Positions 1 to 32,000 of a DNA stretch of 32,000 nucleotides are shown here, one piece after another. Under the pieces are notes generated by a model. It had not been told where the DNA came from. It made no database searches and saw only the letters and a list, made by a program, of their open reading frames with translations. The translations under genes were made by a program, and so were the position numbers. How positions within the stretch are numbered: the first letter of the stretch is position 1; each line of letters opens with the position of its first letter. The DNA lies in contig CP064967.1 of assembly GCA_016699265.1 (NCBI GenBank), positions 360,001-392,000 of the forward strand, written 5' to 3'. Source of the DNA: Candidatus Saccharimonadota bacterium (GTDB lineage: Bacteria > Patescibacteriota > Microgenomatia > UBA1406 > GWC2-37-13).

Positions 1-287
1 TCCTTAACTATGCTCTTTTTTATTCCTTTTCGTGCTTCCTTCTGCTTTTTATCTTCTTGATACTGGAACTTCTTAAAATCTATTAGTTTTGCGACTGGTG
101 GCTTTGCATTTGGTGCAATCAGAACCAAATCTACCTCTTGATCGATCGCAAGCCTCATTGCCTCCTCTTTTGAAAGCAGACCCACCTGTTTACTTTCGTG
201 ATCTACAACCCGTAACGGTGATACGTTAATGTTGTGATTAATCGTATAGTGTTTCTTTTGGGGTCGAGGTGCTGGGTAATTTCTCAA
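1..287 (-). CDS. infC: translation initiation factor IF-3, 5' part (gene continues past the left edge)
   Basis: Absent from the ORF track because it runs off the window edge. Hand translation of the minus strand gives ..INHNINVSPLRVVDHESKQVGLLSKEEAMRLAIDQEVDLVLIAPNAKPPVAKLIDFKKFQYQEDKKQKEARKGIKK.., the IF-3 N-domain plus Lys-rich linker pattern. It lies directly downstream of thrS, the canonical thrS-infC order. There is no in-frame ATG. A candidate TTG at 285-287 overlaps the thrS stop, so the start is uncertain. Confidence 0.85.
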   Translation of the reverse strand, partial: MRNYPAPRPQKKHYTINHNINVSPLRVVDHESKQVGLLSKEEAMRLAIDQEVDLVLIAPNAKPPVAKLIDFKKFQYQEDKKQKEARKGIKKSIVK

Positions 288-1495
288 ATAGATTGTAAAT
301 GAGTCTTAATAAATTCTTTAACCTTCATAAGACCCAGATCTTTGCCTTCTCTGCTTCGAACCGCAACACTTAGTTCCGATTCCTGCATTTCTTTATCCCC
401 AATTATAATCATAAATGGGACTTTTTGCAACGTGGTCTCGCGTATTTTAGCGCCTAGTGGCTTATCGTCTCCATTAATCTCGACTCTCATATCGACCTTC
501 AACAGTTCTTGAAAGACTTCCTGTGCCTTTTCATTGTGTTTCTCCGACACAGGAAGAACCGCAACCTGAACCGGAGCCAACCAGAAAGGGAAAAAACCTT
601 GCGTGTGCTCAATATAGACTGATAAAAAGCGCTCGATTGATCCCAAAAGTGCTTTATGTATCATGATCGGAGTCTTTTCTGTCCCGTCGGGAGCAACATA
701 GGAGATTTTAAATCTAGCTGGCTGTACGAAGTCTAGTTGCTCAGTTGCCACCTGCCACTCACGTCCTTGAGAATCAGTTGCCATAATATCGATCTTGGGT
801 GCATAAAAAGCCGCTTCTCCCTCTGCTACAAAGTACTCAAGACCTGACTTTTTAGCCACTTTTTCCATAATTTCCTGGGACTGTTTCCACTGCTCATTGG
901 TCCCTAAGTAATGAGATGTGTCTTTTGAGTCCCTAAATGAAAGTCGAAGTTTGAACTGAAGATCGAGCAGTCTGTACATCGTCTTTACCATCTCAACGAT
1001 TTTTTCAAGTTCCTCCTCTACCTGATCCATGGTACAAAAAACATGAGCATCATCCTGCGTGGCCGAACGAACTCTGTTGAGTCCTCCCAGTTCCCCACTT
1101 TTTTCATCTCTGTAGACAGTTGTTGTTTCGTAGTAGCGAATTGGGAGATCTCGGTAGCTTCTTGGGTTTGAGGCATAAATCTGGATATGATGAGGGCAGC
1201 TCATTGGTTTTAGAATGAACTTATCATCGGTCTCCTGACTTGTAACCAAAAACAATTCCTTCCCAAATTTATCCCAGTGTCCAGAGTTTTTATAGAGCTC
1301 TTCTTTTGCAATATGAGGGATCCAGACCTTTTTATACCCAGCTTCTCGCTGAAGTTTTTCAGAGAGTCCCGCAAGAAGATCTCGTAGAATGGTTCCTTTT
1401 GGAGTAAAAAGTGGAAGGCCTGAGCCAACGAGATCGGAAAAAGTAAATAAATCCATCTCTCGACCAATCTGTCTGTGATCTTTCATGTCTGCCAT
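284..1495 (-). CDS. thrS: threonyl-tRNA synthetase, catalytic core plus anticodon-binding domain only (403 aa)
   Basis: It aligns by eye with E. coli ThrRS from about residue 242 to the end. Shared motifs include DHRxIGxxxDLF, KPMSCPHH, YRDLP, RVRxxTQDDAHxFC, FYxPKID, QLDFxxPxRF, HxAxLGSxERF, FPxWLAPVQV and the C-terminal anticodon-binding region. A different ORF ends 8 nt upstream, so no TGS or editing domain is attached. Confidence 0.95.
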   Translation of the reverse strand: MADMKDHRQIGREMDLFTFSDLVGSGLPLFTPKGTILRDLLAGLSEKLQREAGYKKVWIPHIAKEELYKNSGHWDKFGKELFLVTSQETDDKFILKPMSCPHHIQIYASNPRSYRDLPIRYYETTTVYRDEKSGELGGLNRVRSATQDDAHVFCTMDQVEEELEKIVEMVKTMYRLLDLQFKLRLSFRDSKDTSHYLGTNEQWKQSQEIMEKVAKKSGLEYFVAEGEAAFYAPKIDIMATDSQGREWQVATEQLDFVQPARFKISYVAPDGTEKTPIMIHKALLGSIERFLSVYIEHTQGFFPFWLAPVQVAVLPVSEKHNEKAQEVFQELLKVDMRVEINGDDKPLGAKIRETTLQKVPFMIIIGDKEMQESELSVAVRSREGKDLGLMKVKEFIKTHLQSI

Positions 1496-1503
1496 AAACT
1501 TTA

Positions 1504-2472
1504 TTATACAGAAGGTGAGTAAATACTGGCGCCGTCCTCAACCGCCTCCTTAAGATTTGAAATAATAAATGGAAGTCGGTGCGCAATCGGTGCGTTAGGA
1601 TCGTTGAGTATCCCAGAAAATACATTTTCAATTTCAAAATATTTTGTAAACTCAGCCCGTCTATGCGGAGGAACTCCAAAAAGTATCCCAAAAGCTTGCA
1701 TGACCGGAATTCTATACGGAGCTGACTTAACCGTAGAGATATTACCTGCTTCCCTAAGTAGCTGAGGATTGAAGTCTCCATCTTTTAGCGACTCTATAAT
1801 AGATACAACTATAGACTCTTCAAGTTGCTGTTCGCCCAGAAGTGCTACAAAAAGTCTTGAATATTTTTCCACCACTTTGTCACGTATTGCAGACTCCGTT
1901 AGCAAAGTAAGCAGCGCTGAAGAAAGCCGAGTTCTAGATATTAGTGGATTTCTTCGGCCAAGTCTATCCGTGCCCATAGCTAGGCGCACCTGATCGGCTA
2001 TCTTTTTTTTGATAGTCTTATTTGGCTTATCGAAACCTGCTTTTACAAGCATGTTTTCAGTTTCGCGTTGAAACTCTTCTAACTGAGATTCAGATATCTC
2101 AGTGGTTCTAAAATGTCGAAGTTTGCCTCGAATAAACTCGTCCAATTCCTGTATCCTATTTGCAATAACCCCCGTTTTATCATGCTTTCCCAAAACTTCG
2201 ACTGTTGAGCCGGTCAAACTTTCAATTGAGCTATGAGGTGACCACCTTTTTAAGGCTACCTCAGGATCTCTAGCTGTGCGATAGCTAGCCAACCATAGAT
2301 GACCATCAAATGGAGAATATCTGACCCCATCTTCAACTGGGAATACACGCGGTAGTCCTTCAACCCAGTTGTTGACCGGATTTTCAGCTACGACTTCAAA
2401 CTTCCTATGTATTAATCCTTTAGCTTTATCTTGGGGATGCTTTCCGAGAATTCTGTCTTCAACTCCTGCCAT
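1504..2472 (-). CDS. hypothetical protein (322 aa), no family recognised
   Basis: Long ORF tightly packed between neighbouring genes on the same strand, with non-repetitive composition. Confidence 0.7.
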   Translation of the reverse strand: MAGVEDRILGKHPQDKAKGLIHRKFEVVAENPVNNWVEGLPRVFPVEDGVRYSPFDGHLWLASYRTARDPEVALKRWSPHSSIESLTGSTVEVLGKHDKTGVIANRIQELDEFIRGKLRHFRTTEISESQLEEFQRETENMLVKAGFDKPNKTIKKKIADQVRLAMGTDRLGRRNPLISRTRLSSALLTLLTESAIRDKVVEKYSRLFVALLGEQQLEESIVVSIIESLKDGDFNPQLLREAGNISTVKSAPYRIPVMQAFGILFGVPPHRRAEFTKYFEIENVFSGILNDPNAPIAHRLPFIISNLKEAVEDGASIYSPSV

Positions 2473-2483
2473 AATATAGAAAA

Positions 2484-2714
2484 TTATCTTAGTTTATATT
2501 TACGATTACCGGTCACCGATCCAAAGGAGGTGATCGGTTTGTGTCTATTAATATTTGATGCAATGTGAGTGTGAGGATGTTTAAGTATATAGGCTATAAC
2601 TGCGGTAGCAACGCAACCAACAATCGTCAATGATGGGTATAACAGAGGGTGACGATCATTATAGTCAAAGTCTCCTCGAACAGATCCTCTCACTATCTTT
2701 TCATGTTTACTCAT
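2484..2714 (-). CDS. small membrane protein (76 aa, one predicted TM helix)
   Basis: Its ATG overlaps the upstream gene's stop (ATGA). An extended -10 (TGATATAAT, 2721-2729) lies 6 nt upstream. The hydrophobic stretch is SLTIVGCVATAVIAYIL. Confidence 0.5.
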   Translation of the reverse strand: MSKHEKIVRGSVRGDFDYNDRHPLLYPSLTIVGCVATAVIAYILKHPHTHIASNINRHKPITSFGSVTGNRKYKLR

Positions 2715-3604
2715 TTATACATTATATCATTAAGGACTGTTCTGACGGTCTGCTTCCACCTTTTCGTTTTTATGCGATCAATGAATGTTTCCTTTTTACA
2801 TATAAGACTTACCGCATGGACATCGTCCGTGGTTGGTATCAACGTATCATTCGACTGAACATACATTATTGAAAGAGGATTTGACAGATGATCGAGTCCG
2901 AGACCGTGACCCAGTTCATGTTCGATGGTATGAATGAGTTCTTGTTGACTGTTGTTATAGTATATTGATATCGTTTTAGAGGCAGATTCGAATAATCCTT
3001 CTTCTGGTTTAGACTTCACCACGGTTTGAAGAGTAGTTATGTTGCCATTCAGTTGTTCTATTTTTGTGTTTATATCGTTAGTGGTAAGCTGTAGGGTACG
3101 GGCCTCAGCACTAATCTGCTTAGTCAACTGTTCAAGCTCTGTCTGTTCGGCTACGAGCTTGCCATACTCCTCCTCTGTTTGTGTTGAGCTTTTATTCCAG
3201 TTACTTACCTTATCATTAAATGACTGTACTTTTTTATCCAGCTCATCTGAACGTTTTTTAAAGTCGTCAATTCTCGACTGAAGCGTCGACTTGTCTTGAT
3301 TCACTGCGCTTTTTTCAGTGTTGACCTCCGAGGCTATTGCCTGTCTTTCGTCGTAAACCATCTGAATGGTAATTGGTTTCTCTGCTGTTGGATTGTAGGT
3401 GAACAAATCTTGTCCCGTTGCCGTCTCCCAGTACCGCTCCGCCTCCTTAATGTTCTCAAGAACCTGCATTCTTGTAAGATTGAATCTGGAATCAATGCTT
3501 CCAATTGTATAGCTCACAGTCTTGTCGCAGATATTTGGAAGTGGATAATAATATGCAAAACCCATCATTCCTAAAATAATTGCCAGATACACAATCCACC
3601 TCAT
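2711..3604 (-). CDS. membrane-anchored matrixin/metzincin-like zinc metalloprotease with a central coiled-coil segment
   Basis: HELGHGLGLDH (HExxHxxGxxH) is followed by SIMY (Met-turn). There is an N-terminal TM helix. A roughly 130-aa Q/E/K/T-rich heptad-like segment (residues about 95-225) lies between the N-terminal region and the catalytic motif. Confidence 0.8.
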   Translation of the reverse strand: MRWIVYLAIILGMMGFAYYYPLPNICDKTVSYTIGSIDSRFNLTRMQVLENIKEAERYWETATGQDLFTYNPTAEKPITIQMVYDERQAIASEVNTEKSAVNQDKSTLQSRIDDFKKRSDELDKKVQSFNDKVSNWNKSSTQTEEEYGKLVAEQTELEQLTKQISAEARTLQLTTNDINTKIEQLNGNITTLQTVVKSKPEEGLFESASKTISIYYNNSQQELIHTIEHELGHGLGLDHLSNPLSIMYVQSNDTLIPTTDDVHAVSLICKKETFIDRIKTKRWKQTVRTVLNDIMYK

Positions 3605-3661
3605 ATGTAAATTATATAAAGATTTGCTTAAATAGTACGTTGAGGAAATATTTTTAACCCT

Positions 3662-3687
3662 GATACTATTATTTAAATAATAGTATC
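3662..3687. repeat. perfect 26-bp palindrome GATACTATTATTTAAATAATAGTATC, copy A (28 bp palindromic here, 3661-3688)
   Basis: Self-complementary sequence read directly. It ends 2 nt beyond the stop codon of the TrpR-like gene and is identical to copy B at 4131-4156. Confidence 0.95.
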
Positions 3688-3689
3688 AA

Positions 3690-4127
3690 CTAAATGCCCT
3701 GCTGTTTCAATCTCTCGATCTTCCGTTTCCTCTCCCATGCAACTTTCCAATCAACTCCCGATTTGCCAGGTGGAAATAGCAGAGAATATAATTCTTCAAG
3801 CATTAATTTCATTTGATCATGCTTTATCATCTGACGCAGTGTCGGAACGATTCCATTACTACGCTCCATAATGATTCTGTATTTTGAGACAGTCGCCATG
3901 GAAACTTTCAGCACAAAACAAATTGTCCTATGATCAATGTCCTTTAAAATTAGATACATAATGGCTATTCTTTTCGCGACCATAAGGCGTTCTATAGGCG
4001 ATAAGAGATCTATGACAGTTTCGTTAAATGCAATTTTTGAATTTTTTTTGCCAACTACTTCAAAAAAAAGATCCAACAATTTGTTTAAAGTTTCCTCGGG
4101 AAGTTTAAAGCGAGATACTCTTACCAT
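3690..4127 (-). CDS. TrpR/YerC-YecD-like helix-turn-helix protein (145 aa)
   Basis: LLSPIERLMVAKRIAIMYLILKDIDHRTICFVLKVSMATVSKYRII matches the Trp-repressor-related pattern (LxPxE..A.R..I...L......I......S.ATxS+). The family call rests on motif recognition only. Confidence 0.6.
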   Translation of the reverse strand: MVRVSRFKLPEETLNKLLDLFFEVVGKKNSKIAFNETVIDLLSPIERLMVAKRIAIMYLILKDIDHRTICFVLKVSMATVSKYRIIMERSNGIVPTLRQMIKHDQMKLMLEELYSLLFPPGKSGVDWKVAWERKRKIERLKQQGI

Positions 4128-4130
4128 ATA

Positions 4131-4156
4131 GATACTATTATTTAAATAATAGTATC
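4131..4156. promoter_or_regulatory. perfect 26-bp palindrome, copy B; candidate operator overlapping the promoter of the TrpR-like gene
   Basis: Identical to 3662-3687. It ends 3 nt upstream of the ATG at 4127, and there is no Shine-Dalgarno sequence between them. Confidence 0.6.
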
Positions 4157-4262
4157 GGTCAATAGATTATATGCTACAAAGTGAAGGGTTTAGATTGATT
4201 GGTGGCTTTAAAAAGAGTGATGTACTACGTTCCTTTCCAAAGGCGTGGTAAAATTAGAGCTT

Positions 4263-4336
4263 GGACTCGTAGCTCAGTTGGTTAGAGCGTTGCATTGACA
4301 TTGCAGAGGTCACAGGTTCGAGCCCTGTCGGGTCCA
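4263..4336 (+). tRNA. tRNA-Val (anticodon GAC)
   Basis: Hand-folded cloverleaf: acceptor GGACTCG/CGGGTCC, D arm GCTC-AGTTGGTTA-GAGC, anticodon arm TTGCA-TTGACAT-TGCAG, T arm ACAGG-TTCGAGC-CCTGT, discriminator A. CCA is not encoded. An extended -10 (TGGTAAAAT, 4246-4254) lies just upstream. Confidence 0.9.
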
Positions 4337-4358
4337 CACAAGAAGTATAATAAGGTTA

Positions 4359-4457
4359 GCGGACGTAGCTTCCCGATTTCGATCGGGATCCCGATGGCAG
4401 CGACCATCGGGGCAATTGGTAAAGCTTATAGCTTCCAATTTCGCTACGATCTAAATA
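4359..4457 (+). other. degenerate tRNA-Asp 5'-half duplicate carrying a 42-nt double-hairpin insertion; tRNA-derived structured element
   Basis: The first 12 nt (GCGGACGTAGCT) equal the 5' end of tRNA-Asp at 4458. After removing 4371-4412, the sequence CAATTGGTAAAGC continues the tRNA-Asp D arm with 2 mismatches. No T arm or 3' acceptor strand follows. Three hairpins are present (4371-4388, 4390-4411, about 4414-4440). A TATAAT (4346-4351) lies 7 nt upstream. Confidence 0.6.
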
Positions 4458-4530
4458 GCGGACGTAGCTCAATTGGCAGAGCACTTCCCTGTCACGGAAG
4501 GGGTTGCGGGTTCGAGTCCCGTCGTTCGCG
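4458..4530 (+). tRNA. tRNA-Asp (anticodon GTC)
   Basis: Cloverleaf: acceptor GCGGACG/CGTTCGC, D arm GCTC-AATTGGCA-GAGC, anticodon arm CTTCC-CTGTCAC-GGAAG, T arm GCGGG-TTCGAGT-CCCGT, discriminator G. CCA is not encoded. Confidence 0.9.
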
Positions 4531-4578
4531 CAGTTAGTTTAAGGTTGATTTTGATCTTCAGAAGAGTACTCTTGTACA

Positions 4579-4806
4579 ATGAAGCTCCTGCAAGTGCCAA
4601 ATGCGCCACTTATTATTGCCATAAGTGGATTAATAATCAGCAAAGTGCCTAACGTTCTTCTTCATAAGCTAGGAGCAACAACATATACGATAGCAATCAT
4701 CTTATGGGCATATGAAGAAATAACTTCAGGGATTAATTGGGCTCGTAAACTACTTGGATTAGTGGTAATTTTTACAGTAGCATATTCACTCTTCAATCAA
4801 TTGTAA
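4579..4806 (+). CDS. small membrane protein (75 aa, 2-3 TM helices)
   Basis: Hydrophobic ORF with no competing ORF. No family recognised. Confidence 0.5.
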   Translation: MKLLQVPNAPLIIAISGLIISKVPNVLLHKLGATTYTIAIILWAYEEITSGINWARKLLGLVVIFTVAYSLFNQL

Positions 4807-4914
4807 TGTGCGATTAATGGGAAAGCTTTAGAAAAGTTAGTTGCTAAATAATGAGTTCCCACATAGTTCCTACCTTGACCCCCCACTTCGCTGAGGTAAT
4901 GCACTAGAGCGTGC

Positions 4915-5568
4915 TTATTTCTTAAAGTTCTTCAAGTCCTCCCAGTGTTGGTGAACTAGACATGGGGTTAGGAGAAGTCCTAATACAATCCAATAGCTTC
5001 GAAACCAGCCACTGTGCATATCCGAACCAAGTACTAATGCATGATAAAATATGCTTGCCATTGCAATTGTTTGTGTAAAGTTCACAAGCCACCAGAGTCT
5101 CACTACCTTAGGATTTTCTTTAAATCGCGCTATCACCTCGAAAAATAGAAAGCCTGTGAGGCCAAGCATTCCCAAAATAACATAGGGGATACTCGCCTCT
5201 CCAGCGTATGCAAAGTAGCTGAGTGGTGGAAGCCCGAAACCCTGCCTGAGCTGTTCTATCGCCAATATCATCGGATGAAGGAGGACAAGCCAAATTACGA
5301 TGGCTGTAGAGGTTCTATGATAAGGTTTGTGTTTTGGAAGTGATGGAATTAGTCTTCGTATCTCGCCTACGATAAAGTGGGTCCACATTATGCTCCATGC
5401 CAAGATTCCAATAATTGGAAAAACCTGATAGAGGGAAACGACTTTAAATGTAAAGCTCATGGTTTCAAACCATACGGTAAATCCCACTCCAATCACGACC
5501 ATTGCAAGTATCCACGGAAAGAGGTTCCACCAACCTGGAAGGATTGCCGAGTCCTTATTACTTGCCAT
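4915..5568 (-). CDS. polytopic membrane protein (217 aa, about 6 TM helices with conserved-looking His residues); function unassigned
   Basis: Hydrophobicity pattern. His residues within helices (WTH, LLHP, FYHAL) resemble heme-binding membrane domains, but that is not demonstrable from sequence alone. Confidence 0.65.
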   Translation of the reverse strand: MASNKDSAILPGWWNLFPWILAMVVIGVGFTVWFETMSFTFKVVSLYQVFPIIGILAWSIMWTHFIVGEIRRLIPSLPKHKPYHRTSTAIVIWLVLLHPMILAIEQLRQGFGLPPLSYFAYAGEASIPYVILGMLGLTGFLFFEVIARFKENPKVVRLWWLVNFTQTIAMASIFYHALVLGSDMHSGWFRSYWIVLGLLLTPCLVHQHWEDLKNFKK

Positions 5569-5670
5569 ATATCATATGCTACAGAATATGCTGATATAAG
5601 GCAAATTGAAGCTATTTAATGCCAATTTGAGGCTCCAGCCTCGTTAGCTATAAGATACATAAAATACCCC

Positions 5671-5699
5671 TTGACAGGCCTGTAGTAAGTTGCTATACT
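5671..5699 (+). promoter_or_regulatory. sigma70-type promoter TTGACA-N17-TATACT
   Basis: -35 TTGACA at 5671-5676, an exact 17-nt spacer, and -10 TATACT at 5694-5699, in the divergent intergenic region. Confidence 0.6.
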
Positions 5700-5705
5700 G
5701 CACCT

Positions 5706-5755
5706 AGATCTTAAGGTTTTTCGCCAAGCGCTGAAAAGCTTTAAGATCTTTTTTT
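5706..5755 (+). terminator. long hairpin plus T-run (intrinsic-terminator-like) starting at the predicted transcription start
   Basis: AGATCTTAAGGTTTTTCGCCAAGCGCTGAAAAGCTTTAAGATCT (5706-5749) folds into a stem of about 19 bp. It is followed by a 7-nt T run (5749-5755). No upstream gene ends here. Confidence 0.55.
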
Positions 5756-5800
5756 ATAGCCCAAGAGACATAGTTAAAGATTGTCTAAAGGCCAATACTT

Positions 5801-6376
5801 ATGAAGATACTCAAATTGTTTTTAAGCGTATTTGTTGTTTTATTATTCTCGGGCACAAATGTTCTAGCCTCAGATCAGCAGGCTGGTTCATCGGCCATTC
5901 TTGTGGCTAGTCCAAAGAACGAGATCGCCAATAGAATATCCCATAGAGATATTGCACAGGACTATATGTTAAAAAGACGAGTTATTACAAAGGTCCTACA
6001 GGAGAACAACTCTCCCCTTGTGGACTCGGTAGATTCATTTATTAGCACTTGTGCCAACTATCAGATCGACTGTTATCTATTGCCGTCAATTACTAGGCTT
6101 GAGTCTAGTTTTGGCCAGTTTACGCATCCAAACTCACATAATCCCTTTGGTTGGGGTGGTGGTTACATAATGTTTAATACATGGGGTGATTCTATTGATG
6201 CTGTAGGTAAGGGTTTGAGAACCAACTATATAGATAAGGGAGCGGCTGACGTTTACGATATTGGTAAGATCTATGCTGCGAGTCCTACATGGGCGGTGCG
6301 CGTAGAGCGCTTTATGAATGACTTTAAGCGTGTTGAAAGCGAAGAGAGTTTACAGGCGAGTAACATTTCGCTATAA
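5801..6376 (+). CDS. secreted glucosaminidase/lysozyme-like cell-wall hydrolase (191 aa)
   Basis: Signal peptide present. LPSITRLESSFGQ...HNPFGWGG resembles the glucosaminidase-domain motif (A..ESG.G......N.FG). It is a paralog of the ORF at 8051-8626. Confidence 0.55.
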   Translation: MKILKLFLSVFVVLLFSGTNVLASDQQAGSSAILVASPKNEIANRISHRDIAQDYMLKRRVITKVLQENNSPLVDSVDSFISTCANYQIDCYLLPSITRLESSFGQFTHPNSHNPFGWGGGYIMFNTWGDSIDAVGKGLRTNYIDKGAADVYDIGKIYAASPTWAVRVERFMNDFKRVESEESLQASNISL

Positions 6377-6390
6377 TGGACGAACTTAGA

Positions 6391-6410
6391 CCTGCCTGCC
6401 GGCAGGCAGG
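6391..6410. repeat. perfect 20-bp GC-rich palindrome CCTGCCTGCCGGCAGGCAGG flanked by 7-bp direct repeats ACTTAGA (6384-6390, 6411-6417)
   Basis: Read directly. A near-identical copy lies at 14825-14843. Confidence 0.9.
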
Positions 6411-6421
6411 ACTTAGAATAT

Positions 6422-7297
6422 ATGTACACCCATACACTAAAAAAACTTCCCAAAGGAACATTTGAGATAACGGTCAAGATGCCGTGGGCGATGATCGAGA
6501 AGGAAACTGAAAAAGCTTTTCAGACCCTAGCAGAGATGCTCGAGGTTGAAGGATACCGAAAAGGAAAAGCACCCAAGGAACTTGCTAAAAAGCAGATAAA
6601 GAAAGAAGCGATCTATCAGCAGATCATTCGAACGCTCTTTCCGGACATATATGCCGAGATAATCAAGAAGGAAGAATTGAAGCCGGCAATCTCTCCCCGT
6701 GTTGATCTTAAGCAAGCGAAAGAAAACGAGGACTGGGAACTGGTCTTTACACTTGCAGAAAAACCATCTGTAAAATTGGGAGACTACAAAAAGACGCTTG
6801 CAGACATTAAGGTAAAAAGAGGCAAGGCAGATATATGGGTTCCGGGTACTGAGGCCAAACCTGTGGATGATGACAAGGAAAAGGCGCGAAAGCAGCAGGA
6901 ACTCTTAAACGAGATGCTAACCGCATTGCTACAATTGTCAACTGTCGAGATTTCTGAGTTTATTCTTGAAGAAGAACTGAACAGCAGACTGTCACGCCTT
7001 GTTGACGATATTCAGAAGCTAGGAATGAACACAGAGACCTATCTACAGTCCAAAAATATCACCATGGAGCAGCTACGAGAGCAGTTCCTCAAGGAGATTG
7101 TTGAGACACATAGTCTTGAGTTTGCTCTAAACGAGATTGCTGAAAAAGAAAATATTTCGGTAGAAAATGATGAGCTTGAAAAACTTTTTGTTTCAATTAA
7201 AGATAACAAAGAGCGCGTTGCAGCGATGCAAAATGCATACTACTACGCCGCTCTATTACGCAAACAGAAAACACTTGATTTTCTCTTAGGCTTATAG
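6422..7297 (+). CDS. tig: trigger factor lacking the central PPIase (FKBP) domain (291 aa)
   Basis: The N-terminal ribosome-binding signature GYRKGKAP (GFRxGxxP) is present. The C-terminal arm region is helical and charged. The length is about 140 aa shorter than canonical trigger factor. Confidence 0.75.
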   Translation: MYTHTLKKLPKGTFEITVKMPWAMIEKETEKAFQTLAEMLEVEGYRKGKAPKELAKKQIKKEAIYQQIIRTLFPDIYAEIIKKEELKPAISPRVDLKQAKENEDWELVFTLAEKPSVKLGDYKKTLADIKVKRGKADIWVPGTEAKPVDDDKEKARKQQELLNEMLTALLQLSTVEISEFILEEELNSRLSRLVDDIQKLGMNTETYLQSKNITMEQLREQFLKEIVETHSLEFALNEIAEKENISVENDELEKLFVSIKDNKERVAAMQNAYYYAALLRKQKTLDFLLGL

Positions 7298-7309
7298 TAA
7301 AATTCAGCC

Positions 7310-7963
7310 ATGAGTTCGCAACAGGCCACGAAGGCCAAAAAGCACAATCCGAATCTCCTTGAAAAGAACCCACTCGAGACAATAGCCGATCTGGGTAGCT
7401 CCTCTGTGAAAAATACAGCACGTGAGCTTGGTGGTATTGCCAGTGGAGTTTTCGATCAGTTTATGGGCGATGCCGACTACATCGATTATGAACAAGATTT
7501 GCAGTTTAATCACAGTGAGAAAACCACAAATCGCCCAAAGGGCGATCGCCCTCTGGGCGAAAAGAAGGAAACGAAACCTGTTTTTAGATTTCACGAACAT
7601 CACGAGAACCATACGGTAAAACAAGAGATTGTAGAGATCCAGCAGCTTATTCAACAGGTGAAGCAAGAGATTAAGATGATTAAGCAACAGAATCAGTCGA
7701 TGCTTGCTGAGGTTAAGGACGTAGAGAAACTAACACTTAGCTCATCTCGGGAAAGTACTAAACCTTATGACGCTTCTTTTCTTGAGGTAATATTATCGCT
7801 GTTGAAAACTATTAGACTTAAGATCGGTGAATCAAATACGTGGTTGCAGGCAATGGTCTCTAAACGTAAAAAAAGAGGGTCGGCATTTGCAGTACGTACA
7901 AAGTCTATGGGTACGCAGTACTCCCTCTCCCAAGAACTTCAGGTCACCAGAAACGTACAATGA
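7310..7963 (+). CDS. hypothetical protein (217 aa) with a central Q/K/E-rich coiled-coil
   Basis: ORF directly after tig, with TAAAAT 6 nt upstream of the ATG. No family recognised with confidence. Confidence 0.65.
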   Translation: MSSQQATKAKKHNPNLLEKNPLETIADLGSSSVKNTARELGGIASGVFDQFMGDADYIDYEQDLQFNHSEKTTNRPKGDRPLGEKKETKPVFRFHEHHENHTVKQEIVEIQQLIQQVKQEIKMIKQQNQSMLAEVKDVEKLTLSSSRESTKPYDASFLEVILSLLKTIRLKIGESNTWLQAMVSKRKKRGSAFAVRTKSMGTQYSLSQELQVTRNVQ

Positions 7964-7968
7964 CCCTT

Positions 7969-8052
7969 CGTATACCGTATAACGTATTTCGTATATCGAT
8001 TGCGCATTTCGTTCATACGAAATACCAGATACCAAATTCGAGATACGAGTCT
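7969..8052. repeat. degenerate heptanucleotide tandem array (12 units in one 7-nt phase)
   Basis: The units read CGTATAC CGTATAA CGTATTT CGTATAT CGATTGC GCATTTC GTTCATA CGAAATA CCAGATA CCAAATT CGAGATA CGAGTCT. The array contains the 11-bp inverted repeat GTATTTCGTAT / ATACGAAATAC. Confidence 0.7.
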
Positions 8053-8626
8053 ATTCAAGCGCTCGTATAAACGTATTTACTCCATTTGCCCAGCTACCGT
8101 TTGATGATGGTGTGTACTTTGCCATAATTTGCTCTGTCGTGGTTAGCCCTTTGTCTATGTAATAGGTTTTAATACCCTTTGAAACCGCCATAATAGCGTC
8201 TTGGTATGAGTCAAATCGCGTAACGGTTGTTCCGTAAATTCCCCAACCCCAACAGTTATACGAGTTGTTTGGTATTACTCTACAGAGTCCAGATTCCTGC
8301 ATTGCAATGGCCGGAAGCAGTCTATAATCAAACTCATACTTGTCAGCCGTAGTTACAATAAATTCTGCATCATCATAAAGTGGTGAGTTATATTTCCTAA
8401 AAAAGCGTTTAAGATTTGCCACTCTTGCGTCCCCTAGTTTTACCTCAGCAGTTACGCCTTCGTTAGCAAAGGATTGATCAAATTCGTACGACGCATCAAT
8501 CTCATTCAGAATAGTATTTGCGGCCGATACTCGTTTTACTTTTTGCACGTAACGTAAGGCGATTATTAGGTTTGCGACTACGAGTATAGTAAACAACCCA
8601 ATCCAAAAAATAGACCGCTTTCTCAT
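8051..8626 (-). CDS. membrane-anchored glucosaminidase/lysozyme-like cell-wall hydrolase (191 aa)
   Basis: N-terminal TM helix. LPAIAMQESGLC...YNCWGWG motif. It is a paralog of 5801-6376 and has the same length. Confidence 0.55.
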   Translation of the reverse strand: MRKRSIFWIGLFTILVVANLIIALRYVQKVKRVSAANTILNEIDASYEFDQSFANEGVTAEVKLGDARVANLKRFFRKYNSPLYDDAEFIVTTADKYEFDYRLLPAIAMQESGLCRVIPNNSYNCWGWGIYGTTVTRFDSYQDAIMAVSKGIKTYYIDKGLTTTEQIMAKYTPSSNGSWANGVNTFIRALE

Positions 8627-8680
8627 GCTCTTACTATAGCTAAAAAGACACGCTGATTCAACCGTTCGGCAGGCTCAGGG

Positions 8681-9271
8681 TTAAGCCCGTTTACCCTTTG
8701 GAAAGCGATAAAAATAGGAGTCAAATGGGTGACTTTGTACAACGCGTGTGATGTATTTGTCGCAGGTAGGGATTTTGAATCCATGAGAAATAACGAGGGT
8801 TGAGGAATTCATCTCTTTTTTAAGTTGTGGCGCTATCTTAGCCAAAAGTTTGGGCATGAGAAATATATAAAGAACGTTATATCCCACAAATGATTGTTTA
8901 AAGATGTTTCGATTTTCAAAGTTAATGTTTTTTAATTTTTTTAAGTTTGCAAGAATACGCGCCTTCGCAAGAACAATGGGATTGATGTCGATGCCAAGTC
9001 CGGTACTCTTATACTTTTCTGCCGCTATACGAAGGAATCTCCCGTCGCCACATCCAAGCTCTAAGATTTTTGTTTTACGATTTGGTTTGATAAGCGCAAG
9101 CAGATCTTTGGTTTGTTTTCTACTGGTGGGAACATACGGAGAACCCATCAGTGAAGAATAAATCAGAAAAGCTAAATAGATAGTTATGCTTACTAAAAAA
9201 AACAGCTCTAAAAGCAAAAGGGAGATATATATTACAGGGGCCATAGGTATAGTATAATTAGCTAAGCTCAA
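8681..9271 (-). CDS. class I SAM-dependent methyltransferase with an N-terminal TM helix
   Basis: Motif I is ILELGCGDGRF. The ORF as listed starts at a TTG. The in-frame ATG at 9244 has TATACT 6 nt upstream and is the more likely start. Confidence 0.8.
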   Translation of the reverse strand: MSLANYTIPMAPVIYISLLLLELFFLVSITIYLAFLIYSSLMGSPYVPTSRKQTKDLLALIKPNRKTKILELGCGDGRFLRIAAEKYKSTGLGIDINPIVLAKARILANLKKLKNINFENRNIFKQSFVGYNVLYIFLMPKLLAKIAPQLKKEMNSSTLVISHGFKIPTCDKYITRVVQSHPFDSYFYRFPKGKRA

Positions 9272-9306
9272 ATTTCAAAGTTCAAAGTTCAAATTGAGCG
9301 CTCATA

Positions 9307-9378
9307 GCACCCATAGCTCAACGGATAGAGTACTGGTCTTCGGAACCAGTGATGAGAGTTCGATTCCCTCTGGGTGCA
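9307..9378 (+). tRNA. tRNA-Arg (anticodon TCG)
   Basis: Cloverleaf: acceptor GCACCCA/TGGGTGC, D arm GCTC-AACGGATA-GAGT, anticodon arm CTGGT-CTTCGGA-ACCAG, T arm GAGAG-TTCGATT-CCCTC (one A:C mismatch), discriminator A. Confidence 0.8.
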
Positions 9379-9501
9379 CGTGCGATAGAGTATCCCGATT
9401 TCGATCGGGATGATGAGAGTTCGATTCCCTCTGGGTGCACGTGCGATAGAGTATCCCGATTTCGATCAGGATGATGAGAGTTCGATTCCTCTCTGGGTGC
9501 A
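9379..9501 (+). repeat. two tandem tRNA-Arg-derived partial copies (61 and 62 nt) with the anticodon arm replaced by a UUCG hairpin
   Basis: Each unit reads CGTGC-GATAGAGTA-[TCCCGATTTCGATCGGGA]-TGATGAGAGTTCGATTCCCTCTGGGTGCA. The flanks are identical to the 3' D-loop and to the variable loop, T arm and 3' acceptor of the adjacent tRNA. Copy 2 has one substitution and one 1-nt insertion. Confidence 0.85.
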
Positions 9502-9586
9502 CCGAGTCTAACTCGGCTTCGCTAAGAAGACGATTAGATGAGGTGATCGAGTTTGACTCGACACCAAAAGGTATATACTTTTATTC

Positions 9587-9850
9587 ATGAACAAAACGTC
9601 TGACGTTTTGCATGAAAAATTCTACGTTTACACTCTCTTAAGTTTAAAAGATGGCAAGTTTTACTCTGGTTATACTAATGACTTGAAGAATAGACTAGCG
9701 GAACATGTAGCTGGCAGAGTTAAATCAACCAGATTACGTGCGCCATTTAAGCTTATACACTATGAATATTTTGTAAATATGTCAGATGCAAAAGCGCGAG
9801 AAAAATTTTTAAAAAGTGGATTTGGTGGAAACAACTTAAAGAATCTTTGA
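9587..9850 (+). CDS. GIY-YIG nuclease-superfamily small protein (87 aa)
   Basis: FYVYTLLSLKDGKFYSGYTNDLKNRLAEH carries the GIY...YxG...R..xH signature of stand-alone GIY-YIG proteins. Confidence 0.85.
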   Translation: MNKTSDVLHEKFYVYTLLSLKDGKFYSGYTNDLKNRLAEHVAGRVKSTRLRAPFKLIHYEYFVNMSDAKAREKFLKSGFGGNNLKNL

Positions 9851-9858
9851 AAAGAACA

Positions 9859-10503
9859 CTATTTTTTTAATGACGAGATTATGGAGTCCATTTCTTCAAG
9901 TATTTTAGTATCCGGTCCGATAGGCGTAGTATATGAAATAGCTCCAAATACTGTAGGTGTTTGATAACTATCTGTACCGTAGACGAGAACTGAGTAGTTT
10001 TTCTCACCAGGCTTATTCTGTGCTGACGAATCAATTCTTCTGTACTTCTCCCCTGCAACTCCAACAAAGTCGGTAAATTTGCCGGTATACTCCTGAGCCA
10101 TAGGTCCCTCAACCTTTGCATCTTCAAACGAATACATGGACCCTCCCATATTTGCCTGATAGATTGTAACGATATATCCGTTTTTGGAAATAATGAGTTT
10201 GTCCATGTCCTTCTCTGCGATGCTGTGATCAGATTTCCAGTCCTCCGGTACATCAACTGTGTACTGAGCATGCTCCGCTGAACCTGCCTTTATTTTCAAT
10301 GTTGCTGCCTGTGTAGATGTTGGCAAAACCATAGCCCGAGTTGGAGAAACCTGATTGTCACTAGTAGCGACAACGAACTCTTTCTCTATTTTTGGAGTAG
10401 CCACATTTTTCTGCCCAAGATAGTAGGCGCCACCCGCTATAACACCAAGAATCACTATGACAAGGGCTACCTTTCCAAAAACTTCAAAAAATTTATTTCC
10501 CAT
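9859..10503 (-). CDS. membrane-anchored extracytoplasmic hypothetical protein (214 aa)
   Basis: N-terminal TM helix followed by a soluble domain. No family recognised. Confidence 0.65.
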   Translation of the reverse strand: MGNKFFEVFGKVALVIVILGVIAGGAYYLGQKNVATPKIEKEFVVATSDNQVSPTRAMVLPTSTQAATLKIKAGSAEHAQYTVDVPEDWKSDHSIAEKDMDKLIISKNGYIVTIYQANMGGSMYSFEDAKVEGPMAQEYTGKFTDFVGVAGEKYRRIDSSAQNKPGEKNYSVLVYGTDSYQTPTVFGAISYTTPIGPDTKILEEMDSIISSLKK

Positions 10504-10664
10504 ATGATTGATTGAACGACATTGTAATAAAGCTGATCAAAAGATGCAACGGCTAACGTTATCCGTTTGAAACGAGCGTAATAATCAGGAAAAGGAGATT
10601 TTAATCCAATCTGTTTCTTTAGAAGGTTCGCGTCGGAACTTACTGATATAATCTAATTAGCTAG

Positions 10665-12440
10665 ATGAAAAACATAGGTCGAATTATTACTCTGTCGAAG
10701 CAGTTTAACTCGTGGTTCTTACTCTCAAGCATTCTTATTATGTTTGGAGTACTTCTGAACCTTGCTCTTCCAATTTTTTTCAAACTGATCGTTGATCAGA
10801 TCTCTCTTCAGGTTAGTGGTAAAGGTGGTCAAATAAATACCTTACTTCTCTATACCGCGCTTTTTTTCGTTACTGGAGTCGTCATAAATCTATCTACATC
10901 TATAAGTAATCGTGTTGGAGATCATATCTCGGGAAAGCTTAGGGCTTACTGGACAGAGACTTTTTATTACAAGATACTGACGCTCCCACAAAGCTACTAC
11001 GACAGCGAGATGTCCGGAAAGATTATTAATCAGCTTACACGAGGTTTATTTACAATGCAGGCCTTCATAAACACCGCGACCAACTTCATCATCCCGGCAA
11101 TGCTCCAAGGACTCGTAACGATCATATTTCTATCGTACTATAGTTGGCAAATTGGTCTAATCGTTTTTGCTATCTTTCCGATTTATATACTAATTAGTTA
11201 CTACTCTACAAAACAATGGGGAAAAATAATTCAACTAGAGAATCCAATTGAGGATAAATTGAGATCCCGAATGAGTGAGGTCATAAGCAATATCAAGTTA
11301 GTGAAAAGCTTTATTACCGAACCAATCGAGTTCAATTTCGTGAAAGGGAGCCTAAAGCAAATAAATGGATATTATGCAAAAAGAAGTAAGCAGTTTCACA
11401 TTATCGACTTTGTACGCGAACTTAGTCTGACAATAGTTATTGCGGTAGTTACCTTACTCATTTTTAAAGGAACCTTTGAGAAGCGTTATACGCTTGGCGA
11501 AATGGTTCTTTTACTTCAGCTACTAAATCAGGCAAGATGGCCGCTCTTTGGTATGTCCTTTATACTGGCGAGAATTCAAGAAGCAGAGGCCGGAACGAAG
11601 GAATTTTTTGAGATTATGGATACGCAAGGCTCCGAATCGTTTGAGACGAAGGAAAAGTACTCTTCAAAAAAATTCACCAAAACTAATCTTGAGTTTAAAA
11701 ATGTCGCCTTTACCTATGAAAAATCTCATCCAGTTTTGAAGAATGTTACGTTTACACTTCACAACAAAGAAAAAGCAGCGCTTGTAGGCCACAGTGGAGC
11801 CGGTAAATCAACCATTGTGAATCTTATTCTTAAGTTTTACAACGTTACAAAGGGAGAGATCAAACTCAATAACGAGTCATATAAGAAGATGAGCCACCAA
11901 GTAATAAGAAATAATATTTCTCTTGTGTTTCAGGAGAACGAACTTTTTTCGACAACAGTAAAAGAAAATGTTGCTTACGGAAATCCAACAACAACTGATA
12001 AGCAGGTAATCGAAGCATTAAAGCTCGCCAATGCATGGGACTTTGTGAGCGGTTTCGAAAAAGGAATAGAGACCGAGGTTGGAGAGCGTGGAGTACGTTT
12101 ATCTGGAGGTCAAAAGCAGCGCATTCAGATTGCGCGTGCTATTCTCAAGAACTCCCCCATTTTAATTCTTGATGAGGCAACCTCAAGCTTAGACTCTAAG
12201 TCAGAGATGGAGGTGCAAAAAGGACTGGAAAACCTTATGAAAGATAGACTCACCATCATTATAGCTCACCGATTTTCAACTATACAAAATGTAGATACGA
12301 TTCTGGTCATAGAGGACGGCAAAATCTCCCAGCAGGGTAATCCGAAGGAGCTATCTACCAAGCCGGGAGTATATAAGGATCTTCTCACTTATCAGATACA
12401 GGGAAATGAGAAACTGCTCAAGCAGTTTGGTTTACACTGA
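10665..12440 (+). CDS. ABC exporter, fused permease/ATPase (MsbA/multidrug type, 591 aa)
   Basis: Six-helix TMD followed by an NBD with Walker A GHSGAGKST, signature LSGGQKQR, Walker B ILILDEATS and an H-loop. Confidence 0.95.
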   Translation: MKNIGRIITLSKQFNSWFLLSSILIMFGVLLNLALPIFFKLIVDQISLQVSGKGGQINTLLLYTALFFVTGVVINLSTSISNRVGDHISGKLRAYWTETFYYKILTLPQSYYDSEMSGKIINQLTRGLFTMQAFINTATNFIIPAMLQGLVTIIFLSYYSWQIGLIVFAIFPIYILISYYSTKQWGKIIQLENPIEDKLRSRMSEVISNIKLVKSFITEPIEFNFVKGSLKQINGYYAKRSKQFHIIDFVRELSLTIVIAVVTLLIFKGTFEKRYTLGEMVLLLQLLNQARWPLFGMSFILARIQEAEAGTKEFFEIMDTQGSESFETKEKYSSKKFTKTNLEFKNVAFTYEKSHPVLKNVTFTLHNKEKAALVGHSGAGKSTIVNLILKFYNVTKGEIKLNNESYKKMSHQVIRNNISLVFQENELFSTTVKENVAYGNPTTTDKQVIEALKLANAWDFVSGFEKGIETEVGERGVRLSGGQKQRIQIARAILKNSPILILDEATSSLDSKSEMEVQKGLENLMKDRLTIIIAHRFSTIQNVDTILVIEDGKISQQGNPKELSTKPGVYKDLLTYQIQGNEKLLKQFGLH

Positions 12441-12519
12441 GCCTGCCGAAGGGTTTACACTGAAAGGCCAATCCACTCTCTAGACCCACTCAAAAGCTAC
12501 ATTATTATAGGTCTTTCTC

Positions 12520-12528
12520 TGGTATAAT
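12520..12528 (+). promoter_or_regulatory. extended -10 element TGGTATAAT, 6 nt upstream of the ATG at 12535 (leaderless-type)
   Basis: Read directly. There is no SD-like sequence between it and the start codon. Confidence 0.5.
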
Positions 12529-12534
12529 ATACAT

Positions 12535-14163
12535 ATGGCAGAGCTATCTCGATCTGCAAGATCTGAATCAACCAAAACTACAGAGCGAAAGGCCTTTATT
12601 CATGCTGTGCCTCGTCGTGCAATCGAGATAATTCAAAACCCCTCATTTCTTCAGTACACTCGCGATCACATACTAGAGTTTAAACACCGCATAGCGGGAA
12701 GTGACTATACAAACGAAGATAAAGACTTCATCCTTAGAGCACTTGATTTATCAATTGTCGCCTATCAAGATAATGACGACACTAGACTGAGGCAGCGAAA
12801 ACAGACTGTGCAGTATGGTGGTAAAGACGTCAATATTCCCTATGTCGAACATCCACTCTCAGTAGCCGCGGCAATGATGGGTGAACCAAGAACTATTAAG
12901 TTACATAGCACGGATACACAGGACAAAGATGCGATCGAGATTATTGTGAGACAGGATCCGTATCGGGCAGAAGATGTTGTCGCTGCTTTGCTCCATGACG
13001 TAATGGAAGATTCGAAATTACGATTAAAAGACGGTGGTATTCTCCGTGGTGAGAAGGCATGGACGACGCTTATGAGGGACTATTTTTCCGAAGTTCGCCC
13101 TGAATTGGTAGATGCGACAATCACCATTATTAAGGCAGTAACCAAATATGAAACCATTCCAACCGGACTACTACGCATAATAGAGCAGTCCCCCGCATAT
13201 GTCGCTACCATTCAGTTAATAGAGACGCATATGGCGCGCACAAAGAGTTCGGAAGAGATTCATAAAGAAGTGGGTCGCTCTTTGTCAGATATTCACAAGA
13301 TGATAACTACTTGTTTTGGTATGGGTGACGATATTCATTTTGATGAACAAAGTTTTCAAAATTTCTTTAGCGCATTAGCGATCAAATGTCATGACGTTGA
13401 GCACAATCTTGAGGATAGAAAAGTACGAGATGACAAGTTGGTAAGAGCTCATATTCTCGCTTCTTTCGCGCGTTTATACGGACTACCCGTTGCGTCACGT
13501 ATTGCGGCTCATCTGATTGTGAGTAATCAGTTTGATATGTTCTGGGGTATGGGAGATCATGAGCGAAATCTCTTAGAAGGCAAGGAAACAGTGCGACTTT
13601 ATGGACAGTTTGAGAAAGAACGACATCGTCCAACCTTCATGATTGACGGAGAACCGCTTAAGGTTGATGCTTTGCAGATACCAATTCTTACTCCAGACGA
13701 AATTAGTACACCAGGTCCAACGAAAGCTGAAGAATTTAGATCCGTACTTCAGTATCGTATCACAGTATTAAATCCGAATGTTCTGGCCCAAATTAAGACC
13801 CGTTTCAATATGGCCGATGAATATAGTGAACCAATGAATATCGAGTATGAAGGAAAACGGTTTGTGGGTTATCCAGTACGCGAACCAATTCACGATGTCA
13901 TTCTTGATTCCGGTAGAGAGTGCTATTACTTCAATGTATACAGCACCACTGGAAGAGGTAAAAACCTTAAAAAACGTTTAGCTGGTATTTATCGTTTTCA
14001 GGATACGGGTCCTTCAGCCCACGATGTTTTAAAGCTTGGGAGTCGTGTTGAAGCGCGAGATGTACCCGAAACACAGATAATTCAGAAGATGTATGACGGT
14101 GATCCAGAGTCTTCTATGGATCTTCTCTCAATCGTGTGTGAGGCAAGCGCTTATCTGAACTAA
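12535..14163 (+). CDS. HD-domain protein related to the RelA/SpoT (p)ppGpp hydrolase domain, with a long uncharacterised C-terminal region (542 aa)
   Basis: HPLSVAAAM ... AALLHDVMEDS ... KCHDVEHNLEDR resemble the RSH hydrolase motifs (HP..VA, LLHD..ED, DR.HN). No synthetase motifs were seen. About 250 C-terminal residues are unassigned. Confidence 0.7.
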   Translation: MAELSRSARSESTKTTERKAFIHAVPRRAIEIIQNPSFLQYTRDHILEFKHRIAGSDYTNEDKDFILRALDLSIVAYQDNDDTRLRQRKQTVQYGGKDVNIPYVEHPLSVAAAMMGEPRTIKLHSTDTQDKDAIEIIVRQDPYRAEDVVAALLHDVMEDSKLRLKDGGILRGEKAWTTLMRDYFSEVRPELVDATITIIKAVTKYETIPTGLLRIIEQSPAYVATIQLIETHMARTKSSEEIHKEVGRSLSDIHKMITTCFGMGDDIHFDEQSFQNFFSALAIKCHDVEHNLEDRKVRDDKLVRAHILASFARLYGLPVASRIAAHLIVSNQFDMFWGMGDHERNLLEGKETVRLYGQFEKERHRPTFMIDGEPLKVDALQIPILTPDEISTPGPTKAEEFRSVLQYRITVLNPNVLAQIKTRFNMADEYSEPMNIEYEGKRFVGYPVREPIHDVILDSGRECYYFNVYSTTGRGKNLKKRLAGIYRFQDTGPSAHDVLKLGSRVEARDVPETQIIQKMYDGDPESSMDLLSIVCEASAYLN

Positions 14164-14726
14164 GACATCTTTCTTACTACCGCCTTCACTATTCCATGAA
14201 TTTTCAGCTCTTCTTTAGGATAAAAAGGTGGATATTTGGCATTTGCGGACTCAAGATACATTTTTTGACGAACATGGTCCTTACGCAATATTTTGAGCGT
14301 CCACTGACGATCTATCTCGGCCAAAATAATTGAGCCCGTAGTGGCATTTTGACGACGCTCTATAATAACAATATCCCCTTCAAAGATGCCCAAACCTATA
14401 AGTGAGTCTCCGCTTACTGTCAGTAAAAAAGAAGAAATGGGATCCTCGATAAGGTACTCGTCTAAGGTAAGATATTTCTTATCCTCTTCGGCAAGAATTG
14501 GAAAACCAGCCTTGACCAAACCAAGGAGTGGAAGGCTAAAAAATCTACTGGTTGGCGCAAGCTTACCTAGTTTTTTCTGTATGAATCCGTCCTCAACAAA
14601 TTTAGACACTATTCGGAACACGGCGTTCTTAGAGGACAATCCAAAGATTGTAAGCATCTCCTGATACGTCGGGAGACGATGGTTTTTTTTGTAGAATGTT
14701 TTTAGCTTGTTTAGACGTTGCTCCAT
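14160..14726 (-). CDS. lexA: LexA-type SOS repressor (S24 peptidase)
   Basis: N-terminal winged-HTH region. The Ala-Gly cleavage site is in LVKAGFP, the nucleophile is in VSGDSL, and the catalytic Lys is in WTLKIL. Confidence 0.85.
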   Translation of the reverse strand: MEQRLNKLKTFYKKNHRLPTYQEMLTIFGLSSKNAVFRIVSKFVEDGFIQKKLGKLAPTSRFFSLPLLGLVKAGFPILAEEDKKYLTLDEYLIEDPISSFLLTVSGDSLIGLGIFEGDIVIIERRQNATTGSIILAEIDRQWTLKILRKDHVRQKMYLESANAKYPPFYPKEELKIHGIVKAVVRKMS

Positions 14727-14824
14727 ACGATTAATTTGAAATTTGAAGTTAGAAATTTGAAATCAATATTAAATTTATATCTTTAAAAATTAAAACATTA
14801 AAAATTGAATAAAAATTAAAAACT

Positions 14825-14843
14825 CCTGTCTGCCGGCAGGCAG
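14825..14843. repeat. GC-rich near-palindrome CCTGTCTGCCGGCAGGCAG flanked by 8-bp direct repeats TAAAAACT (14817-14824, 14851-14858)
   Basis: 18 of 19 positions match 6391-6409. It sits in an otherwise extremely AT-rich spacer. Confidence 0.85.
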
Positions 14844-14875
14844 ATCAAACTAAAAACTATCATACGATTATCTTA

Positions 14876-14891
14876 GTGAACAATAGTTCAC
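14876..14891. promoter_or_regulatory. candidate SOS (LexA) box GTGAAC-AATA-GTTCAC
   Basis: Perfect 16-bp palindrome containing GAAC-N4-GTTC (the Cheo-box core). It lies in the lexA / SGNH-hydrolase divergent intergenic region. It is the only exact GAAC-N4-GTTC I found in the window. Confidence 0.6.
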
Positions 14892-15134
14892 ATGTCAAGT
14901 CCGACATTTTGTCGGGCGCAGATCGCGATGAAAATCGGGGTCAATCCAAGACGAACATAGTTTAGCAAATCTGTACGCTCCAAACTCAGTTAGCAGCCTT
15001 ACGAATTGTCTGATTCCGGAAGAAGGGGTTGTGTCTGGATTGTTGGAACACGCTAGATACAGACTTAATCAGCGTTTCACACTGTTTTATCAAGCTAATT
15101 TGACATTAGTTTATTTTTTCTATATTGTTATAGT

Positions 15135-16100
15135 ATGGCTGTAAAACAGTACGTGAGATACGATCAGGAAAAAACTGGTTTTATCCATCACCTATCAAGC
15201 AAATCATACATTAAGGCAGTAGTTACAATTGCGTGGAGCTTCATGATGTTTGCTTTAGCACTAAATCTTTCGCTGAGCTATTTTAGTAATAGACTGGGTA
15301 CCCGAGAACTTGCATCAGCGAAGCCACAGGAAAAGCTAATCCAAAACGGAGAGGTACAGGGTGTAGTTTCGGATATGACCAAAGTAACACCTAAAGTATC
15401 CTCTGTGGATGTTGAAGAGCAAGAGGATATAGTTAAAAATACCACCCGTTCACCAAGAAAAACTTCGTATAAGGTTGCTCTTTATGGTGACTCCATGATC
15501 GATACTCTTGGCACCAAGATTCAGGTTCTTCAAGATGCACTTAAAAAGAAGTATCCAAAAACCGTATTCACTTTCTATAACTATGGAGTAGGGGCGGAAA
15601 ATGTGGAACAGGGACTCAGTAGATTTGATAAACCATTATTAACGAGTGACCGAAACTACCCACCTTTTAGTACACTTGGAGCCGATATTATTGTCGTTGG
15701 ATCATATGCATATAATCCGTTCAGTCCGTTTGATCGAGATAAACACTGGATCAATCTTTCTAAACTTGTCGAAAAGGCTAAGGAGACCAATGCAGAGGTA
15801 TATTTACTGGCAGACATAGCTCCGGTGAGAGCTGAGTACGGCCGTGGACCAAAAGGTGTTAATTGGGACTCGGTAACTGCGTATGAGAAGTCCGGTCAGG
15901 TAATTCAGCTTCTTGAGAACACGGTTGGAATCTCCAAAAATCTAAATGTAATTCTTATCAATGCTTTTGAGAAATCTACGGTTACGGTTAGAGGTGATGG
16001 CAAACGCGAGTATGTAAGTACGCAAGATGGAGTTCATCCATCGGATGCAGGCCAAAAATTCATTGGAGAGCAGATTGCCGACACGCTCATGTTGGACTAG
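15135..16100 (+). CDS. membrane-anchored SGNH/GDSL-family hydrolase (321 aa)
   Basis: Block I LYGDSM and block V DGVHPS. N-terminal TM helix. Confidence 0.75.
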   Translation: MAVKQYVRYDQEKTGFIHHLSSKSYIKAVVTIAWSFMMFALALNLSLSYFSNRLGTRELASAKPQEKLIQNGEVQGVVSDMTKVTPKVSSVDVEEQEDIVKNTTRSPRKTSYKVALYGDSMIDTLGTKIQVLQDALKKKYPKTVFTFYNYGVGAENVEQGLSRFDKPLLTSDRNYPPFSTLGADIIVVGSYAYNPFSPFDRDKHWINLSKLVEKAKETNAEVYLLADIAPVRAEYGRGPKGVNWDSVTAYEKSGQVIQLLENTVGISKNLNVILINAFEKSTVTVRGDGKREYVSTQDGVHPSDAGQKFIGEQIADTLMLD

Positions 16101-16966
16101 TGAAGGATAGGGCGAAGATATCGTTGTACGAAATTTTCTATGCCGTTATTATTCAGATGATCTGAATCTAAGAAATACTTTGGATCTTTCATTACCTCAC
16201 TAAAATCGAATAACGCAAAGTGTTCGGTTTTCTGAAGTTTGACGAGTTCCTTCTTTACCTCCTCTGTCTGTTTGTGTTTGGGGAATAAGGTAGGTGGAAT
16301 GATTACCACAAGTTTTGCCCCATGATTAAGAGACAGCTCATTTACTTCATTTATGAACCTAAAGTTATCCGTATCGATAGGGTTAAGGTAGAGACTTTTC
16401 ATACGAGATTGAATAATCTGGGCAGAGGCAGTACTCTGCTTGATCTGCGTTGGTGACATCGTCTTGTATTGATTCATTGCAAACAGATAGGAAGTTGTGG
16501 TCTTCCAGTTGTAATCACCGCTGGTGAGGAGCGTGTATAAGAAGTCGAGTCTGAAAGGTTCGTGATCGAAGATATGGGGATTACTAAGAAGTTCTCTGCG
16601 ATAGAAAATAAATGGATCTAAAAAATAGACCGTAACTCTGTTTGTATTCCCTCGTTGGTAAAAGTAACTGAGGTATGTTTTCTGATTTTTAAGAGATTCA
16701 CGATTCCCTCCTTGAGACAGGTTTATAAATGATCTTTGAAGTAGCTTCTCGAACTCGTTATGATTCTCAGCCCGTGAGAAGATTCTCGCATGAGAAGAAC
16801 CAAGCAGTACAAAGTCATAGCTCTTGTTCTTGAGTATTACCGGAAGATTGGTTTCGGTTTCTCCGTTTCCTAGTTTATTTTCTGAAATGGAAAGCGGTAG
16901 ACATGAGATAGCAATCGTAAACACGAGAAAAATTCCAACCTTTACAAACAGTTTCATTGCATGCAA
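16097..16966 (-). CDS. secreted SGNH/DltD-like protein (about 286-289 aa)
   Basis: The LLGSSH and DSDHLN motifs resemble the Ser and Asp-x-x-His blocks of DltD/SGNH-like proteins. The likely start is the ATG at 16957, with TATAAT 8 nt upstream. Confidence 0.5.
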   Translation of the reverse strand: MHAMKLFVKVGIFLVFTIAISCLPLSISENKLGNGETETNLPVILKNKSYDFVLLGSSHARIFSRAENHNEFEKLLQRSFINLSQGGNRESLKNQKTYLSYFYQRGNTNRVTVYFLDPFIFYRRELLSNPHIFDHEPFRLDFLYTLLTSGDYNWKTTTSYLFAMNQYKTMSPTQIKQSTASAQIIQSRMKSLYLNPIDTDNFRFINEVNELSLNHGAKLVVIIPPTLFPKHKQTEEVKKELVKLQKTEHFALFDFSEVMKDPKYFLDSDHLNNNGIENFVQRYLRPILH

Positions 16967-16995
16967 TTATAGTTGTTTTACGGTAGTGGGAAGTA

Positions 16996-18255
16996 TTAAG
17001 ACTCTCCTCGCTTATAAAAGCCGAGCTGGTAGAGAATAATCTGGAAGCGCTCCATCCATGTGCGATTTTTCTTTGTTAGTCGAATTTTCAGACTGTGAAT
17101 ATTTTGTTTATCTCGTGATGGGGTACGAAACTGTGAAGAAAAATATCCTTCTTTGACAACTGTAGCATTATTAAAATCTTTTGTTGAGACGAAGCTGTAG
17201 ATTCCTTGAGTGTCTGAAACTACCATATCTATATCTTGTATACCCACCATTGCGCCGGAAATAGGATTGTCCCACTCGTCAACTACCTGACCCGTAGTTT
17301 TAATTGGATCAAAGTACTCGCGTAGAGTATTTACTGCAGATTTCGGTTTAAACTTATCGTCAAATATCTTGGTCGATCCTCCAAATGCCGTCCAGTAGTT
17401 GATTCCTTTTACAATATCTCGGTGTTTCGCCAGTTCTTTCAGATTGGCTCGGATAAGACGATCTTGTTCCCAGTCGCTCAGATCACCGTGAATATCTGGG
17501 ATGGGTGCGCCGTACTCTCCCAAGACGATTGGGAGATGATTTTGAGCATAGAGTTCTTCTATGTCTCGGATAAGTTCTTCCGGTGTTTTTACATAGTGAT
17601 CAATAACCTGAACTCCACCTGATTGCTCAAGTACATACTTCGGAATCATTTTAGCCACATCACCATTAGTTGAAAAATAGCCACAACTTACAGTTCTACT
17701 AATTGCTGCGAATGCATTCATGCAGTTTGCATAGGATGCGGGAAGAAACTCAAAAAATTTCTTTTTTATATCCTCTCCCTGTCGAGGATCACCAAATCCT
17801 CCGTTCTCTGGTTCTGGTGCAGGGGTAAAAATATCTCCCTCTTTAAAGAGATCTGGATGTTTCGTTATAAAAGCATAGGTCTTATCATTATGCTCGTTTG
17901 GATCCTTAAACTTTTCATATCCGAACCACCCCTCCCAAGCACTGAAATTGCCTCTAAACCAGACATTTAAGCCGTGTTTACGGGCCTCCACTACCCATGT
18001 CGCAAGAACGGGATAGAACTCCTCATCGTACGGTGTTGATATTGCAATATGGCTTGGATGAATCTCGGCTACCTTGTCTACAAGAAGCGGGATTTGATCG
18101 GTCACATCTGGATTGCGTGCCGCGTCTCGTGAGTACTTCATCGTGTCTACCGACTGGACCTCAAATAGCCGGTCGCTCGCATGAACATTACCATTAAACA
18201 TAGAACTTAGAACGTAAAGTGCAAAAATAAAAATCAAAATTAAAAACTGTTTCAT
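16996..18255 (-). CDS. secreted protein, putative TIM-barrel glycoside hydrolase with a C-terminal carboxypeptidase-regulatory-like beta domain (419 aa)
   Basis: Signal peptide present. NVWFRGNF / VLGEYG-type acid and nucleophile-like motifs. The C-terminal GQVVDEWDNPISGAMVGIQ...DTQGIYSF pattern is present. The functional call is tentative. Confidence 0.5.
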   Translation of the reverse strand: MKQFLILIFIFALYVLSSMFNGNVHASDRLFEVQSVDTMKYSRDAARNPDVTDQIPLLVDKVAEIHPSHIAISTPYDEEFYPVLATWVVEARKHGLNVWFRGNFSAWEGWFGYEKFKDPNEHNDKTYAFITKHPDLFKEGDIFTPAPEPENGGFGDPRQGEDIKKKFFEFLPASYANCMNAFAAISRTVSCGYFSTNGDVAKMIPKYVLEQSGGVQVIDHYVKTPEELIRDIEELYAQNHLPIVLGEYGAPIPDIHGDLSDWEQDRLIRANLKELAKHRDIVKGINYWTAFGGSTKIFDDKFKPKSAVNTLREYFDPIKTTGQVVDEWDNPISGAMVGIQDIDMVVSDTQGIYSFVSTKDFNNATVVKEGYFSSQFRTPSRDKQNIHSLKIRLTKKNRTWMERFQIILYQLGFYKRGES

Positions 18256-18293
18256 TTAAAATTCAATAAAAATTAAAAAATAAGAAATAAAAA

Positions 18294-19902
18294 TTAATTA
18301 CTGATTCTTCGAAAAATCAGAATCTCAGGTGAGGTATAGACCTTTTGAAAGTACTTATACAATCGTCCTCTTACCTTTGTGTCGTCATAGACAGCCTTCC
18401 AGACCGTATCATTTTTTTGCATCACAATCCATCTTGCATAGCGCTCAGGAGCTACGAGTGATTCGGCCCAGTACGGTTTATTACCAATATAGATGCTGCT
18501 TTGCATAGGAATACCGGTACGGACAAGACTTACTGTACGAGCATAGTCATCCATCAAGACAAGTCCATTATCGTAATTATCTTTAAGCCAACGTTCAGCA
18601 ATTGGTCTTTTTGCGTGGGATAGTCCGACTACGCCATCTTCCCAGGTAATGACCTTCGAGTATCCGACAAAATACAGACCAAACTGAAGAATAAACAACG
18701 CCACAATCAAAGCACGTCCGCCAGATTTTGAGCGATTCCACAACCACCCAGAAAAAATTGCAGCAAACGGTACTGCCATCAGTCCATATCGAACATTAAA
18801 TAAACGCCACTCAAAATCTACCGGTGTAAGATGAGGAATAAATATGACCGACTGACCGACAAAAAGAGTAAAGATGTAAAAGATAAACGGCGTAAGTAAA
18901 ACAAATGAAATTAGGAATCTCTTCTTCGCCTCTTTATGCAGAAGGTACGAAATAAATCCAACTACTGCCATAAAAAATACAATAATGCCAATATTACTCA
19001 TTGCGGTTACGAGGTAGTATGCGACTGCGGAACCAATGTTATGAAAGCTGGGTAACTCACCTCTTGACAGCCAGTTGGCTTGCTGAGTCTTGGCCGAGAA
19101 TTCACTGTTAGAGAAGTAGAGTGCATCGCCAAGGATGAGGAAATCCCACAAAAACCATAGGGCAATACCAAAAAATGCAGGCGTTGCATATAGTAAGACC
19201 TTACCCTCAAGCTTTTGCCATAGAGGTTTCCCTTCTTTGAAGACTCGCGTAATATACATTCCAAAGACAGTAGCTCCTTGAAAGGCAACTAAGAACCAAC
19301 CATCGTAGCGCGTAAGAGTTGCGCAGAATCCAAAGAAAGCCGCCGCAACAAGCGAGAAGATAAAGCTATCGTTTCTGATAAATCTGATAAAGAAGTAGAT
19401 AGACAAAACGAAGAACATTATTAAGGTCATCTCGGTCATCGGAGTGGTCTGCATGTAGAGAATGTTGGGATTAAGCATGAAAACGAGAGATGCAAAAAGT
19501 CCTGCCCACCGATTGCGCGTCAGGAGCCCTGTTGTTTTAAAAATAAATACAGAACTCACAATATATGCGAAAGATGAGACGATAGATCCAGCAAGTCCCG
19601 TCCGCCATAAAGGATCGAACCAGATGAACGGAATCATTAAGAGGTGTGGAAATAGGAGCCATATTCCACCTAATTGAGCAAATCCTGGCGTTATGCTACT
19701 CACAACACGCTTAGCAATATTTAGGTGCGACTCAGCATCACCATAGGATACGATGTAGTCGTGAAAAATAAGACCAAGCAATTGCGGTCCAGCTAAACAC
19801 AAATGCCATTACAGCAATAACAATCTGCCATCTCGTATTACGATATACATCGCTCAGCCAATCCTGAATTGTTTTTGTCGGAATACTAAATGTTAGATTC
19901 AT
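18294..19902 (-). pseudogene. GT-C fold membrane glycosyltransferase (ArnT/PMT, GT39-like) with one frameshift near the 5' end
   Basis: Two ORFs (19738-19965 and 18294-19802) join as ..FSWTAIAWSYF|HDYIVSYGDAESHLNIAKR.. if the A5 run at 19764-19768 is shortened by 1 nt. The protein has more than 10 TM helices. The likely start is the ATG at 19902. Confidence 0.7.
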
Positions 19903-21428
19903 GATTTTTTCAAAAAAGAGGAAAACAAATAACAATATTAAGACAATAAACAGCAGCGACCCCAAATTATGTAGAAATATTCATAGAGGGTAAACGTAGA
20001 TCGTAAATAAGTGTTATAGATAAAATTACCGGTTTTATCTATGCCCATGAGCTCAAAGGCGCGCATGAAGTTGTAATATGGAATTTTAGGAAGTCAGCCT
20101 CAATTTTGGAGGAATCGCGTTTGTTGTCAATGCTCCTCCGAGCGCTACCGCTGATGAAAAAAACAAAAAGGAGGTAAAATCCAAGTCGCTTAAGCATAGA
20201 GTACGACCCTTTACTAATACCTATTGTAACTAAAATAGAGAACGCTGCCATTGCCGGAACAAGATACCTTGGTCCATAAGCCCAACCACCCCACGGATCA
20301 CTCCAGCTGGAATATACGAACATGCTTGAAAGAATGAATGAAAACAAATAGAAAAACTCTAATTTTGCTTTTTATTATACTGCCAGAATGAAAGAAGAAA
20401 TAAGATCAGTATAGGTGAAAAGAAAAAGAGTCCCTTATCATTACCCACCGCTAGTGTTTTGAAACCTTCAGGAGTTTCTTCTTCAGATAATGAGTTGAGA
20501 ATTGGTGGCCGACTATACTTAATTGGTTCAGTTTTTTTGGAAACCGTCAATTGGTTAGTAAGCTTTCCATTAATAAAAGCGTATCGAGGAAGCTCATTTG
20601 CGAGCTTTGTCCAATGTCCAAAGATAGTTTGATTTCGATAAAGATGCAGTATGTTAAAAGTCATGAAAATGACAAGCATTACAAAAAAGCAGGCTTAAAA
20701 TTAATCTTTACTTTATTTTTTAATGACTCGGTACTGAATGACGAAGCAAAGAAATAAACACCTAAAGGCGAGAGAGTTAGCGCATTTGGATAATCTATGA
20801 ATAGAGCCAATGCGTAGAGTGATCCGACCAGTATTGCGTATAGATAAACAAGACTATTCTTGGCATTTTTATACTTCCAAGTAAGATAAAACATTAACAT
20901 GGCGATAAATGCAGTTGGGGCATGTTGGTAGATAGTTATTGAGTAACTCCACGCTGTGGTAGCGAATGCAAAGGTAAGTGGAGCAAGAATTGATGCCCAA
21001 ATAGGAAGTTTGAAGATATTTCGAGAAATTAAGAAAATGAGTATGATGGTGCCGACGGTTAGCAGACCCATTACTGCAAATGCTGACAGTGATCCTAGAT
21101 TGTAATTCTGACCTATGATGTATCCGCCTAGAATTAGGTACGAAACACCTGAGGGGAAAAAACTGTAAATTTTATCTCCGTCGTAACCTGCGTCAGGTGA
21201 GGCAAATAAACCTAGTTCTTTACCCAATTCGATAGTTCCTCTATCTTTGATTGCGAGCATTTCCGCATAGGGCGCACGCTCATGTGAAGACTCGAACGGT
21301 AGAGTTTCAGCATTCAGTCTACTTAGTTCAGGTATTGATTCATGATTCCCATATTCTCCACGAAGCGTTGCGGTAAGTAAAACAGCGCTAAGTACTATGA
21401 GGAATATAATGGATAATATCTTTTTCAT
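19899..21428 (-). pseudogene. second GT-C fold membrane glycosyltransferase, fragmented by at least 3-4 frameshifts
   Basis: Fragments 20679-21428, 20359-20679 and 20039-20347 are contiguous pieces of one polytopic protein. The junctions lie at A6 20683-20688 and T5 20369-20373. A further frame (..IPYYNFMRAFELMGIDKTGNFIYNTY..) continues to about 19899, so the 3' end is uncertain. Confidence 0.65.
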
Positions 21429-21472
21429 AACTATATCAATCTATATCAATTATACCACGAAACAGAGAGGTT

Positions 21473-22715
21473 TTATGAGCCAAACTGTTTTGTCCACAGT
21501 TTGAGTGTAACTGAATCTAAAGGGAGTACCACATCATCAAATGTCAGGAAGTCGTCCTTAGCAACATCTCGCTTAAGAATGAGGTTTTCTGCAAGACCTA
21601 TGGGAAGAAGATTTTCTTTTCTTGCGACTGGACTATTCTCACAGACTCCATACATTGTGTACCCACCCATGACATCAAGCTTTTCCCCTTTTTTCATGTC
21701 TTTCTTCATTGCTGTTATTACCTCAACCAATGGTTTATCTCCTACTGCGACAAGAGTGTCGTCTTTATGCAAAAATGCTCGAGCAATTGAAGTTGGAGTT
21801 TCAAAATGGCAAAGATGATACGGTGCATAAAAAGGATAGATCGGTCCTTCCCCAACCTTATACAAGTTTAGATAATGTTTTTGAATAGGATCATCATGAG
21901 TAGCAAGTACAAAAATTCCTCCGTTAGGAACCGGACCAACTAAGTAATCAACAATACCTGTTTTGCTATTTACCAACTCATCAGCGCTATATTCTTTCAC
22001 TGCTTTTTCTAGGGGAGTTCCTGACTCAACGGTGAGTCCATGCATACCACGCTTGGCTACGGTCATACCGGTACCATTGGCAACGCAGGCTTGCTCAAAA
22101 GAGATTTTAGTTCCATCGGCGAAGGAGGTCACCATATAAGGATTTTGTCCCCATTTTTTTGCAAATGATTCCTGAGTGGTTGGGTTTCTGTATGGATCTT
22201 GAAGACCTTTGATGTTTCCACAAAGAACTGGTTTAAGACCAAGTCCTTTAACATAGCGGTAAAGATTCATCTGTACACCAGGTTGATCGCCATCTGACAA
22301 TGTGTAGACAACTCCAGCTTTTGTGCGAGATCTCTAAGCGCATACCCGATGGTACCATCGACTTCAGCGTTCATGGAGACAACATGCTTCTTGTGTGCAA
22401 TTGCATCGACAATAACATTGGTTCCATACTCTATGGCTCCCGTTACCTCAACTATGACATCGATATCTTCGCTTTGTGTGAGATCTTTGTAGTTGTCGGT
22501 CACTACTACTCCCCGATCTTCAGCTTTTGCTTCCTTGAGAATTGCATGCGCTTTATCTGTAGTTCTGTTGGCTATTCCGACCAACTTCATTCCTTTAGTG
22601 TAGTTGAGGATCTGAATGGCTATACCACGCGCCATGAAACCAGCTCCAATCAGACCAACTCTGATGGGAGTGCCTTTTTCTCTAGTTGTTCGAGTTCCTT
22701 ATCGATTATTATCAT
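21473..22715 (-). pseudogene. NAD(P)-dependent oxidoreductase with C-terminal SAF domain (homoserine-dehydrogenase-like, COG4091 type), two frameshifts
   Basis: The pieces MIIIDKELEQLEK|KGTPIRVGLIGAGFMARG... and ..DLAQK|AGVVYTLSDGDQPG.. join after 1-nt corrections at T5 22675-22679 and T4 22319-22322. A Rossmann GxGxxG motif is present. Confidence 0.65.
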
Positions 22716-22823
22716 AAAAAAGTTATAAGTTCTAAGCTCTAACGCTCAAATAATTTCTAAGTTCTAATAATAAACTTTTCAGATTTATGATTTAGAATTT
22801 ATTTGGATGTTAGGATTTAGTAT

Positions 22824-23349
22824 TTAGGATTTATAATCAGGCCAATTTTTATCTTTATCGCTCATCTCGGTTGGCTCTGATGGCCACTCAATCTTAAACA
22901 TCGGATCGTTCCATCTAATTCCGGACTCAGATTCAGGGAATAGAACTCAGAAACTAAATAGGTAATCTCTGCATTATCGGTAAGTGAGATTTGACCATGT
23001 GCGAATCCTTTGGACAGAGCATTGCTCTATGATTGTCTTCTGAGAGTTCTACTCCAAACCACTGTTTATAGGTGGGCGATTCAGGTCGAAGATCCAGGAT
23101 GACATCAAAGATTGCACCTTTTGTACATCTGATTAATTTATCTTCTTGATGAGGAGTTTTTTGAAAATGAAGACCACGCAACGTTCCTTTCTTTGCACTG
23201 AGAGAAACATTTCCCTGCTTTACTACAAATGGAATCCCGGCTTTATCGAATTCATCAAGACAAAATGATCGACCAAAAACCACGGTCGTCTCCCGTTTTT
23301 CAACCGCAACAACGTTTTTATCTTTTAGTGGTGTTTTGGTAAAGATCAT
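22824..23349 (-). pseudogene. dTDP/CDP-4-dehydro-6-deoxy-sugar 3,5-epimerase (RmlC/cupin family), two frameshifts
   Basis: The first 131-aa ORF carries the RGLHFQ motif. The remainder (..KGFAHGQISLTDNAEITYLVSEFYS | PESESGIRWNDPMFKIEWP..) is found in the two other frames. Confidence 0.65.
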
Positions 23350-23350
23350 A

Positions 23351-24370
23351 TTATTTACTCCAGAATAATTTATTATCTACTTTATGTTCTGACTTTAAAT
23401 ACTCAAGTTGTTTAAGGCGAGTATAAAGACGAGACTTATGCAGTTCTGTAGTGAGGTGTATTTCAGCAAAGATTTTCTGGAGTTCCTCTGCACCTTTTTA
23501 CATTACATTGAGTTTTAAACTCAGGAAGAACCTTTGGATCCTGTCAAAGTTCACACGATAGTTTCGTTTGTCTCCGGTGCTGTCGCCAAATTCTGTGGTA
23601 CAGCCGGGAAAGACCTCAGCAATAATCTCAGCCAACTGTCGCACCTGATAGTTATTGTCATTACTTCCGACATTGAATAGCTGGCCACCAATCGTAGAGC
23701 GTGGAGCGTTAAGCGTTAATCGTACTGCTTCACAGACATCAAGCACATGGACCAATGGTCTCCAAGGAGAACCATCACTGGTCATACGAATTATTTTTTC
23801 GGTGTGAGCTAAGGCACAGAGATCATTTACCACCAAATCAAATCTCATTCGTGGCGATGCACCAAAGACGGTTGCATTTCTAAAGATGGTAATGGTAAAT
23901 GACTCTTCATTCATCTTCATGAGCATCTCTTCGTTCTTGACCTTTGAGATTGCGTAGGCGGTAAGAGGATTTGGTTTAGTACTCTCATCGCTAATGTTCT
24001 CTGAAGCGCCGTAGATGCTACATGAAGAAAAATAAACAAAGCGCTTAACTCCTGCCTGTTTTGCTGCCTCTGCTAAGATCTTTGTTCCACCTTGGTTAAT
24101 CTCAAAGGTAAGCTCTGGATCATTTTGCCCAAGAGGATCATTTGAGAGCTCAGCTAAGTGAACAACCGCCTCAAATCCTTTCAAATCTTCAACCGTAACA
24201 TTGCGAACATCCTTATTGATGAGCTCATACTCAATACCGGATACCGGATACAGATGTCCATCTGCATAGAAATTAGTGTCCAGTCCTACGACATCAAAAC
24301 TTTTTTTAAGAAGCTCTTGTACGAGAATGGTGCCGATGTAGCCTTCTGAGCCCGTAACTAGTACTTTCAT
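23351..24370 (-). pseudogene. NAD-dependent epimerase/dehydratase (extended SDR), C-terminal region disrupted
   Basis: GSEGYIG Rossmann motif and YAISK catalytic motif. The ORF stops at 23498, yet the same frame continues after the TAA with KGAEELQKIFAEIHLTTE..RLKQLEYL... The expected linking peptide VLPEFKTQCNVK is read in the +1 frame, which indicates two opposite 1-nt indels about 45 nt apart. Confidence 0.6.
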
Positions 24371-24373
24371 ATG

Positions 24374-25165
24374 TTATTTCCATACCTTCCATGGAGCCGT
24401 ACCACTTTTCCATTTTTCTTCTAATACATTTCTGTCATGTAAGGTATCCATAGGATGCCAGAACCCCTCATGACGGAACGCCGCTAATTTTCCTTCATGG
24501 GCGAGGTTAATCATTGGTTCCTGCTCCCAGGTTGTGAATTCATCTTTAATGTAGTTCAGAACCTCAGGTTCGCAGACAAAAAATCCTCCGTTAATCCAAC
24601 CTCCACCATCTCCTTTCGGTTTTTCCTTAAAACTCTCAACGATGTCGTCTCCATCATTGAGTTGGAAGAGTCCAAAACGTCCGGGGGGCTGGACTACCGT
24701 AACGGTTGCTAGAGCACCCTTTTCTTTTTTATTTTTATCATGAAATGCGACGAGATCCTTAATGTTTACATCACTAAGACCGTCACCGTAGGTAAGACAG
24801 AATGGTTCATTCCCAATATATTTTTCTGCCATCTTTACGCGACCTCCGGTCATTGCTTTTTCACCGGTCTCTACAAGAGTAACCTTCCAGTTTTCAGCTC
24901 CATTAGAGTGGACATCTTTTGTGTGATTCTTAAGATCAAAGGTAACATCTGCTGTTCTGAGCCACTCATTTTGAAAGTACTCCTTGATCATGTGACCTTT
25001 GTAACCACAAAGAACAATGAACTCTGTGATGCCATATGAGGCATAGATTTTCATCACATGCCATAGAACTGGCTTACCACCGATCTCGACCATTGGTTTA
25101 GGTCTAATACCGGTTTCCTCGCTAATTCTGGTTCCGAACCCTCCTGCTAAAATTACTGCTTTCAT
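24374..25165 (-). CDS. rfbF: glucose-1-phosphate cytidylyltransferase
   Basis: Near-collinear similarity by eye to Salmonella RfbF: [18 protein letters not shown]..[18 protein letters not shown].Y...GI..F..CGYKG..IKEYF ... MTGGR ... TYGDG ... PPGRFG ... EKPKGDG..INGGFFV ... TWEQEP ... FW.PMDTL.D. The 263-aa ORF is intact. Confidence 0.92.
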
Positions 25166-25270
25166 ATATTTATTTATTAAAACTTAACATTTTCATTTTC
25201 TTCATCGAAAAATTATCGGATAGTTTTGATTTTGTAACTTCCTTTGTAAATGGAACTTTTTAGCTTTTTT

Positions 25271-25725
25271 CTATAGTTTTTTATCAAATCTCCAACCAAT
25301 TACTTTTGCAGGTACCCATCCAACAATTGAGTAAGGCGCAACATTTTTAGTGACAACAGCTCCAGCTGCGACTATAGAGCCTCTTCCAATTGTAACACCT
25401 GGCAATATGACTGATTTTGTTCCAATCCAGACATCATCCTCTATTACAATTGGTTTAGATATTTTTTATTTCTAACAGCCATTGGTAATCTCCAGTCAGA
25501 GTAATCGGTATTAGCGGTAATGAAAGTACAGTCGGGAGCGATTGCTACAAAGTTTCCAATCGTAATGTCTTCATCATGAAGTATGAACTTACAGTCTGAG
25601 TTAATAAATACATGATTACCCATCTTTACTTTACTAGGATGAGTGAAAGAACATCGCTTTGCTATTGAAACATCCTTTCCCATGTTTCCTATTAATAGAC
25701 GCCACTTTAAAGTGCTCAAATACAT
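25271..25725 (-). pseudogene. hexapeptide-repeat (LbH) sugar O-acetyltransferase, one frameshift
   Basis: The 93-aa ORF continues in another frame as ..[55 protein letters not shown]... The junction is at the T6 run 25462-25467. Confidence 0.7.
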
Positions 25726-25793
25726 TCTGAGTTTAAATCTTAGCAGTGCTATTTTTCTATCAGTGTTACCATGAGTATATTATACTATAAGTC

Positions 25794-26947
25794 TTAGTGA
25801 AGATGTGAGCTAATAATAGTTTGCAATTTCTGTCCGATGGTTTGTGTGCTGTACTGCTTAATAAATTTTTCGTGGCTATTTTTACTTATGCTCGCTAAAA
25901 GATTTGGATTTTTTGTACAGTTGTCCGATCTTTTCTGCCAAGTCTGAAGAATCTGAAGGTTTAGTAAATAATACATCCTCCCGATCGTTAAAAAGGGATC
26001 TCACAGCCTTAGATTCAGCAGTGACAACCGCCTTCCCAAGAGACATACCTTGGTAGACTTTATTCCCTACTACCCTATCCACTATTGGGTGTTTCTGAAA
26101 AATCCTAAGAAAATATGTCCTTTTGAGAGCGTTGCTAATGAGTTTGCTTCGGTTAAGGCTGTAAGAAACTTGATGTTTGTGAGGTTTAGTTTCTTCATGA
26201 GTGTTTGATTATCGGCTAAAGTGTAGCCTTTTCCTACCAACAAGAATGTTACTGATATATTTTTCAGTTTTTCAGCTGCTTTTATAATTGTTTCAACTCC
26301 GTGTAGTTGGCTATAGAGTCCGTAATAAACCACGACGAGCTCATCACCTTTTTGTAAGGTGTGTAGCCAGTAAATTTGTACACTTCATCATCCGCTCCAA
26401 TTGGCAAAACCTCGATATTTTTATTGGGAACATGAAAATGGGAACTTAAAAATTCCTTCTGGAAAGGTGTGTCGGCAATCAAAACATCTGGTAGCTTGTA
26501 GACAAACTTTTCAAAGTTTTTAATTATGTCAAAAGAACACCACCGCGATTAAGAAGTTTTTTTTCTTCGGTGAAGCCAACGGAAAGCGTAACTAACGGGT
26601 AAAAAAATAATTTTTTTCCAAGAACCTGCGCCACAAGCCAACACCAAACAACATCTAAGTGCCCTGGATAACCAATGTATAAAGCATCTGATTGCCTAAT
26701 TTTATCTAGATTTGCAAGGGTAACCGGAATCAAATTGAATCTCCTTAATATTCGCTGTACTAATTTTAAAGGCGAGGTTGAGTCGCTATCCTCCATCAAG
26801 GTTACCTTATTTGAAGCATTGATTTCATGTACAGTGATGTTGTTTTTTTCGAAGTGCTTTAATAATAAGTGTGTTGTTAGAATGCGTAGGATCGTAGGCT
26901 CCAATATATGCAACAGTGAGTGGTTTTATGCTTGAAGCGGTATTCAT
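25794..26947 (-). pseudogene. GT1/GT4-family glycosyltransferase broken into at least 6 frame segments
   Basis: Consecutive fragments (MNTASSIKPLTVAYIGAYDP.., 26524-26913, 26282-26482, 26082-26333, 25882-26082, 25794-25976) read as one GT-B protein when joined. The junctions lie at short homopolymers, for example an A7 on the coding strand near 26860. Confidence 0.65.
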
Positions 26948-27844
26948 AATTTTTGGTTGAAAGCGCCAGTACCCAGTTTTTACGATTTCTTATTTTTAGT
27001 TTATGATATAGCTTTATGACAAACTTAAAATATAGTGCCTCGATCGGGTACTTCATGAATACTGGCAGAATTGCTCTTACATAATCCCTTAATGGTATTC
27101 TCCATTCATCATCAACTATACTTCCATAGCTACGCCTGAGTAGTGCGCGGGCGCTCTGAGTTCTATTTTCCTGATTCCAATAGTCTCTAATTGTTTCAGG
27201 AAGTCTATAATCGACCCTCGCATTTTTTTGCAAAAGCATAGTGACCTCCTAGTCGAATATTTTCAAAATATATGAATATGTCTACGTTTCCAGTTGGTGA
27301 GTTTTTAAGATTAATTTTTTAGCTAAGTTTTTACGAAGTGCCATAATTTTGCCTTCAACAGTAAGCTTACTTTTCCCTTCTTTGTATTTATGCCTCAGAG
27401 TGTTGAAAACAAGATAACTAGAATATACACTTTTTCCAACAAAGGACTTGGGTCGCATTGCAATCGGATTGCCATTCACAAGATTTATTCTCCTATCTTT
27501 TATTAATGGAGACACTAAATTATAAATAGTTCTGTCCGAAATAATCCTAATATCGTCGTTAAGTATAACTGTGACATCACTTATCCCTCTTTTAAAAGCT
27601 GAGTCATTGTTTTTAGATGACCCTTATTTTTAGTGCTTGAAGAAAATTCTATCTTTGAGTCTTTCATTTTTGCATCATTTTTATGATCTCATCAGATCCA
27701 TCCGTCGAGCCATCAGAATGAATATGAATTTTCTCAATCACGATGCCCTTACCTTTTGTTGAAGAAGGGCTTTGATTATATTGCCAATATTTTCACGTGC
27801 TTGAAATACTGGAATAAGTATTGTAATCCCGATTTTCTTTTCAT
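26877..27844 (-). pseudogene. GT2-family glycosyltransferase (paralog 3), at least 5 frameshifts
   Basis: Hand-joined pieces: MKRK|IGITILIPVFQARENIGNIIKALLQQK|GKGIVIEKIHIHSDGSTDGSDEII.. | ..ISDVTVILNDDIRII.. | ..NVDIFIYFENIRLGGHYAFAK | NARVDYRLPETIRDYW... The listed ORFs at 27282-27515 and 26877-27239 are internal pieces. Confidence 0.6.
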
Positions 27845-28732
27845 ATTATTTAGAACTTTTGCAATGTGCCAGATATTACTATCGGTTTCCACCAATTTGC
27901 TTTCAATATATACCGATATTTGCAGTAGGAAGTAAAACACTATAAGAGGTGACTGAAGTATAGTTTTAATAAATGATTTGATTATTAGACTAGTTGGAAT
28001 TGCATAAGATTGATTTACTAAATTGAACCCAAATTCTTTAATATTCATTTTTTTGAGTGTTCAAATCGCACGCCTTGAAGTGAGTGATCTTTTATTGATT
28101 TTGGCAGCTGGTATAGAACAATGGCATTTTTAACATACCTATACCCAAAACCATGAGTCTTAGCAAATAAATATGTATATGAATCTTCGGAATTGCTTAA
28201 CTTAAAATCAAACTGTTTGTAAAGAGGTTTTGATACGCTCTCGCTCTTCCTACTGCTGTATAAATATTGTCGCCATTGTTCCAACTTTCAAAATACCGTG
28301 CTTAAATATCATGCTTGCAAACAATATATTTGATAGAAAATTGGTAGGCCTATCTTCTCTAATCTTGGCATAGGTAATGGCTGCCTGACCCTTTACGATC
28401 GGGGTAATGAGATTGTTAATAAACTGTGTATCCGGTATTCGTATATCGGCATCCAGTAGGAGCAGGATATCTGAAGTAGATTTGTCTTTAATTAAATTTA
28501 GAGAGTGTGCTTTGCCTCGGCGCTCACGATTTTCTATGACCTCAACCCTAGTTTTTCGTATTTTCTCCACAACATCGGCTGTCCCGTCGGTAGAGGCGTC
28601 GGAAACTACAATAATTTTCTCCATCAAGAAATCTCGCTGAACCTGCGCTACTAGATCTGCAATTAGCCGTGTGATATTACTGGCTTCATTGTATGCGGGA
28701 ATTCCAATTGTTATTGTCTGTTTATTTTTCAT
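27776..28732 (-). pseudogene. GT2-family glycosyltransferase (paralog 1), at least 3 frameshifts
   Basis: The N-terminus ITIGIPAYNEASNI...VVSDASTDGT...LLLDADI (the DxD region) is intact for 160 aa. It then continues through two other frames (..NNGDNIYTAVGRARAY.., ..SKPLYKQFDFKL..YLFAKTHGFGYRYVKNAIVLYQLP..) into the C-terminal TM segment. Confidence 0.65.
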
Positions 28733-29646
28733 ATATGCGTCTTAATACCTTTCTTAGTGCTCCAGGCTATTGGCCATACCGCGTTCAACTGACCAGCATT
28801 CTTTATTGCAAGATATCTTGAGTAACTATTGAATAATGCGAGACTAAGAAAAGGTATTGGTTTTGTAACTGCAGTAATAACTGCATGTTTGAAATATAAG
28901 TGAATTGGAATTATGTATTCCTTTTTCGCTAATGGTCCAAAAAGTTGTACTAATCGTTTTTTTTTGCTACTATAAATCGTTCGATCTGTTTAAAATGATC
29001 ACTGGCCGTTTTGGGCGCACGATAAAGCACTGTAGCTTTAGGAACGTGTACAAATCCAAATCCAAGAGATTTACAACTAAGATATAGAAAGCTATCGTTG
29101 CACATTATCGTGGATGGTACCTTCACTTGCTTCGCAAACGAATTTGAAAGTGCAAGTATTTGACCTATACATCCTAGTATGTTATTTCCTTGTTTATAAT
29201 CTAAGCGAAGCCTTTGGTACATTTCATGACCAGTCATCGCCGCCCTCTCAATTACGTTTGTTTCTTCAATTTGAATCGGATTTCCACCAACAAGACCAAC
29301 TTTGCTATTTTTTAACAGTGGTTGTATGAGGTATTCGATAGTTTTGGTCCTTTGAGAACTACATCTGCGTCAAAAAGTACAATAATATCTGACTTAAGAG
29401 ATGAAAAAGCGAATTAAGATGAGTGGATTTACCAATTCGTTTTTTTTATATCAATAATTTGCAAACGTTTATTCTTTACTTGACGAGCCTTCCAGACTGT
29501 ATCATCATTACTTCCGTCAGATATAAGTACAATTTTATCAATACGATAAGAGCGCTCAGTCTGTATAAGAATAGATCGAAGTAGATTCTGTATATTTCTT
29601 CCTTCGTTGAAGGCAGGTATTCCTATAGTTACTGTAGCTTTTTCAT
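28729..29646 (-). pseudogene. GT2-family glycosyltransferase (paralog 2), at least 5 frameshifts
   Basis: Hand-joined pieces: MKK|ATVTIGIPAFNEGRNI..LISDGSNDDT..IIDIKK|RIGKSTHLNSLF|SSLKSDIIVLFDADVV..|..IEYLIQPLLKNSKVGLVGGNP..VLYRAPKT..|..RLVQLFGPLAKKEY... Junctions include T8 29440-29447 and T9 28957-28965. The stop TGA overlaps the ATG of paralog 1 (ATGA). Confidence 0.65.
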
Positions 29647-29710
29647 ATTAGTTTTTCATTAAAATGGTAGTTTTGAGCTCTCTTCCTTTCTGTGAAAATA
29701 TTAGCCATAA

Positions 29711-32000
29711 TTAAGCGTGAAGCTTTTTTTCTGCGCAGGATTTCCAGCTAAAATTATTACCCCACTGCTCACTTTCTCTTGATAACTTAGTTCTATATTT
29801 CTTATTAGATAAGAGTCGATCTATTCCCATTGTAAATGCCTCTACATCTCTCACTTTTACGAGAAGACCAGTTTTGTTATTGATTACCGAGTCCTTTAAT
29901 CCATCTACGTTAGAGGCTACTACTGGAGTACCGCAGATATTTGCCTCGATATTCGTAATTCCCCAGCCTTCAACCTCAGATGGATGAATAGCTATCCAAG
30001 ATTGGGTTAAAATTTTGGCTTTTTCTTCTTCTGTTACCTTACCCATAAAATGTACATTATTCTGAATTTGGAGTCTTGCAACGAGACTTTCGAGTTTCAT
30101 TCTATTTTCTCCATCTCCAGCGATGTTTAACTGAAGTGTCGGGTATTTCTTTTTCAATCCATGTACAGCTTTAATACCAACGTCTATGTTCTTGTAGTCG
30201 CGAAGTCTTCCTATATATACCAAGCTTGGATTGGTAGTTTTTTTTACTTTAGCTTTCTTAATACTTACACCGGGTTCAACAATAAAAATTGGTTTTTTCT
30301 TACCATAACCCATCTTCTCCATCGACTCCTTTGTCGATTTGGAAATAGTCATCATCTGCTGATCTTTGTAGATATATGGCATTGCTTTTTCCTCCAAAAA
30401 CATAGCAATTTTAGAAAGAGGAAAAGGTAATCCTACCCTAAACATTTCTTGGTGAATATGATTTATGAGACCAACAATAGGCTTCTTAATATATAGAGGA
30501 GTGAAGAATGGAACTCCTTTTGCGGTATCTATAACAAGATCGTACTGGTTTCTTAATTTTAGAACGTAGTACAAGAACGCCCATATCGGAACTGTAAATA
30601 GACCACCTCTTCGGATGATGCGAACTCCGTCGATTATTTCATATCTCTTACTATGTCCATCGTTTCCACAAAATAATGTTACTTTATTGCCGTTTCTAAC
30701 GAACTCTTTGGCAAGATTATGTAAGTAATACTCCGCACCACCTGACCAAACATGGCGGATGTCATACCAGTTTACGATTAAGATTCTTTTGCCAAATGGT
30801 GTATAGTTCAATTTTGGCAGTGGTCTAAACAGTTCAGCGAAATCAAGTAAATTAGCAAGAACAAACCCACCATTACGCTGGAGTAAGTGCAACAGAACAT
30901 TTGCTACAAAGGTGGTGAAGCTGGTAAAAAAAACAACATTAACAATGTCTCCAATTGAAGCGTGGTTGTATGAAATACCTGTAATCATTCCAATAGTGGT
31001 TACCAGTGCTACGAAGGAGAAAAGGTAGTGATGACAAATTAAATGGTATACCGTGATTGTGTTGGCAACGGTGAATAAGGCTATGCTCATTGCATACAAG
31101 GTACGATAATCAGCTACAGAAGCCATCTTATCGGCAAAGACGAAGGGTAAAAGAACTGAGCCGAGCGGTCCTATCCCCACAAATGCAACTGTAGTTAGCG
31201 CTACTGTGAGTGAAAAAATCATATAGAAGTTCGTATTGGGATTTCGGTGCGCTCCTTCATCTCGGCTGACAATCGGAACCAGAAAGATATGAAAGAGGGA
31301 ACCGAAAAAGAAAATAATCTTTCCTATTAGTGATAGAAATGCGTATATCCCTGCCTGAGTTGCGGACAGATAATGTTTGACCAAGAGAATATCAAAGGTT
31401 AAAAAGGCATTGGTTGATAGACCTGTAAACATTGATGCGAAGAAGAATGTCTTCATAAACGAGTATTTATGCTCTGATTTGGGTTGTTTGCGAGTTACGA
31501 CCGATGCAACTATTAAGCTAAGTGCTGACGCCAACAAGACAGAGAATGGAATTGAAAGATAGGCAAGTTCTGCATTGCCTAATGACACTGAAGTGAAAGC
31601 AAATCCTAATTTTGAGATTGCTTCAACAAGAAAAAATACCGCGGTCCATACAAAGAGAAAACGTCCATGAACAAATCCCCTTGCTACAGAAGCGAATATC
31701 CCAAACATTATCACCGGAATGAGGGAAATGAGCGGTAGATAAGAATTGACATGAAAGTACCCAAGAAGAAATGGCATCGACACAGACCAGATCAGTGAAA
31801 TCATAATTGCATATTTAATGCACTTTCGCATGATCTGCTTATAAAAAGCTGTTCCAGCTGCAATGCCTGATCTTGCCGTGATAAAGGCGGTACGGTGATT
31901 AATTGTTGCTCCTAATGCACCAAATCCAATACTAAAGATATAGAGAAAAGTGTTTACTAAGGCTATAAGTCCAAAGTTTTCAAAACTTAAGGTTCGACCT
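29711..32000 (-). CDS. fusion protein: Wzx/MOP-type polysaccharide flippase-like TM domain plus C-terminal GT4 glycosyltransferase (5' end outside the window)
   Basis: The listed 706-aa ORF has an N-terminal polytopic region of about 330 aa. Its C-terminal GT-B domain carries EGWGITNIEA (E-x7-E). The reading frame stays open upstream of the listed Met through position 32000 (..RTLSFENFGLIALVNTFLYIFSIGFGALGATINHRTAFITARSGIAAGTAFYKQI-MRKC..), so the true gene is longer. Confidence 0.8.
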   Translation of the reverse strand, partial: GRTLSFENFGLIALVNTFLYIFSIGFGALGATINHRTAFITARSGIAAGTAFYKQIMRKCIKYAIMISLIWSVSMPFLLGYFHVNSYLPLISLIPVIMFGIFASVARGFVHGRFLFVWTAVFFLVEAISKLGFAFTSVSLGNAELAYLSIPFSVLLASALSLIVASVVTRKQPKSEHKYSFMKTFFFASMFTGLSTNAFLTFDILLVKHYLSATQAGIYAFLSLIGKIIFFFGSLFHIFLVPIVSRDEGAHRNPNTNFYMIFSLTVALTTVAFVGIGPLGSVLLPFVFADKMASVADYRTLYAMSIALFTVANTITVYHLICHHYLFSFVALVTTIGMITGISYNHASIGDIVNVVFFTSFTTFVANVLLHLLQRNGGFVLANLLDFAELFRPLPKLNYTPFGKRILIVNWYDIRHVWSGGAEYYLHNLAKEFVRNGNKVTLFCGNDGHSKRYEIIDGVRIIRRGGLFTVPIWAFLYYVLKLRNQYDLVIDTAKGVPFFTPLYIKKPIVGLINHIHQEMFRVGLPFPLSKIAMFLEEKAMPYIYKDQQMMTISKSTKESMEKMGYGKKKPIFIVEPGVSIKKAKVKKTTNPSLVYIGRLRDYKNIDVGIKAVHGLKKKYPTLQLNIAGDGENRMKLESLVARLQIQNNVHFMGKVTEEEKAKILTQSWIAIHPSEVEGWGITNIEANICGTPVVASNVDGLKDSVINNKTGLLVKVRDVEAFTMGIDRLLSNKKYRTKLSRESEQWGNNFSWKSCAEKKLHA

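Follow-up and report, generated by a model that had tools for sequence, protein, structure and literature searches.

A hairpin-split partial tRNA copy ahead of tRNA-Asp in a Candidatus Saccharimonadota genome, a probable nuclease-less unit of a tRNA-associated hairpin/GIY-YIG system

The genome of this Candidatus Saccharimonadota bacterium (assembly GCA_016699265.1; G000 in our numbering of related genomes) is one contig, CP064967.1, 928,688 bp long, with a G+C content of 40.9% and 45 tRNA genes, figures that suggest an ultra-small, CPR-like bacterium. The window is the whole stretch of 32,000 nucleotides analysed here, positions 360,001 to 392,000 of that contig, and coordinates are counted from its first letter. 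Near its start, a tRNA-Val gene is followed by a 99-nt non-coding unit and then by a tRNA-Asp gene, which is the only tRNA-Asp of the genome according to ARAGORN searches of both the window and the whole genome. The features discussed below are as follows.

4263..4337, forward strand: tRNA-Val(GAC), the upstream neighbour of the unit (ARAGORN; Rfam tRNA, 68.8 bits)
4346..4351, forward strand: TATAAT, a -10 box 7 nt ahead of the partial tRNA copy (read from the sequence)
4357..4370, forward strand: copy 1 of the direct repeat TAGCGGACGTAGCT (100% identity), of which bases 4359-4370 equal tRNA-Asp nt 1-12
4371..4412, forward strand: 42-nt double-hairpin element, with hairpin A at 4371-4388 and hairpin B at 4390-4411 (nhmmer profile, E 3.2e-9)
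4413..4425, forward strand: resumed tRNA-Asp copy, nt 13-25 (11/13 identical; repeat search)
4426..4457, forward strand: 32-nt tail of the unit, which repeats the partial tRNA 5' half imperfectly in inverted orientation (fold and inverted-repeat search)
4458..4531, forward strand: working tRNA-Asp(GTC), starting with copy 2 of the direct repeat, 4456-4469 (ARAGORN; Rfam, 68.1 bits)
9379..9501, forward strand: two tandem 61-nt partial copies of tRNA-Arg(TCG), in which hairpin A from the family of the 42-nt element stands in place of the anticodon arm
9587..9850, forward strand: 87-aa single-domain GIY-YIG ORF downstream of the tRNA-Arg units (tblastn; PF01541, E 5e-14)

An initial annotation, made from the sequence alone, described 4359-4457 as a degenerate partial copy of tRNA-Asp in which an inserted double hairpin separates nt 12 from nt 13, and this description is correct. 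The first 12 nt of the gene, GCGGACGTAGCT, recur at 4359-4370 without a mismatch (12/12) as part of the 14-nt repeat, whose two copies have a spacing of 99 nt. Past the 42-nt block the tRNA sequence does resume, with CAATTGGTAAAGC at 4413-4425 matching CAATTGGCAGAGC at 4470-4482 in 11 of 13 positions. Both hairpins of the block are present as described, the one (hairpin 1, or A) being TCCCGAT-TTCG-ATCGGGA and the other (hairpin 2, or B) CCCGATGG-CAGCGA-CCATCGGG. The tail that completes the unit is unique in the genome (blastn-short, no second copy). Read as its reverse complement, it matches the partial tRNA 5' half with about 75% identity, and it forms an inverted repeat with the 5' part of the real tRNA-Asp (4463-4479), to which it is 82% complementary. 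The absence of a T arm and a 3' acceptor strand agrees with the tRNA searches, in which ARAGORN, Rfam at the gathering threshold and Rfam at E<=10 (run on 4330-4465) call no tRNA in 4359-4457. The relaxed Rfam search of 4330-4465 returned chance-level matches only (CopA-like, 16 bits; isrL, 10 bits). A reading of the unit as a terminator or attenuator was discarded, as a search of 4100-4700 for GC-rich hairpins followed by a T run found 0 terminator-like sites.

RNA folding, proposed at the outset as a check, gives a strong fold for the 99-nt unit. The predicted structure is a four-way junction of -43.2 kcal/mol, compared with a shuffle mean of -25.5 (z -5.31), and 0 of 200 shuffled sequences fold as well. 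Folding recovers the third hairpin that had been read from the letters, along with an outer stem: the tail pairs with 4414-4425 in hairpin 3 and with 4361-4369 in the outer stem. When the leader and tRNA-Asp are folded together, z is still -3.6. In the minimum-energy fold of the two, the 5' acceptor strand of the partial copy is in competition for the 3' acceptor strand of the real tRNA, and the centroid fold retains two separate domains.

The TATAAT box lies where it had been reported, 7 nt before 4359. A consensus promoter scan, which requires a -35 match and finds none, does not call this hexamer. In the closest congener (G003), which has no unit at this site, the same -10 box stands the same 7 nt before the mature 5' end of tRNA-Asp. 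Since this empty-site genome keeps the distance from box to tRNA, transcription of the leader followed by its removal by RNase P is plausible; the unit would then be the 5' end of the tRNA-Asp primary transcript.

The 42-nt block is a copy of a double-hairpin repeat that is dispersed through the whole genome. The 18-mer of hairpin 1 has three matches in the window against 0.01 expected. Its identity with the module of the tRNA-Arg repeats had been noticed correctly, as it recurs at 9393 (exact) and 9454 (one mismatch); a further occurrence lies at genome position 711,249. A census of hairpins in the genome groups them into families whose stem arms are conserved and whose loops vary; (T)CCCGAT...ATCGGG(A) is the most frequent. 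Many copies are double and consist of hairpin A, a T and hairpin B, with the consensus TTTT CCCGAT-loop-ATCGGGA TCCYCGATTCTGAGGAATCGGGRC. An nhmmer profile built from 10 copies detects 18 loci in the 0.93-Mb genome at E<0.05. Five of the 18 are no more than 150 nt from a tRNA gene, in surroundings that account for 1.2% of the genome (P 2e-6), and a sixth tRNA-linked locus is situated inside the tRNA-Glu cassette described below. The remaining copies mostly adjoin gene ends in short intergenic gaps. GC-rich perfect hairpins overall are likewise found near tRNA genes in 14 of 97 cases (P 2e-11). Across 41 related genomes, the pattern CCCGAY-N3-9-RTCGGGATYC occurs 16 times in the source genome, 7 times in G003, 6 times in G016 and not at all in 32 of the 41, while the reversed control pattern has 0 matches in the source genome. 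The 42-nt block carries no short flanking duplication; instead, the 14-nt repeat flanks the 99-nt unit as a whole.

In each case where the double-hairpin repeat is linked to a tRNA, it interrupts a tRNA-like loop of a partial copy and not the working gene. The positions of these splits (^) are given below.

tRNA-Ala(CGC), partial T-loop copy: GGAGTT^CAATTC
tRNA-Arg(CCT), partial T-loop copy: GGGGTT^CAATTCC
tRNA-Leu(CAA), partial T-loop copy: GAGGGTT^CGACTCC, that is, T^CGA rather than T^CAATT
tRNA-Pro(CGG), partial T-loop copy: GGGTT^CAATTCCC
tRNA-Val(CAC), partial T-loop copy beside it: CTGGTT^CAAATCCAG, with a T arm that differs from that of the adjoining tRNA
tRNA-Asp, D-loop copy: GCT^CAATTGG

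The same genome encodes a set of tiny nucleases at its tRNA genes. Six GIY-YIG ORFs of about 75-87 aa were found by tblastn. Five adjoin a tRNA gene (Leu-CAG, Ser-GGA, Glu-TTC, Arg-TCG and Asn), and each of these five ORFs is flanked by hairpins. The two that were tested, at Arg and Glu, match Pfam PF01541 with E values of about 1e-14 to 1e-18. For these two proteins, the nearest solved structures are those of UPF0213 proteins (1zg2, 1ywl) and SLX1. Three of the ORFs (Glu, Ser-GGA and Leu-CAG) lie upstream of their tRNA in cassettes of a common design: a -10 box, the 5' nucleotides of the tRNA, one or two GC-rich hairpins, the resumed D-loop, the ORF from its ATG, and the intact tRNA. The copied 5' stretch comprises nt 1-11 at Glu and nt 1-12 at Ser-GGA, and nt 1-24 with a single hairpin at tRNA-Leu(CAG). 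For instance, the front of the Glu cassette consists of GGCCCCGTCGT, two CCGAT-type hairpins and CTAGCGGCC, and that of Ser-GGA of GGAGAGGTCGCA, CCCCAAAGGGG, CCCCGTTGGGG and TAGTGGCC. An ORF-less example is found at tRNA-Ser(TGA), where a 54-nt leader is split after nt 12 by a hairpin module nearly the same as that of Ser-GGA. Partial copies of this kind accompany about a dozen of the 45 tRNA genes. GIY-YIG genes occur in 39 of 41 related genomes, with many paralogues, and in the congeners the ORFs likewise abut tRNA genes, but different ones. In G014, a relative that belongs to the same family, tRNA-Asp itself is the site of a cassette that includes the ORF, and the partial copy there has a 48-nt hairpin in its D-loop.

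The tRNA-Asp unit has all the features of a cassette front end except the ORF. Its partial copy stands beside an intact tRNA, and GC-rich hairpins split one of the loops of that copy, between nt 12 and 13. A tblastn search with two GIY-YIG queries found no nuclease ORF in the 32 nt between the partial copy and tRNA-Asp (4426-4457), and no ORF relic is recognisable in this tail, although a possible frame, ...FATI*, is common to it and the unit of a second congener (G002). The inverted tail is without counterpart in the ORF-bearing cassettes and in the Ser(TGA) unit. Its layout of direct, inverted and direct copies could instead come from a template switch during replication, without any cassette. 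An 11-nt match between the tail and the 'ASN' region of the Ser-cassette nuclease was dropped, since 11-mers occur about 12 times by chance.

The unit is sporadic among relatives, and its copy number is variable. It is absent from G003, from G001 and G005, and from 15 further relatives examined. G003 is the closest congener, with 80% nucleotide identity in the flanking genes compared with 76-77% for others, and it presents an exact empty site (locus L013) at which the spacer AAGAAGTATAATAAGGTAA leads straight into tRNA-Asp. The more distant congener G002, on the other hand, has a homologous unit with 84% identity, at a locus where synteny is locally conserved but tRNA-Val lies about 1.1 kb off in inverted orientation. 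This identity exceeds the 67-77% of the flanking coding DNA. Hairpins A and B have decayed through mismatches in G002, where a nested hairpin has also been inserted, while hairpin 3 differs from that of the source genome by two compensatory pairs (double changes) that keep the pairing. Both units contain the D-arm variant TAAAGC, which is found in neither resident tRNA, and position 6 of each partial copy follows its resident tRNA (C in the source genome, T in G002). The shared variant and the tracking of position 6 thus indicate a single origin, after which the 5' repeat would have been homogenised with the resident gene. The identity above that of the flanks and the double changes in hairpin 3 hint at either constraint or recent transfer.

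The exact pattern of tail plus tRNA start was found only in G002 among the genome contigs, in three metagenome contigs, and in no viral contig. A metagenome strain 99.65% identical to the window (L022) carries two exact units in tandem, and at least two units are also present on a further metagenome contig. Two contigs from another sample (L023 and L024) hold the identical unit and tRNA-Asp in other contexts, and both end inside the repeat. In L023 a large serine recombinase element abuts tRNA-Asp and accounts for the different downstream flank. L024 has an unrelated upstream flank and an interior without a DNA-level match in any relative; its GNAT gene and the one upstream of the G002 unit share 57% identity. 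These contexts are suggestive of a spread of the unit, although the contigs may be chimeric. Their use as proof of horizontal transfer was given up, weakened as it is by the serine recombinase island and by contigs that end inside a repeat.

Taken together, 4359-4457 is probably a non-coding, nuclease-less unit of a tRNA-associated selfish-DNA system built of hairpins and GIY-YIG genes, a reading to which a probability of roughly 60% is given. The unit is composed of a 25-nt copy of the tRNA-Asp 5' end, the 42-nt double hairpin that splits it between nt 12 and 13, and a 32-nt inverted and diverged tail through which the whole folds, as predicted, into a compact four-way junction. With the -10 box of the tRNA on one side and the working gene on the other, it would most likely be passively transcribed as the 5' end of the precursor, tolerated as a leader and removed by RNase P. 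Because its front-end architecture is that of the cassettes in which the split copy is followed by a GIY-YIG gene and then by the working tRNA, the unit may be regarded as a relic or a non-autonomous derivative of such a cassette, although a tail with neither ORF nor recognisable ORF remnant speaks against cassette derivation. Recombination or slippage between the 14-nt direct repeats, or between 99-nt repeats in arrays, is posited to underlie its persistence, loss and amplification: precise loss would leave a clean promoter-tRNA junction, and unequal exchange would produce tandem arrays. No dedicated cellular function is assigned to the unit. Its dispersed repeat, the recurrence of the design at about a dozen tRNA genes, its patchiness and its variation in copy number fit selfish or neutral DNA better than a dedicated leader. 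Of the initial annotation, the partial copy, the hairpin insert and the tRNA-Arg module stand, but the unit does not look like a purpose-built regulatory leader.

Two known kinds of GIY-YIG nuclease bear on this system. Ssn enzymes are single-domain GIY-YIG nucleases of about 94 aa that cut single-stranded DNA beside hairpin repeats; these hairpins, known as NTS/SRM, lie on the flanks of the Ssn genes and also at scattered places in the genome, and it is the sequence of the stem that matters, not the loop (Chenal et al., 2025, PMC11893778). The source genome resembles this arrangement in its tiny (about 85-95 aa) single-domain GIY-YIG genes, in its flanking and dispersed hairpins, and in conserved stems with free loops. 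Its hairpins do not fit the SRM consensus, however, which has 6 matches in the genome versus 1-5 in shuffled sequences, none of them a CCCGAT hairpin, and the tRNA-Asp locus has no nuclease gene. The Ssn paper itself mentions tRNA genes 0 times (PMC11893778). The second is SegB of phage T4, a free-standing GIY-YIG homing endonuclease that resides in a tRNA cluster and recognises a conserved T-loop motif (PMC2330249). Common to both cases are a GIY-YIG nuclease tied to tRNA genes and a presence that varies among relatives. SegB is larger than the ORFs described here, phage-borne and equipped with a DNA-binding part, and it cuts double-stranded DNA. Descriptions of SegB include neither partial tRNA copies nor hairpin repeats, and the tRNA-Asp unit for its part has no ORF. 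The positions at which tRNA-like loops are split, set beside the T-loop recognition of SegB, are suggestive and nothing more.

A bolder model is put forward tentatively and is on balance doubtful. The unit would be a MITE-like, non-autonomous member of an undescribed class of tRNA-gene parasites, in which small Ssn-like GIY-YIG nucleases would attack tRNA genes in single-stranded form at motifs of the loops, T^CAATT for example. A tRNA-like half and its hairpins would be copied in, with the tRNA as the homology anchor, and ORF-less units would spread from strain to strain or be amplified, relying in trans on the nuclease of cassettes located at other tRNA genes.

A related explanation places the emphasis on the hairpins as targets. 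They may be recognition sites of the GIY-YIG nucleases (as in Ssn, on single-stranded DNA) or may interrupt the tRNA-loop motif of these enzymes, so that the unit would be a non-autonomous partner copied into tRNA genes, or protecting them, whenever the nuclease works in trans. Here too stems are conserved and loops variable, hairpins flank all of the tRNA-linked ORFs as they do the Ssn genes (PMC11893778), the motif split in the partial copies, T^CAATT, corresponds to the T-loop motif of SegB (PMC2330249), and an identical unit sits beside an unrelated upstream flank in L024. Set against these points are an SRM consensus that is neither matched nor enriched, nearest solved structures that are UPF0213 proteins and SLX1 rather than a characterised Ssn, a downstream flank in L023 that the large serine recombinase island explains, and the possible chimerism of metagenome contigs that end inside repeats. 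This explanation is judged rather unlikely. A functional structured leader, in which a four-way-junction RNA has been selected for folding, processing or stability of pre-tRNA-Asp, with the partial 5' half possibly capturing the tail away from the real tRNA, would account for the low folding energies of the unit alone (z -5.3) and with the tRNA attached (z -3.6), for the 82% complementarity of the tail to the real tRNA 5' part, for the compensatory pairs in hairpin 3, and for conservation above the flanks. It is nonetheless an unlikely reading. The closest congener and 17 other relatives have a normal tRNA-Asp and no unit, near-identical strains have one or two copies, hairpins A and B have decayed in G002, and the same hairpin element also occurs at non-tRNA sites; moreover, any palindromic DNA repeat is expected to fold stably, and in the minimum-energy fold the real 5' acceptor strand has a competitor in that of the partial copy.

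The inverted tail raises the question of a replication accident. A template switch at the tRNA 5' end would have produced the direct, inverted and direct copies, and the double hairpin would later have landed in the spare copy, with no link to the nuclease cassettes. The resemblance of the tail to the partial 5' half read in reverse complement (about 75%), the missing trace of an ORF, and the lack of an inverted tail in the ORF-bearing cassettes and the Ser(TGA) unit are all in keeping with such an event. Yet the hairpin position (after nt 11-12) and the layout are those seen at Glu, Ser(GGA) and Ser(TGA), and the presence of TAAAGC in the units of both genomes and in neither resident tRNA argues for one old origin, after which the unit spread or was retained, so that an unconnected accident appears improbable. 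Highly improbable is an integrase scar, that is, an att-site tRNA fragment left by the insertion of an island. Fragments of tRNA genes commonly arise in this way, integrases and CRISPR being the sources named for them (PMC9897764), and a serine recombinase element uses tRNA-Asp in L023. The tRNA-Asp unit shares with att fragments a partial tRNA copy that adjoins an intact gene. Those fragments, however, are 3' pieces located kilobases away with an integrase in between, whereas the copy here is a hairpin-split 5' piece 99 nt away, with repeats only 87 nt apart and no integrase within 3 kb. The scar reading is disfavoured on these grounds.

About a quarter of the tRNA genes of this genome carry hairpin-split partial copies of themselves, and five carry a tiny GIY-YIG gene. 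The tRNA-Asp unit would exemplify such a locus without its nuclease, one that is compact, structured, open to tandem amplification and part of a tRNA precursor. Should the hairpins prove to be substrates of Ssn-like nucleases, an enzyme family, genome-wide hairpin repeats and tRNA genes, so far described separately, would be linked. Units of this kind would also be a source of tRNA-gene fragments and odd 'leaders', for which annotators now credit only integrases or CRISPR. A literature search found no paper describing hairpin-split partial tRNA copies together with GIY-YIG genes.

Other repeat families offer partial parallels. Like REP/BIME and MITE-like repeats, the elements of this genome are dispersed, mostly intergenic palindromes that abut gene ends; unlike them, they have no RAYT or transposase partner that could be found and no clear target-site duplication, and they are strongly biased towards tRNA loci. 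Repetitive hairpin-forming and double-hairpin elements, as well as GC clusters, are also known from the mitochondria of fungi and sponges (PMC2800124 and references therein). These differ in that they are organellar, unrelated in sequence and without a reported preference for the loops of partial tRNA copies. They are similar in being short, GC-rich single or double hairpins with conserved stems and variable loops in a compact, AT-rich genome. In both settings the elements can stand in tandem, occupy intergenic DNA and non-essential parts of RNA genes, are kept in transcripts, and are patchy among relatives.

The 99-nt unit, the hairpin-split partial tRNA-Asp copy that lies between tRNA-Val and tRNA-Asp, is also found in metagenome contigs. 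One of these (L022, Ga0138256_10001540) comes from a strain with 99.65% identity to the window, and here the unit is present twice, as exact tandem copies, in the interval from tRNA-Val to tRNA-Asp (reverse strand of 2800-3500). On a second contig, L023, a gene for a large serine recombinase of 535 aa with Resolvase, Recombinase and zinc ribbon domains (169-1776, plus strand) ends against a tRNA-Asp bearing the identical 99-nt unit, which suggests that in another metagenome a mobile element has integrated next to tRNA-Asp. A third, the 6-kb contig L024 (OBLX010000401.1), has the tRNA-Asp unit at both ends, and at one of them the tRNA-Asp differs from that of G000, the genome containing the window, beyond nt 70 (…CGTCGTTCTCCCCC). 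Its interior encodes GNAT and ATP-grasp-like proteins and has no DNA-level match in any relative.

In the closest congener, G003, tRNA-Val is followed by a 23-nt hairpin, TACGTTCA-GTTTACA-TGAACGTA, and a duplicated GTCCAC (locus L013 on G003:C12, reverse strand positions 56-84 of the locus), neither of which is present in G000. The arrangement resembles the insertion of a hairpin accompanied by duplication of a 6-nt target.

Hairpins accompany other tRNA genes of G000 as well. Outside the window, tRNA-Ser(TGA) has an ORF-less leader of 54 nt (G000:C1:699377-699430, minus strand), composed in order of GGAGAGGTCGCA, CCCCGAAGGGG, CCCCGTTGGGG, TAGTGGCCT and GTCACAATTTA; at tRNA-Ser(GGA), the GIY cassette that does carry an ORF, for a tiny GIY-YIG nuclease, begins with an almost identical module (227200-227263). 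Directly downstream of tRNA-Val(CAC) and tRNA-Pro(CGG), partial T-loop copies are split by two almost identical 56-nt double-hairpin variants, TCCCGACGAATTTCATTCG[C/T]GCGGGATCCCGTATGAAAACTATCATCGGGA (G000:C1:487258-487317 and 309319-309377), and the T arm next to tRNA-Val(CAC) is not that tRNA's own. tRNA-Thr(TGT) has two partial copies in tandem (71 nt each; G000:C1:418332-418475), in each of which the anticodon arm is followed by a CCCGACCTCAGTCGGG hairpin, replacing the 5' T stem, and then by the 3' end. Downstream of tRNA-Ala(TGC) lies a decayed cassette remnant, GTCGAGTTTGACTCGAC…AAAACGTCTGACGTTTT (G000:C1:410040-410200, minus strand); its homology is to the tRNA-Arg GIY cassette, over the 5' untranslated region and the initial codons. 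In G011, a relative of the same family, a GIY-YIG ORF occurs in 12 tandem copies with a period of 357 nt (G011:C2:272-4396).

Two mutually similar sites, GTCATCCTCGCG…GCGGGGATCC, fit the published motif related to Ssn, the single-domain GIY-YIG ssDNA nucleases (PMC11893778). Located at G000:C1:826481-826508 (plus strand) and about 716333-716360 (minus strand), they are the sole convincing SRM-like sites across the G000 genome. A second hairpin family is represented in the window by the palindrome CCTGCCTG-CCGG-CAGGCAGG (6391-6410), with further G000 copies at 128656 (in the Leu cassette), 136596, 734666 and 774640, and related sequences at genome positions 154013, 178410 and 296302. One copy of this hairpin is contained in a partial tRNA-Ala(CGC) fragment.

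Follow-up and report, generated by a model that had tools for sequence, protein, structure and literature searches.

The window, i.e. the whole stretch of 32,000 nucleotides that was analysed, carries a genuine tRNA-Arg(TCG) gene at positions 9307-9378 of the plus strand, as called by ARAGORN and by the Rfam tRNA model (65.8 bits). It is followed, on the same strand, by two units whose pieces have this tRNA as their template. Unit 1 (9379-9439) is a pseudo-tRNA of the right-end type with a length of 61 nt. It consists of the linker CGTGC (9379-9383), a D-loop/D-stem remnant GATAGAGTA that equals positions 18-26 of tRNA-Arg (9384-9392), an 18-nt hairpin H, TCCCGATTTCGATCGGGA, in the place of the 17-nt anticodon arm (9393-9410), and a 3' part TGATGAGAGTTCGATTCCCTCTGGGTGCA that exactly matches tRNA-Arg positions 44-73 from the variable loop to the discriminator (9411-9439). 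Unit 2 (9440-9501, 62 nt) is built like unit 1 but is decaying, as is apparent from its sequence and from the strain comparison: its hairpin (9454-9471) has a G to A change in the 3' strand (ATCAGGA) that is uncompensated, and the 3' strand of its T arm has one T more than tRNA-Arg or unit 1. In other words, the Arg units consist of two separate tRNA segments (18-26 and 44-73) around a foreign hairpin, and in both units the TCCCGA/TCGGGA hairpin is preceded by the 3' strand of the D stem and followed by the variable loop, both copied from the neighbouring tRNA. There are no 5' acceptor and D strands, the arm has 18 nt and its loop 4 nt. The 3' part of unit 2 adjoins the sequence that trails tRNA-Arg in strains without units.

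The array was described by Tandem Repeats Finder (TRF) as 2.5 copies with a period of 61 and 97% matches, which, together with the sequence, confirms the first-pass annotation of two tandem tRNA-Arg-derived units with the arm swapped for a hairpin. The accompanying claim that each unit reproduces the tRNA exactly is true of unit 1 and fails for unit 2, where the extra T is found. The 18-mer hairpin was predicted to fold, as had been proposed, into a 7-bp stem with a UUCG loop (-9.0 kcal/mol); with the mutation of unit 2 the predicted minimum-free-energy structure no longer contains the hairpin. Beyond the hairpin, no stable fold was found for the Arg unit (z = -0.39 and +1.0). ARAGORN, which had been suggested as a check, called the genuine tRNAs and not the units, and the units were not recognized by the Rfam tRNA model either. 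We rejected the units as functional tRNA genes since they have no complete cloverleaf, no 7-bp acceptor stem and no 7-nt anticodon loop.

A conserved leader of the CPR-type GIY-YIG cassette occupies positions 9502-9586 of the plus strand and begins exactly at the tRNA 3' end. It includes two palindromes, CCGAGTCTAACTCGG (9502-9516) and TCGAGTTTGACTCGA (9547-9561). The same leader abuts the 3' end of tmRNA at two other loci (L121, L125) and is present at a further one (L127), and the changes in its stems are compensated. The leader is followed by a small GIY-YIG nuclease gene of the UPF0213 family (9587-9850, plus strand; Pfam PF01541, E = 5e-14). The distance is 86 nt both from tRNA-Arg to the first hairpin downstream of it and from the second hairpin to the start of the stop-to-stop frame of the GIY-YIG gene. 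The gene belongs to a CPR subtype that has its own leader palindromes and no hairpin unit 3' of the gene (L121-L128), and it is frameshifted, at the C-terminus only, in comparison to the 94-aa version of other strains (L101). No integrase or transposase domain was detected by Pfam across the 32-kb window, in agreement with the earlier statement that no integrase is nearby, and none was found in the flanks of relatives.

The hairpin is also found upstream of tRNA-Asp, within a 99-nt unit of the left-end type (4359-4457, plus strand). This unit begins with GCGGACGTAGCT, a copy of tRNA-Asp positions 1-12 (4359-4370), and continues with hairpin H (4371-4388), a second hairpin CCCGATGGCAGCGACCATCGGG that has the same outer stem (4390-4411), a D-loop-like stretch CAATTGGTAAAGC (4413-4425) and a degenerate tail. 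Its partner is the genuine tRNA-Asp(GTC) at 4458-4530 of the plus strand (ARAGORN; Rfam 68.1 bits). The recurrence of a 19-mer at 4371-4389 in a partial copy of tRNA-Asp, noted in the first reading, proved correct, and the 19-mer stands directly after GCGGACGTAGCT; three copies are present in the window as compared to 0.01 expected from shuffles. The Asp unit is predicted to fold into a closed four-way junction (-43.2 kcal/mol, z = -5.3).

The variability of the locus was investigated in independent assemblies from JGI, NCBI, ENA and Logan. Near-identical strains of Roizmanbacteria differ in their number of Arg units (0, 1 or 2, in steps of exactly 61 nt) and of Asp units (1 or 2, with two tandem copies in L101). 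The 0-, 1- and 2-copy alleles carry private point variants. The units and the GIY-YIG gene vary independently, i.e. the gene occurs without units (L107) and the units occur with another gene (L113). A toxin-antitoxin system of type III, of the ToxIN kind, was rejected on account of these two loci and of the location of the units, mostly after the ORF, as the tandem RNA repeat array of such systems has to stand before the toxin gene. The 3' end of tRNA-Arg is a variable slot: depending on the strain, GGGTGCAC is directly followed by a gene of the GIY-YIG type, by one of 230 aa or by one that is peptidase-C39-like. The GIY-YIG gene and the units are present in some Roizmanbacteria strains and absent from others, which represents a presence/absence polymorphism at an otherwise conserved site.

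A survey with the pattern 'hairpin + T arm' gave at least 120 metagenome loci plus two viral loci. Among the matches listed, the hairpin is in the same position in at least 137 arm-substituted pseudo-tRNA units at 114 metagenome and viral loci. Its outer stem, TCCCGA/TCGGGA, is constant and its centre variable, the conservation of the outer stem being partly by design because most loci were selected via the hairpin sequence. The pseudo-tRNA units copy at least 16 tRNA species. A matching genuine tRNA is located within 800 nt on the same strand in 53 of the loci listed, and the identity to this tRNA after the hairpin is typically 31 nt, exact. Of the 114 hairpin-selected loci listed, 44 have a GIY-YIG ORF on the same strand at a distance of no more than 300 nt, and none has one close by on the opposite strand. 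The first-pass annotation had treated the GIY-YIG gene as a mere neighbour, which has to be revised: small GIY-YIG genes are a consistent partner of the hairpin. Many loci have the full set, in the order hairpin-tRNA-GIY-hairpin or hairpin-GIY-tRNA-hairpin, and GIY-YIG genes picked independently of the hairpin had the same architecture in 4 out of 4 Bacteroidota lineages. The pseudo-tRNA units are mostly 3' and not 5' of the ORF, which overlaps the D-arm remnant of the unit, and the ORF often stops at a TAG triplet of the tRNA itself, which lies in the D-loop or covers positions 8-10. Truncation inside the T loop is frequent among left-end units.

There are exceptions to the usual position of the hairpin, which takes the place of the T arm (L138), is found in the D loop (L155) and in the D stem (the Asp unit of the window), and in one case replaces just the 3' half of the anticodon arm (L305). 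In two loci (L304, L175) the hairpin ends enclose 20-38 nt of unrelated cargo. We note that these exceptional placements and the cargo look more like an autonomous palindromic module. The idea that the left and right hairpins are mutual inverted copies holds in L161 (loops GTCC and GGAC), but not generally. Eight pattern matches were genuine class II tRNAs (Ser/Leu) with the hairpin as variable arm and were set aside as coincidence. Quadruplet-decoding tRNAs with 8-nt loops were rejected as well, as the loop is unrelated to tRNA identity and most units have no 5' acceptor strand.

An exact scan for the 18-mer in 185,579 genomes resulted in at least 100 matches, mostly in unrelated terminators, coding regions and rRNA; as the contexts are heterogeneous, the hairpin alone is not diagnostic. 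Two of the matches (L036, L039) gave the lead to the GIY-YIG genes and the pseudo-tRNAs. A scan of viral contigs for 18-nt anticodon arms gave many full-length phage tRNAs with odd arms and is uninformative on stem conservation because it contains just one hairpin locus. Rfam, used with permissive thresholds on 8 loci, found partial tRNA matches and no other family. Literature searches found no published description of the hairpin/pseudo-tRNA/GIY-YIG architecture, and the widespread, putatively selfish GIY-YIG/pseudo-tRNA element is apparently undescribed.

The hairpin-linked proteins are 80-94 aa long and consist of the GIY-YIG domain alone, with no separate DNA-binding domain. The catalytic residues Y5, Y16, R27 and H31 are invariant, and E63 is nearly so, across 25 such proteins. 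As bare catalytic domains of ~85 aa, they are unlike the characterised GIY-YIG homing enzymes. Stand-alone GIY-YIG proteins of bacteria have been described as prokaryotic orthologues of Slx1, some of which have a methyltransferase as fusion partner or linked to them, one example being a TrmH-like tRNA methyltransferase (PMC1564403), and the window protein probably belongs to this stand-alone Slx1-like cluster. It matches the structures of the UPF0213/Slx1-like proteins 1YWL (E = 4e-9) and 1ZG2 (E = 9e-9) in the PDB. PMC1564403, however, reports no genomic tie of these proteins to tRNA genes or pseudo-tRNAs such as the one seen here.

In Flavobacterium, an empty site (L309) was compared with filled sites (L299, L301). 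The host upstream flank matches at 40 out of 45 positions before the leftmost hairpin unit versus 26 out of 45 before the internal tRNA, and the host terminator at 39 out of 45 after the right hairpin unit versus 25 out of 45 after the internal tRNA. By this alignment of sequences, the Flavobacterium element is shown, at one locus, to split the host tRNA gene at the anticodon arm. On the left side, the 5' flank and positions 1-26 adjoin the left hairpin; on the right side, the right hairpin is followed by positions 44-76 and the host terminator. The insertion is a single large one, bounded by two hairpins with one tRNA copy per end, and brings an intact replacement tRNA with its own terminator as well as a nuclease gene. 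Three base pairs in the anticodon stem of the internal tRNA are changed in a compensated way; the rest of this tRNA is identical. An altered anticodon stem was also considered as a general immunity mark and was rejected, as it is present in L299, L301 and L201 and absent from L183, L133 and L305.

We consider it likely that the Arg and Asp units of the window are what remains, in decay and without an ORF, of a family of selfish cassettes residing in tRNA genes. An intact cassette would consist of a gene for a GIY-YIG (UPF0213) protein of ~82-94 aa directly beside a genuine tRNA on the same strand, with pseudo-copies of this tRNA on both sides of the pair. In each pseudo-copy a palindromic hairpin would take the place of one arm, in nearly all cases that of the anticodon (positions 27-43). 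The nuclease would break unoccupied tRNA genes, and the cassette would be copied in during repair because its tRNA-derived ends serve as homology arms, i.e. we infer a nuclease-driven homing. Unequal recombination between the direct repeats could then add or remove units, delete the ORF and turn two-sided arrangements into one-sided ones. In the window, an ORF between tRNA-Arg and unit 1 would have been lost with CGTGC left over, and the 30-nt tRNA-derived repeats would allow the number of units to drift between 0 and 2. The window units probably do nothing now. Signs of decay are the uncompensated stem mutation, the T-arm indel, the frameshifted GIY-YIG gene and the missing fold beyond the hairpin. 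The hairpin itself may mark the ends, may keep the pseudo-copies non-decoding and uncuttable, or may be a protein-binding site. Classical target-site immunity is left unexplained by the cassette model, because the cassette keeps an intact and often unaltered tRNA that is its presumed target; in L183, for example, the cassette tRNA keeps the common anticodon stem. The bare catalytic domain of the proteins, the CPR subtype of the window's GIY-YIG gene, the independent variation of units and gene among strains, the exceptional placements of the hairpin and the selection of most loci via its sequence likewise speak against this model.

Alternatively, the hairpin could be an autonomous palindrome of miniature size, akin to REP, MITEs or the small dispersed repeats of cyanobacteria. 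It would have the ends TCCCGAW...WTCGGGA and would insert into or replace stem-loops, preferentially those of redundant tRNA copies. The pseudo-tRNAs would then be landing pads, and the hairpin would be moved in trans, possibly by the GIY-YIG protein as RAYT moves REP. Elhai et al. (Genome Res, 2008) reportedly saw that very small dispersed repeats of cyanobacteria may be located within native stem-loops of genes for structural RNAs or take their place. The exceptional placements and the cargo between the same ends argue for autonomy, and so does the variability of the hairpin centre: when the flanks of two units are near-identical, differences affect 8 out of 76 sites of the centre versus 32 out of 1140 of the flanks, 3 out of 4 positions are changed between some centres, and the inner stem covaries (T-A, C-G or A-T at pair 7, A-T or C-G at pair 6). 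On the other hand, no target-site duplication was seen and 17 nt are replaced instead, which together also led us to reject a MITE, even though the hairpin ends are inverted. A REP/REPIN-RAYT system was rejected as there is no HUH (RAYT) gene in the window and the hairpin is flanked by tRNA residues, with no GTAG/CGTC tag. Moreover, outside tRNA-derived frames the 18-mer scan gave just ordinary terminators and chance matches, the extra hairpin copies in the fetched loci are nearly all within tRNA-like frames, and the comparison of empty and filled sites speaks for a single large insertion and not for independent hairpin hops. We regard an autonomous hairpin as possible but unlikely. The suggestion of the first-pass annotation, a small hairpin module that colonises tRNA genes, was close to the comparative data.

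The units might also be functional tRNA-like RNAs, i.e. 'three-quarter tRNAs' that retain the T arm and the 3' strand of the acceptor and have a stable replacement for the anticodon arm. They would serve the GIY-YIG protein, or enzymes that process tRNA, as a cofactor, antidote, decoy or processing signal. RNase P external guide sequences have the same outline (D-stem 3' strand, dispensable anticodon arm, variable loop, T arm and 3' acceptor) and, like the units, are without 5' acceptor and D strands. The likeness is one of shape alone, and these three-quarter-tRNA guides of the Altman laboratory are said to be engineered RNAs. A function is suggested by the single strand that units, tRNA and nuclease gene always share, by the overlap of ORF and D-arm remnant, a layout that resembles nuclease genes with a partner RNA overlapping their 3' end, by the outer stem kept across phyla and by the predicted four-way junction of the Asp unit. 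Fusions to tRNA methyltransferase-like domains in the GIY-YIG clade hint at a tRNA link as well (PMC1564403). Yet the units are dispensable among near-identical strains, nuclease genes exist without them, left-end units often end inside the T loop, and uncompensated stem mutations are found in L102, L131, L146 and L181 as well as in the window, where the Arg unit has no stable fold past the hairpin. We find a functional RNA improbable in general, and the non-decoding RNA envisaged in the first reading unlikely here, given also the 0-2 copies and the T-arm indel. There is in our opinion a slim chance that the minimal GIY-YIG nuclease uses the pseudo-tRNA as its RNA partner, a cofactor in the shape of a tRNA and encoded across the 3' end of the nuclease gene; this would be a tRNA-mimic-guided homing, with a layout like that of transposon nucleases whose guide RNA overlaps their 3' end. 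Scars (attL/attR) of successive integrase integrations and excisions at the tRNA-Arg 3' end would fit the variable gene slot among strains, and partial 3' tRNA copies are a classic signature of integration (PMC9897764). But integrases are missing from the window and the flanks of relatives, a duplication copies one contiguous 3' segment and not a D-loop remnant plus a foreign hairpin, and the 5'-type units at tRNA-Asp and the same hairpin at 16 tRNA species across phyla would have no explanation. Scars of this kind are therefore strongly disfavoured and very improbable, in line with the earlier argument that att duplication fails to account for the arm swap. A one-off recombination scar, also raised earlier, is refuted by the hundreds of parallel cases. 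Finally, short tandem repeats can mis-assemble, and several related contigs end inside such arrays, but the 61-nt period is shorter than a sequencing read and four independent assembly sources give discrete 0/1/2-copy alleles with private variants in clean 61-nt steps, so the assembly duplication feared at first, or any sequencing artefact, is hardly conceivable.

The proposed cassettes have partial parallels in known systems. SegB of the phages T4 and T6 sets a precedent: it is a GIY-YIG endonuclease encoded among tRNA genes that cuts the DNA of such genes, is passed on by gene conversion and brings about the recombination-dependent tandem amplification of a tRNA segment, according to the passages on SegB in PMC2330249 and PMC13096335. 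The likeness lies in a GIY-YIG nuclease gene embedded among tRNA genes. SegB, as described there, is a two-domain phage protein, whereas we deal with a bare domain of ~85 aa in bacterial chromosomes whose cleavage is predicted, and those passages mention no arm-substituted pseudo-tRNAs, terminal hairpin, split host tRNA or replacement tRNA. Islands and prophages at tRNA and tmRNA genes sit in the gene, restore the tRNA and leave a displaced partial copy, as summarized in a passage of PMC9897764 that cites Williams 2002. The tRNA-gene site, the intact tRNA restored, the displaced partial copy and the variable slot among strains are common to both. The present elements differ in that there is no integrase, 5' and 3' partial copies are both kept, each copy is capped by a hairpin at the former anticodon arm, and the size is ~0.1-0.8 kb. 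REPINs are short GC-rich palindromic hairpins for which a dedicated nuclease gene was proposed as mover (PMC3116915), and a hairpin of this kind with a nuclease gene is also what we see. However, REP/REPIN-RAYT systems have an HUH nuclease and a GTAG/CGTC tag in contrast to GIY-YIG and no tag, and they are dispersed between genes, whereas the copies found here are confined to tRNA-derived frames beside genuine tRNAs.

The split at the anticodon arm together with a spare tRNA and no integrase represents a new mode of tRNA-gene occupancy. The number of units is a natural, fast-changing copy-number marker that can be used for strain typing in uncultured lineages. If the reading of the pseudo-tRNA as an RNA partner were true, the enzyme, or recruited enzymes of tRNA processing, would be guided by the tRNA-derived segments to the gene or the transcript of the matching tRNA, and if the nuclease targets tRNA genes or uses the tRNA-like unit, it would be among the smallest sequence- or structure-directed nucleases. 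The cassettes would also explain recurrent tRNA-like sequences that are typed as 'undetermined' with odd 2- or 4-base 'anticodons', or that are missed by gene finders. UPF0213, a very large family with members in many candidate-phyla bacteria as well as in cultured Flavobacterium, Chryseobacterium and Pontibacter, now has a concrete genomic context and a testable role.

The tRNA-Arg(TCG) gene at 9307-9378 (ARAGORN; Rfam 65.8 bits) is followed head to tail by two pseudo-tRNA units at 9379-9439 and 9440-9501, an arrangement proposed in the first-pass annotation and borne out almost to the base by the sequence of 9100-9800. Unit 1 consists of CGTGC + GATAGAGTA + TCCCGATTTCGATCGGGA + TGATGAGAGTTCGATTCCCTCTGGGTGCA, where GATAGAGTA equals tRNA-Arg positions 18-26 and TGATGAGAGTTCGATTCCCTCTGGGTGCA equals the tRNA from the variable loop through the discriminator. 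The 18-nt hairpin TCCCGATTTCGATCGGGA takes the place of the 17-nt anticodon arm CTGGTCTTCGGAACCAG, so that the proposed arm swap was confirmed by reading the sequence. The further claim that each unit reproduces the tRNA exactly holds for the blocks of unit 1; unit 2 is an inexact copy, since it has a G>A change in the 3' strand of the hairpin and an additional T in the 3' strand of the T arm (Tandem Repeats Finder: period 61, 2.5 copies, 97% matches). The order is genuine tRNA, CGTGC, then (D remnant + hairpin + 3' part) x2, i.e. a right-hand form without an ORF, and the rightmost 3' part is a mutated copy adjoining the sequence that is found 3' of the tRNA in unit-free strains. Directly upstream of tRNA-Arg there is a 7-nt tandem repeat (AAGTTCA x 4.3, 9264-9293) with a GTTCAAA core that is like a T-loop fragment, which may be due to chance.

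Three copies of the hairpin 19-mer are present in the window (0.01 expected). The third (4371-4389) lies, as had been suggested, in a partial copy of tRNA-Asp (4458-4530), directly 3' of GCGGACGTAGCT, the first 12 nt of that tRNA, and is followed in the Asp unit by a second hairpin, CCCGATGGCAGCGACCATCGGG, with the same outer stem. This is the left-hand form, likewise without an ORF. The predicted fold of the Asp unit is a closed four-way junction (z = -5.3, for one sequence only), and it is more structured than the Arg units, which have no predicted structure besides the hairpin (unit 1, z = -0.39; unit 2, z = +1.0).

The locus was retrieved from many independent assemblies of near-identical strains by exact look-ups of two neighbouring proteins. 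The names given to identical proteins place the window in Candidatus Roizmanbacteria (Microgenomates). The interval from the methyltransferase gene to the GIY-YIG gene varies among the strains by clean 61-nt steps: there are no Arg units in L107, L114 and L116, one in L103, L104, L111 and L112, and two in the window, L101, L102, L109 and L113. Private variants occur as well, i.e. L102 carries the hairpin TTTCGGTCGGGA, and a T-stem variant in L109 is common to the tRNA and unit 1 and absent from unit 2. The 99-nt Asp unit is present once in most strains and twice in L101. The window units are thus real and unstable, with rapid changes in number, and the steps and private variants in so many independent assemblies speak against assembly duplication. 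Most strains have a GIY-YIG gene starting right after GGGTGCAC; L113 has a 230-aa gene there instead, and L114 and L116 have a peptidase-C39-like gene. The 3' end of tRNA-Arg is therefore a variable gene slot, in which units and GIY-YIG gene change independently of each other.

When the hairpin was sought in other genomes as an exact 18-mer, 100 matches were found in 185,579 genomes, mostly in unrelated contexts (terminators, coding regions, rRNA), and so the hairpin by itself is generic. Two matches stood apart. One is a Chryseobacterium aquaticum locus, L036, in which a tRNA-Arg(TCT) copy has its anticodon arm swapped for TCCCGATCGAAATCGGGA; immediately 5' of this unit an ORF translates as a GIY-YIG protein, with its stop codon inside the D-loop remnant. 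A family pattern (TCCCGAT-N4-ATCGGGA, then a T loop) matched two viral and at least 120 metagenome loci. After eight genuine class II tRNAs, whose variable arm is the hairpin, were left out of the count, 137 units in 114 loci remain among the matches listed, which argues against a one-off rearrangement. A typical unit in this set reads ...TAGAGC(A/G) + hairpin + (A/G)GGTC...GGTTCGAATCC... + acceptor 3' strand, and in 53 of the listed loci a matching genuine tRNA lies on the same strand at most 800 nt away, the match usually covering the 31 nt after the hairpin. The units listed derive from at least 16 tRNA species (Ala, Pro, Thr, Arg, Val, Lys, Met, Gln and Phe, with several anticodons), and they match no Rfam family.

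The units bracket a cassette that has two main layouts. In type A, between one and four left units (tRNA 1-26 + hairpin + degenerate 3' part) precede a genuine tRNA, a terminator and a GIY-YIG ORF, and the cassette closes with a right unit (D remnant + hairpin + tRNA 44-76). Type B consists of one or more hairpin units, the ORF, a genuine tRNA and a hairpin unit. Also common are one-sided forms (tRNA, ORF, right unit), tandemly repeated [ORF + unit] blocks and arrays of 61-139-nt units that contain no ORF. Empty and filled alleles were compared at an orthologous Flavobacterium site that lies between the same pair of genes in each strain. In Flavobacterium sp. LC2016-12 (L309) tRNA-Ala(GGC) stands alone there; in Flavobacterium CP121110.1 (L299) a tRNA-Ala is preceded by three left units and followed by the nuclease gene and a right unit; and in a third strain (L301) the left units number two. 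The host upstream flank runs into the leftmost unit (40/45 identical, vs 26/45 before the internal tRNA), and the host terminator lies 3' of the right unit (39/45, vs 25/45 after the internal tRNA, which has a terminator of its own). Judging from these flank matches, the host tRNA at this one locus is interrupted precisely at the anticodon arm, a hairpin caps either broken end, and the element brings a replacement tRNA. The element-borne tRNA-Ala(GGC) of L299 and L301 differs from that of L309 only in the anticodon stem (CTACG/CGTAG vs CTTGC/GCAAG, three compensated pairs), possibly an immunity polymorphism, although not one found in all cassettes.

The partner gene was investigated with an HMM built from GIY-YIG proteins and run on six-frame ORFs of the 114 loci. 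Among the matches listed, 44/114 loci have a small GIY-YIG ORF at most 300 nt from a unit and on its strand, and none was found close to a unit on the opposite strand; among the 64 listed loci in which at least 400 nt were available on both sides of a unit, a tRNA, an ORF or both were present in 44. Many of these ORFs terminate in ...SRKYIE.LI..SSAG*, the last codons and stop being the tRNA D arm itself (AGCTCAGCTGGATAG); in L130 and L304 the stop is instead T8-A9-G10 of a genuine tRNA. The nuclease, at about 85 aa, consists of the catalytic domain alone, and its catalytic residues are invariant or nearly so in 25 hairpin-linked proteins. To remove the bias of hairpin-based selection, four proteins of falling similarity were looked up from a GIY-YIG protein search (Flavobacterium, Pontibacter, Crocinitomicaceae and one metagenome lineage); all four genes adjoin a genuine tRNA and pseudo-tRNA units with TCCCGA/TCGGGA outer-stem hairpins. 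A 2006 survey of GIY-YIG proteins noted this clade only for methyltransferase fusions, one of them with a tRNA methyltransferase (PMC1564403).

The window GIY-YIG protein matches the UPF0213 structures 1YWL and 1ZG2, of unassigned function, and its gene belongs to a subtype common among candidate-phyla bacteria (464 relatives at E < 1e-5). Genes of this kind sit directly after a tRNA or tmRNA gene and are preceded by a conserved leader, which begins exactly at the 3' end of that RNA gene and holds two palindromes, CYRAGT-N3-ACTYRG (9502-9516 and 9547-9561 in the window; leader at L121 2396-2480, L125 2366-2440 and L127 2373-2440), with stems compensated between loci (CCGAGT/ACTCGG vs CCAAGT/ACTTGG). 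No hairpin unit was found after genes of this subtype, so the relation in the window is one of adjacency and does not prove partnership. The window ORF (9587-9850) ends in ...GFGGNNLKNL*, against ...GFGRKQLKESLKRTLFF* (94 aa) in other strains, a one-base frameshift near the C terminus. In L121 (2237-2395) an insert of about 150 nt lies between the tmRNA and a 15-nt duplicate of the tmRNA 3' end (TCCCTCCGTCTCCAC); the position of the duplicate directly before the GIY-YIG leader points to repeated insertions at the same end. As for the window units, uncompensated stem changes, the T-arm indel, free copy-number variation and the lack of a fold beyond the hairpin point to remnants and not working parts.

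Other palindromes were seen in the window. An identical 26-nt perfect palindrome, GATACTATTATTTAAATAATAGTATC, flanks a 145-aa Trp-repressor-like ORF (3690-4127) at 3662-3687 and 4131-4156 and could represent a pair of terminators active in both directions or the boundaries of a small cassette. The GC-rich CCTGCCTGCCGGCAGGCAGG (6386-6414 and 14821-14849) and the pair GGCAGGCTCAG/CTGAGCCTGCC (8660-8684 and 12431-12455) each lie near an ORF end and could be terminators.

The hairpin itself varies in a characteristic manner. The outer stem TCCCGA/TCGGGA is conserved, yet the centre changes faster than the flanks (8/76 vs 32/1140 sites), and the 4-nt centre takes 60 different forms among the matches listed. 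Variants from the four loci found through the protein and from metagenomes include TCCCGATGCATCGGGA, TCCCGAAGGCTTTCGGGA and TCCCGAAAGCCTTCGGGA; in TCCCGACGTGACGTCGGGA and TCCCGCAAGGGTGCGGGA the inner pairs are compensated, and some variants enclose 20-38 nt. In L138 (345-514) hairpins of this family, TCCCGATTTTGAAATCGGGA and TCCCGATTCAAAAATCGGGA, take the place of the anticodon arm and also of the T arm in some pseudo-tRNA-Pro units. Many full-length phage-encoded tRNAs on IMG/VR contigs (L251-L298) have 18-nt anticodon arms with 8-nt loops, or 6-bp stems with 6-nt loops, that are unrelated to the family. The hairpin is also found within T arms, D loops and D stems, and it can enclose cargo, as would be expected of a mobile palindromic module in its own right, a reading that we nevertheless consider rather unlikely. 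We rate the system as a selfish cassette at tRNA genes, presumably of the homing type.

In such a cassette, the putative nuclease would break unoccupied tRNA genes, repair would then copy the cassette in via its tRNA-derived ends, and direct repeats would subsequently expand, contract and erode the unit arrays; the cassette carries an intact tRNA of its own. By analogy, the phage GIY-YIG enzyme SegB offers a precedent for such nuclease-driven spread: it cuts in tRNA clusters, is spread by gene conversion and gives rise to tandem amplification that depends on recombination (PMC2330249; PMC13096335). Homing endonucleases of the free-standing GIY-YIG type in tRNA clusters (as far as the SegB reports describe them), integrase-borne islands in tRNA genes and REP/RAYT-type palindromes are all near, but in none of them is a GIY-YIG gene of the catalytic domain alone combined with a split host tRNA for which the element carries a replacement and with pseudo-tRNA ends that have an arm substituted. 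Full-text literature searches turned up no account of such an architecture. It is also conceivable, though improbable, that the nuclease has the tRNA-like unit as its RNA partner, and if this were true, the system would be categorically new.

Follow-up and report, generated by a model that had tools for sequence, protein, structure and literature searches.

The question raised by this locus is whether the reading frames of a surface-glycan gene cluster are really broken in the organism or whether the breaks arose during assembly. The locus lies in a window of 32,000 nucleotides (CP064967.1:360001-392000), which is the whole stretch of DNA that was analysed. Stop-to-stop ORF maps of the minus strand at 19.74-29.65 kb showed short ORFs tiled across alternating frames. 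Frameshift-aware protein-to-DNA alignment was performed using intact relatives (L082, L081, and L008) as references, and ORF-overlap intervals and base-level inspection were added. We identified 34 homopolymer length changes at 19.76-29.65 kb, and 10 of the 11 minus-strand glycan genes in a row were frame-broken. An initial annotation had described a broken glycan locus with intact flanks and had proposed that the disruptions be counted by alignment of this kind. The ORF maps and alignments agreed with its description. Its numbers had to be revised, from 25-30 disruptions to 34 and from 11 of 12 split genes to 10 of 11.

The gene content fitted a CDP-6-deoxyhexose/glycosyltransferase surface-glycan locus of Patescibacteria, as judged from Pfam assignments and gene order (Table 1). 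The conserved order was rfbF, SDR, RmlC-like, and DRL-type oxidoreductase genes and then the GT-C pair, preceded by the GT1/GT2 genes and a flippase-GT4 fusion. This order was common to L082 (Logan SRR20074301), and partial synteny was observed in L081 and L008 (a Daviesbacteria MAG).

Table 1. Genes of the glycan locus and blocks of length-change events (window coordinates; runs on the plus strand unless stated).
Feature	Coordinates	Strand	Length (aa)	Basis of assignment	Length-change events
GT-C1, PMT_2-type membrane glycosyltransferase	18294..19902	-	~532	PMT_2 hit	1: A5 19764-19768 (one base extra or two missing)
GT-C2	19903..21428	-	~510	Alignments to L082 and L081 GT-C proteins, three-frame views, homolog DNA	7 (3' end included): T6 19905-19910, C4 19960-19963, T4 20084-20087, T4 20104-20107, A7 20157-20163 (extra base or two missing), T4/T5 20363-20373, A6 20683-20688
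DRL-type NAD-dependent oxidoreductase	21479..22715	-	~412	PF21135 and PF03447 on separate fragments	2, one base missing each: T4 22319-22322, T5 22675-22679
RmlC-like sugar 3,5-epimerase	22827..23349	-	~174	PF00908	2, one base missing each: G3 22936-22938 (gene strand C4 to C3), T3 23009-23011 (or adjacent C2)
SDR epimerase/dehydratase	23357..24370	-	~338	PF01370	2: T3 23533-23535 (one missing), T5 23495-23499 (A7 to A5, or A4 to A5)
rfbF, glucose-1-phosphate cytidylyltransferase	24374..25165	-	263	PF00483	Intact
Hexapeptide-repeat acetyltransferase	25274..25725	-	~151	Hexapep hits on both fragments	1, one base missing: T6 25462-25467
GT1/GT4-fold glycosyltransferase (GT1)	25797..26947	-	~382	Glycos_transf_1 and Glyco_transf_4 on separate fragments	5: T6 25909-25914, ~26095-26102 (A5), ~26340-26353 (T5), A4 26531-26534, T7 26843-26849
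GT2c glycosyltransferase	26952..27844	-	~297	Product of L008 8996-9949, 138/291 identical, 5 shifts	6 (start included): C3 27215-27217 (extra G, gene strand), ~27302-27320 (T5/T6), ~27590-27614, T5 27667-27682, ~27746-27757, T4 27838-27841
GT2b glycosyltransferase	27860..28732	-	~290	PF00535; alignment to L008 6742-7791	3, one base missing each: T7 28048-28054, ~28221-28231, ~28286-28293
GT2a glycosyltransferase	28744..29646	-	~300	PF00535; alignment to L008 5954-6892	5 (start included): T9 28957-28965, T4 29342-29345, A5 29404-29408, T8 29440-29447 (extra base or two missing), T5 29639-29643
Flippase (Polysacc_synt)-GT4 fusion, runs off the window	29711..32000	-		100% identity over 706 aa to QQR64323.1 (799 aa)	Intact
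Error block 1	19764..20688				8 in 0.92 kb
Error block 2	22319..23535				6 in 1.2 kb
Error block 3	25462..29643				20 in 4.2 kb

All base-resolved junctions were located within homopolymers, in runs of 2-9 nt. At most of them, homolog DNA or protein backed a run that was one or two bases longer. In the case of the GT genes, the junctions were placed to within ~15 nt only, because the best homologs were 35-47% identical. One base was missing in 27 of the 34 events. The other seven had one base extra or two missing, and six of these fell on runs of 5-8 nt. The runs listed in the initial annotation were all found on junction intervals (A5 19764-19768, A6 20683-20688, T5 20369-20373, T5 22675-22679, T4 22319-22322, T6 25462-25467, T8 29440-29447, and T9 28957-28965), and its C3 run in the RmlC-like gene was recovered as the G3 run of the plus strand.

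GT-C1 aligned end to end with a 534-aa L081 protein at 79.5% identity (423/532) with one shift, and 18297-19760 was clean. The event at T6 19905-19910 fused the 3' end of GT-C2 in frame to GT-C1, and the N-terminal 245 codons of GT-C2 (20689-21428) were clean. Compared with L082, the DRL oxidoreductase, which had been named a SAF oxidoreductase before, was identical at 334/410 positions with 2 shifts, and the RmlC-like protein was identical at 136/171 with 2 shifts. At the two RmlC-like event sites the homolog DNA read ACC CCG and AAG GGA. The SDR protein was identical to L082 at 273/337 positions. Its codons 1-279 were clean, both events lay near the 3' end, and the second site reads AAA AAA (KK) in the homolog. 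The two shifts had already been noticed in the initial annotation; the TAA at 23498-23500, which had been taken as in frame, was out of frame after repair. The three-frame view of the acetyltransferase broke after AVRNK. For GT1, the L008 and L082 homologs independently gave the same five junctions. The start codons of GT2c and GT2a were out of frame through their last listed runs (T4 27838-27841 and T5 29639-29643). The two genes that had been regarded as intact proved to be so. rfbF was identical to L082 at 217/263 positions without a shift and sits inside the clean block 23536-25461, and the flippase-GT4 gene forms a clean right flank that carries T7, T8, and A8 runs, all in frame.

The distribution of the events was then compared with gene borders and flanks. 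A smooth rise of density along the locus had been proposed; instead, the events formed three blocks (19.76-20.69, 22.32-23.54, and 25.46-29.65 kb) divided by clean stretches of 1.64 kb and 1.93 kb. The probability of the second-largest gap reaching 1,635 bp was 0.003. The blocks cut through genes and did not follow gene or operon units, and SDR and GT-C2 were each half clean and half riddled. The block edges were sharp, and adjoining sequence with equal homopolymer content was error-free. The low-GC boundary at ~31 kb did not coincide with the error boundary at 29.65 kb. A comparison of homopolymer runs between locus and flanks had also been suggested. No length-change event was found in the 22 kb of flanks, where ~55 (49 + 6) were expected at the per-run rates of the locus (P ~1e-24 or less). 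The density of runs of at least 4 nt was similar, at 17.7 per kb in the flanks and 21.3 per kb in the locus. In agreement with the earlier view that no flank gene was broken, the flank genes with Pfam hits had full-length domain coverage.

The provenance of the assembly was examined for a source of such a pattern. CP064967 is a circular 928,688-bp MAG, Damh_18-Q3-R51-60_BAT3C.63_uni, originating from a wastewater plant in Denmark; Supplementary Data 3 assigns it to Ca_Roizmanbacteria (Patescibacteria), with a coverage of 12.3 for Illumina (ilmcov) and 15.5 for Nanopore (npcov) (PMC8012365). It was re-assembled using Unicycler with --no_correct, --no_pilon, and --mode bold (Methods section 18), the input was only the reads mapped to earlier CANU bin contigs, and further polishing was given to Flye contigs only (PMC8012365). 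Where no short-read graph path exists between contigs, Unicycler inserts raw long-read consensus as a bridge; it drops contigs below half the median depth, and Pilon is its last repair step (PMC5481147).

An unpolished hybrid pipeline combined with sharply bounded homopolymer errors therefore led us to read the three blocks as consensus bridges. The clean contigs, including the sequence between and around the blocks, would come from Illumina reads, and the blocks would be Nanopore-consensus bridges with under-called homopolymers. With Pilon off, read correction off, and the bold mode in use, errors in the bridges would be left unrepaired. Stretches absent from the CANU bin would have received no short reads at all, and a glycan island that varies between strains and disrupts assembly is a likely example. 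Bridges of 1-4 kb at an indel error of ~0.5-0.9% would mean a consensus of many spanning reads, which is plausible at 15x Nanopore coverage. The case is like the unpolished consensus bridges of Unicycler (Wick et al. 2017, PMC5481147), since for this MAG the assembler, its version, and its flags are on record. Error-prone sequence is predicted at dead ends of the short-read graph, and the window has sharp error blocks amid clean sequence (PMC5481147). It differs in that we infer bridge status at these coordinates from the error pattern and not from an assembly log.

These results suggested that the frame breaks are very probably assembly errors in an unpolished Nanopore-consensus stretch and not biology. 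The initial annotation had argued that uniform sequencing error should not spare the flanks. This was correct, but clean flanks do not rule out an artefact, because hybrid-assembly error is non-uniform, with clean short-read contigs and long-read bridges that are not clean. It had also offered three explanations without ranking them. A poorly polished strain-variable region was retained, mass pseudogenisation was disfavoured, and a contingency locus was excluded. Most likely, all 11 genes are intact in the organism and encode the CDP-6-deoxyhexose pathway and glycosyltransferases, and the true run lengths would restore the reading frames. No contig or assembly of the same species that could confirm the restored run lengths was found in the collections searched. 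The locus is of value as a data-quality flag only and not as a biological feature.

Under-calling of homopolymers by Nanopore is a known problem, and it creates spurious pseudogenes in long-read assemblies. The present locus was similar in that A/T-rich homopolymers were short of one or two bases, and in that the pieces of the fragmented ORFs still align perfectly to intact homologs. However, the errors here were local (three blocks within 10 kb) and not genome-wide, and the remaining sequence would be short-read derived.

Real, recent mass pseudogenisation was considered improbable. It would mean that the dominant strain stopped using the pathway and that replication-slippage indels arose under relaxed selection. 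The disruptions were limited to one functional unit, the glycan locus, and rfbF could be kept for another pathway. Deletion-biased homopolymer indels are a recognised inactivation mode in AT-rich reduced genomes, where they are also the commonest real inactivating mutations. However, other signs of decay were missing. No stop codon was found in the 3,373 repaired-frame codons, in which 4.6% of random substitutions would create a stop. At indel:substitution ratios of 0.1-0.2, 7-14 nonsense codons were expected with 34 indels (P = 6e-7 to 8e-4 for none), whereas zero is unsurprising at a ratio near 1 (P ~0.24). No larger deletions, truncations, or insertions were found in the 10 broken genes, which aligned essentially end to end with relatives. 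The repaired DRL oxidoreductase lost no family-invariant residue, keeping 85/85 invariant and 40/41 near-invariant residues in comparison with 26 intact relatives. Identity to L082 was 79.5-81.5% for the broken genes and 82.5% for the intact rfbF.

The run lengths also argued against pseudogenisation. Real slippage climbs steeply with run length, whereas many events were in runs of 3-5 nt and several 7-8-nt runs of the same genes stayed in frame. The slicing of genes by the three blocks pointed in the same direction, and the exact pattern is foretold by the documented unpolished hybrid assembly. The poly(A) frameshift pseudogenes of insect endosymbionts are alike in having single-base changes in A/T runs of otherwise conserved genes. 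In genuine homopolymer pseudogenes, each gene usually carries one lesion or a few, typically in long runs, and nonsense mutations and deletions are present elsewhere. In contrast, the 34 lesions here included no other class and were clustered regardless of gene borders. It is very doubtful that the deposited run lengths are correct, which would give a Patescibacteria glycan locus with 34 independent homopolymer indels and no other lesion. If they were correct, either the pathway would have collapsed extremely recently, mainly through slippage, in a lineage whose mismatch repair is defective, or pervasive transcriptional slippage would maintain expression.

A mixed-strain consensus, in which several co-existing strain variants of the island were collapsed and the averaging of divergent haplotypes, beyond homopolymer miscalls alone, gave the frame errors, was regarded as very unlikely. 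Glycosyltransferase content differed among L082, L081, and L008, indicating that the island varies among members of the lineage, and the polymorphic rate of the MAG was non-zero (0.0055; PMC8012365). However, the base-resolved events were all simple run-length changes without mosaic junctions, and the repaired proteins were coherent throughout, with uniform identity to single homologs. A mixed-strain origin would be one form of the artefact explanation, with the same practical conclusion.

A phase-variable contingency locus, or programmed transcriptional or translational slippage rescue at A/T runs, has almost no credibility here, because with up to 7 events per gene no single slippage restores expression. 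Surface-glycan genes are classic targets of phase variation in other bacteria, and a few events did fall on T7-T9 runs. The phase-variable capsule and LOS genes of Campylobacter, Haemophilus, and Neisseria carry one long tract each, and a single slippage switches them. The present locus shares glycan-biosynthesis genes with homopolymers, but this single-tract switch was absent. A toggle with one long tract per gene was looked for, and the genes had 1-7 shifts each in both directions, in runs of 3-9 nt, many of them 3-5 nt. Some shifts were on start codons and gene ends, and the long runs of the intact flanking gene, including its A8, stayed in frame.

The initial annotation had described many homopolymer frame breaks in a 10-kb glycan locus between intact flanks, and this observation was confirmed. 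Stop-to-stop ORF maps showed short ORFs in alternating frames tiling the minus strand from 19.74 to 29.65 kb, and gene-sized ORFs elsewhere in the window. A purpose-written protein-to-DNA aligner with 1- and 2-nt frame skips was run on every gene. Its output was combined with the overlap intervals of the ORFs and with base-level views, which gave a total of 34 events across 10 genes, an event being one frame-changing run-length difference from intact relatives. Each homopolymer run named in the initial annotation was a junction site by these approaches. The junction positions in the glycosyltransferase genes were good to about 15 nt only.

Genes of the glycan locus, with frame-changing events, and other features of the window
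Feature	Position	Strand	Events	Basis
GT-C1, GT-C/PMT_2-like transferase	locus	-	1	Pfam, on fragments
GT-C2, GT-C/PMT_2-like transferase	locus	-	7	Pfam, on fragments
DRL-type NAD oxidoreductase	locus	-	2	Pfam; NAD-binding and catalytic domains on separate fragments
RmlC-like epimerase	locus	-	2	Pfam, on fragments
SDR epimerase/dehydratase	locus	-	2	Pfam, on fragments
NTP-transferase (rfbF)	locus	-	intact	Pfam
Hexapeptide acetyltransferase	locus	-	1	Pfam, on fragments
GT1, GT1/GT4-fold glycosyltransferase	locus	-	5	Pfam, on fragments
GT2c glycosyltransferase	locus	-	6	Pfam, on fragments
GT2b glycosyltransferase	locus	-	3	Pfam, on fragments
GT2a glycosyltransferase	locus	-	5	Pfam, on fragments
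Flippase-GT4	29711-32000	-	intact	
Matrixin-like (Peptidase_M10) protein	2711-3604	-		
tRNA-Val(GAC) and tRNA-Asp(GTC) pair	4263-4531	+		Rfam
Trigger factor	6422-7297	+		
tRNA-Arg(TCG)	9307-9379	+		Rfam

Searching with the protein of the intact flippase-GT4 gene led to syntenic loci in relatives. In L082, a locus from Logan SRR20074301, the gene order was the same as in the window and all genes were uninterrupted (flippase-GT4, GT2, GT1, ..., rfbF, SDR, RmlC-like, DRL, GT-C). Both GT-C reference genes came from a second relative, L081. The GT1 and GT2 homologs came from the syntenic locus of a Daviesbacteria MAG, L008, which was found via rfbF. The rfbF query against genome contigs recovered this locus and no close relative, the best being at most 65% identical, because rfbF was too widely shared. 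The L082 locus, the closest relative, carried a 117-aa gene between rfbF and SDR (17876-18229) that was absent from the window. A polysaccharide deacetylase stood in L082 and L081 at the place of the window's acetyltransferase. Fusions of a flippase (Polysacc_synt) and a GT4 domain, about 800 aa long, were widespread in Patescibacteria, with 209 matches at E <= 1e-20. Around the fusion, the window, L081, L082 and L008 pointed to a conserved neighbourhood made up of a sortase, a double GT2 of 740 aa, the fusion itself, glycosyltransferases, the rfbF-SDR-RmlC-DRL cassette and a GT-C pair.

Most events (27 of 34) acted as one missing base. The remaining seven acted as one extra or two missing bases; six of these fell in 5-8-nt runs and the seventh in a run of 3 nt. 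At the sites readable at base level, where the homolog was about 80% identical, a run-length change was seen each time; examples were CCAAAGG (twice), TTCCCTG for ACC CCG, GAGAAAAAGG, and GTAAAAAGG against AAA AAA in the homolog. One-base deletions at 23009-23011 and 23533-23535 had a common gene-strand context, TCCAAAGG, which may be a systematic basecalling context and not a random miscall. Three events were easily missed. The bodies of GT2a and GT2c had their own start codons in another frame, and the deposited 3' end of GT-C2 read in frame into GT-C1 without a stop, giving an apparent fusion ORF (19897-19914). In L081, six further codons and a stop followed there in the other frame, and this comparison indicates that the fusion is one more miscall of a single base, in the T6 run at 19905-19910. 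In-frame TAA codons that appeared in GT2a with the L082 query were an alignment artefact, since the L008 query gave two opposite shifts.

The events were confined to the locus. Runs of at least 4 nt were of similar density in the two regions, at 17.7 per kb for the flanks and 21.3 for the locus. At the per-run rates of the locus, about 49 events were expected in the left flank and about 6 in the right, and none was observed. Flank genes with Pfam matches were full length, and the flippase-GT4 gene on the right was 100% identical to its own GenBank protein QQR64323.1 ('Candidatus Roizmanbacteria bacterium'). Within the locus, the events fell in three blocks (19.76-20.69, 22.32-23.54 and 25.46-29.65 kb) separated by clean gaps of 1.64 and 1.93 kb; a second-largest gap this big had P = 0.003 in a homopolymer-weighted permutation. 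The block edges cut genes, and SDR and GT-C2 were each half riddled and half clean. Low GC (0.34-0.37) spanned 25000-31000 and took in 1.3 kb of the intact flippase-GT4 gene, whereas the error zone stopped at 29.65 kb. The right-hand borders of the compositional island and the error zone therefore differed.

We looked for signs of gene decay in stops, alignment extent, identity and conserved DRL residues, and found none. The repaired frames contained no stop in 3,373 codons (41 segments with homology-supported frames), in which 4.6% of random substitutions would create one. Every gene could be aligned to its relatives over essentially the full length, and identity to L082 was 79.5-81.5% for the repaired broken genes and 82.5% for intact rfbF. 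The repaired DRL protein was searched against metagenome contigs, and 34 relatives were found, all at most 62% identical and none of the same species. These relatives were reused as an intact-family panel. Against 26 intact relatives, all 85 invariant residues were kept in repaired DRL, as were 40 of the 41 nearly invariant ones. A real and recent pseudogenisation of the glycan genes was thus unlikely. It would need 34 slippage indels, many on runs of 3-5 nt, without a nonsense mutation, deletion or loss of a conserved residue, and clustered without respect to where genes begin and end. With indel:substitution ratios in the ordinary range (0.1-0.2), one would expect 7-14 nonsense codons, and the absence of any would be unsurprising only at a ratio of about 1. 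The locus is an ordinary CPR glycan gene cluster that is probably intact in the organism.

The history of the assembly was consistent with an artefact. CP064967 is Damh_18-Q3-R51-60_BAT3C.63_uni, one circular contig (Singleton et al. 2021, Supplementary Data 3, PMC8012365), classified as Patescibacteria / Microgenomatia / UBA1406 (Ca_Roizmanbacteria in MiDAS), with coverage of 12.3x Illumina and 15.5x Nanopore, and it represents its 95%-ANI species cluster in that study (PMC8012365). The '_uni' MAGs were re-assembled using Unicycler v0.4.6 with --no_correct, --no_pilon and --mode bold from reads mapping to an earlier CANU bin, and later polishing was applied to Flye contigs only (PMC8012365). 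Unicycler bridges dead ends of its short-read graph with error-prone long-read sequence, has Pilon as its last repair step, and drops contigs below half the median depth (PMC5481147). We infer that the three error blocks correspond to never-polished Nanopore-consensus bridges; the clean stretches would be Illumina-derived contigs. Glycosyltransferase content differed even among L082, L081 and L008, and a glycan island this variable would be the kind of region where metagenome assembly breaks. The island may have been absent from the original bin, which would have left it without extracted Illumina reads, or the depth filter may have removed it. The deletion-biased, homopolymer-limited profile, with an indel rate of about 0.5-0.9% within blocks, is the look of under-called Nanopore runs, and true run lengths would be expected to restore all frames.

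A variant of the artefact, in which the consensus mixed several strains, was given a slightly smaller chance than pseudogenisation. A search for same-species short-read fragments with the repaired acetyltransferase and four glycosyltransferases concatenated (1,414 aa) returned none and only four weak matches, the long query having swamped the word filter. Phase variation or programmed slippage was effectively excluded by how many shifts there were, where they lay and which way they went. An alternative genetic code was rejected; the breaks were frame changes and not in-frame stops, and the flanks were normal in table 11. The frame breaks are best read as an artefact of hybrid assembly, for which the lack of polishing is documented, and not as a biological feature.

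The breaks have no biological importance, and their value is as a data-quality flag on CP064967, which was deposited as a closed genome. Its unpolished blocks would be annotated as about ten frameshifted pseudogenes. This could mislead work on gene loss, pseudogene load and glycan capacity in Patescibacteria, and similar blocks may exist in the five other '_uni' MAGs of the same study (PMC8012365).

Elsewhere in the window, roughly 100 aa with coiled-coil-type matches split the catalytic match of the matrixin-like protein. The trigger factor was only 291 aa long, with Trigger_N and Trigger_C matches and no PPIase domain between them, and may be a shortened CPR form. An Rfam scan of the window gave only the three tRNAs.
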